Positions 1 through 64,000 of a DNA stretch of 64,000 nucleotides are shown here, piece after piece. The DNA comes from Camelus ferus. Lineage: Eukaryota. Every line of letters starts with the position of its first letter. Positions within the stretch are counted from its first letter, which is position 1. Made by a program: the position numbers and the translations under genes. The stretch spans positions 39,186,001 to 39,250,000 of the forward strand of contig NC_045696.1 in the NCBI RefSeq assembly GCF_009834535.1, read 5' to 3'. Below the pieces are notes generated by a model. That model saw only the letters and a list, made by a program, of their open reading frames with translations. It did not search any database and had not been told where the DNA came from.

Positions 1-482
1 CCATCAAAAGATAACTGCATTAAGAAGAAGTGGTATATATACAATGCAATGTTACTCAACCATAAAAAAGGATAAAATTTTGCCAATTGCAGCAATGTGG
101 ATGGACCTAGAGAATATTGTGCTTAGTGAAATAAATCAGACAGAGAAAGACAAATACTATATATCACTTATATGTTGAATCTTAAAATAATACAAATGAG
201 TATATATACAAAAGAGAAACAGACAGACATAGAAACCAACTTTTGGTTACCAAATGGGATAGAGAGGGAGAGGAGGGACAAATTAGGGGTATGGGATTAA
301 TAGATACAAACTACTATACATAAAATTGATAAGCAACAAGCATTTACTATATAGCACAGGGAATTATACTCAGTATCTTGTAATCACCTATAATGGAATA
401 TAATTTGCAAATATACTGACTCACTATGGTGTACACTTGATACTAACAGAATATTGCAAATTAACTATACTTCAATAAAAAA
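1..482 (+). mobile_element. LINE-1 3' end (end of ORF2 region and 3' UTR)
   Basis: Typical L1 3' motifs (ATGGACCTAGAGAATATTGTGCTTAGTGAAATAAATCAGACAGAGAAAGACAAATAC...CTATACTTCAATAAAA); similar to the copy at 33900-34334. Confidence 0.85.
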
Positions 483-1599
483 TTACCACTTGAAATTCCT
501 AATGACATAATTGATTCTGGCAAGGATAATCAAAGGATGCTATAAACCCTAGCAAAAATGTGAATGGGGGCAGGGAATATTTGCAAGGTGCTTAAGAATC
601 ATATCATTAATTACTTGCTAGATGTTAGGAAAAACACATAATTTTACAGTGGAGAGATCTGGCTATTACCTTAACCCACAGTTCACATCAAGCCTCAGTA
701 ATAATGAGACAGACGTTCCGGTGTGATGCAATATGAAGTGCATAACATCGTCTATGAAGTATTCTTCTCAAAAATGCTTAATCAAGCCTTTAGATATAAT
801 TTCCACTGGCAACAGAAAAATACAGGGAATAGGAAAATAAGTCAAACAAAGCCAATAGGCAAATCCAGAATGCGGAACCTTCCACAAGACAAATGAACAA
901 CTGGCTCATCTGTCCAACAAGTCATAGCCATTAGGGAGAAAAATGATTAACAATAAAAATAAAAACAAAAACAAGTAAATGAAGTGGAAAGAAATGAGAC
1001 AGCTCTGGATGAAAAGTTTTGATAGCTACAATAAATAAATACAATGCAGTGCTATAAAAGACAGTTTGAGAACAATTGGATAATTTTTAATATAGATGAA
1101 TTCCTAGATGGTATTGAGAGAACAGTATTAATCTTTCTGATGTCCAAATAGTATTGTGGGTGGGAAGGAAAATGTCCTTGTTTGTTAAGATGCAGTCTGA
1201 AGTGTTAAGCTGTGAAATACCATAATGTCTGTAATTTTTAGGAAAATATTTAATGTTTCTTTTTATAACATTATACCTATGTTTTTCCTTACAGGTGATG
1301 TATCTCATTTACCCCACAAAAATCCTATTTTGTGTTCTCTGTGCCAGCTTTCAGATGGCTTGAGCTAGATGTAAAAGTTATTTTATGTACAAAGTTAAAC
1401 TGCCCTCATCACAAATTGGTAACAGAATAATACATATCTCAAATTTGCTCACCCAAGACACCAAACCCTAACAAAAGAGCTTATCTGCCTTCCTTTGCAT
1501 AACGAAAATAGCTGACAGACAGATACTGAAAGTTATTATTAATGAGCCCTTGTTATCTGTCAAGTACAAGGTTAAGACTACACATTCATCCTCTCTTTT

Positions 1600-1760
1600 G
1601 ACTCTTGCAACAACCTGTAAATGCACATTATAACTTTCTTTTAAAATGAGGAAATCAAGGCTTAGAGAATTTAACTTACCGACCAAAGTATTAGAGAAAA
1701 GTCAGATTTGAATCCAAGTCTGTCTTTCCAAAGTCTATGCTCATAATCAACTCTGCTGCT
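1600..1760 (-). mobile_element. MIR SINE fragment
   Basis: ATGAGGAAATCAAGGCTTAGAGA...GATTTGAATCCAAGTCTGTCT resembles the reverse-complemented MIR core. Confidence 0.6.
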
Positions 1761-2573
1761 CTTCCTCTTGATGACTTCCTACCCATAGTGAACTGGGAGG
1801 ACATCAAGCATAGTTTCAATGGTGTATTGCTATATTGGGCATGGAACGTCTTTATTTTTCTCAAATAATCTCTTTACTTAAGAAAACAAATTTCCTCTTC
1901 CAGATAAATTAGAATTTACTAGTCAAACTATCTCCCAATGATTTTGTTTGTGATTGCATGTACTTTATAAAATGTATATATTAATTTGGGAAATTTACCT
2001 CCTTGACTAGATCAAGTCTTTTTGTTTAGATAAAATTACAGATTTCATATACTAAACAAATTTTATACTTCTCAGTAGTCTTTCATTTTTGCCAAATACA
2101 CATAGGTCAGGCGTATTTCTTGCTAAGTTTAATCAAAAATATAGAATTAGATAAATATGATTATGTGAATATGTGTATACATAATTATAGGTTTTTATGA
2201 AAATGACATAGCCAGGGAGATAACCCAAAAGTTTTTCAAACTAGTAACATAGGAAAATATGAATGATATGTTATTAAATTAAAAATCATTTGTGAAACAT
2301 TATGTGTAGCAATACTCTGATATTATTTATATATGTATAAATGTTTATTTAAATTAAGTGTATATAAATGTATATATAATTTCTGTAAATAAGTATACAG
2401 AGATATCATTCCATGGGTTAAAGGTAGAAGAAAAAAACCCAAAAAGTTAACATTTGGGTAGTAAGCAGTGATTAGTAAGATTACAGCAATTTGTTTTCTT
2501 TGTGCTTTCTACATTCTCAATTTTCTTCCTCAATTAAAATGTTACTTTTTATTTTTAAAAGAAAGAAACAAGC

Positions 2574-2957
2574 TGTGAAGGAAAAGCCGGGCTGGGCTAA
2601 CTCATATATCTAAGTTCATAAGTGTTAGTTTGGTAATTCCCTGCTCATGTTTTTTTTTTTTTTTTTTTTTTTTTTTCCTAGCCAGCTGGATTTTCAGAGA
2701 GACATATCTGGCCTTGAAATGTTGGTTTGCTGCCTCCCTGCCTCTACTTTCGTGATAATGATGCTGCTAAAGCTATTCCATGCCTATTGGCCAAATACCC
2801 CAAGCTTGTAATTAACCCTATAAAACCTCATCCGCACATCTTGGAGGTGCTCGAGCTTTGGAGCAGAAGCCCCTCTGAGACTGCCGGCGTAATAAATCTG
2901 AGTACTCCAACCCTCCGAGTGGTGCTTGTTTCTTGGCTGGCTTGTTGTTTCCATACA
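2574..2957 (+). repeat. 5' LTR
   Basis: Begins TGTGAAGG, ends CCATACA; TATAAAA near 2819 and AATAAA near 2891; direct repeat of 8466-8838. Confidence 0.95.
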
Positions 2958-2961
2958 TTTC

Positions 2962-2979
2962 TGGAGGCCCCAGCGAGAT
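2962..2979 (+). promoter_or_regulatory. Primer-binding site, tRNA-Thr(UGU)
   Basis: TGGAGGCCCCAGCGAGAT is complementary to the recalled tRNA-Thr 3' end ATCTCGCTGGGGCCTCCA and lies 4 nt after the 5' LTR. Confidence 0.85.
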
Positions 2980-3291
2980 TCAACAACGCCAGCCCCTTGA
3001 GCCGCTAGACTGGTGGCTCTGGCCGATGGGGGGACGGGACTCCGACAGCGAACGAGGTGGCGCCGCCCGATGGTATTCCGGGTTCTCTTTCATGATGGTG
3101 ACTTGGCCCCCCCGGGTGGCTGGGCTACAACCAGAGCCAGACTCGGTGGAGGGACAGACAGACTCACCAGGTGGCTGTCCGGAGAAGGTAGGAACCCCCT
3201 GGGAGAAATCAGGTCCTGCCCCAGTGGACAGAAGAGGAGGCTGATCCCCTCCTACAGGAAACAGGATATTGGGATTGGTGGGACTGTTGTT

Positions 3292-3296
<5 letters not shown>

Positions 3297-3322
<26 letters not shown>

Positions 3323-3323
3323 G
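3297..3323. repeat. (TG)n microsatellite in the proviral leader
   Basis: Run of TG dinucleotides. Confidence 0.95.
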
Positions 3324-4142
3324 AATGAATGTGTGGCCTGTGAAGCATGCAGTCAGGCTTGAGTTTGTAGCTCCATGGCATTCTGCTACAGAGTTTGAGT
3401 GAGTCCCAACCTGCAGTTCCATGGTGACCTCATATGGCTCAGGGCGGTATCAGTCCCTCAGGGTCCCGATCAGAGTCAGTGGCTTATACAGACCCACCAA
3501 AGCTAAGTGGCACTTTTGTCCCCGCGAGGGGAGTGGCCAGGCAGACACAGCGAAAACTCTCCCTTGTCTGTGACACCAGCACAGGGTGGCTACACTGGGA
3601 GGGAAAGAGACATAAAAGAGCCAATGAGTCAACGCCACCTGTGCCCTCAGAGGCTAGGATGCTATTTCTTCAAAAAAGTCTCCTACCTGGCTCTGTCATA
3701 GAACACCCGAGACTTATTGTTCCCCTATTGAACTGACCCAAGGAGTGCCCCTTTTGCCTAGCCTCAGACGCCCAGGAATTGAGTTTAGAAGATGGATTTC
3801 TTCAGGACTGGGCTCACCCAGCCTTGGATGTCCCCTTTCTAGTCCATTTGTCTTGCCATCAGCCGTCAGTCCCACGCCCTTGGTACGTTAGTTCAAGATA
3901 TAGAGAGGATTTAATGAGGAAGCCCCTGGAACTGCTTGAGGCCTTGAGCTCCAGAGACATCAGCTGTGACTGGAACCCAGACTCCCTGATGAAATTAACC
4001 TTCAAACAACTAATAGACCCAGCAAGAGAGTGGTCTTTCTGGGAACTCTGGTGTTTTGAAGAGTGAAGAAGGAAAAGATATAAAGGCTACCTTCCCAAAC
4101 ACCCAAAGCAACAGATGTATTATCCTTAAACATCTAGACAGA

Positions 4143-5545
4143 ATGGGAGGCTCGAAGTTGAAACCCACCACCCTAGGCTGCATGATGAAAAATTCCAGAA
4201 AGGGGTTCTCAGGAGACTATGGAGTTTAAGTAACCCCTGGCAGGTTCCACACTTTGTGTGAGCTTGAATGGCCAACCTTTGGAGTTGGGTGGCCTTCAAG
4301 AGGAACTCTGGACCTAGCAACAGTGCGAGCAGTCTATCGAATAATTACTGAAACCCCAGGCCACCCAGATCAATTCCCATACATTGACTCCTGGCTGAAT
4401 ATTGCCCAGACTCTACCCCCATGGATTCGGTTCTACTCAAATGGACCTGGACAATGCAAGGTATTAGCAGCTCAGCTGGTCCAGGCCAAAAAGACAGAGA
4501 AAAGCCTATTTTCCAGGGAGACACAGAGGACGAGATGTGCCTGCCCCCTCCATATGCCCCTGGGGCACCGACACCTCCAGTCCCATTGGAGACACCGCCA
4601 CCCTCTGTGTCACCACCTCCCCAACCTAAGGACCTAGAGGCAGAGCCCAGGCCCCAGCCTAGGAAGGAGGTAGGAAGGAGGCTCTGCTCAGCACAAGCTG
4701 GGAGACCAGCACCACCGGCCCTTCAAATGCCTCTGCGGGAGACACAAGTGCCACAGCACGTTGGGGAGGATGGGACTGCTCAGCCTGGACATCCTGTACT
4801 CTACTACCAACTCTTTAGCACTACAGACCTTCTCAATTGGCGCCATCATACTCCTTCCTATTCCGAAAAACCGCAGGCATTTCAATCACTTTATGGTCTA
4901 AACAGAATTAAGACAAAGAGCTTCCACAATAATAGCAGATGAAGAGCCACTGGTAAACTGATCAGGATTTTTGGCCTGCCCTCCAAAGAAAGGGAGCAGA
5001 AAGTGTCAGAGCGGGCTGCGGATGACATCAGGGGTGCCGGGCTGAGCAGTGACAGCGGGTGGAGCAGCGGCCACGGCCACCTGGTGGCGACAGCAGCATC
5101 AGCAGCAGCCTCTGCAGCCCCGGCACCGTCTCCACCTCAGCGGCCACCACTGCTGCTGCCATGGCAACTGTCGGGGAGCGCCGGCCCCTGCCCAGCCCCG
5201 AAGCGTTGCTGGGATAGTCATGGGGCTCTGTCGCGAAGACATGCCAATATTGGTCTGGGTCCAGCCCATGATGATTTCTACTTGGTGGTGTGTAATGACT
5301 GTAATCAGGTTGTCAAACCGCAGGCTCTCATTGACCTTGTAAAGTCTATCTTTCATTCTCACCGGCCCACCTGGGGAGATGTTCACCAGCTGCTTGTGAC
5401 TCTTCAAAATGGAGGAAAAGAGACACATTCTCACTGAAGCATGAAAATGGCTGCAAGGCCGAGCCCAGAGGGACACACTGGATGTTGAGGGGTGGGCCAT
5501 GACACAGGCCCCTGACACCAGACCAGATTACGACTTTATCTCAGA
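4143..5545 (+). pseudogene. gag: ERV gag (matrix, PPPY late domain, capsid N-terminus); stops, frameshifts, host insertion, 3' deleted
   Basis: MGGSKLKPTTLGCM...CELEWPTFGVGWP (matrix); LPPPYAP; FSTTDLLNWRHHTPSYSEKPQA / [16 protein letters not shown] (capsid, split by the insertion). Confidence 0.93.
4879..5325 (+). pseudogene. ATXN7: Captured spliced, circularly permuted ATXN7 (ataxin-7) 5' exons
   Basis: [47 protein letters not shown] and [22 protein letters not shown] match the ataxin-7 N-terminus. The residues that normally follow (FQSHY, here FQSLY) lie at the START of the insert (4879-4895). Confidence 0.95.
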
Positions 5546-7653
5546 GTCCTGACTCAGAATGTGGGGCCATGGCAGCACCCTGTGGCCTATTTGTCTAAAA
5601 GACTGGACCCTGTGGCATCAGGATGACCACCCTGTCTGCAGACCCTGGCTGCCACAGCCCTCCTGGTCAACGAAGCAGACAAACTCACCCTGGAACAGAC
5701 TTTAAATGTAAAAGTGCCCCACTCTGTTGTGGACCTGATGAACTGCCCAGGTTACAAATGGATAAATAACACAAGAATGACCCATTGCCAGGGGTTTCTA
5801 TGTAAAAATCCAAGAGTCTGTCTAGAGACTGTGCGAACCTTAAACCCAGCCACATATTTACCTGAAGGGGAAGGGTAGCCTAACCACAACTGTAAAAAAT
5901 CATCAAAGAAGAGTACGCGAGTAGGCCTGATCTAACTGACAAGCCCCTGCAAAACGCAGACCTAGAACTCTTCACAGCTGGCAGCAGTTGCGTGCAGGAT
6001 GGACAATGGCGAGCAGGTTACTCTGTAACAACAACATGAGAGATTATTAATAAAGGCAGAATCCCTTCCCCCAGGATGGTCTGCTCAGTGAGCAGAGACG
6101 TGGGCACTGGTCCAGGCACTAAGGGAAGGGAAAGGAAAACAAGTCAATATATACACTGATTCCAAATGTGCATTTGCAACCTTGCATGTACATGGAGCCA
6201 TCTATAAGCAGAGAGGACTTTTGACTGCTGGGGGAAAAAAATAAAAAACAAAGAAGAAATTTTACAGTTACTGGAGGCAGTATGGGATCCAAAGGAAGTG
6301 GCCGTTATTCACTGTAAGGGACACCAAAACTGGAAATAACCCTGTGAACCAGGGTAATAGTCTGGCTGATCAAAAGGCAAGAGAGGCAGCTGCCCTGGAA
6401 CACCCAGTAATGAAAATTATGGCAGCGCCAGAGCTACCCACTACCCTAGAATATTGCCACGATGAAAACAAGTGGGCACAGGCCGAACAAGGGAAGAAAG
6501 GAAAGGATGGATGGTGGATCATGATGGATGGAAGGGTTTTCATCCCAGAACGACTAGCTTATAGCATAGTCCGACAACAACACGAAGCCACACACATGGG
6601 AAAAACGGCTTTGTAGGCCCTGCTGAAGCGGTATTTCCTGATTTCTCGTCTCCCTACTCTGTGTGCATCAGTCTCCCAACACTGCTTGCTCTGTGCACAA
6701 AACAATCCAAAACAAGGGCCCACTGGGCCAATGGGAGTACAACGATGTGGATTGGCTCCCCTCAAAGATTTAGAAGTGGACTTTACTGAACTTGGGCCCA
6801 GTAAGGGATATAAGTACCTGCTGGTTTTTGTCTGCACCTTCACAGGGTGGGTGGAAGCCTACCTCACCAGGACAGAGAAAGCAAGGGAGGTGACAAAGGC
6901 CCTCCTCAGGGATGTCATCCCTCGGCCTGGAATGCCTACCTACATCAGGTCCGACAATGGACCCACCTTCGTGGTAGAGATTGTGCAGCAAGTGGCAAAG
7001 ACAGTGAGCACCCATTGGAACCTACACACAGCATACCGGCCTCAAAGCTCAGGGAAGTTAGAACGAATGAACAGAACTCTAAAAATAAATGATAGCTAAA
7101 ATCAGCCAAGAAACCCAGCTCCCCTGGGTGGACATTTTACCCCTGGCTCTGTTGTGAATTAGATACACCCCAAGACTTAATATTGGGTACTCTCCCTTTG
7201 AAATCCTCTGTGGGAAATCCCACCCTGGAGATAGGAAATTTAGGGTTCCACCAACAACTGTTGGGACTAGGACAAGGACTATGGGAAGTTTGGGGTTGGG
7301 TAATAGAGAGAACCCCCATTTCATTAGAAGTCCAAGTGCATCCCCATAAACCAGGTGACCGAGTATGGGTAAAGGATTGGAAAAAGGAACCTCTGAAACC
7401 AACATGGAAGGGACCATATTTAGTGGTATTAACTACCCCTACAGCTGTTATTAAAGTTGCAAGAATCATCCCTTGGATCCACCACTCCAGGGTTAAGAGA
7501 GCAACTTCACCTCGGACACAGGGTCCCTGGAGAATTGAGAGCGTCCCAGGAGGCCCACTCAAGATCAAGATCAAGAGAGACCAGAAAAAGATTGACGAGC
7601 CCTGCTCTAGCCACACCCAGAAGCTGACTAGTCAATGCACAGCCGCAGCTTGA
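5546..7653 (+). pseudogene. pol: ERV pol 3' half (RT connection, RNase H, integrase); protease and RT core absent
   Basis: [97 protein letters not shown]; several stops and frameshifts. Confidence 0.93.
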
Positions 7654-7849
7654 GGAAAGCTCAACAAAGCTGTTAAATGTATTCCTTTTGTGTCCCCTTG
7701 CCTCTTTCCTTGTTTGCTATACTAGACTGCGTATTAGCAGTGGGACTAGCCAGCACCATCCCATCTGACTGGAATGTAGGCCATAAGATCCTGATAGCTA
7801 TTTTATACCTTGTTATAATGAGTGCCATCACTGCAACATTTTGTCTAAG

Positions 7850-8440
7850 ACAATCATAAGGCTGATATTACTGACACTAATGCCCTCACTCCCCTTGCTA
7901 GTGGGGCTCAAAATGACAACAGGGATGGGCACAGGACTCGGTGGCATAGCCTCATCCTCTTACTACTATTATCAGCTTACAGGTGAGTTCAGCCAAGATC
8001 TCCAATGAACAGCAGAAACCCTGGGAGCTCTGCAAAATCAGATTGACTCTGGCCGAGGTGGTCTTACAAAACAGGAGGGGTCTGGACCTACTCATGGCCA
8101 AAGAGAGGGGACTATGCCTCTTCCTAAACGAAGAGTGCTGTTTTTATGCCAATGAATCAGGAATTGTCAGAGGGATGGTTCAAGAGTTACAAGACCGAGT
8201 GGAAAAGAGGAAACATATTTTAGACAAGAGCCCATGGACAGGCCCCTGGGGCTGGACCTCCTGGCTGGCACTGTTCATAAGACCCTTACTCCTGATTTTT
8301 GCAGTTCTGCTATTTGGGCCCTGTGTCCTAAACTTCCTGACCCACTTTGTCAGTGAGCGGGTAGAGGCTATAAAACACCAGATGTTAGCCTCCAATTATG
8401 AGCCCCTGCAGCAGGTGAAAAATGCTTACTCCAACAAGGG
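7850..8440 (+). pseudogene. env: ERV env remnant: TM subunit, with SU deleted
   Basis: Fusion-peptide-like PLLVGLKMTTGMGTGLGGIASS; immunosuppressive domain LQNRRGLDLL; CLFLNEECCF cysteine motif; membrane anchor LLIFAVLLFGPCVLN. Confidence 0.92.
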
Positions 8441-8453
8441 TTGTAAAAGCCTC

Positions 8454-8465
8454 AAGAGGGGGGAA
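8454..8465 (+). promoter_or_regulatory. Polypurine tract
   Basis: All-purine run (AAGAG...GGAA) abutting the 3' LTR. Confidence 0.9.
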
Positions 8466-8838
8466 TGTGAAGGAAAAGCCAGGCTGGGCTAACTCATAAA
8501 TGTAAATTAATAAGTGTCGGTTTGCTGATTCCCTGCTCATGCTTTTTTTTTTTTTTCCTAACCAGCTGGATTTTCAGAGAGACGTATCTGGTCTTGAAAT
8601 GTTGGTTTGCTGCTCTCTGCCTCTATTTTTGTGATAATGATGCTGCTAAAGCTATTCTATGCCTATAGGCCAAATACCCCAAACTTATAATTAACCCTAT
8701 AAAACCTCATGCACACGTCTTTGAGGTGTTCAGAGCTTTGGAGCAGAAGCCGCCCTGAGCCCGCCGGCATAATAAATCTGAGTACTCCAACCCTCCGAGT
8801 GGTGCTTGTTTCTTGGCTGGCCTGTCGTTTCTGTAACA
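8466..8838 (+). repeat. 3' LTR
   Basis: TGTGAAGG...CTGTAACA, roughly 90% identical to the 5' LTR by eye, followed by the AAGC TSD. Confidence 0.95.
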
Positions 8839-8849
8839 AAGCTATAAAA

Positions 8850-9146
8850 TTAATAGTTGTAAAAGGGTATGTTTGAAGTGATTTGCTGATTATTGTAAAG
8901 TGCCCAGTAGGTTGACTTTATTCTACAGGGAATCTTTTGATGGCACTGAGGGAATTTCAGTATCATCTTCACAAACAGATTTTAAGATAGGAGGATATAA
9001 ATACCACTTCCTTCAAAGTACATTTTCCAAGAAATTTAATTTGCAATGAATAATTGCCTTGATACTTTCATTCTTGTACCTTGAATACTCCATGAAAATC
9101 TATATTTTATGGCAACTCTGGATCTTCATATAGGAATTAGGTGAGA
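8850..9146 (+). promoter_or_regulatory. Putative promoter and non-coding first exon of OR gene 1
   Basis: TGCCCAGTAG (8901) plus O/E-like TTCTACAGGGA; candidate donor AG/GTGAGA at 9141; paralogous to blocks upstream of the other ORs. Confidence 0.55.
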
Positions 9147-10035
9147 ATGCAGTGCTTTATTTCATTGTCATTATTCTTTCCATGAAATGTGATAATATAT
9201 CATTTTAGTACCAAAATTCTCTCATGAGTTGTCAATATATCTGTAAAAAAAAATTTCAGCATGATTTATCTAACAAATGGAATAGAAAGTAATCTGGAAC
9301 TGAGTGGTTAAATAAATATTATATTTAATCTTCTGAATCTTTCTGGATACAAAATTATATATCTGTAGAATGAAGATTTGGACTCACAGTCTTACATAAG
9401 ATGTTTGTGTGCTTAACTGCTTTGTTCTGCTATATACTAAATAGCAAAGAAGAGTCATAGTCTCATAGACTGTGGGCAGATGTTCCTTAGAAAATGTAGT
9501 ACTTTACAGATGAGAACCTTAAAACAAGGTCATAATTGGTTTAGGCATAATCATTCAGTAATTTAGAGATGGAACTGACTCATAGCTTCAGAAATATTGT
9601 TACATTCCTTTGAACATTTTCTTTGCCAGGATAATGAGTTATAGAACCAATCTGTTTCATACTCTGTGTCTTTAAAAGTAGCATTCATTCTGGCCTTTAC
9701 TATACTTTCACAGAATCCAGGTTTTCCAACAGTGTAGAATAATAGGGTTATGGGGCTTTTAAGAGCAGTCTATGCATTTGTCCTCAGCCTTGTCCTTGAT
9801 TAGATCATACTTCTCTGCAAATATGCAGAAAGAGTTCCCCACATCTGCCCAGAACCATACTTCATTATTATATTCTAGGCAGAATGTAAAACAAGAAAAA
9901 TGCGATCCTTTCAGCGATTTAACCACAGTGTGCTCACTCAATAATTACTGCCAATGTTACCAGCCTCTCCTTTTTGTACTTTTTAAAGTCTAATATAAAT
10001 ATCAAACAATCATTTTCTCTTTTCCTGTTCTCTAT

Positions 10036-10509
10036 TGTGAAAGAAAAATACTGCAAACCATATCAGTAAACAAAGAATGCTGAAACCATCAAGCCATCAG
10101 TAGCTACTGCCACCCCCCCAGTGAAGACAAGCCTGAGCCCAGCCTCTGCAGCCACTAACAATGATGCACCCTGGGGGGGACTCAGAATAAGAAAGGACAG
10201 GATACTGGCCCTAGATAGCTAGATGCATGTCAAAGGAATGAATTCAATGAACCCAAATGTTTGCTTCCTCCCCTACATAGAAAAGCACTAAATTCTTTAA
10301 CTTGAGATGCCTGGTTTGCTTTAGTTAACAAGTAACCTTTTATTGTTCCAAGGTCTTTGTTGTAAAGCTCCTATATATCCTAGCTCCTTCCCTACCTTTT
10401 TGGAGCAGTCCCTCAGAGTGATCTGAGAGGCTGTCATCCCAGCTTGAGTCCTCCTGTCAAATAAAACCTAACTCTTAACTTTTAGGCTGTGCATTTATTT
10501 CAGTCGACA
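10036..10509 (+). mobile_element. Solo LTR (ERV1-type), unrelated to the upstream provirus LTRs
   Basis: TG...CA ends, 4-bp TSD CTAT (10032-10035 and 10510-10513), TATA-like box near 10372 and AATAAA near 10459. Confidence 0.85.
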
Positions 10510-12350
10510 CTATGAAGATGCAGAAGAGCTGTTTTTTTTTTTTTTCAGTGCAGTCTCCCTTTTAAAAGAAAAAAATAAAAGCCTCTATTTGACTTTTCGT
10601 AGAAAATACCCCCATCTTCCATGCATTTACTGTTGAAAGATTATTCTTGTCAGAACTAAATTTTCCATAAACTCTATATTCCTTAAAATTTCCAGGTTGT
10701 TTCCTCTCTTTGAATTACATAGCAGGCACTTTAAGAAAATGTTTTAGGACAGCAGAGACTTGGCAGTCAAATCTTCAGCTACATTGTGCAGAATTGGTGA
10801 CTAGGTTATAGAAATAAAAATGTGTTGGAATGACTCCCACTTGACTAGACATGTCATGAAAGCCAGAGAATGGTGAATCCAAGACTTGTAGGTATTCCCC
10901 TGCATGATAATACACTTAGATCAGCTATTTCTAAATGGCTGGACCGTCCTTTACATAACTGAGGCAGGGGTTTGAATACACAAAACATATTTTATGTTTA
11001 GAGTTGTGCATATTCTGTCATAAATGAAATGCATTGTGACCATGTGAACTTAGATTTACCCCCCTGGTTTCCACAGGACTTAGCCTTCTCATTTGCTTCT
11101 CAGGATTATCAAACTCACAGATACATTTTTAGTTTGGGGCTCTTTTCTGCCTTGCCTATCTTTATGTTAGTTATCATTTATTAATGTAGTTGACCTCTCT
11201 CCTCATTTGATATGGTTTTAAGCAAAATTGGTAATATTTATTATTTAAATTGAAACAGCTCGAAAACACTATTTTTTCCACTGTGGTGTTTTTTGTAATG
11301 TTTTAATCCTCTCTGACTTTTGATATTCTTGGTTGTAATCTCAAAAAGAGCAGGAAAAAACATTACAATTATTTTAGGATTATGTGCCTCTGACATATTA
11401 AAAACATTCTTGGTTAACAGCATGATAATTTTTCATTTGGCATATTCAACAACATTGCTTAGATCCTTCCCAAACCTGCAGGTGAACTGGCTAGTGTCAG
11501 TTTTTTCTCTCTTCTTAAAAGAGGGGTTATTTTGGCATCTCAGTGTAACCCCTGGGTTAGAGGTTCTATATGTGACTAAGCTAGAAATGACAGTGTTCTG
11601 GCTTAGGAGGCACTAAAAATACTTAATGACTGAATGAATGATTATGTTCACATATGAGAGTTTATTGGATAAAATTAACAAGAGTCTTTTTGACATTTAT
11701 AGTGGTTTTGATGCATGTATAATCAGTCTTACAGTAATTTGGGGTAATTTTGATGTATATAAAATCAAACATAATAATGATAATGGATAGAAAATAGCAG
11801 AAATGGTATTTTAACCTTCTTACTACTCTACCATTAATGCCTTAGGAGGAAATAATTATGTATAACAGTAGTGTAAAGATACAGCTCATTTTTTGTTCAA
11901 TAGAAAATATATGAAAGAGTTCCTTTGAAATAGAAAAATTTTGATCCTAAAACAGAGCCTCACTTTTTAGAGATTTTGTTATAAAATGTATTATATATTT
12001 TTTATTCTTAATTCAGTATAACATTTCATTATTAATACATTCAGTTTTAAAAATTTATGAGTGACAAGTTATTGACCAAGTCAATTAGTGCTACAGCTGC
12101 CTCAATAATTCTTTTAAGTAATTTTATATATGTGCCTTTAAAATAGTCTGTACTTCTAAAAATTGTTTAAATGTACTTATAATATTCTTAAGTGTGTCTA
12201 GAAAAAGAGAAACCCTGTACCTTTGTATTTGTTCAGTAATGTGCATCTGAGAGAAATATGAGAAAAATTGTCACCCAAGATAAGTTTTCGTGAAACTTGA
12301 TTAATTTTTTTCATTTCCATTCTCCCATTGCAGTGATAGCCTGAGTGGAT

Positions 12351-13274
12351 ATGATGGAGGCAAACAAGACGCTGGTGACTGAGTTTGTTCTCACAAGACT
12401 TTCAGATCTTCCAGGACTGCAGGTCCCACTGTTTCTGGTGTTCTTGGGCATCTACCTCACCACTATGATGGGCAACCTTGGACTGATTTTTCTCATCTGG
12501 AAGGACCCCCACCTTCACACCCCCATGTACTTCTTCCTGGGCAGTTTAGCCTTTGCAGATGCCTGTTCTTCATCCTCCGTGACCCCCAAGATGCTGATGA
12601 ATTTTTTATCTAAGGATCACACAATATCCATGGTTGAATGCATCGCTCAATTTTATTTTTTTGCTTCCAGTGCAACTACAGAATGTTTCCTCCTTGTATT
12701 GATGGCCTATGACCGCTATGTGGCCATACGCAAGCCCTTGCTTTATCCAGTGGTGATGTCCACCAGACTCTGCACTTGGTTGATAAGTGTGTCGTATGTA
12801 ATTGGTTTTCTTCATCCTGTGATTCATGTAGGATTGTTACTTAGATTAACTTTCTGCAGATCCAATATAACCCATCATTTCTACTGTGAAATCTTGCCAC
12901 TTTTCACAATTTCATGCACTGACCCATCTATTAATGCACTGGTAGTTCTTATTTCTGCCATTTTTATACAAGCTTTTACTTTTATGTCCATTATAGTTTC
13001 TTACACTTGTATTCTCTTTGCCATTCTGAAAAAGAAGTTTGAAAAGAGCAGGAGCAAAGCCTTTTCTACATGCGGTGCCCACCTGCTCTCTGTTTCCTTG
13101 TTCTACGGCACTCTCTTCCTCACTTTCGTGTGTCCTGGGTGTGGCGCAGATCAATATCAGAATAAAATGTATTCACTGTTCTACACAATTATAATTCCCC
13201 TGCTAAACCCTTTTATTTATAGCCTAAGGAACAAGGAAGTTTTAGGTGCACTTAGAAAAATGGTAAAGAAATAA
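12351..13274 (+). CDS. Olfactory receptor, OR5AC-like (gene 1), 307 aa
   Basis: Intact single-exon ORF with [37 protein letters not shown]; first ATG at 12351; splice acceptor at 12333. Confidence 0.93.
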
Positions 13275-15139
13275 ATATTTTTCAGGTAATCTTTCATTAT
13301 TCTTTCCTTTTTACTCTGTTTAAATAAAACATAATAACTGGCTCTCATAATAGAGAGCAAATGAATAGTTGTTAAGTGAATGAATAATAATATTTATAAC
13401 AGATATGTTTGTCTTAGTTAATAAGTTAAAGTGATCATCATTATAATTAATGAATACATTAAGAACAGACATCACTTTTTCTTGTTTTAAGATCATCCCT
13501 AAGGATGGAACTGAAATTGAACCCCCCAATTTACAAAGTCTTTATAACATGAACAAGCTCTTTGGTTTCCAGATATGCATAATTAAAACTCTTTTGAACT
13601 TATGTTCTTTTACAAGAAGACTCATGTAAATCTTCTGTTTAAAAAGTACTCATGCCCTCTGAAATAATTCTTGAGGAAGTAATTTTTCAAAACCTTATCT
13701 TTAGTGGCTATTTATAAAGATTCAAACAATATGTACACCAAAATAATATTGTTAGAGTAAATATGACAATATATATTCCTCCTGAGGGATTTGAAATGAA
13801 TATTTCTAGACTTAAAAGTAATTTGAAAATTCTTAAATCTGTATTGTGCTCATTGAAAGCTATAAAACTAGTAAATACTTAAAACAGTGAATTTTCCTGC
13901 AATACAGTAAGAAGTTCTGAGTCTTTAAAATATTTCCCTTTCAATTTATTATGTAATCCTACTGAATACCTTGTTTCCAACATGCATATACCAAGTAAAT
14001 ACATTTTCCCCTCTGGAATTCACAACCTGAAATAGCAGGTGTTCTTGTTCAGCTCATAATTATGTAACTTAAATTGTCTTGTTTTCCTTACAAAAGCTTT
14101 GTATATTTTCTGTCTTGCCGTTTAGCCTTTTGGGTTTCCTGATCTTATTCCATATAGCTTTGTGAATATCCTAGTGAATGAATAAGGAAAAGATGTCCCC
14201 ATATACATAACACATTATCCTCACCTCTAACCTATTTTTTTTTAATTTGAAGAAATAAATAGTTTGTTGAGTCGCAGAACCCAAAAGCCCACAGTGGGAC
14301 AGGCTGCATTCAGGACATTGATGGGGCTCATTTTCCCCAGATCCTGGTTCCTCTCACTGCATCGGAGCTCTGTCTTCTCCTGTGTGGGCTCATTTTAAGC
14401 AGGTTGTTCCATGTTTACTGATTCTCTTAGGAATTTCTGTCTCCATCTTTCTGCAGTCAAGGCCAGTGGTAAATCTTCTTCTCTCTCTTTTTTAATATGC
14501 CATACACTGTTTAGTCTTGGCTATACAATGGCTATATGTTAATGTACAGACCTTCTCTATTACCTTTATTACTTCTAGAAAAACTATTACTAACTTGGAG
14601 TATAATCTAGAGGCAGACGATTACAATTTGTATTCTTTTGTCAGCACATGCTGATATATATATAGCAGGACTGCCATCTTCACAGTCCCCCTAGAGACAG
14701 TCACAGGGAGTTCCAGAGTCAATAGGATAATATTTTTGCAAATATTAAACAATAAAATTTTAATTTTCTATTTTTAACATGTTTCTTTTCATGGTGGAAA
14801 AAGCTAGTAATTGCTTTTTTAGCAACTCTTAAGAGTAGGCTTTCTAAATTCATTTATTTCCCCCTTTGGTACGTCTTTTATGAAAGATATACCAGATTTG
14901 GTAAACTCACTTCTTGCTTTTTCTGTCTATGACTAGAGGATCTTAAACTTGATACTCTGTTAAAAGGAGGACATGTCATAATAGGGGGAAAAGTCTGCCT
15001 CTTCTGGCCTCTGAAGATGGAGGGAAAGATAGAAGATAGGGGAAGAATCAGACCTGATTGGAAGTGGAAGTTGATTCCTTCATGCAACCACAGTGTCTTG
15101 GCCCTCAGCCCTCAGCCCCAACTCACAAAGCTGGAGACA

Positions 15140-15825
15140 TAACTCTCCTTGACTTCAGATGATACTACAAAGCTACAGTAATCAAAGCTGCATGGTACTG
15201 ATTCAAAAACAGACATAAATATCAATGGACTAGAATAGAAAACTCAGAAATAAGCCCACACACCTACAGCTAATTAACCTCAGACAGTATACAGTGGAGA
15301 AAAGATACTCATTTCAGCAAGTGGTGTTGGGCAAGCTGGACATGTAATCAATGAAATTCGAACACTCTTTCACACCATATACAAAGATTAACTCAAAGTG
15401 GTTTAAAGATGTAAATATAAGACATGACACCATAAAACTCCCAGAAGAGAACATAGCCAAAACATTCTCTGACATAAATCATAGCAATATTCTCTTAGGT
15501 CAGTTTCCCAAGTCAAAAGAAATAAGAGCAAAAAAAATAAACAAGTGGGAGCTAATTAAACTTAAAAGCTTTTGCACAGCAGAATTAACAAAACAAAACC
15601 ATCCATCAACAAAACAAAAAGAAAATCTACAGAACTGGAGAAAATATCTGCAAATGATGCAACCAACAAGGGGTTAATTCCAAAATATACAAACAGCTCA
15701 TCCAACTCAGTATCTAAAAAACAAACACCCAATTGACAAATGGATGTAAGACCTAAATAAAATAGATGTTTTTCCAAAGAAGACCTACAGATGACCAACA
15801 GGCATATGAAAAAGCGCTCAACAAA
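15140..15825 (+). mobile_element. LINE-1 ORF2 3' fragment
   Basis: Translates to TPYTKINSKWFKD, KWELIKLKSFCTA. Confidence 0.88.
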
Positions 15826-15849
15826 TATATCTCTATTTTATTTAGGCAT

Positions 15850-16390
15850 ATCATTCATTTTTGGTGCAAATGGAGCCATTCTTAGAAACTGAAAAAGGCT
15901 GCAGAGGTGGTGGTCCACATTATATCCTTATTTATTTTACCATCCTAGTCTCTGCAAAATCTATATAGGTCATGGCTGGTAGTGGCAGAAACCACAAACT
16001 TAGCCATGTTGTGCCCACTGTTGTTTTGCAGATACGCTGCTCTTACTAGGACCCTTCAATACAGTATCTGGTATGAGATATGTGGCTGCTGATGTGTGGA
16101 AAATGTATTCTTTCAATACCAGTCATGCATGAGGATTAGAAGCATTTTACATTCATCTGGGATGGGTAACAATATACCTTAATGGTCTTGCCCCAGGGCT
16201 ATGCTGACTCTTCTGCTCTGTATTTAAAGAAAACATTATTTTCTAGACATTTTGTAGAAGAGTAGGTTGGTTCATTATATTGATGATGATACGTTAATTG
16301 GACCTGATACGTACTCTGGATACCTTTGTAAAGTTCACCTGCTCCATAGGATAGAAAAATCCTACAAAAAATTGCATATCAGGAGGGTCT
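15850..16390 (+). mobile_element. Degenerate ERVL (class III) reverse transcriptase fragment
   Basis: Decayed motifs FFSIP, FTFIWDG.QYT..VLPQGYADSSAL, VHYIDD. Confidence 0.7.
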
Positions 16391-17059
16391 AATTATAACA
16401 TGTGGCAAAACAATATATTCAAAACAACTCTTGGTACCTACACAAAGAACAGCCATAGCTGGAATTGGTGGAGAGAACAGAGTATCACCTCGAAATCCTG
16501 TTTTTTGTTGAGATAGGTACTAGATGGGAGTGGGGTTTGAATCCCCAGGAGAGAGGCTGAGAGTGTTCTCTATGTGGGAAGGAGGGTAAAACAGGTAAAT
16601 GACAATCAGAAGTACCGTAGAAGAATCTGTTAGCTGATCACCACATCCTTCTCTTCTCTTCCTAGATACACAGCCTCTGTTTTCAGTTGACTGCAGTGAT
16701 ACATATCACTTCCACTTCTAGCTCATAAAAACTTCATATTGGGAATCCCCTGTGAACTTTCCCCTTCCAGCTTGATCCAAAAGAGAACACAAGCGTTGAA
16801 GAAAGTTATGTGTGTGGAAAATGCTTGAAAGATGAGCTGGAAAGAGTCTAGGACTCTGAATCACCAGTTGGAGTAAAACAGGCTATCAGTTAGGAACATG
16901 TGCTTTATACTTATCATGAAGAAGTTAACTTCTATTTTATCAGTCTACCTAACATACTGAGAATTATGTCAGTTCAGTTAGTGCTAGAACAATATACACA
17001 TATAATGCAAGAAAAATTCTCAACGGCATACAGTTAATTATTGGGTCTATCTATATGGA

Positions 17060-17530
17060 CATGGATATTAGGCTTAAGAATTTTAGTTGTTACTCTATAT
17101 GCAATGAGAAATTATTAATTAATTAATTAATTAATTATTAATTAAATGGGGAAAGTGTGTTGTGGGGTGTTAGTGAAATGGGGTATGTCTTATAAAAATT
17201 AGTCTGGCATCGGTATTGAGAATAGATTAGATGACTGTGTTAGGAGATGCAGATAGTGCAGTTACAAGGTTTCTTAATAAGCCAGGCAAGAGATGACTGT
17301 ATCTTGGACTTTAGTACTGACTGTACAGATAAAAAGAAACAGTTGGATTTTAGACATCTTTAGTAGATAAACATTTGCTTTGTGACCCAATTCCCTGAGA
17401 CAGGAACACTGAAAGAAAACCAGGTTTGGGGGTAGAATAGAGGAAGATCATAATTTCAGATTTGGACATGTTAATTATAAGGTAATTTTGGGATTTCCAA
17501 GTGGGCAAGTCAGGTAGGTAGTTGGGTAAT
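17060..17530 (-). mobile_element. L2 LINE fragment
   Basis: CCAGGCAAGAGATGA...TTTGGACATGTTAA...TCCAAGTGG typical of antisense L2. Confidence 0.65.
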
Positions 17531-17639
17531 GGCAGCATTAAAATAAATAAGAGGAAGGAAAACAAGCTTATTCTAAACTCCACTGAGTGATATTTTAAAA
17601 ACATGCCCATTTAGTGACCCTTGAGGACACACCATGTAG

Positions 17640-17935
17640 TTTTAATTGCTAAAACTAGCTGTGTATGGATGATTCGATGATTAGCTTACAATGCCCAGTA
17701 GAACAACTTGGACTTAATCCCACTGGAAATACTTTAGAAGCACTAAGGGAATTTCAAAACTTTTTAAAGAATGGGTTTGCAAATATGAGAAATAAATGCT
17801 ATTTCCTTCCAGTTTGGAGTTGCTAAGGAAAATCAATGCATAAATAATTCTTCTCCATTTCTATGCCTTCTATATTACTTTGAGAAAACCAGCACATTTT
17901 CAGTTTCCCATGTTTTACAGGAACTGGGTAAGAGT
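17640..17935 (+). promoter_or_regulatory. Putative promoter and first exon of OR gene 2
   Basis: TGATTAG homeodomain-like site, TGCCCAGTAG (17692), TCCCACTGGAA, donor GG/GTAAGA at 17928. Confidence 0.6.
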
Positions 17936-19439
17936 GCAGATATTTTCATAATTTTCATTAATATAGCTTTGTAATTTGTCTGTATGGTAACAAAACATCT
18001 AAATAAGAAATTAAAATCCTAGACAGCCATTTTCCCTTTTTAAAACAGCAAACAAAATCTGGCTGGACAGAAGTAAATGTTTGTCTGAACATGCATATTT
18101 CAGTTAGAACTATTACTGTGTAGATAACGCATTTATTGAGAGTTTTTAAATAATAAACTTTGATTAATAGAAGAATGAAAGAAAAATTAAATAGCAATGA
18201 TAAAAAAATCCAAATTTATTTTATAATGGGATGTTTTCTTAATTGAGACAAGCTATGCAGCTCAAATTTAACTTGCTTGTAAATTTTCTGAATGAGAAAT
18301 TTTGGCCTCAGGTTTATTGCTGTACAATAAAAATTCTTTAATTTCATGGAATTATGAGAATATGAGCTAAAGTCGCTGAAAGTAACTTCAAAAGACTCTG
18401 TGTTATCTATCACACAACTGTTGAGAAAAAAATCACAAGGGTTACTAATTCTTGTCTAAATTATACATTACAGGAAATAAAAGTAGGAATAGCAATAATT
18501 TGGTTATCTGAGATAAGAAAGTTGGGCCAGTTTATGCAGGGTAAATATTTCCTATGGTTCTTAATTTCCAATTAACATTTTTGCCTGTTTTGTACATATT
18601 AGGGCTCTCTGTGGGCATATATTTAAAAGTAAAGATTCTGAAACTCTAATTCTTCACTTATTTTTAGTATAGATAGGAAAATATTTCATGATCTCTTCTG
18701 CTGATCATTGATTCTTAGGGAAAGAGCCTTTATTCATATTTTAAAATTAGACAAACTCAGTTTTTCTAATATATTCTCATAGTAAAAATTTTTTGTATTC
18801 CATAAGTATTGAGAGGTATGACTGTAATTTATGAAAATTTTTTTTCTTCATACATGGAACTATCATAACAATCTGTATACCTAAATGTATTTATTTTTCT
18901 TTTAAAGGTAATCTAAAAGTATCTATATTCACCAGAAAACTCCTTTTTGGAGTTCTTTCATGCAAACACCAAATGTTGTGTTCACAACAGTGACGAAACA
19001 ATAAGTATGCAGGAATTAGCTGAATAACAAAATTACTGAAATTACAAAAAATAACTCTTAAAAAACCCTCCATTAGTCTACTTGAATCTACCTTATGTCA
19101 TTATAAGTAAGTTTGGAATATTAAAAAATTGTATCTATTTTCAATGGTCAAAAATTGGCTCCCATTGATAATATCCAAAAGAAAATGCTAATTTCCCTGA
19201 AGGCCATTTCTGCATTTAACTGATGTTTATGTACACAAATTTAGACATATTTACATCCTAATTTTATGTTTGAATTTTCAGTTGCAAAGCACCTCCTTAG
19301 AAAGGTGGCAATAGGATTTCAGTGTTCTTGTTTATTTTCTCTACTATTAACATGATGGGGGCCATTCTTTCACACATACAGATATATATACACACATGTA
19401 AATCAGTTGCATAGTTTATGTGGTAGGGAATCATAATAT

Positions 19440-20460
19440 ATATGCTGCCTTTCTCATGGAACTGTTACTTAGACTTCTACTCTCCTTCACTTCCCTCATT
19501 CCTGTCTCTACTCTCACTCTGGAAAAACCATTGCTATAAACTCAGTGTCTATTACTCATGTATTTCTCCATATAAAAGATTTAAAAGTACATTTCTTTTT
19601 TACAATGATGAGATCATAATTTTTACACTTCTTTGTATCTTACTTTTCTCAGATAACTATACATTGTGGAATTTCAAAATCAAAATCAGGTAGAATAGCT
19701 CTTTTTTCATGGCTGAATTATATTCCATAATATGAATGTAGTGTGATTTATTTAACCATTTCACTGTTGGTGAAGACCAAAAGACCAAAACATCTGGTCT
19801 TTGCTACCTTAAACAATAATGCACTGATTATTCTTTGTATGTTTATCTTTGTGTAGTGGTGTTTTTATTTCTAGGACATATCTAAAAGAGAATGGTAGTG
19901 AAAGGGTATATATATTAAAAAATTAAATAGGATCATATAAAATTGCTGTTTAAAAAGGCTGTTGCAATTTATATTTCTACAAGTAAAATATGAGAGTACC
20001 ACTTTTCTCACCTCAGTCAGCAGTGAGTATTTTTATTCATTTTTATTTCTCCTATTCTGATTCATGAGAAAGGATGTATCTATGTGTGTGTGTCTGTGCA
20101 TACACACATGTATCTATCTATGACAGAAATTTGGGCATCTTTTCATTTTATTTATTGATTATTTTGATTTGTTTGTCTGTAAACTTGCTTATTCACATGC
20201 TTTACTCATTCTTCTTTTATATTATTTGCCTTTTCTTATCTAAACCTAATAGTTATTTTTATATTATAGACATAAATCTATGTCTTCCATATACATGGCA
20301 AAATATATTTCCCAGTCTATTATATGCCCTTTGACTCTGTTAGGTATTATTTTGATATTCATTCAAACTATATATACTTATATTTTTATACTGAATTTCT
20401 TCTCTTGGATAAGGATTTCTCTATTCTCCATGTTACATTATTGTCTCCTAAATTTCTTAG
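19440..20460 (-). mobile_element. Ancient L1 (L1ME-like) antisense fragment
   Basis: TGGCTGAATTATATTCCAT...ATTTAACCATT and other antisense L1 3' motifs. Confidence 0.55.
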
Positions 20461-21071
20461 AAAATATTCATGGTGTTAGGTAGGAGCCTAGTCTTACTTC
20501 CAGACAACAGTCTGCAGAGTCCATTAAATCAATCACCTGTTTCCTAATGAACTTGTCTTCTGCCACATTCCTTTCTATTTCTGAGCTCTCTATTCCATTG
20601 TGCTGATTCTCTTGCCTTTCTTATGCACTATCTTAATGTTTTGATGACACAAAACATTATATTTGTTCTTAATGTATCTCTATATTATAGTTCAACATCA
20701 ATTCTGGTATTCTTGACTACTCTTAATATCTATATTTTTCTTGGGAAAAATGGGAAATTCTTTTCTTCCATATGAGTTTTAAGATGAGTATATACAGTTC
20801 TAAAACCTGTATCTAACCCATGTTAGATTGAAAGGAATTTGCATTATATTTACTTGTCAACTTAGGTGAATATAATTTAAAAACTTTTTATTATGAATAA
20901 TTTTGAATGTATATAAAAGTAGATGAATGGAGGTAAAAATTAGTAACTACCAATTAAATGAGAAGCATCTCTTATGAATTTGTTAATCTCATATAATTTC
21001 ACTGTTTTAATGATTCTTTTGTGACTGTTTCCTCACTTATTCTTTCATTTTAGTGATCAGCCAGGTCAGAT

Positions 21072-21995
21072 ATGGCAGAAGAAAACAAGACGCTGGTGAC
21101 TGAGTTTGTTCTCACACGACTTTCAGATCTTCCAGGGCTGCAGGTCCCACTGTTTCTGGTGTTCTTGGGCATCTACCTCACCACTATGATGGGCAACCTT
21201 GGACTGATTTTTCTCATCTGGAAGGACCCCCACCTTCACACCCCCATGTACTTCTTCCTGGGTAGTTTAGCTTTTGCAGATGCCTGTTCTTCATCTTCCG
21301 TGACCCCCAAGATGCTGATGAATTTTTTATCTAAGGATCACACGATATCCATGGTTGAATGCATCGCTCAATTTTATTTTTTTGCTTCCAGTGCAACTAC
21401 AGAATGCTTCCTCCTGGTAGTGATGGCCTATGACCGCTATGTGGCCATATGGAACCCCTTGCTTTATCCAGTGGTGATGTCCACCAGACTCTGCATTCAG
21501 TTTATAGGTGTCTCATATTTCATTTGTTTTCTACATTCAGCAATTCATGTGGGTTTGTTATTTAGATTAACTTTCTGCAGGTCTAACATAATACATTATT
21601 TTTACTGTGAAATTTTACAACTGTTCAAAATTTCTTGCACTGATCCTACAGTTAATATACTTCTGGTTTTCATCTTTTCAGCCTTTATACAAGTCTTCAC
21701 TTTTATGACCATCATGGTCTCTTACACCCATGTCCTCTTTGCCATCCTGAAAAAGAAGTCTGAAAATGGTATGAGCAAAGCCTTCTCCACGTGCAGTGCC
21801 CACCTGCTCTCTGTTTCCTTGTTCTATGGCACTCTCTTCTTCATGTATGTGCGTCCTGGGTCTGCTCCCTCTGAAGATCATGACAAAATGTATTCTTTAT
21901 TTTATACAATAATAATTCCTCTACTAAATCCTTTTATTTATAGCCTGAGGAACAAAGAGGTTATAGGTGCCTTGAGAAGAATAATGAAGAAATAA
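21072..21995 (+). CDS. OR5AC1: Olfactory receptor, OR5AC1-like (gene 2), 307 aa
   Basis: MAEENK start, [38 protein letters not shown] and ALRRIMKK match recalled OR5AC1; intact ORF; acceptor at 21053. Confidence 0.85.
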
Positions 21996-23566
21996 ATATT
22001 TGCTAGATAATTTTCAAATTGTTTCTTCTTTACTGTCTATTGAAAAAACCCCCCAGTCCTCAAGATTAGCCATGACTCTGCCAATTCATCGTGACTAGTG
22101 GTTAGGGTGGTCTATGGGCTCTGTGTGAAGGAACCCAGCTTCCTATTATGTTTACTTGGATATGGTACCAGTGAAAGTTTGGTAACCTTACCTATTACTA
22201 GCTCATTTAGAAACATTGTGCTCCATTTTTAGCTTTTAGCATTTAGCTTTTGCAAATTAGCTATTTTTCTGGGACTTTAAAAATTTCAGATATAATTGAC
22301 AGTTTTACTTGAGAAACAGCTGTAAGTAATGCTGGCATATAGGGTTAGTTCCTGAATGAGCCCAGCTCACTGCTCTGGACTGGCAAGGTAATAAGGTTTC
22401 ATTGTCTTCCACCATACACATTAGCTCCACTAGATGCACAAAAATAAAATTCTGCTTCTTGGTAGAATATATTCCTGGGAAGGAATGTACTGTTTAGTCA
22501 TAAAAGTTAGGAAAAAGTAAAAAGTTCTAAAGAAATTGGTGGACTTAAGGAAGAAAAATGGAAGCTGGCGTGAATTTAGGAAAGGAGCCTCAAAATTAAT
22601 TCAGTTCCTATTTATAATTCCATAAGCTATTTTTATCAGGGATGTTGCATGTAGTCATGATATTTAATAACTTATAAATTTAGGAATATTTGAGTTTAAT
22701 AAAAAGCAATTTCAGAGATCAGCCTTGACTGCACTGCTATTCCTAACAGTTGTAGCAGGAGCTGACTGGGAAGAAGGCAAAGAGCCTAAATCAGAGAGAA
22801 TAACCTGGTTTTGTATATAAAGATATGGGTGAAAACTCGAGTCAGTGAATTCTCTGCCACTAATGTACTTCAATTTGGGACACAGTCACTAAAAACATAT
22901 ACATTCTAATTTATTTTAGAAGTATTATATAGACATAGATGATTCTTTTAGCAAAACAATTATGCTCCTTGAACAATCTGTATGTGTGTGTGTGTGTGTG
23001 TTTTTTTTAGCACATTCACTTAGGAAAAATAATTATACAAAATGAGAATGAAGTTTAAGCTGAAGAATAAAAATATGACTGTTGTTCTAGTATTTTTAAC
23101 ACATTTTAGATCTCAGTAGTTCCAAAAATATACTAAAAAGTATTACCTAAAAATGTAGGTATATGATAAATATCTTTTATCACTTAAATTTATTTGCCAT
23201 ATAAATATTATTGGAAAAAGTCACCTTGTTTGTACGGTCTTAACATTAATTCATATTGATCCCCAATAACAAAATTTATTTTAAAAATACCCCACATGAT
23301 TAAATTTATTCTCTTTAAAAACTATTTGTACTTGTCGGTGATTTTCAGCAATTTCAGTCTTTGCAACTCATTTTGCAAACGCTGTAAACTAAATATATTT
23401 TCTTAACATTTTTAATTTTCTTTTTGAGTAAAATCTTTTTTCTATAATTTACCATTGGTCTTTTAAAAATAAACCCTATTTTTATTATTTATATAAATAT
23501 AAATACATTTATTTCTTAATGTACATGGTATAACGTATTTATTTGGAGAATTTGCAACAATAACTA

Positions 23567-24272
23567 TAGGAGTCTCCTATTATCTGTGGGGGATACATTC
23601 CAAGACCCCCACTGGATGCCTGAAACCACTGATTGTACCGAAACCTGTTTTCTGTTCATATCTTCCACCTACAGCTTTAATGCCTTTTCCATCTTAACAA
23701 AGTACTTATCACACACTGTGGCTATGACTTCTGCAATTTGAGATGTAACAGCAAACTAGAATGGATTTCTTTTTCCTTCTTCGCTATTTCATGGATAGAA
23801 AATTCGTTCCCACAATAGATCTTAGCAACTACAGCATACAATTTTTTTCTTCCCTACTAAGTTGAGAACTTTCATCTTTTCACTTAAAGGAAGAACTTTG
23901 TAACTTTTCTTTGGCATATCCAAATTGCCAACAACAGTACCTTGTGCTTTGAAGCCATTATTAAGTAAAGTGAGGATTCCTTGAACACCAGCACTGTGAC
24001 ACTGCAGTAGTCCATCTGATAACAGACAGCTACCAAGTCACTAAGGGCAGGTAGCATACATAGCATGTACACTAGTCAAAGGGATGGTTCACATCACAGG
24101 CAGGGTGAGGTGGGGTGGTGTGAAATTTCATCACACTACTCAGAATGGTGTACAATTTAAAACTTATGAATTGTTTATTTCTGGAATTTTCTATTTAATA
24201 TTTTCAGACCATGGTTGACTTTGGGTAATGGAAACTGTGGAAAACAAAACCACGGATAAAGGGGAACTACTG
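23567..24272 (-). mobile_element. MER44 (Tigger-family) non-autonomous DNA transposon
   Basis: Terminal inverted repeats (..GAGTCTCCTATTATCTGTGG / CCACGGATAAAGGGGAACTACTG) flanked by TA; right end matches the reverse complement of the recalled MER44 5' end. Confidence 0.8.
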
Positions 24273-24499
24273 TATGTGTTATAATATTTACACTCTTTTA
24301 ATATCTTTATAATTGCACAAGTAATACAGGAGTTTATCAGGATTATTTTCAATAAAATTCCAGCTTAATTATACACATTACCTTGGAAATAAAGGGTTAA
24401 ATTGAATTTTATTTAGTATTGTCTTCCAGTTCAATGGCCCCATGAGAAATTGACATTTACACAACCTTGCCATGTCAACTCAAGAGATGCATCAATTTA

Positions 24500-26990
24500 G
24501 GATAAATTAGATCCTAGCTGGGATTGGTAGGAACTGATTGCTGATCTGAAATGTTCCTAAGTATGTTGTATGTCAAGTATCTCAAGACTGTTTACTGTAC
24601 AGCCTGTATTTTATGGAATGCAGCTGCACTAAAAGGTGGATGTGAGACAAACATGCTTCTAGGTGGTGGTGACAAGCAAGTTACTTAAGCTGAGAGACCC
24701 CAGACCCTCTCTGTACCTTCCCTGTACTGAGTGAGGTACTTAGGTCAGTTTGCAAAATGGGTTAGAAAACAAAGGCAAGTAGGGAAAATAGCTAGAAACA
24801 TTGCTTGTTTGCTATTAATAACATTGACAAAATGGGAATTCTATCAGGAGAATAGAAAGAGATTGACTGACTTAGGATAGCTGAGACAAATATGTAAAAT
24901 AGAAGATGGTGATATCAGCAAGAGAAATAAACTGATGACGGTGCTACATAAAAGTTGGTGGTGAATTATTACTGGCTAGGAGGTGGAAAACCCCTGGTAG
25001 TTTGGGCAACGGCACTTGCCTTGCTAAAAAGACCTCAACAAATTCGTTCTAATTACTCCTATTTGGGATCTGCCAAAAGGTATTGGGAAAATAAAGTGTG
25101 TGAGCAAGGTGCAGGGATACTCCATTTATTATAGCAAAAGAATAAGAGGGTTGAGATCTACTTGCAAAGTTTTAGCAGGGAAATCTAAAGATGTATGACT
25201 GGTATAAATTAAATGGCTTTATTAGGGTGGTAAAGAGAGTTTTCTGGGATTATCAAAAACAGAAACATAATACATGGTGACATGAGCTAAAGACAAAGAG
25301 GACAACATTAGAGGACCAATAACAAAACTCTGAAGATAATGTGATGCTATATAAGTAGGTACAAAAGTTACATTAAATTACAATTTGGAATATGTAAAGT
25401 AAGAAAAGCCTGTCGAAATGTCACCTACTTCTATCTGGGTGTTTTATTAGATTTGATATGTTGTGAGAATGGAGGGCTTTGCCATGGCTTGCTATTATCT
25501 ATCAGGTATTAGTCAAGTTGGCCTCCACTCGTTTCTACTTTGATATACAAGTGAGAAGCATTAGAATTGTGCAAACTCTTCTCTGGAGTGAATATTAAGA
25601 AATACTAAATCCTTAGAGGACAACATTAAATTTCCTCCTTAATTTGAGAGATGGTAGCAACAGGTGATGTTTATCCAAATTGACAAATTGTATAAAAGTT
25701 CTGTCTGGTCTCTAAGAAAAAAAATTTAGTTCATGGATATTAAACATGACCACTGAGGACCAAAGAAAATAGTTCTACTGACAGCCTCCTCTGTGCTCAG
25801 TATGGTGAAAACAATTTAAGAAGTATAGTGAGCTAAAGGTGGCTGGTACACTACTATAGATTTGGCTAATGATTTATGTTTTTATTCTAATTTCAGAAGA
25901 AAGCTGAACAACTTTCTTTCATTTGGCAAAGATTCCAATACATGTTTGAATAGTTAATCACTCTTGTGTAACCACCCACTTTGGTTAGAAAAGATACAGA
26001 TTTGATCCCTATAAAGAGGGCACTGGTTTATTATGTTGAATATACTATGATAATTTATCTTTCAGAGGAGGAAGACACCTAGGAATTAAGAACTGTGGTG
26101 ACATACATGATTAATCCAAAATGGCCAATCTATTCAGCTAAAATATAGGGTCTTGCCTGATACATAAAATATAGGGGAATAATTTGAACTGAGACCACAA
26201 AAGACATTCTACAAATAGTATGGAATAAATTACCATCTTTTCAGACTCTCTAGGATTAGAAGAGGGCTATATGCATGTTGGAGAGTATATTTACTACATT
26301 TGAACATTTTATTAAGCCCTTCATTGAGTTACTCAAAAGAAATCTGAACTTTAATGGAGTTGAGAAAAAGTTTTTAGAGACTTATAAGCTGTACTCAAGC
26401 AGTCTCTTTGGAACTGTATCGTCCTAAATCACAAATGATTTCAAATGTGTCTACTATGCTGTTGCAGGGATTGGAGTCTCTGGCAAACATTAACACAACC
26501 ACACAATGGTAACCATTTGGGATTTTAGACTTGTAAATTACTTGGTGTACAGCATGGAAGAACCCTTTGGAAAGCTAAATTCAGGTCTGTTATTAGGCTC
26601 TGGTGGAAACAGTTTATTCCAGGGAAATATAGCAGATAATTTAAAAACTTGAGATAACTATTGTGTATGACCAATGCCACAGAAATAGTCCCCTAAAAGA
26701 GAGAATACCACATAGCTCATGGGCTAAATGAAAAGAGGAATAGCCACTAGTGGTGACACTGGGGTAAGTATCTCTTATTTTTGTATTCTTGACTAAGTTA
26801 TAGCTCTGCCAGTGAGACTGAATTTAGGACACCCAAAGGAGATACAGCTCCTAGCTCCTAGTGCCAAATGGTCTGAACCTTATGATTCTTCCCCTGATAA
26901 AGCAAGCTACCTGGTTCATTAACAGAAGATGCAGAACTGAGATAAGATGCATTTTGGAAATCTGTAGCCATTTACCTTGCAGATCAAGGT
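24500..26990 (+). mobile_element. Highly decayed ERVL-like internal (gag/pol) sequence
   Basis: Remnants resembling KIQG..VKYRG, SLWQ and PFEK.L..CY.ALVET (26560-26610); boundaries uncertain. Confidence 0.5.
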
Positions 26991-27129
26991 TATGTATGGG
27001 ATGAGTTAAGAGTTGCTCATTTTATTTCACATAGATATCCAGTTTTTCCAGTCATATTTTTTTGAAAAGACTATCTCTTCCCCCACTGAATTATGCTGAA
27101 ACTCTCTGAAAAAATCAGCAGACCATATA

Positions 27130-27455
27130 TACCAGAGAGAGTTCTCCAGAGAAACAAAATCAATATATTTATTTTAAGGAATTGGCATGTGTGATTGTGG
27201 GAACTGGTAAGTCCGGAATCCAGGCAGGAAGGCTGGCAGGCTGGAAACTAAGGCAGTGTTTCTATATTACAATCTTAAGGCAAAATTTCTTCTCACGGAA
27301 ATCTCAGTTTTTGCTATTAAGGCCTTCAACTGATTGGCTGAGGCTCGCACATGTTGTTGAGAGTAATCTCCTTTTTGTAAAGTCAACTAATTGTAAATGT
27401 TGATTATGTGTATAAAATACTTTCATGGCAACGCCTAGGCTAGTGGTTAATCAGA
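27130..27455 (-). mobile_element. MLT2-like ERVL LTR
   Basis: GTTCTCCAGAGAAACA...ATTTATTTTAAGGAATTGGC...AAGGCCTTCAACTGATTGG. Confidence 0.7.
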
Positions 27456-29069
27456 CATTTCTGGGCTCACCTCACATGTTCTCTGGGGTCTCAGCAGTCC
27501 TGTGCTGCCTAATGTCTGCTGTTGGAAAAAACAGTTGTTTCATTTATTTCATATATTTTCTCCAGTTTTCCAGCTGTATACAGTGGAAGTGCAAGCCCCA
27601 CAGCAATTACTTTTTTATTGAGGGAAATGGAAATATAAAATACTCCTCTTTGTCATTTCATATCTCTAACTAAAATCTCCTAGTACTTCTTTTCTGGCTA
27701 CACAGTAGAGTCTATGTCACTTAGCATAGTGTGAAGATCCATAAAATAACCAAACAAATATTCTGTATTCTTGCATTAAATAGGTAACTTACTTATTTCT
27801 ATGATTTTGTTCCTATTGCTCCCTTCTTCAAGTGGAAAAACTTCTCCATCTTTACTAATTTCTAAATTGTTGCCATTACAATTCTAAGAGGTTGGATCAT
27901 CCCAAAAGTTATCAGTTGTCTCTTTGAGCTTTAATTTTTGATACTTAAGCCAACTTAATAGTTCATTCAATCATTCACACTTCTTTTTAAAAGAAAGCTT
28001 ATTAAACATCTAATAGATAAATTTAGGGGCCATATTTGGAAACCGGCTATCACATTCCATTTCCTTCGATGGTTATTCTTTTCAAAGAATTCATAGTTTA
28101 GCAAAGGAAATAGGTTGGTAAAAATGTTGACTGTAACAGAGAATGAAAGTGTTATAAAAGAAGTAAGTACAAGGTACGGAGCTGGTGGATGGGATATTGC
28201 TCAATTCTATTTTATAGTAATAACGGAGGAGAATCAAAGATAACTTTCTAGAAGATGGCACTGATGCCAGATTAGAAACATAACAGTGTTAACAGGAGTT
28301 ACAAGGCACTATTCCAGAACGAGAGAGCAAAACACATAAAAATACTGCTCTAAGTTATTAGGTGATTGGGGATAAGCGTATCACAGCTGAAACTGGAGGT
28401 GTAGGCAGGGATTAGACAATGGAAAACCACTTACGTCATGCTAGTAAGTCGGGCTTTATTAGATAAATGAGTACCAATGAAAGGTAATGAGCAAGATTGA
28501 AAAATAGATTTTGAAGGTTCAATTCTTGTGAAAGTATGAAAAATAGATTAAAAACAAAGAAAGACTGGAGAGAGAAAATAAGGTTATAATAACAAATAAT
28601 TGAAAATTCCATTCCCTGAATTTCTGGAAACATTATTGCACTGAACATGGCTGGATATATGTTACCACTGAAAAAATCCGATGCCAACCTATTTTCCTTT
28701 CCTTTCTTTTTACTACCATGTGGAAGCCCATGGTATTTTCTTTATTTAAAATTTAATAGTTTTAATGTAACATGTCTCAAGTTGATTATTTCCCTTAATT
28801 TTTAAAAGTTTATAATGGACCTAATATATAGGTTCATATATTTTTATTTTTGGAAAGTTTTGTCAGATTATTATTTTCATAATTCTATTTAAATGATTTT
28901 TCTTCTTCAGGAGTTCATTATATATATGTTGGATTTTATTTGCGTATCAGTTATATCAATTTTTTTCTCTATTTTTACCTCTTAACTTTCATTTTTCTCA
29001 CTTGGTTGTTTTCATGACTTTTCTTTTTTTTTTTTTTTTTCATGACTTTTCTTAATGTTTCTATTATTT

Positions 29070-29545
29070 ACTTATGCATAAAAGTGACAAAATTTAGCGA
29101 CCTGCCAATAGTCTAATTACTATCTCTCACAATTCAGTGGTTTGGCCAGGCTCAAATGGGCGATAATTTTGCTCCATGTACTGTCAGCTGGTCTGCAGGC
29201 AACTGCAGACACGATTAGTCTGGATTCTCCAATATGACTCATTTACAAATCCGGTCCATTAGTGAAGACGACTGGAATACTGGGTTCAGCTGAGATGCTA
29301 GAGTCTTTGGGCCTATCTTATTCCCTATGTGATTTCAGGTATTATCTCTCTCTGTGTGATCTCTCTGGGTCCAAAAGTGGAAGTAACTTCTTATGCCTGA
29401 CCTAGTACAGCAATAGTTTTGCCACAGTCTATTATTTAAAGTCCTTGGGCCAGCCCAGATTCAGTGTAGGTGGGGACTACACAAGAGCAGGAATACCAGG
29501 AGATGCGGTTCATTAGGGGCCGTCTTTGGGAACTGGCTATCTCAT
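29070..29545 (-). mobile_element. MLT1-type MaLR LTR
   Basis: GGCCAGCCCAGATTCA...GGGACTACACAAG...GAATACCAGGAG...CATTAGGGGCC. Confidence 0.6.
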
Positions 29546-32500
29546 TCAATTTCCTTCAATATATTTTCAATAAAGTATATTTTTCTTTCACACCTTATAG
29601 TTAAATCTATTTCTAAGAATATTTTGTCTTTGATTCTTTCCCGAGTCTGGTCAACTGTTACCTCACACCTTAATTTTAGCCCTTATCTGTTCTTAGTTTT
29701 AGAAGTTTTGATTTTTTAAAATATATATGTGCTTATTTAAGAATGTTTATTTGAGTTGATGTCCTATGATACTATGTCACAATTATGTCCTGCTCTATGA
29801 ATGTTTTTAGGGGAAAAAAAGTAGAAATGCATTGGTTTTAGTTTTGTTTTATTCTTATAATAGCTTACTAAGGATATTTGCAATTGCTTTCTGGTCATTT
29901 GAAATGTCCAATCTTCTAGGACTGTCAATTCAGTTATAGATAAACAGGTAGCAGTATAGATAGTTTACTAGGCTTTTTTTTTTTTTTTTTTTTTTAGTTC
30001 ACCATGTCCTTCTGTTGGCCTATAGTGAAATGAAAGTTTCAGATTTCTAGAACCTTCCACGGAGGAGAGTTTGAAGTGTCCCCTGATTTTGTGATTCTCT
30101 TTTGTTTCTTTAGGACTCTAATTTCCTTTTTTCTCTTTACTACCAAGCTAGTTAGAGGTTCGTCTGTCTTCCATGTCCCTCCTTCCACAGAGGTGATGCT
30201 TTCACTGAGACTGCTTATTTCACTCCCGCATCCTTCCAGGTGTCTTCCTTTCAATACTTCATAGCCTTTGCTCTTACCTACCAAGTTTCAGGCTGGTCCT
30301 CGATATTTTCTCCACTGAGGATGGAACCTCCTATATCTGGGATTGATTTTATCTGTGTTCTGCTGCTCTGAGGCCTCAGTTCTTCTCTCTCTCTCTCTTT
30401 TCTGTAGAGTCTTCATCATCTTTTTAGTCTGGTCCAGTGTCTAGAGTGAGTGCTTGGGTATAATTTACTGCTTACCTGTAAATTAAATTTCATAGTATTC
30501 TCTGTTTCCTAGTTATACTGAAGGTGTGTTTTATGAATGTTTTTGTTCTCCTTGCTCATCTGTAGTTTCTCTTTTTTCTTTTTCTTTTTGACTTGAGAAT
30601 GTGTGGAGAGATTTGGACTTTTCCTAGTTTACATTGTCTTACAGAAAACATATGGATAAAAAGGATTAAATTAACTTTTATGAGCCAACATTAATTACTT
30701 TTGTAAGACACAGGGTACAGATAAAAAAAATCAACTGAATCTATTGTATACATTTTTCAAAAATTCTCTGGATGAGGCAAGTATAGTATGGAGTGAGTCA
30801 TAGCCATTTTAAGGCCTCAAGATAGAAACCACTATAGTCTTCTGAAAGATAATGACGGTTGGGACATTTTGACCTTCACAGATCTTCATATTTTAATATA
30901 TATTCTTTACAGCAATAAAAGGACCCCTCTGCATGCTTGATTATCTGAACAGAAATGACGTTAAGCCGTGGGTTTATTATTTCTCACGTCTGTGTCAACT
31001 ATGATGTTCCATTCACAAGGGCCATGGCCAGGCCATTTTACATTTACTTGATACTTTATAAAACTTTTCTCTGATCAGTGGGAGCTGGATTAAGAAGATG
31101 TTGAAACTGTGTTGCTGTTTTGATAGAATTCTGTACACTTGTAGACTATTTCTGAATCTATCTTTAAAAGCCACAGTAATCATACACATGCAGTGTTATG
31201 TTAAATATCTCAGGCACTGTTAACTAAGAAGCAGAGAACTAAATCGATATGGTGATCATGCTCTTTTTGGAGTGAGTAACGGCAGATAAACAGAACTTTG
31301 TGTCAGTATGACATTAAAGTTCAAGCTAAGGCCAAATAAGTCAAACATGCTAATCTTATCTATAACCGTAAAATGGGAATCTTCAAACAATATAATACTT
31401 GGATTCTGCAGCAAGGTTGATCCATACCACCTATAAGATCTATAAATATTTATTCACACTAAACAACACATAGGGGTTCACTAACCTGCCAGCATTTTTG
31501 TGTTGGTTACCACTTTGCAACCACAGAAGACTGGTCACCATGAAAGAATAAACAACCACTGCTCCTATTTAGGATAACCTGAAGAGGGCATTAAACAAAG
31601 TCAGGGAGGACAGATGAAAAACTTGAAAATTTGCAAATGTAAATACTTCTTTAGGACAAATGAACCACTACCAGATTTCAGAGTTACCTGTTTAGTTGTT
31701 AATACTGTACGTAGTCTTATTTTTGTTAAGGAATTCTTGAAGTATTGAAGACTAAAAATTATCATGTTCCCAATAAAGGGAATCAAAGTAAACTGGGGAT
31801 AAAGAAGATAAAACTTTGCCTCCTAGTTTAGTGGGATATAAATGTAGAGTTTCAAGCCTGTTTTAAAATAGCTCAGAGAGTTTTGCAGCACATCTTCTGG
31901 GATAGTTTGCTCTCCTTTTAAGAGGCAGCCTTAGATCAATATCCAAGGTGGGTAATTAAGTGAGAAGAAACTGGGCCAGGAAGAATCTCTTGATATGCAA
32001 CTGAGGAGATGCTGGCACAGGGGAACTCTCCTTTCAATATAAACTCATTTAGGACTTTCAGAAAGCAAGGATGAAGCCAACTATGATTACTGAAATACAG
32101 ACTATATCAAGTCCTGTGTTATGCCAGACTTGAGAGTAATCATCTTTGCTCCTATGGGAGGAAAAAAAAATTTTAACAAGATGCCATGAGAATGGTAATT
32201 ATTTGAGATAATGAGAAATTGCCCAAGGGAAATTAGCAAAAGTTTGGTTTGGTGACAAGAAATTAGATAACAGTTTCACTAAGTAACTTTTCAATTCTCA
32301 TATGAGGAGCAAGCAATGGGCATTATTAGTAGATATTTCCATCATTCCCTAAAACATCTCTAAATGAGTGCTGGGGTGATAATGAGAGACTTTAAGTCAA
32401 ACTCAAATTATATAGGGTATTGGTTAATTCAATCCTTGTTAATCCTGATTCAAATCAGGTCCTTGTCAGCTGGGAATTCTCACTTGCCTCTTCTTTTCTG

Positions 32501-32714
32501 AGCTCCTTCAACGTCAAGATCCCTGACTCTTTACAATGCAATTATGGGATGAATTGGTGGCAAGAGCTGACTGGTTCCCTGAAACACATTTGGAAGCAAC
32601 CAGTTCCCAACCTGTAATATGTATATACTACTTAACTCTTATTATTGACTGCAGAAACTTTCTCAATCCTTTGAGTCACCAGTGTTACTTCCTTTAAAGT
32701 TTCAAAAATAAATC

Positions 32715-34334
32715 TCTTCACGGAACCACAAAAAACCCCAAATAACCAAAGTAATCTTGAGAAAAAAGAACAAAGCAAGAGTAATTGTCCCTGACTTGAC
32801 TATACTACAATACTACAGTAATCAAAACTGCATGGTACTATCACAAAAACAGACACATAGACCAATGGAGCAGAATAGAAAGTCCAGAAATAAACACATG
32901 CACTTATGGCCAATCAATCTATGACAAAGGAGGCAAGCTTACACAATGGAGAAAAGAGTCTCTTCAATAAGTGGTGCTGGGAATACTAGACAGCTATATG
33001 CAAAAGAATGAAATTAGAACATTTTCTCACACCATATACAAAAATAAACTCAAAATTAATTATAGGCCTAAATGTAAGACCAGAAATCATAAAACTCCTA
33101 GAAGAACACATAGGCAGAACACTCTTTAACATAAATTGTACCGATAATTTTTTGAATCTATCTCCTAACTTAAAGAAAACAAAACTAAAAATATGCAAAT
33201 GGGATGTAATTAAACTTAAAAGCTTTTGCACAACAAAGGAAACCATCAAAAAAATGAAAAGATAACCTAGTGAATGGGAGAAAATATTTGCGAATGGGAG
33301 AAAATAATTGCAAATAATGTAAGTGATTATAAGGGGTTAATACCCCAAATACATAAACAGCTCATAAAACTTAATATAAAAAACAAACCACCCAATGAAA
33401 AATGGGCAGAAGACCTGAATAAACATTTTTCCAAAGAAGAAACACAGATGGCCAACAGGCACATGAAAACATGCTTAACATTGATAATCATCAGAGAAAT
33501 ATAAATCAACAGCACAATCACCTCATGCCTGTCAGAATGGCTATCATCAAAAAGACTACAAATAACAAATGCTGGAGTGGATGTGGAGAAAGGGAACGCT
33601 AGTACACTGTTGGTGGGACTGTAAATTGGTGCAGTCATTATGGGAAACAGTATGGAGGTTCCTCAAAAAACTGAAAATAGAACTCCCATATGATACAGAA
33701 ATTCCACTCCTGGGTATAAAGCTGAAGAAAATTGAAATGCTAATTCAAAGTGATAGATACATGCACCCCAATATTCATAGCAGCATTATTTGTAACAGCT
33801 AAGATATGGAAGCAACCTCAATAATCAACAGATGAACGGATAAAGAAGGATATATAGATATATACAGATATAGATATATACACACACAATGGACTACTAC
33901 TCAGCCATAAAAAAGAATAAAAATTTTGCCATTTGCAACAACACAATGGACCTAGAGAATATTACACTTAGTGAAATTAGCCTGACAGAGAAATACAAAG
34001 GCTGTACATTATTACTTATATGTAGAATCTAAAAACTGAAACAAATGAATATAACAAAACAGAACAGACTCATAGATATAGAGAACAAACTAGTGGTTAC
34101 CAGTGGGGAGAGGGAAGGGGGTAAGGGCAAGATAGGGTTGGGGATTAAGTTGTACCAACTACTATATCTAAAATAAATAAGCTACAAGGATGTAATGCAC
34201 TACACAGGGAATATAGCCAATATTTTATAATAAATTTAAATGGAGTATGACCTATAAAAGTATTGAATCGCTACACTGTATATCTGAAATTTATATTAAT
34301 ATTGTAAATCAACTATACTTCAATTTAAAAAAAA
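32715..34334 (+). mobile_element. 5'-truncated LINE-1 (ORF2 C-terminus, 3' UTR, A tail)
   Basis: [41 protein letters not shown]-rich end. Confidence 0.92.
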
Positions 34335-34339
34335 CACCA

Positions 34340-36780
34340 TATGGTAACTGAAGATAACCAGAAATGGTAATTTAAAAGGTTAATGTAACAAATTCTATAA
34401 ATATGTATCTTTCTTTCCTTTTTATCCTTCAGCTCATTTAAGAGCCATAAGACTATACTAAGCAACCATTGTAACAATTGTCCTGTAAGGTATATAGATG
34501 TAATAGTACAGGTCTTATTTTCCTAGTGTTAAATTAATATAAGTCTGAAGTAGACTATAATAAGAGAAGATGTATATTATAAGTCCTAGGACAAGCAGTG
34601 AGAAAAAAACTCAAGATATATTTTAAAACTATTAAAGGTATAGTAACAGTCTAGAATATACCTAAAAAGTAACAAAGGAGGAATATAGAGAAAATATAAC
34701 ATAAGACATATAGAAAACAAAAATCAAATGGCAGAAGTAAATCCAACTATATTAATAATAACATTAAATGTGAATGAACTAAGCAGTCCAATAGAAAGGC
34801 AAAAATTGTCAGACATAATAAAAAATATACAACCACACACTGTCTAGAGAAGATACACTTTAGATTCAAAGATACAACTGGCTTTCATTCTTCTAAATAG
34901 AAAATCTTATACCATACATACAGCAACAAGAAAGCTGTGGTGGCTATACTAATATCAGAAAAACAGATTTCAAGACAAAAGGCAAATTAAAAAATATTTG
35001 AGATGCATGTAAACAAAAACAAAACACATCAAAACTATGAAAGGTAGCTAAAGCAGTACTTAAAGGGATTTTATAGCTGTAAAAGAGAAAAAAAGATCTT
35101 AAATAAACAGTCTAAATTTCCATCTTTGGAAATCAGAAAAAGAGTAACAAGCTAATTTCAAAGTAAGCGTAAGGAGAGAAATAATAGAGAGAAAAACATT
35201 AATGAAACAGAAAATAGAAAAGCAATAGAGAAGATAAGCAAAACCAAAAGTTGATTCTTTGAAAAAAAAAATTAACATTCCTTTAGCAAGACTAACCAAG
35301 ACTAAAACAGAGAAGACTTCAATAACTAAAACCAAGAATCAAGGAGGGGACATCACTATTGACCATACAGAAAAAGAATTATAGGGGAATACTATGAACA
35401 CTGCTATGCCAATAAATTAGATAGAAGAAACTGATTAATTTCTAGGGAGCAACAAACTACCAAACTAAGTCCAGAAAATCTGAATAAACCTACAATAAGA
35501 GAATAATAAATCAGTAACTTTAAAACTTTCCACAAAGAAAAGCCCAGTCTCAGATGGCTTCATGGGTGAATTTTACCATACAATTAAAGACAAATTAATA
35601 CTAATTTTTTATAAACTCTTCTAAAAATAGAAGAGGAGGGAACATCTCCTAACTCATTCTATAGGGCCAGTGCTATAGACTGAATGTTCATGTCTTCCAA
35701 TATTCATACTTGAAATCTAATTCCCAAGGTGATGGAATTTAGAGGTGGGGTTTTGGGGAGGTAATTAGAATTTTATAAGGTGATGAGGTTAGAGTCCTCA
35801 TGAATGTGATTAGTACCCTCCCAAGAGTCACAACAGAGCTTGTTTCCTCTCTCTGCTCTCTACCATGTGAGAATGTAACTGGAAATTGACAGAACTCAAC
35901 CATGCAGTAACCCCGATCTTAGACTTCTCAGAAATGTGAGAAAAAATTTCTGTTGTTTATAGTCCACCCAGTCTGGTATTCTATAATGGCAGCCCAAACA
36001 AACCATGACAACAAGTATTATCCTGATAACAAAAAGCAAAGACACCACAAGAAAAGAAAACTAAAAAATATACCTTATGATTTTGAAATAAGGCAAGCCA
36101 AAGAAATAAAAATCATCCAGACTGGAAAGAAAGAAATAAAACTATATTTACAGATAATATGATATTTTATATAGAAAATCCTAAGGTATCTACTAAAGAA
36201 CAAATAGAACTTATAAACAAATTTAGCACTGTTGCAGGATACAAGATCAATACACATATCAACTATATTTCTATGCACTAGCAATTAGCAATTAAAAAAT
36301 TTCTTAGAAATTAAGAAAAGTTATATTCAATAGCACCAAAATAAATTAAAATGTATGTCCAAATAAACAAAAAAACCCTTATACATGAATGTTTATAGTA
36401 GCATTATTCATAACAGCAGGACAGTGGAAACAACCTATGTCCATCAACTGATGAACAGATAAACAAATGCGTTATAGCCATACAATGGAATATTACTCAG
36501 CAATGTAAAGGGATGAAGTGCTGTTACTTGCTACAATATAAATGAACATTAAAAACATTATGTTAATGAAAGAAGTCATTAAAACTACATAGTATATGAT
36601 ACCATTTGTGTGAAATATCCAGAATAGGCAAATCTATAGAGAAAGAAAGTGATTAGTGGCTTCCCATGACGGAGGGAGGGAAAAATGTGTGACTGTTTTT
36701 AGTCATGTTCTGAAGTTAGACTGTGGTGATGGTTGCCCAACTCTATAAATATATTAACACTGTTGAATTGTATACTTAAG
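34340..36780 (+). mobile_element. Older, internally deleted LINE-1 (L1M-type)
   Basis: Degenerate ORF2 pieces (endonuclease start, GATGGCTTCATGGGTGAATT, CAGATAATATGAT) and 3' UTR. Confidence 0.7.
35671..36010 (+). mobile_element. MaLR LTR (MST/MLT1A-like) nested in the L1
   Basis: TGCTATAGACTGAATG...TGGCAGCCCAAACAAACCATGACA; L1 sequence resumes on both sides. Confidence 0.75.
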
Positions 36781-36989
36781 AAATCACACCTGTCTCGTTC
36801 TTTGGATTACAATTTGATAGAGTACTTGGAAGTACATTGTTAAGTATAGCTCAGTATATAAATACAGGTTTACCCATTCCATTTCTTAAAGTAGCTAGGG
36901 TTGCCACAACCAATACATCTACTCAATGTAAATGAAAAAATAAAACTGTATGTAGTTAAATATTGTATCTGTATTATGATATAGGATAA

Positions 36990-37865
36990 AGGATAACCGG
37001 CTTAAAATATTTGGTCTTTGGTTTAAGTGCAATGGAAAAAAATTTACAAGTTTTAAGTGGAGATGGGATGGGTGGATATATTAGTTTACTGTGGCTGCCA
37101 TAATTAGTATCACAGACTAGATGGTTAAAACAACAGAAATTTATCTTTTCACAGTTCTAGAAGCTGGAGGTCCAAGATCAAGGTGTTGACTATGATTCAG
37201 TGATTTCTGCTGAGGCTTTTCTCCTTGGCTTGCCAATGACTGACATTTCACTGTCCTCACGAGGTCTTTCCTTTGTGTGTGGGCATAGCTAGTAACTGTG
37301 TCTTCATATGTCCTCTTCTTATAAAGACACCAGTCAGATTGGATTAGGATCCACCTAATGGCCTTATGGTGCTTATGGCGCTTACTTATGTTTTTTAGGG
37401 GACAGAATTCATTCAGGCCATGACAGTGGTAGGAATGGAGCATGGGTAGTGATGTAAGTTTTACATTTCATAAGATTGGTCTTGGGACAGTGTGGAGAAT
37501 GAATTGGATGAGTGTATTTGTGGATGCAGATGGGTTAGTTAGGAGGTTATTCTTGCAAGAGGTGAATGTAGCTACAGACAACATGAGAAGTGGATGAATA
37601 TGAGAGACTTTAGGAGATGAAATTTACAACTTGGCAAAGGCTAATGCGTCGAATCAAAGGGGGAGTTCAGTGTCAAGAACTTCTCTATTTTATGATTTGC
37701 ATGACTAATTGTTTAGTGGTGTTACTCCTTGAGATGGAGAACATTGGAGGGTAATTATGTCTGGGTGTCAGGTTACAGAAGATCCTAACCTCAAATTTGG
37801 ACATGTTGACTCTAAGTTACCTTTGATACTTTCAAAGGAACATGCAGAGTAGGTATTTGGATGAT
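36990..37865 (-). mobile_element. L2 fragment interrupted by an antisense MLT1 LTR (about 37075-37425)
   Basis: L2 motif TTTGGACATGTTGA; MLT1 motif CAACAGAAATTTAT...CACAGTTCTAGAAGCTGGAGGTCCAAGATCAAGG. Confidence 0.65.
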
Positions 37866-37969
37866 GGTATCATTAAAAGAAAAAAGAAAGGGAAAACACA
37901 TATTTCCTAAGGCCTGTTCATTGATTATCTGTATAGATGTTCCACAGTAATCCCTCTCGATTATAAATA

Positions 37970-38280
37970 GTTTTTGATTGTTACAACAGGTTGTGAGGGT
38001 GCACTAATAATTAACTCACAATGCCCAGTAGAATGAATTTGACTTTACCTACAGGGAATCCTTTGGAAGTGTAGATGGAATATCTTTCTTTTGTTTTTTT
38101 TAAAGAACAAGTTTGGAAATAGAAGTAATAAATATTATCTCCATTCACTTTGGAGTTGCTGATGATAATCAGTGTGCCAGTAATCACTGCCTCATTTCTA
38201 CATTTTCTACCTGACTTTAGGAAACTATCACTTGCCAATTTCCCAGTGTTTTGCAGGATCCCAGGGAGAGTGCAGTGATT
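37970..38280 (+). promoter_or_regulatory. Putative promoter and first exon of OR gene 3
   Basis: TAATAATTAA, TGCCCAGTAG (38022), CCTACAGGGA; alignable to 17640-17940. Confidence 0.6.
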
Positions 38281-39939
38281 TCTACATTTTCCATTACTTA
38301 GAGTTTTGCAATTTATCTTCAGATAACAAAATATCTATGTAAGATATTTATGTAAGAAATTAAAATTCCAGTGAGGCAATGAGATTTTTCTCAGTCAGCC
38401 ATAAAAATCTGGACAGATGGGAGAGGATGGTTTACTATAAAAGAGACATATTTACCACAAAATTTTGTAAATAATAAACTTTAATAGAAGAATGAAGAAA
38501 ATGGAAAAAATTAAAATAACCACAATAAGAATGATTCAACAGATTTAAATTTTATTTTATAGAGAGTTTAAAATTGAAACAGCCATGAAGCTTTGTATTC
38601 ACCTTTTTTGTAATTTTGCAGAATGGAGAGAATCCTAGCCTTTAAATTTGATGACTGACCATAATACATAGCTTTTAAAATTTCAAGGAATTGTAAGAGT
38701 AAGGGCTAAAGTCAGTAGTCAGTCCTTTATATAATAGATAATAGATAGCTAGCACTGTCTCCTTTACTCTAACCTGGATATGTTTTTTTATGTAACTCTT
38801 AAGGGAAAAAATATTCCCAAGGCTTGCTACATCTTAGCTTAATTATGCTGAATTCATGAAGTGAAAATAGAAATGTCTATTATTTGGTGATTTGGGTTGC
38901 AAAGAAAGTAAGGCTACTTTATTTAGGACAAAATCTCCACTTTAGAAAGAAAATATTTCCTTAACATTCACATATAGTCCATTTTTAGCAAATATAATCC
39001 AGTGAATCTTTTAAGGTGTATATATTACAATAGGGATCCCTGTGAGTAGGTATTTAGTAACTTAAAAGAACTAAATCTTTTTTTTTTAGATTAGTGAAGA
39101 TGGAGAATAATAACTCATTGTTCTCCCTACTAGTTAAACAAACCTAGCTTTTTAAATGAACTTTCATTCAGTGTCTCTACGTATTATGTGTCTAGAGGTA
39201 TGGCTATAAATTTATCAAATTGATTTTTAAAATAAGTTATTATTTATTATAACTGTTATTATTGTGGCAAATGTATTTTCTTTTCCCTTTCAAGGCATGT
39301 AGGAGGTTACACATTAACCCTAAAATATTTGGGAATTCTATTCTGGACTTCCTTTTAGATATAGTTCATAAGTCATAGAAGGAAATCTTATTACTGCATA
39401 AAAATAATAGATATTATATTCATAATAGCAGTAAAACCTATAAATCCCTTAGGAATAAACTTAATAAGAAAAGTACTGAAACTACGTGAAGGAAACTATA
39501 AAAATGACTACTATACTTAGACATCATCCTAAACAATTTCAAATACCTTTTGACTATTTCAAATCATAATTCCTGCTCTCAATCATCTATTATCAAATAT
39601 TTAAATGGAAAGTATCATTAAGAATTAAAGATTGTTAATAGATATTTTCATAGAAAACTTTACAGATTATTTGTTCCTAATTTTAATTAGAGTTTACAGT
39701 GTCAAAGTCCTCCTTAAAAGTAACAGTAACATTTTATTTTTCCTATTTCTATTAATATACCAGTGATTATCCTTTTATATATCTTTCTAGGCACACACAT
39801 GCATGTAGACAGACACACAGGCATAAACACAAATAAACATACATATGTAAAACAATTATATGTTGTCATATATGTTGTATAAAAAAGTTATATGATACAT
39901 ATTTTTATTTATTTTTTTTTGGTCGGGGGGCAATAAAGT

Positions 39940-40800
39940 ACCTCTCTCCTGCTTCTGCTGTCTTTACCTCCATATCTACTACTGGAAAATCAGTGTTAGC
40001 AACTTGGTATATTAGCCCACATCTTTATCCACACTCATATCATCATATTTATTTATATTTATAAACAAAATTTTTAATTATATAAATGAGACCCTAAAAC
40101 GTAAACAATATTTTGATTCCCTCTTTTAATAATACATTGAGAAAATCCTCCCACAGTTAACTGATTCAGTTCAAATTCACTTCTTTCATGGCTGAATAAT
40201 AATCCACAGTAAGACTGTACCATAATTTATTCAACCATTTTATAGTTGTGAATGTTCTTTCTGTTTCCAGGCTTTGCCCTCATGAACAATGCTTCATTAA
40301 AAATCTTTGAACTTTATTCTTGTATAGGATGAATATTATTTACAGAATATATATCCAGCAGTAAGACTAATAGATCAAAGTTTATATAAATTTCTAATTT
40401 TGACAGATAATATCAAATTCAAAAGACTGTTATAATTTACATTTTCTCCAGTTATATTAGAAAATGCTTCCTCTCTCACTTTCCTGACATTAGTAGGTAT
40501 TACTCCTCATTTTGCATAACTTATAAGTAAAAATAATGCATCAATTTAAAAAATATTCCTAATTATTAAGGAGGATTAGTATTATGTCATATATTTATTG
40601 CTCACACTGACATGTCTGTTCATATTTTCTGCCCATTTGTTTCACTGGGTCATTTAAATTGTTTTCATCTAGTTTGTAAGAGGTTGTATGTGTGTGTTAT
40701 AATTACCAGCCTTATAAATGCAAAATATGTTACATATACTTTCCCAACACATTTTTGTCCTTTCACTTTGCTTATGGAATTATCTCTACAATAAAAGTTA
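39940..40800 (-). mobile_element. Ancient L1 antisense fragment (paralogous to 19440-20460)
   Basis: CATGGCTGAATAATAATCCA...ATTCAACCATTT. Confidence 0.5.
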
Positions 40801-41140
40801 TATGGTTATGCCTATATGAAATTATTACTCTATTTCTCTTCCACATGCAACGGTTTTGCATTTGTATCTCTTCCTCATCAATTGTCTTCCACATGGTTTT
40901 AATATTCCCTCACATATTTGTACTTATTTCAGTTTTTTCCAATTTTAGAGTCAGACACCTGAACATAGAATTTGTAAACAGACTTACTTTTGGATAAAAG
41001 TTAAACTTTAAAAACTGCGAATTAAATGGAAAACAACACTAAGGTATAGTTTAATTTGCAAATAAAATGCCACTACTTTATGTTATCTTTAGTGATTGTC
41101 TTTGTCACATATTTTCTCATAACAGTGATCAAGTGTGAGT

Positions 41141-42064
41141 ATGTCAGAAGGAAACAAGACTCTGGTGACTAAATTTGTTCTCACAGGACTTACACAGAGA
41201 CCATGGCTGCAGGTTCTCCTCTTCCTCCTGTTCTTGATCATCTGCCTCACCACCATGGTGGGCAACCTTGGACTGATGGCTCTTATTTGGAAGGATACCC
41301 ATCTTCACACACCCATGTACTTGTTCCTTGGTGGTTTAGCCTTTGCAGATGCTTGCAGTTCAAGCTCTATAACACCCAGGATGCTGGTCAGTTTCTTAGA
41401 CAAGACTGCAAAGATATCCCTAGCTGAGTGCATCACTCAATTTTATTTTTTTGCTTCCAGTGCAACCACAGAATGTTTCCTCCTGGTAGTGATGGCCTAT
41501 GACCGCTATGTAGCCATATGCAATCCCTTGCTTTATCCAGTGGTGATGTCCACCAGAATCTGCACTCACCTGATTAGTATTTCATATGCAATTGGTTTTC
41601 TGCATCCTTTGATTCATGTGAGCTTGTTATTAAGATTAACTTTCTGCAGGTCTAATGTAATATATTATTTCTATTGTGAAATTTTACAGCTGTTCAAAAT
41701 TTCATGCAATGACTCATCTATTAATGCATTAATGCTACTTATTTTTGGAGCTTTTATACAAATTTCCACTGTAATGACCATCATAATCTCTTATACTCGT
41801 GTGCTCTTTGACATTCTGAAAAAAAAGTCTGAAAAGGGCAGAAGCAAAGCCTTCTCCACGTGCAGTGCCCATATGCTCTCTGTTTCACTGTACTACGGCA
41901 CTCTCATTTTCATGTATGTGCGCCCTGCATCTAGCCTAGCTGAAGATCAGGACAAAATATATTCCCTGTTTTACACAATTATAATCCCCCTGCTAAACCC
42001 ATTTATTTACAGCTTGAGAAATAAAGAGGCTATAGGTGCTTTGAGAAGAGTTGCAAAGAAGTAA
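41141..42064 (+). CDS. OR5AC2: Olfactory receptor, OR5AC2-like (gene 3), 307 aa
   Basis: [29 protein letters not shown] and [27 protein letters not shown] match recalled OR5AC2; intact ORF; acceptor at 41125. Confidence 0.88.
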
Positions 42065-43982
42065 ACAGTTCCCAAGGGAAATTTCAAATTGTTTCTCTTT
42101 TCACTCTTTGCATAAACATATCCCCAAGTCTTGCAGATTAGCCATAGTTCTTCCCTTTCACCAGAGTGGTAGAGGTCAGGGTGGTCACTGAGCACTGGGT
42201 GAAGGAACTCAGCTTCACACAATGTTTACTTGGATGTGGGTCCAGCTGAAGTTACTACTTCAGATGAAATGACACGCACCATCTACAACTGACATTAAAA
42301 ATACTGCTGTTCCTTTTTATCTGAACAGTTAGTCTTTGAAAATTTGCTATCTTCAGGGGATTCCTCCCCCAAATTTCATTAATTTCATTTAATAATTGAC
42401 AGTAACTGAGGCTGGTGTATTACTGCAAGTCATTTAGTTCATGACTGATCCTAAGTCACTAAGCTAGACTTCCATGTTAACAAGGCTTTGTGTTGCCACA
42501 CCTTGATAAAGCGATAAGAACTTAGATACTTGTTTCTGAAATAAAAAAAATATTTCTGATATAAAAGTGAGGATAATAAAAAAAAGTGAAGAGGTTTAAA
42601 AAATTGCAGCCTCAATAACAATGAAAAAAAAAAGTGGTTGACTTGAATAATGAAACATCAAAACTTGAAACTTTCTATATCTAAAAGTCCACACACTACT
42701 TTCATATAGGACATTATATGACACAGTCATATTCAGGAATTTGGAGATTTGGAATATCTCAAGATATTTGATATCTCAAGATAATCTTCTTAAATATTAC
42801 AGATTCCCTGTACTCTATTTACATGAGTATTTTGTTTGTAATAGTAATCCTGGTCAAACACTTGCAGAGAGATTGCATTGCTAAACTACAAGAGGCAGAA
42901 GTCAAGGATGAGAAACTGGTTAAGAGTACATGGAGGTGGGTACAAAACTGAGGTAGTGATCACTCAAAGCTGAGACTAAGTTCTTGCAGTCTCAGCCACC
43001 AATTTACTTACAATTCAGTGACAGGGCCACATTAATATATATTTGCTAATTTACTTTAGTATAATGGAACTGACACAGAGCTCCTTTTTCTTCTTTTGCA
43101 AAGACTTGATTATGTTCCTTGAGAAATCTGTTCAAGCACTGATTTTAGAAAGAAAAGAATTTACAGGACATGAAAATTAAATTCAGATTGTTGAAACAGG
43201 AGTGAAATGTTTCTCTTATTGAAGTATTATAAAATTATTTTTAGTTTTATAGCTATAATTCTAAAAAAATATATCAAATACTTATCTAGGATAAAGACAT
43301 GGTATATATTATATATTTATTGATTATTTGATTATGAATATAAATGAAAGAAATTCTATTCATTTGTATGGGTCTACTGTTTATTCCTACAGTTCCCCAC
43401 TGACAATTTTTTTTAAAAAATTACACACCCGAAGTATATTCTTTTTAAAAATACTATTGACATCCAGGATATTCTGATTAATTTTACTGTCTTGGTGGCT
43501 AACTTAATAATTCAGGATATTTTTATTTTGTAAGTTAAGATTGATTTTTACTATTATATTTTCTCTCCTTTTGATTAGGGCTCTATACCCTTTATGTTCT
43601 GATATAATCTATTAAATTCTTGCTATCATTTTGAATAATATTATTCCTACATGTCTTAATATGTACTTTTTTTTAGTGTGAATGTATGACAATCCATAAT
43701 GTTTCTAATTTCTGTAATTATTTTATGACTGAACTATTAGAGCTACAAACAATTATTAAATTTTTATTAACCTTTTAGTGCATATAATGATAACAAATAT
43801 TTTGTATTAATCTAACCACAGTATAATTACCATATGCAGCAAAATTAATAATAGTTAATATTTAATATCCATATGTGTTCAATATTTCCAATAAGTATCA
43901 AAAATTTTCCTATCTCTGTTTGAACCAGTATTTAAATAAAGTATACACATTGCATTTTGATGATAGTTTTTAAGTATTCTTC

Positions 43983-46900
43983 CTAAAGACTTCCTCTGCC
44001 CACAGCTCCTCTAGACACGGTTCTGCCCACCAGAAAACCAAGACCAGCTTCACCCACCAGAGGTCCAGCACTGGATCTGCCCTCCAGGAAGCCTGCACTA
44101 GCCTCTAGACCAACCTCACCCACCAGCAGACAGACACCAGATGCAAGAAAATCACAATCTTGCACCCTGTGGAGCCAGCCCACCCACAGCAGGCCAGACC
44201 CTACCCTGGGACCAGCTAGACTCTGGCCCTGCCCAACAGCATGCCATCACAAGTTTTGGGACACCCTGCATCACATACTGAACTGTGTCAGAAAGCACCC
44301 CCTCCCATACCCGACCAGTGATCTGATTCCAGCTCTGGGATTCCTGGATCCTGAAACCAGACTCTAGGATCCAGCTCTGCCTGTCAGTAGTCCAGCACTA
44401 ACCCCAGGACCTGGCTTCACCCACCAGTGAGGGGTGATTGGCAACAGCCCCAGAGTCTTCCGGATCCTAACTCTGCTCACCAGTGAGCCAGCACTAGCCT
44501 TTGGGCCCCCTGGGGTTCTGCAGTCAGCTGCCTTGTGACCAGGCCCCACTAACCAGCAACCAGCAGCATCTGCATAAGGCAGGGCCTGGAAACCAATCAG
44601 ACTACGGGCCACCTAAATCTACCAGACCACCTACACAGTCAGCCCGCCACAACAGAAGGATCCACACAGCCATCTTAGGGGGAAACCCGAGATAATACAG
44701 CTTATGTGATGAGAGGGGATTCTGCTACTGGACATCTCCTGTAGAAGGCCACCTCTCCAAGGTTAAGAAATGTAACTAGCCAACCACTTTCATTAAAAAA
44801 ACAAGTAGCAACTTAGACAAAATGAGGTGGTAGAGGAACATGTTCCAGACAAAGGAAAAGACAAAATTCCAAAAGAAGAACTAATTGAAATGAAGACTGG
44901 AAAACTACCTGAGGAAGAATTCAGAGTATGATGATTAAAAAACTGATGAATAAACTCAGGAGAAGAATGGATGTACAGAGTGATAAATTAGAATTTTTTA
45001 ACAAAGAGTTAGAACATATAAAGAACAGAGATAAAGAAACAGAGATAAAGAATACAATAACTGAAATGAAAAATATACTAGAAGGGAGCAAAAGTAGACT
45101 AAATGATAAAGAAGAATGGATCAGTGACCTGAAGACAGACTAGTGGAAATCACTGCCACTGAACAGAAAAAAAGAAAAAGAATGAAAAGAAATGAGGACA
45201 GTTTAAGAGACCTCTGGGACAACATCAAGTGTGTTAATATTTGTATTATAGGGGTCCCAGAAGGAGGAGAGAGAGAGCACAAGGCTCAGAACATACCTGA
45301 AATCAAATCTTTCTCTAACCCAGGAAAAAAAACAACCATCCAAGTTCTGTAAGTACAAAGTCCCATACAGGATTAACCCAAAGAGGAACATATGAAGACA
45401 CACTGTAATTAAAATGACAAAAATTAAAGATAAACAGAGAACATTAAAAAACAGCAAGGGGAAAGCAACAAAACACATACAAGGGAACTCCTATAAGACT
45501 ATTAGCTGATTTGTTAGCAGACGCTCTACAGGCCAGAAGGGAGTGGCATGATATATTTAAAGTGATGAAAGGGAAAACCTACAACCAAGAATACTCTATC
45601 CATTCAGATTTGATGGAGAGATCAAAAGCTTTACAGACAAGCAAAAGCTAAAAGAGTTCAGCACCACCAAACCAGTTTTACAACAAATGTTGAAGAAACA
45701 TCTCTAGGTGAAAAAGTGAAGGCCACAACTAGAAACAAAATAACAAAGTGAAAAAGTTCACTGGTAAAGGCAAATATAGAGCAAAGGTAGAAAATAATCC
45801 ACACACAAAGCTAGTAGGGAGGTTAAGATAAAAGTACCAAAATTATCTATATCCACAATGAGCAATAAGGGATATACAGAATAATTAAATGTAAAATATG
45901 ATATCAAAAACAGTAATTGGGAGGGGAGTACAAATGGTTTTTAAAAATACATTTGAAATGGCAAGATCAGCAGCTTAAAACAATCATATATATATAGACA
46001 GCTATACAAAAACCCCATCGTAACTGCAAACCAAAAATCTATAATAGATACACACACAAAAAAGAAAGAGGTATCCAATCATAACATTAAAAATAGTCAT
46101 CAAATAAGAGAAAAGAACATAAAAATAAAGGGGAAAAAAGGCTTACAAAAACAAACCCAAAACAATTAGCAAAATGGTGATAAGGACAAACATATTAATA
46201 ACTACCTTAGTTGTAACTGTATTAAATGCACCAACCAAAAGACATAGAGTGGCAGAATGGATACAAAAATAATACCATATGTGTGCTGCCTATAAAAGAC
46301 TCATTTCAGATCTAGAGATACATGTAGACTGAAAAGTGAGGGGATGGAGAAAGGGATTCCATGCACATGAAATCAAAAGAAAGCCACAGTAGCAATACTT
46401 ATATCAGACAAAATAGACTTTAAAATACTGTTACAAGAGACAAAGAAGGACACTATGTAATAATTAAGGGATCAATCCAAGAAAAAGATATAACAATTAT
46501 AATATATACAGACCCAACATAGGTGCACCACAAAACATAAGGCAAAAATTAACAGACATAAAATGAGAAATTGACAGTAACACAATACTAGTAGGGGACT
46601 TTAACAGCCCACTTACATCAATAGACAGATTATCCAGACAGAAAAGCAATAAGGAAACACTGGCTTAAGTGACACATTTGACCAAATGGAATTATTTGAC
46701 ATATATTATATATATATATATATAGACTACTAAACAACCAATGGACCAATGACAAAATTAAAGAGTAAATGAAAAAAACACCTGGACAAATCAAATGAAA
46801 ACACAATAATCCAAAATCTATGGGATGTAGTAAAAGCATTTCTATGAGGGAAGTTTACAGCAATACAAGTTTACCTCAGGAAACAAGAAAAATCTCAACA

Positions 46901-48360
46901 ACCTAACCTTACACCTAAAGGAACTAGAGAAAAAAAAAAACAAAACAGACAAAACCCGAAGTTAACAGAAGAAATCATAAAGATCAGAGCAGAAATAAAT
47001 TAGAGAGTAAAAAAAAAAAATAGAAAAGATCAATGAAACTAAGGGCTGGTTATCTGTAAAGTAAACAAAATCGATAAACCTTTAGACAGACATATCAAGA
47101 GGAAAAGAGGGCCCAAATCAATAAAATCACAAATGAAAAAGGAGAAGTTACAACTGACACCACAGAAATACCAAGAACTATAAGAGACTACTATGAAAAA
47201 CTATAAGCCAATAAAATGAAGAACATAGAAGAAATGAACAAATTTTTAGAAAGGTACAATCTCCCAATACTAAACCAGGAAGAAACAGGAAATATGAACA
47301 GACCAATTACCAGGACTGAAATCAAATGAGTAATTTAAAAACTCCCAACAAACAAAAGTCCAGGACCAAATGGCTTCATAGGTGAATTCTAACAGCATTT
47401 AGACAAAAGTTATCACAAATCCTTCTCAAACTATTCCAAAAATTTCACAGGAAGAATGCTTCTGAACTCATTCTACAAAGCCAGAATCATGCTGATACCA
47501 AAATGAGACAAAGATATTACAAAAAAAAAAAAAATTACAGGCCAATATCACTGATGAACAAAAATCCTAAACAAAATTCTAGCAAACTCAATCCAACAAT
47601 ACATTAAAAAGTATCTAACACCATGATCTAGTGGTATTTATCCCAGGAACGCAAGGTTTTCAGTATCTGAAAATCAATCAATGTGATACACCAAATGAGA
47701 AATTGAAGCTTAAAAACCATATGATCATCTTAATAGATGCAGGAAAAGCTTTTGATAAAATTCAACACCTATTTCTTATTGAAAAAAACTCTCCAGAAAG
47801 TGGGCACAGAGGAAACATACTTCAAAGTAATAAAGGCCATATATGATAAACCCACAGGTAACATCATACTCACAGAGAAAAGCTGAAAGTGTTCCCTCTA
47901 AGATCAGGAACAAGACAAGGATGTCCATTTTCACCACTTTTATTCAACATAGTTTTGAAGTCCTAGCCAAAGAAAGCAGAGAAAAGAAATAAAAGGAATC
48001 CAAATTGAAAAGGAAGATGCCGCTATCTGCAGATGACATAATACTATACTTAGAAAATCCTAAAGACACCACCAGAAAACTATCAGGGCCTATCAATGAA
48101 TTTGGTAACATTGCAGGACACAAAGTCAATACACAGAAATCGGGTTTCATTTTTTATACTCTAACAATGAACTATCAGAAAGAGAAATTAAGAAAACATT
48201 TGCATTTACCATCACACTGAAAAAAATAAACACCTAGGAATAAACTAAGGAGGGAAAATACCTGTACTCAGAAAACAATAAGACACTGATGAAAGAAATT
48301 GGAGACAACACAAACAGATGGAAAGATATACCATATTCTTGGATTGGAAGAATTAATATT
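43983..48360 (+). mobile_element. LINE-1 with 5' UTR, ORF1 and most of ORF2; 3' end missing; degenerate
   Basis: C-rich 5' UTR; ORF1 RNEDSLRDLWDNIK..NICIIGVPEG; ORF2 [39 protein letters not shown]. Confidence 0.92.
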
Positions 48361-48923
48361 GGGTTTTTTTTAACATTTTTAAATTGAGTTATAGTCATTT
48401 TACAATGCTGTGTCTAATTCCAGCGTAGAGCACTATTTTTCAGTTATACATGAACATACATATATTCATTGTCACATTCTTTTTTCTCTGTGAACTACCA
48501 CAAGATCTTGTATATATTTCCCTGTGCTATACAGTATAATCTTGTTTATCTATTCTACATATGCCAGTATCTACAAATCTTGAAATTCCAGTCTGTCCCT
48601 CCCACCTCCAACCCCCTTGGTAACCACAAGTTTGTATTCTATGAGTCTGTTTCTGTTTTGCACTTATTTTATTTTTTTTAATTTTTTAGATTCCACATTG
48701 AGTGATCTCACATGGTATTTTTCTTTCTCTTTTTGGCTTACTTCACTTAGAATGACATTCTTCAGGGACATCCATGTTGCTGCAAATGGCGTTATGTTGT
48801 CATTTTTATGGCTGAATAGTATTCCATTGTATAAATATACCACCTCTTTATCCAGTCATCTGTTGATGGACATTTAGGCTGTTTCCATGTCTTGGCTATT
48901 GTAAATAGTCCTGCTGTGAACAT
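48361..48923 (-). mobile_element. 5'-truncated antisense LINE-1 3' end (different, younger-looking subfamily)
   Basis: Starts with a T tract; minus strand reads MFTAGLFTIAKTWKQPKCPSTDDWIKRWYIYTMEYYSAIK. Confidence 0.88.
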
Positions 48924-49165
48924 TATATATATATATAGACTACTAAACAACCAATGGACCAATGACAAAATTAAAGAGTAAATGAAAAAAACACCTGGAC
49001 AAATCAAATGAAAACACAATAATCCAAAATCTATGGGATGTAGTAAAAGCATTTCTATGAGGGAAGTTTACCACAATACAAGTTTACCTCAGGAAACAAG
49101 AAAAATCTCAACAACCTAACCTTACACCTAAAGGAACTAGAAAAAAAAAAGAACAGACAAAACCC
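48922..49165 (+). repeat. Near-perfect local duplicate of 46705-46957
   Basis: Same (TA)n-GACTACTAAACAACC... sequence; the ORF track gives an identical 44-aa prefix for 46630..46839 and 48792..49052. Confidence 0.95.
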
Positions 49166-51559
49166 AAAATAAAGAACTGTGAGGTACTAGCCATTCTATA
49201 AAATCTGAGAAAAAGACAAATTATTGAGAAATTAAATATCAATCTCCTACCACCACACCTCATCCCCCCAAATCAGTGAAACCTTGCTTCTATAACTGGC
49301 ACCATTAAAAAAAACCCTGCCCTATAAAAAGAAGAGTGGATCTGATTTCACTGGAACATTTTATCACATTGAAATAATAGCAGCTCAATGGAAACACTGT
49401 AGGATATTTAAATCTATGCCTGTGTTAAATATTGATTAATTAGCAGTCTGGGCTATAGGGAGAAAAATACACATCTTTAATTTGCTGCTGTGTCACTTCC
49501 TTTCTCACTGACCCAAGGTATGAAGAATAGCATTAGAACCTCTGAATACTGAACACTAGTGGGATATTTGGGATGAACATTTCTTTCCTTTAGTACTTGT
49601 GAATAAGGCTGTTTCTTCATAAGAAATCTGACCCATAAATTTCCACCTCCCTATTTGCAGTGATATATTGAAAAAAAAAAAAAAAAGCCTGAGTTCTGAG
49701 TTACAGCCAAATCAAGTAGAAGGAAGAAATATTCTCTTCCCCTCTCTACTTTTCTTCTTTCAGGATCTCCCTAAATGTTCCTAGATCCCAATAAGCAAAA
49801 ATTCCTTAGAGTTCCGAGCCCAATGGAGAGCAGATGTGTAAAGGAATTAGGATCCTCTAGTCAAACATCTTCATTTTTCACAAGTGAGGAGTGTTATGCT
49901 ACATCACACAGAATTAACAGAAGGAGTTTCTTATCACTCCAATGCTCATTTTAACATCTCTACATTCAACAAGCTGCTACCTGGTGAGAAGTGATACTAT
50001 CAATTATTAGAATTCAGGAGTTCGTTGCAGTCATCAGTCTCTGGATTTGAGTTGTGAGAAGTGAAATCAGTCAACTGCAGCAAAAGTCAGAAACTGGAGG
50101 GAAGGCATGGAGCACTGGTTGAGTAAGAGAGTATTAAAGAGGGCCAGGCTGCTCTGAGGGAGGGTGAGGGGAATGAAGCTTCCAGTGAGACTGCGTGAGA
50201 AAGCCTCTGCCCAAAAGTAAAACATAATGCAAGGTTTAAAAGTTACTGCTTTGATAAGAAATCATGAGATCTTCCATATTAAAGTTGCACAAACCACAGG
50301 GCTACCCAGAGATAGCATAATTTTCCCTTTCATTGAGTAAATCTCACTCACAGTTGTATACCACAAGTAATTCTCAGAGGAAATCTTTGCAGCTCAAGAG
50401 ATTTGTCAGAAATGTGAGGTTTTACTATCTTGTACCTAGATCAGATTTTGTGGTATGTTCTACTATGTCCCAGGCAGTGAAAAGGACAAGTTCATAATTC
50501 TATGTCATTTTCAGACTTGAAAACTTCTATGGCCTGCTTACATTAATGAAGAAAACCTAGTCCCAACAGTTGGCCCTTTCAGAGCTTCTTCAGAGTTCAA
50601 GAACTCTGTCAGCCTCAATCACAAAGCATGTGTGTTCCTCCTCTCACAGGGTCAGCATGTCAGGCAGAAGTCTAATGGGCCTCGAGAGATACTAGCACTT
50701 TTCAAGGAGAACTCTTTTCTTTCTTATGATAAGATTAGGAAAATAAAGGGATAAACTCTGAATTTTGTTTCACAGCAACATCACATACAGAAGGCACAAA
50801 TGAAATTCTGAATTTTATCAATTCCTAGATCAATTTTATTATCAAAGAAATATCAGAATCATTCACCTGAAAAATCTATGAATTACATTAAACAAAAACT
50901 TTATATTTATAGAGGTATAGAGGATTATTGGATATGTTTTAGGATGAAGGAAGGGATATAAGAGCTAAAGGATTTCACTCCTTCTCTCAGAGCCACTGGA
51001 AATTATTTGTAGGTTTAGGTGGAGTTGTAGCAATGGGGGTGAGAACAGTGGTGATCTCAGCAGTTTGACTTTTTATAAAGATGACTTTGCTCCAAATATA
51101 GGGAATGGTATAGGAGAAAATGTTGGAAATTACACAGAATATTAAAAGGTTATGTCAGTATTCTAAGTAGGAGATGAATTTTCTTGAATTTAGAGAGATG
51201 TAGACAGTTTGAACAGACATTGAAGAGATACAAGCTGTCGGTCTGATAATGGTTTTGACATGGTTTTGAGGGATAACTCTCAGGTTTATTTCTTTTAAAA
51301 TGGGGAAGATGGTAATGTCATTAACTGAGAGTGGGAAGACAAGATGAGGTCTATGTTTAGTGACAGATTAGAAAAGACTAAATTTGGATTTGGAAATGTT
51401 GAGGTCGACAAGTCTTTGAGATATCTTTAACTATCAAGTCATTGGAATGTAGCAACATCAAGAATAATAAGATAGATGAAATTAATGTCCTAAAAATGAC
51501 TCAGAAACAATTTATCAAGTTCCCTGCATAGTAAACTCTAACGACACAAAGTGTGGTTC

Positions 51560-51800
51560 TAATTGTTACACTGGGTACATCTGGGGTGATTTGCTCGCTA
51601 ATTAGCTCATAATGCCCAGTAGGACAACTCTGCCTTCATCCCACAGGGAATCTACTGGTAACTTTCATTAAGGGAATTCTAAGATTCTTTTTACTTTTTC
51701 ATGAATAGATTTGAAAGAGTACAAAGAAATATATCCCTGCCATTGAGGATTCCAAGGAAAATTCTTGCACAAGTAAACACTGTTTCATTCTGCATCTTCC
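51560..51800 (+). promoter_or_regulatory. Putative promoter of OR gene 4
   Basis: CTAATTAG homeodomain site, TGCCCAGTAG (51613), consensus O/E site TCCCACAGGGA (51639-51649). Confidence 0.6.
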
Positions 51801-53866
51801 ACTTTTCTTCATTGGAGGGTTTTAAGAAGATATGCAGCCATACATGTGAGAACAGTGGTGGCCTCAACAGTTTGGCAATTTGTAAAGGTGACTCTGGCCC
51901 TAGTGTAAAGTATGGTAGAGGGAAATATACATTTTTAATTTATTTTCTTTGAAAAACCATCATCTTTCCTTCAAGAAAACTATTGCTTTGTCATTCTCCC
52001 CACGACTTATAGAAACTGAGTGAGGACACCAGGATCTGTCTAGTTTTAATTATTTGTTGTTTTTCACTTTGCTTACCTGATAATGAAATATCCAGGTAAG
52101 AGAGAAAAATCTTGGCCACCATACGTGATTTTCTGTTCCTCTTCAGGACAAACAATTCCATATGCCCGTCATAAATACTAGATGTTTTACTGTTGAGAAA
52201 ATATGCATAATAAGATTTATTTTTAATAGTAAACTTGGAATATTAGAAGACTAAAACAATAAAAAATAATGATAATGATTCAAAAGTTTCAGAGGTTATT
52301 TCATACTACAGAAAAATTTCTTGTCAGGGTATGGACAACTAAATTAAGCTGCTTAAATTTCCTTAATTTATTCATGGAATCATGAGAAGATGAGGTAAAA
52401 TCACCAATGATAAATTTCTTAGGCAACTGAATTCCGAATAGATGGGTCTTTCTCTCTGTCTGTCTATCTATCTACTGACCTACCTACCTATCTTCATCTA
52501 TCTTCTATATCTTAAGGGCAAAGATCCAAAATGCTTAAAAGCTCTTGACCTAGTTATGAAAATTGAAAATATTAATTGTAGTTGGGAGTTGGCAAGAAAA
52601 CTAGGTAGGCTCACTCAGGACAAAGCCTCTACTTTGGAAACTAAATGGCCTACACTCATTTCCAAAGTCCAATTTTCAGTGGAGACATGGCAGTCAATCT
52701 TCTTACTTTTTGTGTTGTGTTTTCAGGGGCTCCTTGAAGGTACATACTTAAAAAAGATATATTTTTAAAACTAATTATTTTCTTGTTTTATTCTCAGTGA
52801 AGGTGGAAAATAAAAACTCAGATCTATTTTAAGGTTAAACAAATCCAATTTTGGTAAATAGAAAAAATTTTAATGTATTTTAATCAGCAACAAATATGTG
52901 TATAAAATTATGTTGTTCATTTAATTTTGAGTACAGCTGAGTCTACACACTAAATTATAGGTGGGTTTTCTCCTTCTAGGTAATTGAATAATCTCTGCAT
53001 TCACCTCCAAATATATTAGGATCTTTTCTTTTGGATTCAATTTTTGGCAAAATTTGTATGTCACAGAACAAAGTCAAATTATTTAAAGATCACATCAAAT
53101 ATTCCATCTGTATTATTGACAAAAATTATAAAATATGTCCAAAAAGAAAGATACTTTGTTATCAAAAAGAACAAAAATGTACTGAACTTGTATGCCTAAC
53201 TTTATTCATTTACAAAATACCTTGTTGAGTACTATGAAAAACAAACAAACAAACAAACAAAAAACAAAGAGGGGGAGAGAGAGAAAGAAATCACTCTCAA
53301 CGGTTGAAGACAGATGTTACTGAAAATATTCAAAAGCATATGTACTAATCCAAAATAATTACTGGACTGAAGGTATATATTTTTACAAAAATTTTACTTA
53401 CAATGAATCTAATTTTTTAATTAAAATTTCTATTGCTACCTCTTAAATATAATAATAGCATTTTTATTGTTTCTTTTTCTCATCTTCACCATATTTAAAT
53501 ATCTTGATTCTTTTCCTATTTTAAAAGATTTTTATATCAGAAGATGATTATTAAATTGCAATCAACTTTTCCAAATTACAAAATAAGATCTCTTATACAA
53601 GTCATGGAATCATCAGTGTGTGTGTGTGTGTGTATTATATTATATATATAAATGTATTTTCCCCCTAATTTATAAGACCAGTTTACTAAATACTTATTGT
53701 TTGTAAAGAATATTTACTCAAGGGTAGAGGTAAATGTCCTGATTAACAGGGATACATAAACAAGGAAAATGTATTTTTTTCGAATGAAATGTACTTATTT
53801 TCATGGTATTTCATGACTGTGTTCTTCATCTACTCTTTCACTGCAGTCACAGGCTGAGTGGATATA

Positions 53867-54774
53867 ATGCAGGCAAACAAGACGCTGTTGACTGAGTTTG
53901 TTCTCACAGGACTTACAGATCTTCCAGGGCTGCACGTCCCCCTGTGCCTGGTGTTCTTGTTCATCTACCTCACCACCATGGTGGGAAACCTTGGACTGAT
54001 GGCTCTTATTTGGAAGGATGCCCACCTTCACACACCCATGTACTTGTTCCTTGGTGGTTTAGCCTTTGCAGATGCTTGCAGTTCAAGCTCTATAACACCC
54101 AGGATTCTGGTCAGTTTCTTAGACAAGACTGCAAAGATATCCCTAGCTGAGTGCATTACTCAATTTTTTTTTCACTTCCGGTGCAACCACAGAATGTTTC
54201 CTTCTGGTATGACCGCTATGTAGCCATATGCAATCCCTTGCTTTATCCAGTGGTGATGTCCAATATCTTCAGCACTCAATTATAAGGTGTTTCTTATTTT
54301 ATTGGGTTTCTTCATTCCATGATTCATCTGAGTTTGTCATTTAGATTAACTTTCTGCAAGTACAATGTAATACATTATTTCTACTGTGAAATTTTACAAC
54401 TATTTAAAATTTCCTGTACTGACCCTAGGGTTAATATGCTCCTGATTTTTTTATTTGCAGTCTTTATACAGGCTTTCACTTTTATGAGTATCATTATCTC
54501 TTATTCCTTTGTCTTCTTTGCCATCCTGAAAAATAAGTGTGAAAAGGGCAGAAGCAAAGCCTTCTCCATATGCATTGCCCATCTGCTCTCTGTTTCCATG
54601 TTCTATGGCACTCTCTTCTTCATATATGTGTGTCCTGGGTCTGGACCAGTTGAAGATCAGGATAAAATGTATTCTTTATTTTATACAATCATAATTCCCC
54701 TGCTAAATCCTTTTATTTACAGTCTGAGGAACAAAGAGGTTATAGGTGCCTTGAGGAGAATAATAAATAGATAA
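53867..54774 (+). pseudogene. OR5AC-like olfactory receptor pseudogene (gene 4)
   Basis: 2-nt loss in the T run near 54165, 11-nt deletion just before the DRY motif (about 54209), in-frame TAA at 54283-54285. Confidence 0.92.
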
Positions 54775-54794
54775 TTATTAAGGCAAAGTTTAAA

Positions 54795-54990
54795 CTTGTT
54801 TTTATTTATTGTTTTATTGAAGTATAGTCAGTTTACAATGTTGTATCAATTTCTGGTGTATAGCATAATAGTTCAGTCATACATATACATACTATATTCA
54901 TTTTCATATTCTTTTTCCATTATAGGTTACTGTAAGATGCTGAATATATTTCCCTGTTCTATACAGCATAAACTTACTATTTATCTATTG
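54795..54990 (-). mobile_element. Short antisense L1 3' end
   Basis: TTTTATTGAAGTATAGTCAGTTTACAATGTTGTATCAATTTCTGGTGTATAGC, the reverse complement of an L1 terminus. Confidence 0.8.
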
Positions 54991-56859
54991 TGAATTAAAT
55001 TACATTAAATTTTTATTGAATTATAGCAAACTGGTTCTTTTTCAACATTCAAATTAGCCTTGGTTTTATAATTTTAACTGAGGGCAGTGTCTATACTGTA
55101 TTAATCTTTACATACTTTACAAAAGCAGAAACATAATTTACATAACTGCCACTCATAATCTCTTCTGTGTTTACTATTTAAGTAAAAATAATTTATTTCT
55201 GCAATTACACAATGCAACAAATCTTAATTTGGATAAGTGCCACTATGGGATGGTTCTCATTTCTGAAATGACTGTAAAAACTTTCAATGTAATATTTATT
55301 GTTCTTTCATAGACGGCTCTGTAAGGAATTTGTAATAACTTTCTCTGTTGGCCATATTCTAAACTTAAAGGAACTCTAAAGTAGTAAACATACAGTGTTT
55401 GATTTTATAATATCATTGGCAACCCATTGCTGTTTCAAAATCCCCAGGTGACAACCTGATATTGCTGAGCAGTAAGGGAGAATTAAGAGGAAGTCACATA
55501 TACAGAAAATCTGATGTATAGACTTAATAGGCATGCAGGGTAGGAGGGTGCAAGGCTGTGAAATGAAGTCAGCACTACAGCTTCTCTGCGCTGTTATAGG
55601 CCATCTCCAACTTTTAACAGGGCATAGAGAGTAAGTGAAATTAAAATGATTATATAAATGTAATTGGCTACTTAAACAGGCAGTGACAAGAGGAATGAAC
55701 ACATTGAAGCTAAATGAACTTAAAAATTCTACATATCAAATTAGTATTGGGAGAAAATGGTCCTAGTTGTGGAGGAACTTAATAGGGGCATCTCTGGTGC
55801 TGATAGAGTTCAAAGTGTCTAATCTATCTATGCTTCTGCAAGGTGCTCTGTCCTGTCTTCAACTAGGCAGGAGGAAAGGTGTAGATTTGTGAATGGGGAC
55901 ACCATTATTTCACAAGTGCTGTGAAGCCATATATTCAAACTCATGAAAAAAATCTCATATATTGAAGTATTTATTTTTTGAAAGTATTTTTAAGAGAACT
56001 GACCACTGGAGGGAGTCCATAGTACATTTACATCCTGGTGATTCTAGAATAGGCAAATCAGGCTCACCCAGTCTAAAATGTAGCTCATCAAGCCTAGAAA
56101 CAAAGGAAATCTTGGATTCCTAAGCTAAGTAATCTGCAAAGGATAGCACTGATAGTGCACCAACCACAAGAAAACTGCTTCTGGCAAACGGTCCCAGACT
56201 TTAGGAGGAAAGAGAAGATCTACAACCTTCTAGATAGAGAGACTGGGTTACTGACAAAGTAAAGATAAGAACAGTAATAACTGACTTTCTATTTGTTGTA
56301 CTGAAAGTACAAGACAATGGAATGACATTAATAAATTATTGAGAGAAAAATAATGGGTTCCATGAATAGTGTTGTGACAAAGTATATGCAGAGGGATTGT
56401 GAATGACCATTCAAGCTGTGTGCACTGCTTAACTCAGGGGCACTATTTACAACACAATATTGTGTTGCTGACTGCACTGTGTATAAGACACCATAAGCAA
56501 TGACCTAATGGATGAAGATGATGTGACTGGGAACAGTATTATAAGTATTTAGTTAGATTTTTAAAGATTGTAAAATAAATTAAATAACATTTCATTGCTC
56601 TTTAAGGGAAATTTTGGCAAATGTCAGAGGAGACTTTCTTCCAGTCAAGAGGCCCTATGTTAAGTATTATGTAGTACAGATTGTATGCCATGACTCACTT
56701 CAAAACACTGTTTCCCACTTTTCTAAGCCTATGAGAGCAAGTTTCATCATTTCTTTTGCTATTTGTGGACAAACCTCAATTTAAGGTTTTTGAGAATGGG
56801 TTGCTTAAGGGATAGACTGATTCACTGTAATAGCTAGTGTTGAATGATTCATTCAGTGT

Positions 56860-57332
56860 GAGTCTCAGATCACACTGCCCTTGATTCTTATATATTCCCT
56901 GTCATAGATACTGCTAGGTGTCTCCCCTTATCTTTTCTAACTGCACATCTGCATCTGAGGGTTTTCTCTGATGGCCAGAGCCATTTTACCCTCATTTAAG
57001 GCAGACTATAAGAACTGGGAAATGATTACTATTCAAAGAATCTCCCTCAGATCATTTATCAACCAGTGACTTGCAGGAGTTGGTGAATAAATACCCCAAA
57101 TCCTTTGCCCTTTGGTTGATATAAATTTGATGTTCATGCTTCATACTAGCTCATGGTGTTTCCAAAAACGAGTAAGCTTGATTGCTTACAATTGTAACTT
57201 GTTTGGTAAATTACCCTTTTTGGCTGCATTCCCCTCCCTGTCTCACTTCATCACTTTATTACTCATCAACTATTAACAAAAAACTACTGCATTCAAATCA
57301 TGTCTCAGTCTGACAGAACACAAACTAAGATA
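56860..57332 (+). mobile_element. LTR16-like ERVL LTR
   Basis: GGAGTTGGTGAATAAATACCCCA...CCCTGTCTCACTTC...CAAACTAAGA. Confidence 0.55.
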
Positions 57333-57697
57333 TCCCTTTTCCCCAAAGGTAGAACTGAATGTCTTATACGGGAACCAGGCATACCCGTAATATCCCATTT
57401 CAATATGACAAAATTATTACTTCTACATAAATCTCAATGGTTGTGGGTCTTCCTACTATGGATATGCCCCATCTATCCAGATGGTATTCAGCTCTAAGCA
57501 TAATCTTAAAGTGGTTCTTACTTTTACCTCATACCCTACCATACAGATACAGAATACAGTCTATCAAAGTTGATAATCAACGTCCCTTTTAACTTGGTAT
57601 CTGAAATACAGATATTTCAGCTATTAAAAGGAATTTTAGGTTTTTATAATTCAGAATATTTCATTTGTCCTCTAAGTACTGTTTACTTCCATTTTTA

Positions 57698-59400
<1,703 letters not shown>

Positions 59401-60182
59401 AAAATACATTGCAACTTGAGCTTTGGTCAAAATAAGACAGAAAATTGTGGTCTAGACTAGAGGTCCAAGGAGCTTTTTCTCCTTTAAGCCTAATCAGAAT
59501 CTTGATTTCTAGTGCTGGAAGAAATGGAGCTAGCAGTGTAGAAGTTAACCCTTGGTGCACAAAGCTAGCCAGACTAAGCCAGGTGGCCAGTTTAGAAAAG
59601 AAAGAGTGAAGTGGAGCTGGCCATGTTTGGAAGGAAAAGTCCATGAGTGAGCTTATTTTTCTGGCAGGAAGAATAGATGTTTCAAGGGAGCATGCCTGCG
59701 GGCTACTTAGCATTTCTGCTAAAAGAAGATACAAGCTACGGTCAATCAAAGCAACAGTCTGACCTCTGGATGCCCCTTAAGCCCACCTACGTGATCCCAC
59801 CAGAATCTCGTAATTTCACACATCGTATTAACATCTCCTTGCTTCGGGAAAAGGAAAAAGGAAAAAGGAAATTGTAAAAGGATCAGAGTAGGAATTTGAA
59901 CTCCTTTCTCTAGAGTTATCATTCCACATATATTAAGCAGGAATAGCAGGTTGCAAAACTATGTATATTGCATAATTTCCTTATCTGCAAACTCACAGAT
60001 GTATGTATATTTGTATAATATATGATAGAAAAATTTTAAAGATTGATACTAAAATATTAGTGTATATTTCTAGATAATTATAAAATATTTTTACTTTCCT
60101 ATTACTTATCAATATCTTTAAATCTTTCTATAATAGACAGTTTTACTTGTGAAATAAAATAATTCTAGAGTGATAAAGATAA

Positions 60183-60664
60183 TGATAAAGATTCTCTCAC
60201 TCATCAAATTCTACTCAGACTCCTCTGAGCTCTTTTTCAACCACGCCTGATTTCTGGACTTCCATATTCATCCGTGAATTGTCCAATTTTGGCAAGAATC
60301 CTGCTGAATCACTTTGATCCTTATCTTTGATGTCTGATCACCCCTGATACATAATTGGGTTCCTTATCCTACACCAACCCCCAGGTAATGTGCGATGACC
60401 CTAGCCTGCCTTCAGCAATACTGTTAGGTTGGTTTAGCCAGAATCGCTCTTATCCCTGATGTTTTCTCTCGGTAATTCTCCATCCACTCTCCCGCACCCT
60501 GCTCCTTGGCTATAAGTACCCACTTGCCTATGCTATGTTGAATTCAACATCTCTCCCCCACTGCAAGATCCCATTGAAATGGTTCCTGCAACTATTATAA
60601 TAGCCTTCCCTTGAATAAAATCTTCCTTACGACCTTCATCAAGAGTCACTGATTTTCTTTAACA
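60183..60664 (+). mobile_element. MER31-like solo LTR
   Basis: TGATAAAGATTCTCTC...CAGACTCCTCTGAGC start, TATAA, AATAAA, ends TTTAACA. Confidence 0.7.
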
Positions 60665-61855
60665 GCATCCAGACTGAAGAGGAAGAAATAAATATTTAAA
60701 TAGATAATATAATTATCCCTCCAGAAAAATCAAATGGAGTACAAAAAAGTTACTAAAACTAGTAGATGAGTTTAGCTAATTTCCAGAATACAAAATCAAT
60801 ATTCAAAAATCACCTGTATTTCTGTATAGTAGTAATAAACATTCAGAAATTGAAGTTAAAAATACTGTGTACAATAGTAATCAGCATATGAAAACTTAGT
60901 GATAAATCTGACAAATAATGTGCAAAAGCAATAAATTGAAAAAAAACAAAGCTTTTATAAGAGAAATTAAAGAATACCTAAATATATGGAAAGATGGATT
61001 GGAAGAGTCAATATTGAAAAAATTTCAATTCTCTCCAAATTCATTTATAGATTTAATAAAGTCCCAATCAAAATACTAGCAGGATTTCTTGTAGAAATTG
61101 ACAAGCTGATTATGATATTCATATAGGAATGCAAAGAATATAGAATAGCCAAGACAACTTTGAAAAAGAAGAACACAACTAGGGATCTAACACTATCTGA
61201 CTCTAGGATTTAACATAGAACTTCATTATCAACACAGTGTGGACTTGTTATAAAGACACACAAATAGAGGAGTGGAATAGAATACAATTCAGATATAAAC
61301 CCATAAATTTATGGACAGCTGATTTTGAATAAAGCTGCAAAGGTAATTCAGTGAAGAAATGACAGTCTTTTCAACAAATGATACTGGAACAATTGGATAT
61401 CTATATGCAAAAAATGAACTTTGATGTAGATAATATAAAAAATTAACTCAAAATGTGTCATAAACCTAAATGTACAAACAACAAATAAGACATCAAAAGC
61501 ACAACTTATGAAAGAAAAACCACTGACAAATTAACTTCATTAAATAAAGAACTGCTGTTCAAAAAAAGTGCTAAAATGAAATGACAAACCATAGAATTTC
61601 AGGAAATATCTGTAAGACATATATCTGATAAAACACTCATATGTAGGATATAGGAAAAACTCTCAAAGCTCAAAAATTAGAAAAAAAATAACTCAGTTAA
61701 AAGTGGACAAAAAAATCTGAACAGACATTTGACTGAAGATGGCCTGCAGATGTCAAGTAAGCGCAGATATAATCATCATTAGTCATCAGGGAAATGCAAA
61801 TTAAAACCACAATTAGATACCACAACCCACCTATTAAAATAACTGAAATCAAAAG
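60665..61855 (+). mobile_element. Old LINE-1 ORF2 3' fragment
   Basis: GGATTGGAAGA, GTAGAAATTGACAAGCTGAT, GGGAAATGCAAATTAAAACCACAAT. Confidence 0.8.
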
Positions 61856-62554
61856 GGCAATCCATGCCAGAAGCAGCAATACACACCTTTGTACTTACAG
61901 ACAGACAACACAAAACCTGGAAGATAATTACTCAAAATTGAAGGGGGCAGTAAACTTAAGTCAAGTTTTGGTTATGTTAAAGCTCCCTCTGCACATCCTG
62001 CTACTTACTCAATCCTTCTGTAGAGTTTTCACAGTGAATTCTCTTTTATCTATGTTACTTCTTCTCAATTTCTCTCCCTTTCACAAACAAGATTCTAAGG
62101 AAGCAGGAAAGGGATTAATGAAGCTATCAAACAATATGCCCTTTTTTCTCCCTAGGTTGCCAGTCACATTTCAGAGGTTATTCTTTTTCTTTTTTTAAAA
62201 AACCTTTTAGATTTCAAATCCAAATATCACAAGTAAGTAAATTAAGGTTTATTTTATGAATGTTCATGGATAATTTTATCTGTTAATGCACAAAAAAGCA
62301 AATTTGGACACATTACCACTATGTTCAAAATCCCTCAATAGTTTTCCTTTAGGCTGGGGTAAAGAACAAAGTCCCTGACATAGTCTCCCACATATGCTGG
62401 CCTCTCTAACCGCATATGACTCCTCCTTACTTCTCTGTTTACAAGCTACATTTATCATGTTGTGCTTCTCCAAATATGTAGGCTCTCTGATACTCTGATA
62501 GTCCCTCCAATGAGGAAGACCCTGTGGCCCTGTGGAAGACACCTGTCCATAGGC

Positions 62555-62672
62555 AACAGTCACCTTGCTAGAGATGAAGACCCTTGGGCCCCTCACAGAC
62601 CTACTGAAACAAAATCTTCATTTTAACAAGCTCTCCAGGAGATTCATAGACATTACAGTTTGAGAAGCACTG
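62555..62672. mobile_element. MER5A-like hAT-Charlie MITE fragment
   Basis: CAGACCTACTGAA...CATTTTAACAAG...AGTTTGAGAAGCACTG. Confidence 0.7.
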
Positions 62673-63089
62673 ATGTAGGCCACCTCCCACAGTGGCCCTT
62701 TGTTCTGTTTTTCCTTTGCTTCTCCCCCTGACCTTTGCTTAGTAAGATTTCTCATCAGACTTCCCCACTAATGTGTGGAGCTAGGTATAGGTATGGAATG
62801 TGATTTACAGTTCGCATGAGGACAACTTTCTTGGGATTGGCTCCTGAAGGGATTCTAGAACTCTGGCCTCATTAAAATCAAGTGTGATTAGCTCAGACAA
62901 GACCATACTAAGCTGAGCATCAAAATTTACACATGAACTGAATTTTCATAAACATATCAGAAGAGTCATCTATGGTTGAAAGTAGTGGCATAAGGTGCAA
63001 TTTCTACTGTTAAAACTGGAACAGTCTAAAATGATCGATTTTTATGATTTCAGAGTTTATAATGCCTGGTGGAATAATCTGGATTCCTC

Positions 63090-63422
63090 ACACATGTCCA
63101 GGTTCACAATGCCCAGTAGAAAAGATTAGCTTTGTCCTAAAGGGAATCCTTGGGCTCTATCAGGGGAATTTTGGTACTTCACTCTTTCTTCTTCTGGTAA
63201 AAGCACAGAGTTGTATAATTGATTGACTATTCTATTCAGAAGAAATTAATATAAACAATAACTTCCTTAGCTTGGAAAGTAAAGCCTCCAAAATTAATCA
63301 GTATGCAAAGAATTGCTACTTGTGTTATTGTCATTTCCTGTACTATTGTAGATTTTCCTACTCTAGAAAGCCTACTGTATTGAAAGGATATCCACAATTT
63401 CTCATAAGATATGGGTAAGAGA
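63090..63422 (+). promoter_or_regulatory. Fifth copy of the OR promoter block (gene expected beyond the window)
   Basis: CACAATGCCCAGTAG (TG at 63110), TCCTAAAGGGA, donor GG/GTAAGA at 63415. Confidence 0.55.
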
Positions 63423-64000
63423 TAAATGATTTGCATAATATTCATTATTCTTTATATAAAACATTTAAAATACTGCTTAATTTATAGTAATTTTAGATTG
63501 GGCACATAAGATGTCAAAATATCCAAGTGGAAGTGGAAAAAAATAGTGAATTAATTGTGTCTTTTATTTTTGTGACTAAAATTTATATATGTAAAATAGC
63601 TTAAGACAGAATTGTTCCCTTTAACAATGTTTTATTATTTTGTTAACCTATCTCTAACAATTTTATGAGGTGAATTTTGGTGAACCAAAGGTTAAATAGT
63701 TTAAAACTGGGTTTAATGTTTCATTTCATATGATTCTTATATAAGAAATCATTTTGGTGATTCTGACAAAAAGACTCACTCTGATTAATTAAACACTGAT
63801 TAAAACTTTTAAGGCAAATTATTTAAATATTAATTCCTCTGTTTTTTCACCCACTTCTGAGAATAACTTTATTGAGTATTTTGTACATATAGCATAGAAA
63901 TATATATGTTCTATGGAATATAAATTAAAAAAGATATATACATATAAATCATTGAGTACTTTATATATATTTATATAATATATATTTTATTTATATATAG

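Follow-up and report, generated by a model that had tools for sequence, protein, structure and literature searches.

Circularly permuted ATXN7 exons in the capsid gene of a camel endogenous retrovirus family point to capture of a circular RNA

Results

A gammaretrovirus-like provirus carries host sequence in its capsid gene

We analysed a stretch of 64,000 nucleotides from Camelus ferus (assembly GCF_009834535.1, contig NC_045696.1, positions 39,186,001 to 39,250,000 of the forward strand), referred to here as the window. Window positions 2574-8838 are a provirus with an insert derived from the host gene ATXN7 inside its capsid (gag) gene (Table 1). The 5' long terminal repeat (LTR) is 87.9% identical to positions 8466-8831 over 379 aligned nucleotides, and the LTR pair has TG..CA ends and a 4-bp target-site duplication, as expected of a class I endogenous retrovirus (ERV). 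The sequence TGGAGGCCCCAGCG..., which we take to be the primer-binding site, follows the 5' LTR in the window copy and in all nine other copies for which the end of the 5' LTR could be located. Because its remnants match Gag_MA, rve, MLVIN_C, TLV_coat and Gag_p30, the last of these weakly in this broken copy (E 8.6e-5, under the Pfam cut-off), we classify the provirus as a gammaretrovirus-like (class I) ERV, with MLV-type Gag, an integrase with the MLV C-terminal domain and a gamma-type Env transmembrane subunit.

The initial annotation had observed that the gag frame stops at ...YSEKPQA and resumes 447 nt later. This is the case: the first part of the frame closes on an 11-mer that recurs at this distance, and after its second copy the capsid frame is picked up again (ORF 4943..5437), in a segment with 83-87% identity to insert-less capsid genes.

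Table 1 Features of the provirus and its insert, in window positions
Feature	Positions	Strand	Basis
Target-site duplication AAGC, 5' copy	2570..2573	+	Directly 5' of 5' LTR
5' LTR (TGTG...ACA)	2574..2957	+	End set by comparison with other copies
Primer-binding-site-like sequence	2962..2979	+	TGGAGGCCCCAGCG... 3' of 5' LTR
gag matrix region	4230..4634	+	Pfam Gag_MA, E 1.7e-16, frame residues 5-70
gag p12 / N-terminal capsid frame, end ...YSEKPQA	4388..4878	+	ORF 4388..4942
5' copy of 11-mer AAACCGCAGGC, ATXN7-type third base	4868..4878	+	Repeat, spacing 447
ATXN7 exon 5, last 17 nt up to splice donor	4879..4895	+	Host match
ATXN7 exon 2 (5'-UTR exon, 98 nt)	4896..4993	+	Host match, 86/98 identical
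ATXN7 exon 3 (start-codon and CAG-repeat exon)	4994..5223	+	L014 match; host exon 355 nt
ATXN7 exon 4, last 23 nt	5216..5238	+	8-nt overlap with exon-3 match
ATXN7 exon 5, acceptor to 11-mer	5239..5314	+	Host match, 94.4% identity
3' copy of 11-mer	5315..5325	+	Repeat AAACCGCAGGC
gag capsid continuation (LIDLVKSIF...)	5326..5538	+	Gag_p30 profile positions 8-48
Internal deletion junction, capsid-to-pol	5538..5540	+	Alignment of copies
pol integrase remnants	6617..7650	+	rve E 1.6e-16; MLVIN_C E 1.6e-17
env transmembrane-subunit remnant	7950..8489	+	TLV_coat E 1.4e-37, profile positions 452-559 of 560
3' LTR	8466..8838	+	LTR pair comparison
Target-site duplication AAGC, 3' copy	8839..8842	+	Directly 3' of 3' LTR

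The insert consists of spliced ATXN7 exons in circularly permuted order

A search of the 2.09-Gb host genome with the insert (query 4879-5313) led to the parent ATXN7 locus on contig C17, and window positions 4840-5360 were compared by blastn with 140 kb of that locus (14 loci, L013-L026). The comparison gave exactly six matches, each on the minus strand and together in linear order: 4889-4994 with exon 2 (L013, 87.9% identity, E 2e-32), 4993-5118 and 5114-5223 with exon 3 (L014 1506-1370, E 2e-21, and L014 1297-1191, E 1e-30), 5216-5238 with the end of exon 4 (L014 877-855, 23 of 23 positions identical), 5237-5325 with exon 5 (L018, 94.4% identity, E 6e-34) and 4868-4897 with the end of exon 5 (L018, 28 of 30). 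Host exons 2-5, with sizes of 98, 355, 69 and 105 nt (sum 627 nt), stand in linear order over about 52 kb of C17, and each of the four is preceded by ag and followed by gt; the exon 4 match ends directly before its gt in L014, and exon 5 begins after the ag at L018 2772.

Positions 4879-5314, between the two copies of the 11-mer, consist of ATXN7 sequence that has no introns and is circularly permuted, the ATXN7 part starting and ending at one point of exon 5. Because the host exons are linear and have these borders, the junction at 4895/4896 connects the donor of exon 5 with the acceptor of exon 2, which lies ~52 kb upstream in the gene, and is of the back-splice type, while 4993/4994 and 5238/5239 are normal exon borders. 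The out-of-order, intronless ATXN7 insert inside gag that had been proposed from the window alone is thereby confirmed to the base by blastn and by reading the host exons, as are the predicted splice donor at 4895, the acceptor of an upstream 5'-UTR exon at 4896 (that of the 98-nt exon 2) and the normal junctions at 4993/4994 and about 5238. Compared with the 140 kb locus, the insert contains no exon 1, exon 6, intron or poly(A) sequence, and gag follows directly at both of its ends.

Two parts of the exon set are reduced. At the junction of exons 3 and 4, 94 nt are absent, so that the 3' end of exon 3 is cut off, and the flanks of this deletion are an 8-nt imperfect microhomology. The CAG/GCC-rich repeat tract of exon 3 is also shorter than in the host. 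Without these 94 nt and with only part of the repeat tract, the insert falls short of the full 627 nt of today's exon set, and of the 'one full lap' that had been suggested, the topology holds and the completeness does not. Cryptic splicing as the source of the 94-nt deletion was rejected, as no placement within the microhomology yields both a GT and an AG end; judged from these flanks, a microhomology deletion is the preferred explanation.

The insert is shared by a dispersed family of proviruses

The genome-wide search listed 42 matches: the window, 20 further full-length matches, one match split by a gap (two rows), 16 matches to the 3' half only and three pieces of the host gene. At least 38 ERV-borne insert loci are therefore present in the genome. 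We inspected 22 of the 38 ERV-type loci, namely the window, 11 other full-insert copies and 10 half-length copies. The carrier of all 21 other copies examined is this same ERV, with sequence colinear with that of the window to either side of the insert. The 11 other full-insert copies, on nine other contigs, have identical gag/insert and exon 5-to-exon 2 junctions, and the 94-nt deletion and the junctions are identical in all 22 aligned copies. Close to the exon 5-to-exon 2 junction, several bases of the host gene differ from those of the ERV copies. The insert is 447 nt long in the window copy and ranges from 410 to 467 nt across the 12 full-insert copies, and the short form lacks ~207 nt of the full form, from the 5' 11-mer through the exon-5 tail and exon 2 into the start of exon 3. 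When words were sampled from window 4600-5600, 14 of 24 public sequencing runs listed, under three organism codes, contained half of them or more; the fraction is 0.28 in one RNA run and 0.05-0.18 in five possible RNA runs, and these figures have no bearing on expression, junction support or habitat.

The copies differ in ways that bear on how they spread. Five of them (L002, L006, L008, L010 and L012) align with the window across the capsid-to-pol junction, while alignment stops there in the six other full-insert copies and in all 10 short-insert copies (at 5538 in nine and at 5529 in L034), and in the tree the six copies with this common deletion, the window included, form a supported clade. 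The target-site duplications of the two elements checked also differ, being AAGC in the window and GTAA in L028. These different target-site duplications, together with a six-copy clade that shares a further deletion, show that the family spread by integration and not by segmental duplication. The sequence comparisons support one origin of the insert followed by retrotransposition.

Trees were built from 476 columns with 31 rows and from 1637 columns with 30 rows, the latter without the distant L043. Both are star-like and the outgroup does not fall on one side of a branch, which gives no firm polarity; two insert-less rows are placed among insert-bearing rows, and neither tree has a starred branch for a single origin of the insert-bearing copies or for an order of full before short. 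Mean end branches are ~0.030 for short copies and ~0.066 for full copies by arithmetic on the tree. The full copies have a mean identity of 87.5% to the host exons over 155 nt, and because they differ by ~12.5% from today's host exons the capture must be old. Taken with the LTR divergence, which is likewise ~12%, this suggests a capture roughly tens of millions of years ago, on an uncalibrated rate.

In the gag frame, all 12 full-insert copies have a stop at 4940-4942 (TGA in five and TAA in seven), where host exon 2 has TGA. Gag is thus cut short, because the insert brings an in-frame stop. We considered an in-frame Gag-ATXN7 fusion protein, given that 447 is a multiple of 3 and that the gag frame is also that of the ATXN7 start, and rejected it because none of the 12 full-insert copies keeps the start codon, the ATXN7 frame is shifted by the 94-nt deletion, the lap varies from copy to copy and the stop lies ahead of the start. 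A further candidate concerned the 7 nt before 4896, which in the window copy also align to the end of the host intron upstream of exon 2. We regard this match as chance, because other copies read here as the end of host exon 5: the 17-nt tail agrees with the host at 15 positions in the window copy, at 16 in eight of the 12 full-insert copies and at 14-16 overall.

Insert-less relatives place both crossovers in an 11-nt homology

A Pfam Gag_p30 search of the genome yielded unbroken capsid genes, nine of which, all insert-less, were taken for comparison. Eight of the nine are close relatives, with 83-88% identity to the window flanks. Each of these eight has a single AAGCCGCAGGC or AAGCCACAGGC at the empty site, and both window flanks map on this single 11-mer with an 11-nt overlap. 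The empty site therefore equals the two flanks with their overlap, and no gag base was lost. One insert-less relative has an open capsid frame, ...YSEKPQAMIDLIESIF..., across the empty site and aligns without gaps to a solved MLV-type capsid; the Gag_p30 match of the insert-less relative L037 scores 197 bits. When the genome was searched with an empty-site probe, 28 of the 50 matches listed were unbroken, and insert-bearing copies were split at the 11-mer. Because the insert-less relatives carry the 11-mer once, the K-P-Q-A stretch belongs to gag.

The gag 11-mer AAGCCGCAGGC and AAACCGCAGGC of ATXN7 exon 5 are equal at 10 of 11 positions, and the alignments place both crossovers within this homology. 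At the differing third base, the 5' 11-mer has A, the base of host exon 5, in 11 of the 12 full-insert copies. The 3' 11-mer has G, as do all eight close empty sites, in five of the 12 full-insert and nine of the 10 short-insert copies, and A in the other seven full-insert copies, which include the window and its clade. On account of these seven the base signature is not uniform. The third-base pattern would be expected if, in minus-strand synthesis, the donor homology is copied before each transfer is complete. For a 627-nt circle and a genome of ~8.3 kb, ~1.2 exact shared 11-mers are expected by chance, so the homology accounts for where the switch occurred and not for its cause.

Discussion

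A proposed route of capture

From the sequence comparisons we consider it quite likely that a gammaretrovirus-like ERV captured a co-packaged circATXN7 by copy-choice and that the product then spread in trans. In this process, an ancestor of the ERV would have packaged host circATXN7 (exons 2-3-4-5) beside its own genomic RNA. During minus-strand synthesis, reverse transcriptase would have copied gag up to the 11-nt stretch encoding K-P-Q-A of the capsid and switched from gag to the circle at the homology with exon 5. The circle would have been copied once round, through the exon 5-to-exon 2 back-splice junction, until the enzyme met the homology again and switched back to gag, giving an otherwise unbroken gag with one permuted, spliced ATXN7 lap between two 11-mers. 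We infer here the circular template, its packaging and the order of the switches. The 94-nt deletion at the 8-nt microhomology would have arisen during or soon after capture. The stop found in all 12 full copies and in host exon 2 implies that the carrier would have been defective from the start and in need of relatives with intact gag. Insert-less relatives would then have mobilised this defective passenger genome in trans to the present loci, with the shorter insert and the capsid-to-pol deletion, the latter carried by the window copy, as forms derived on the way. The insert probably has no present function and is inert for the host.

Both starting materials have counterparts in other systems. 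Human circATXN7(2,3,4,5).1, catalogued as hsa_circ_0002634 (supplement file 4, PMC13313202), has the same exon set, as the catalogue check proposed in the initial annotation had anticipated, and the same exon set entails the same exon 5-to-exon 2 back-splice junction, in the RNA of another species. We infer the correspondence of human and camel exons from their order, from an exon 4 of 69 nt in both and from the placement of the CAG repeat within exon 3, as far as excerpts of the human sources give them. In such excerpts, all catalogued repeat-bearing ATXN7 circRNAs contain exon 3 (PMC13313202), and a 405-nt two-exon ATXN7 circle is described (PMC10786880) that fits exons of 336 and 69 nt. Packaging of a circRNA by gammaretrovirus-like particles is plausible by analogy with murine leukaemia virus, a gammaretrovirus, which according to an abstract packages circESYT2, among circRNAs found in retroviral particles (bioRxiv 10.64898/2026.01.21.700838). 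This is the first step that the capture needs; the abstract deals with cell-culture RNA in particles and reports no reverse transcription or integration.

Other explanations of the permuted insert

A linear, trans-spliced ATXN7 RNA with repeated exons (2-3-4-5-2-3-4-5), entered and left at successive exon-5 homologies, predicts identical DNA, in which exon 5 meets exon 2 at their exact borders and a single period separates the 11-mers, so that the sequence alone cannot discriminate between the two templates. Non-colinear transcripts can arise by trans-splicing as well as by back-splicing, according to excerpts of one source (PMC6283421). We nevertheless regard this template as unlikely. The human exon 2-5 product is catalogued as a circRNA (PMC13313202), mouse pseudogenes with a back-splice-type junction were likewise ascribed to circRNA (PMC4897178), and the literature searched, partly available as excerpts, held no trans-spliced ATXN7 RNA. 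Moreover, on a circle the enzyme meets this homology again when exactly one lap is complete, with no extra assumption.

A tandem genomic duplication of exons 2-5, present in the ATXN7 gene of the host or in one allele at the time of capture and later lost, would yield the same DNA by way of a linear mRNA template, and is in our view very unlikely. The event is old enough to leave room for such a history, as the divergence of the copies from today's host exons indicates. It would nevertheless need a duplication of ~52 kb followed by a clean loss. Each exon is today single and in linear order within 140 kb, where the tandem exon duplication named as a caveat in the initial annotation does not occur, and the only genome-wide matches without the ERV pattern are the three on C17 (22 of 38 ERV-pattern loci inspected).

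The short form by itself, which accounts for 16 matches, 10 of them examined, resembles a simple colinear insertion ending at the 11-mer, and the trees leave the order of the forms unsettled. One could therefore suppose two steps, in which a colinear stretch of linear mRNA, running from the exon 3 repeats into exon 5, was captured first as the short form and the 5' part was added later. We give this sequence of events scant credence. The later step would have to supply the tail of exon 5, exon 2 and the missing 5' portion of exon 3 seamlessly, and from a template that still has the 5-to-2 junction, so the circle is not removed; conversely, one deletion of ~207 nt suffices to turn the full form into the short one. 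The 94-nt deletion is common to both forms (22 of 22), and the shorter end branches of the short copies are those expected of a younger form.

An assembly artefact or a chance resemblance deserves practically no weight, given E-values against the host exons of 2e-21 to 6e-34, 14 public runs under three organism codes that contain half or more of the region's sampled words, and a structure repeated in all 11 other full-insert copies on nine other contigs, which excludes the misassembly that had been named as a caveat.

Relation to known systems

Copy-choice capture of a circle has features in common with known forms of gene capture by retroviruses. In the classical transduction of cellular genes by acutely transforming retroviruses, a defective carrier relies on a helper, and the host sequence is spliced and colinear, usually replaces viral sequence and is often fused to a viral frame. 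The camel insert resembles these cases in being spliced host sequence, in sense orientation, in a defective retroviral genome that would need a helper. It differs in that the ATXN7 exons are permuted instead of colinear, viral sequence is not replaced and the host frame is not kept, with a changed ATXN7 start codon in 12 of 12 full-insert copies and a frameshift from the 94-nt deletion, and in that it belongs to a multi-copy element of the germline in contrast to a somatic tumour isolate.

Pseudogenes derived from circRNA are defined by a non-colinear junction (Dong et al, 2016, Cell Res, PMC4897178), in the one study of the return of circRNAs to the genome that our searches brought up. The ATXN7 insert has intronless exons, a junction at back-splice sites and neither outside exons nor poly(A), and the family is a further case of this class, with a mechanism that can be read from its anatomy. 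It is not the first of its class, because circRNA-derived pseudogenes are already in print, and the earlier statement that no comparable case had been described was too strong. Our searches for ATXN7 in ERVs, for follow-ups of circRFWD2 and for circRNA together with LTR retrotransposition or template switching, in sources partly available as excerpts and with most subscription journals outside the search, yielded no account of a retroviral gene with a circRNA insert. The initial annotation had not seen that the insert is multi-copy, that insert-less relatives have a single 11-mer, that the lap is incomplete or that there is a published precedent.

What distinguishes the ATXN7 family is that a filled site, many empty sites, the crossover homology, an exon-exact junction and the spread of the carrier make the mechanism legible from sequence. 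By the proposed route, gammaretrovirus-like particles would have taken up a host circRNA and copied it and, if this is true, the family would be a fossil, kept in the germline, of the reverse transcription of a packaged circular RNA by a retrovirus. It may serve as a template for re-examining other LTR-associated permuted pseudogenes. The closest published counterpart is mouse circRFWD2, with 33 high-confidence pseudogene copies that lack poly(A) and have LTR-enriched flanks, and with MMERVK10C-int sequence marked beside copies in figure 1D of that study, where the route of circRNA back to the genome 'remains mysterious' (PMC4897178). Capture by an ERV through homology-guided copy-choice, followed by spread in trans, would explain families of the circRFWD2 type, and we consider it an evenly balanced question whether this is the general mechanism of multi-copy circRNA-derived pseudogenes. 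Like the circRFWD2 family, the camel family is intronless, has a non-colinear junction (exon 6 to exon 2 in the mouse case), contains exons of the circle only, lacks poly(A) and is present in many copies. In contrast to circRFWD2, as judged by its published description, the camel insert lies at a defined point of an ERV capsid gene and has empty-site relatives and an 11-nt homology that locates both crossovers, and the gene, the host and the ERV class are all different.

Spread of insert-bearing copies

At window position ~5538, capsid is fused to pol by an internal deletion, which the provirus in the window has in common with five of the 11 other full-insert copies (L002, L006, L008, L010, and L012). 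These six insert-bearing copies fall into one clade of the tree, with support of 91/81 to 99/92. Therefore, a genome that was doubly defective, carrying both the ATXN7 insert and the capsid-to-pol deletion, kept spreading.

A sub-family with a shorter insert of 224–240 nt is represented by copies L027–L036, which are 10 of the 16 short-insert matches from the genome search. The short insert lacks the 5′ 11-mer (the short gag/ATXN7 exon 5 homology), the tail of exon 5, exon 2, and the beginning of exon 3, and end branches in the tree are shorter for the short-insert copies than for the full-insert copies. Two of these copies, L030 and L033, are near-identical, with end branches of ~0.003, and are both found on contig C37 of G000, the same genome, ~1.3 Mb apart and on opposite strands, with 5′ flanks that are unlike each other at the LTR edge. 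These observations suggest that the pair arose either through very recent integrations or through a duplication.

Insert-less copies

When the genome was searched with an empty-site probe, 28 of the 50 matches listed were unbroken across the site. The same capsid region without the insert was found ~110 kb past the end of the window (G000 C1:39360196-39360605), 93% identical to L037, an insert-less relative.

Genomic surroundings

Features of the provirus leader and its surroundings
Feature	Window position	Strand	Remarks
GT/CA microsatellite, short	~3300-3330		In long leader, LTR to gag; CVCVCV/HTHTHT repeat runs in translated frames
Olfactory-receptor open frame	12345-13271	+	Pfam 7tm_4
Olfactory-receptor open frame	21057-21992	+	Pfam 7tm_4
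Olfactory-receptor open frame	41129-42061	+	Pfam 7tm_4
Fourth open frame, 191 aa	57510-58082		No match in Pfam search

The provirus is located in an olfactory-receptor gene cluster, with all three receptor frames 309–312 aa long and matching 7tm_4 with E values of 5e-44 to 3e-42 in the Pfam search.

Follow-up and report, generated by a model that had tools for sequence, protein, structure and literature searches.

The window considered here, a stretch of 64,000 nt from the genome of Camelus ferus, contains a provirus whose gag gene is interrupted by sequence of the host gene ATXN7, with the same 11-nt motif at either end of the interruption. The locus raises the question of how spliced host exons came to lie inside a retroviral gene, and in an order that the host gene itself does not have. 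A preliminary description had proposed that, during minus-strand synthesis, reverse transcriptase (RT) switched onto a co-packaged circular RNA (circRNA) at the shared 11-mer, copied one lap and switched back at the same 11-mer, with microhomology-mediated integration of a circular cDNA into the provirus as the alternative. We compared the window with the host locus, with insert-bearing and empty relatives of the provirus, and with known systems in which retroviruses, retrotransposition or phages are involved.

Permuted ATXN7 exons in a proviral gag gene

The insert lies within a provirus on the plus strand, and the parts of both are listed below by their positions in the window.

2570–2573, no strand: 5′ target-site duplication (TSD) AAGC, directly 5′ of the 5′ LTR and repeated directly 3′ of the 3′ LTR
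2574–2957, plus strand: 5′ LTR, TGTG...ACA, 384 nt, from alignment with 8466–8838
2962–2979, plus strand: putative primer-binding-site-like sequence TGGAGGCCCCAGCGAGAT, 4 nt 3′ of the LTR and kept after the 5′ LTR in other copies
4230–4637, plus strand: gag matrix region (Pfam Gag_MA, E 1.7e-16)
4388–4867, plus strand: gag frame, including a PPPY motif at 4544–4558 and the start of capsid, running into the 11-nt motif
4868–4878, plus strand: left copy of the motif, AAACCGCAGGC, exact match
4868–4895, plus strand: ATXN7 exon 5 tail, from the motif to the last base of the exon (host C17:14512695–14512668; the host exon ends ...CATTATG/gtaagt)
4895–4896, plus strand: back-splice junction, exon 5 donor to exon 2 acceptor (host exon 2 starts ...tttatag/GTCTGAAC)
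4896–4992, plus strand: ATXN7 non-coding exon 2, about 88% identity to C17:14564913–14564816
4993–5219, plus strand: ATXN7 exon 3, shortened, with start codon and CAG tract (host from C17:14551505; exact forward splice from exon 2 to exon 3)
5216–5219, plus strand: AGTC microhomology at a 94-nt deletion across the junction of exons 3 and 4
5220–5238, plus strand: remainder of ATXN7 exon 4, 19 nt (C17:14550877–14550855, 100% over 23 nt)
5239–5325, plus strand: ATXN7 exon 5 head through the motif (94.4% to C17:14512774–14512685)
5315–5325, plus strand: right copy of the motif, AAACCGCAGGC, exact match
5326–5437, plus strand: gag capsid N-terminal domain restarts (Pfam Gag_p30, E 8.6e-5)
5627–5878, plus strand: RT connection region (MLV RT residues 388–467 of PDB 4mh8, E 8.5e-17)
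6617–7653, plus strand: integrase core and C-terminal domain, in two frames (Pfam rve, E 1.6e-16; MLVIN_C, E 1.6e-17)
7950–8492, plus strand: env transmembrane part (Pfam TLV_coat, E 1.4e-37, profile positions 452–559 of 560)
8466–8838, plus strand: 3′ LTR, TGTG...ACA, paired with 2574–2957
8839–8842, no strand: 3′ TSD AAGC

The domains Gag_MA, Gag_p30, rve, MLVIN_C and TLV_coat, the best PDB matches to MLV capsid and RT, and the TG...CA LTR ends next to a 4-bp TSD (AAGC on both sides in the window) identify the element as a class I (gammaretrovirus-like) endogenous retrovirus (ERV). The region at 5627–5878 gave no match in the Pfam search, and its placement in MLV RT comes from the PDB search. 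From the capsid N-terminal domain the provirus passes directly to RT residues 388–467, leaving out the C-terminal part of capsid, nucleocapsid, protease and the N-terminal, polymerase part of RT. With these parts absent the window element is non-autonomous, and, gag being closed by the insert as well, it falls short of complete coding capacity. Its two LTRs (2574–2957 against 8466–8838) differ by 32 mismatches, a JC distance of 0.093.

Four exons of a single gene, located on the C17 minus strand and each preceded by AG and followed by GT, account for the insert; they are numbered here by analogy with PMC13313202, in which exon 3 is the one that bears the CAG tract.

C17:14564913–14564816, minus strand: host exon 2, 98 nt, non-coding
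C17:14551505–14551151, minus strand: host exon 3, 355 nt, with start codon and CAG tract
C17:14550923–14550855, minus strand: host exon 4, 69 nt
C17:14512772–14512668, minus strand: host exon 5, 105 nt, containing the motif

Host exon 5 encodes 34 residues, 33 of which are identical to Ataxin-7 residues 133–166 of PDB 7ktr_N (E 6.5e-19), and it contains the exact 11-mer, which had been presumed to occur in host ATXN7. In the insert the exons run from the exon 5 tail through exons 2, 3 and 4 to the exon 5 head, a circular permutation that joins exon 5 to an exon located 52 kb upstream of it in the host gene. This junction falls at the exact exon 5 donor and exon 2 acceptor, where the host letters are TCGCATTATG/GTCTGAACAG as against TCAC... 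in the ERV copies, and the forward splice from exon 4 to exon 5 is likewise exact (GCGAAG/ACATGCC). A circle of the present-day host exons would be 627 nt long, and the window lap, at 447 nt, is shorter because of the 94-nt deletion and of shorter GC and CAG tracts. Exons 2–5 explain the whole insert, with no other host sequence between the motif copies, and over 455 columns it is 87.7% identical to the host lap, which is its best match among all rows compared. Poly(A) is absent: gag continues directly after the motif with which the insert ends, and no base of gag is lost.

A non-colinear junction at exact exon boundaries, a content of circle exons only and the lack of poly(A) are the features by which circRNA-derived retrocopies have been recognized (PMC4897178). 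Together with the length of one circumference, they bear out the earlier suggestion that a circle was the source of the insert. Inverted repeats between 15 kb of the intron upstream of exon 2 and 12.6 kb downstream of exon 5 were not found at E ≤ 1e-10 in the present-day genome, and their absence is no evidence against a circle. The host locus holds a single copy of each exon over 80 kb, and the genome search with the insert recovered no rearranged copy of ATXN7 outside ERVs. Judged by its exon order and junctions, the insert is to be read as DNA of a circle (or tandem) of spliced ATXN7 exons 2–5, one circumference long.

Empty and insert-bearing relatives

We searched the 2.09-Gb assembly, in which the window is C1:39186001–39250000, with the insert as query. 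Of 41 candidates 40 were scored, and the 41 matches fall into the following classes.

Window itself: 1 match
Other full-length loci: 20 matches
L024, found in two pieces: 2 matches, 1 locus
Loci matched over the final ~235 nt of the query alone: 16 matches
Host exons: 2 matches

At least 38 loci bear the insert, 22 with the full lap and 16 with a short form. With the gag sequence on the left or on the right of the insert as query, 69 candidates were returned in each case and 40 of them scored; the left and right matches overlap by exactly 11 nt in 10 loci. We then fetched 311 nt from each of 20 loci off the insert list; over those 311 nt all 20 are empty, with an uninterrupted gag and one copy of the motif (usually AAGCCGCAGGC), which is the state that the preliminary description had foreseen for copies lacking the insert.

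The 11-mer occurs exactly at both of the sites reported for it, 4868–4878 and 5315–5325, and the spacing of these two copies within gag, 447 nt, is the length of the insert. One more site, at 4351–4361, departs from the 11-mer at a single position; 0.28 sites with at most one mismatch are expected, and three were reached in 0 of 100 shuffles. The gag frame enters the insert as ...LLNWRHHTPSYSEKPQA followed by AFQSLYGLNRIKTKSFHNNSR and a stop, the same entry reading ...SYSEKPQA, and a second frame leaves the insert with KPQA. These residues are in frame on both sides and the host exon is that of Ataxin-7 residues 133–166, in agreement with the observation that gag and ataxin-7 encode KPQA in the same frame. 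Empty relatives read ...TCTGAA-motif-TATGATTGACC, and identical flanks stand on either side of the window insert; the joining of these flanks by one motif in the empties upholds the statement that gag lost nothing and gained no poly(A).

The homology between the two parents had been given as 11 nt, and here only one half of the claim stood: the exact 11-mer is present in host ATXN7, but gag differs from it at position 3. The native gag motif of the empties is AAGCCGCAGGC (exact in 12 of 20, with the rest mostly CpG-decay variants), and its homology to the ATXN7 motif AAACCGCAGGC is 10/11, with 8 bases contiguous. Position 3 is G in 18 of the 20 empties, none of which has the exact ATXN7 11-mer. 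Among the 22 full-lap copies, position 3 of the left motif is A, the ATXN7 type, in 19, and that of the right motif is A in 15 and G in seven. Taking left and right together, most basal copies are A/A, three copies are G/A and seven are A/G.

The provirus without its insert and the 627-nt circle share 52 8-mers, for a shuffle mean of 55.9, and 25 11-mers with at most one mismatch. The similarity of gag and ATXN7 in the motif is at chance level, whereas the presence of one motif at both ends of the insert exceeds chance. We considered the motif as a special recombination signal and rejected this because the similarity is at chance level. The empty gag aligns without gaps to the MLV capsid N-terminal domain of PDB 1u7k (SEKPQAMIDLVES against SEDPGKLTALIES, E 5e-17). 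The motif therefore belongs to gag itself, where capsid helix 1 begins, and the empty gag is the ancestral form.

The back-splice junction is intact in each of the 22 full-lap copies, and all 38 insert-bearing copies, which are 79.5–90.3% identical to the host lap, have the 94-nt AGTC deletion in common, so that a single capture was followed by spread. Immediately after the right motif, 12 of the 22 full-lap copies read GCTCT-, against GCTATG in all 20 empties; the progenitor subfamily may lie outside the sample, or the change may have come after capture. Among 17 loci with both LTRs (15 short forms together with the window and L024, the only two full-lap loci checked), 14 have perfect 4-bp TSDs and different flanks. 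The perfect TSDs comprise 13 distinct sequences, ATAC recurring in L023 and L033 with differing flanks, while the TSD of L024 matches at three of four positions and those of L018 and L031, which have a common 5′ flank, are unclear. Insert-bearing copies with different TSDs at other loci had been proposed as the mark of capture during replication, and their own TSDs place the capture before the spread. It took place in an ancestral element and not at the window locus, whose provirus, an old and host-like member of the family, inherited the insert from this ancestor. The chimera spread non-autonomously and reached at least 38 loci.

The distance between paired LTRs is 0.093 in the window, 0.052 in L024 and 0.004–0.057 in the short forms. 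Taking about 2.2e-9 substitutions per site and year for mammals, distances of 0.093 to 0.004 correspond to about 20 to 1 million years. L008 and L058 lie 11 kb apart, and some such copies may be local duplications.

In the short form (16 loci), gag runs from ...GAAAAGCCGC straight into exon 3, ...CCAGCAACAGCAG..., without the equivalent of window positions 4875–5090; the deletion lies at an (A)GCCGC repeat common to exon 3 and the left motif. With the host lap as root, the tree has a basal polytomy of full-lap copies only, and the 16 short forms all belong to a single clade of 26, the other 10 members of which are full-lap copies (SH-aLRT 96). Nested in this way within the diversity of the full lap, the short form is derived. 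It is carried by two sequence backgrounds, which suggests recombination or repeated deletion. At first sight a simple deletion of the present full-lap form is a poor fit, since position 3 of the motif is G in the short form, as against A in the left motif of most full-lap copies; this G can be explained by a crossover in the (A)GCCGC repeat that brought in the G of exon 3, or by recombination with an empty element. One short form, L030, has complete gag domains followed by only the integrase C-terminus and the env transmembrane part, and is a pol-deleted element of about 5.2 kb.

In the window the gag frame is closed by a stop 21 codons into the insert. Among the 16 short forms it is closed in 14 and read through only in L028 and L031, each by way of its own indels, so nothing points to a selected fusion protein. 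The idea that the short form owes its success to a restored gag frame was rejected on the same count of closed frames.

Proposed copying of the lap into gag

RT copy-choice at microhomology is an established route of retroviral recombination and transduction, and template switching of RT onto a packaged circRNA would be the best mechanism for the ATXN7 insert. On the anatomy of the insert and its relatives, we consider it probable that one lap of a circRNA of ATXN7 exons 2–5 entered gag at a chance homology by RT switching. A circle of these exons would have been packaged into a particle, and during minus-strand synthesis RT copying gag would have switched to it inside the motif. RT would then have made one lap through the exon 5 head, exons 4, 3 and 2, the back-splice and the exon 5 tail, met the motif again, and switched back to gag, with one lap between two motif copies, no loss of gag and no poly(A) as the predicted outcome. 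The 94-nt slip at AGTC may have happened during capture or soon after it. The chimera then multiplied non-autonomously, and a second microhomology deletion gave rise to the shorter derivative. A preprint reports circRNAs in HIV-1 and MLV particles (bioRxiv 10.64898/2026.01.21.700838). Human ATXN7 gives several circRNAs containing exon 3, according to PMC13313202, and the human ATXN7 circles documented there and in PMC10786880 have exon sets other than 2–5.

The same anatomy of one lap, a duplicated motif and no loss would be expected if a circular cDNA or double-stranded DNA of the circRNA had recombined at the motif with viral DNA of the ancestor, unintegrated or integrated, in a Campbell-type event that was later replicated, and no sequence feature separates copy-choice in the particle from such recombination of DNA forms. 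A single reciprocal crossover predicts the G/A or A/G states that three and seven copies show, but it cannot produce the A/A of most basal copies, for which two independent crossovers are needed. The A/A state slightly favours two switches over one reciprocal crossover, position 3 being a single transition-prone site with an uncertain ancestral state. Recombination between DNA forms would also call for a separate source of circular cDNA and for homologous recombination on 8–10 bp, neither of which RT copy-choice needs. Homologous recombination on so few base pairs is inefficient in animal cells, and we regard an event at the DNA level as unlikely. An identical product would result from a linear RNA with repeated exons, made by trans-splicing or from a transient tandem duplication, if RT had entered it at the downstream copy of the motif and left it at the upstream copy, and the sequence cannot distinguish a circle from a tandem repeat. 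Back-spliced circles are, however, far commoner than exon-repetition RNAs, and both the single exon copies in 80 kb of the present host locus and the failure of the genome search to find a rearranged non-ERV copy count against a tandem template. We judge such a template quite unlikely, human ATXN7 circles being documented (PMC13313202, PMC10786880).

Taken alone, the short form resembles the usual product of linear transduction, with a microhomology at each end, and retains the gag-type G at left position 3, as it would if it had been captured first from linear ATXN7 mRNA and a circle had recombined later to give the full lap. This order of events is very improbable, however, as the short forms are nested, the basal, oldest and most host-like copies have the full lap, the LTR distance is 0.093 in the window against 0.004–0.057 in short forms, and the 94-nt AGTC deletion is common to both forms; a second capture of the same gene would also be required. 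To an insertion at the window locus after proviral integration, by an L1-type retrocopy or as repair filler with the repeat as a TSD or a chance match, we give next to no probability. The 11-bp direct repeat around the insert does look like a TSD, but it occurs once in the empties and once in ATXN7, poly(A) is lacking, and 37 further loci, which have proviral TSDs of their own, carry this insert at the identical place in gag. The shared insert, the empties and the proviral TSDs refute insertion at this locus, and the view that the repeat is not an L1 target-site duplication was correct. An L1-mediated processed pseudogene was rejected too, because poly(A), colinear exons and a long TSD of target DNA are all missing and the repeat is present in both parents. 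RT switching onto a packaged circle therefore keeps its place as our preferred reading of the insert.

Significance and comparison with known systems

One genome preserves the ATXN7 exons together with their splice sites, an empty element that has the motif once, a product with one lap between two copies of the motif, and many independent integrations. The case would be a natural example of circular RNAs written back into a genome, and it offers a testable model in which a circle is packaged, RT enters and leaves it at one short homology, and the product spreads by way of a retrovirus. The model predicts that ERV internal regions of other genomes may hold circularly permuted spliced exons. A host insert that disrupts gag was no bar to long amplification of an ERV lineage, as LTR distances from 0.093 down to 0.004 indicate. 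A bolder addition, if true, is that the capsid-truncating insert helped non-autonomous spread, in view of 38 chimeras as compared with 20 or more empties in a set of 69 candidate loci. Our literature searches turned up no account of a circRNA lap carried by a retrovirus, nor of ATXN7 sequence within an ERV.

The closest likeness is to circRNA-derived pseudogenes, of which the 33 mouse copies of circRFWD2 join exon 6 to exon 2, have flanks rich in LTR sequences and hold little poly(A), and for which the mechanism of retrotransposition was termed mysterious (Dong et al. 2016, PMC4897178). The ATXN7 family shares with them the non-colinear junction at exact exon boundaries, the restriction to circle exons, the lack of poly(A) and the many copies per capture. 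Unlike those copies, which were not placed inside a retroviral gene, the ATXN7 lap lies within gag between two copies of one motif, and the family adds empty relatives, proviral LTRs with 4-bp TSDs, and a deletion derivative that can be ordered in time. We tentatively suggest, as a possibility that falls somewhat short of probable, that the family is a complete natural record of a packaged host circRNA copied by retroviral copy-choice, and that capture by an ERV followed by amplification is a general route to multi-copy circRNA-derived pseudogenes such as those of mouse circRFWD2.

As in the transduction of v-onc genes, sequence of a spliced host RNA stands in a retroviral genome, the junctions have short homology, and the product is defective and helper-dependent. 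In v-onc capture, copy-choice takes place at little or no homology, and the classical model has a read-through chimeric linear RNA with colinear exons. The ATXN7 case differs in its closed-circle template, in having one motif at both junctions and a single lap, and in the lack of a working fusion; it has no open host coding sequence fused to the viral frame, as an acutely transforming type would. ETn, which is mobilised in trans by MusD in the mouse, is a non-autonomous ERV family. ETn/MusD and the present family (LTR distances 0.093–0.004) have in common internally deleted LTR elements that outnumber or rival their coding relatives, and a long period of insertion, but part of the defect in the present family is the insert of host sequence in capsid. 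The phage lambda model, Campbell-type integration, is alike in topology only: a linear molecule takes in a circle at a site common to both, and this site ends up on either side. The ATXN7 capture differs from it in having no integrase and attachment-site system and in that the shared site is a chance 10/11 match, and by comparison with Campbell-type integration the event most likely belongs to the step at which RNA is copied into DNA.

The ATXN7 CAG tract in the provirus and the host

The CAG tract captured from ATXN7 has expanded to at least some 35 CAG units in one short-form copy, a deletion derivative of the full-lap form (L029; G000:C37:28794172-28804171); the disease-type repeat remains unstable within the ERV. 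In exon 3 of host ATXN7 as assembled (L009-L016; C17:14551505-14551151), reading from the ATG leaves the expected ataxin-7 frame in a GC-rich stretch 5' of the CAG tract; the lineage may truly differ here, or the assembly may have an indel in this GC-rich repeat.

Clustered and structurally unusual proviruses

Two copies carrying the whole insert lie 11 kb apart on C9 in opposite orientation:

G000:C9:17428934-17429369, minus strand: L008, full-lap copy
C9:17440309-17440729, plus strand: L058, full-lap copy

They are sister rows in the tree of insert copies rooted on the host lap (SH-aLRT 96), and may owe their origin to inverted duplication of the local sequence instead of two separate integrations. 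Clusters of copies also lie at 17.4-17.7 Mb on C9 and at 62.6-63.1 Mb on C14.

Among the short-form proviruses, L026 (G000:C14:46576443-46586442) contains three LTR copies in the layout LTR-internal-LTR-env part-LTR, a structure that looks tandem or recombined. Two others share the sequence ...caagt(c/t)taGGAA ahead of the 5' LTR:

G000:C3:55269236-55279235: L018, short-form locus
C12:189941-199940: L031, short-form locus

Comparison of the LTR flanks found no matching 4-bp target-site duplication at either locus, and the two may have a common repeat as 5' flank or have been rearranged.

In the window provirus, the U3 T-run of the 5' LTR (2649-2676) exceeds that of the 3' LTR (8541-8556) by about 12 nt, and the first ~90 nt of its LTR are unlike those of most other copies.

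Empty loci, two with the ATXN7-like base

One family member lacking the insert (L045; G000:C1:39360252-39360562) lies on the same contig as the window's insert-bearing copy, ~170 kb from it. Position 3 of the 11-mer motif is A, as in ATXN7, at two of the 20 empty loci:

G000:C6:94190527-94190837: L044, empty locus (AAACTGCAGGC)
C14:64089511-64089821: L050, empty locus (AAATCTCAGGC)

This base could have arisen by a simple G>A change, or these loci could be revertants that lost the insert through a jump from one motif copy to the other.
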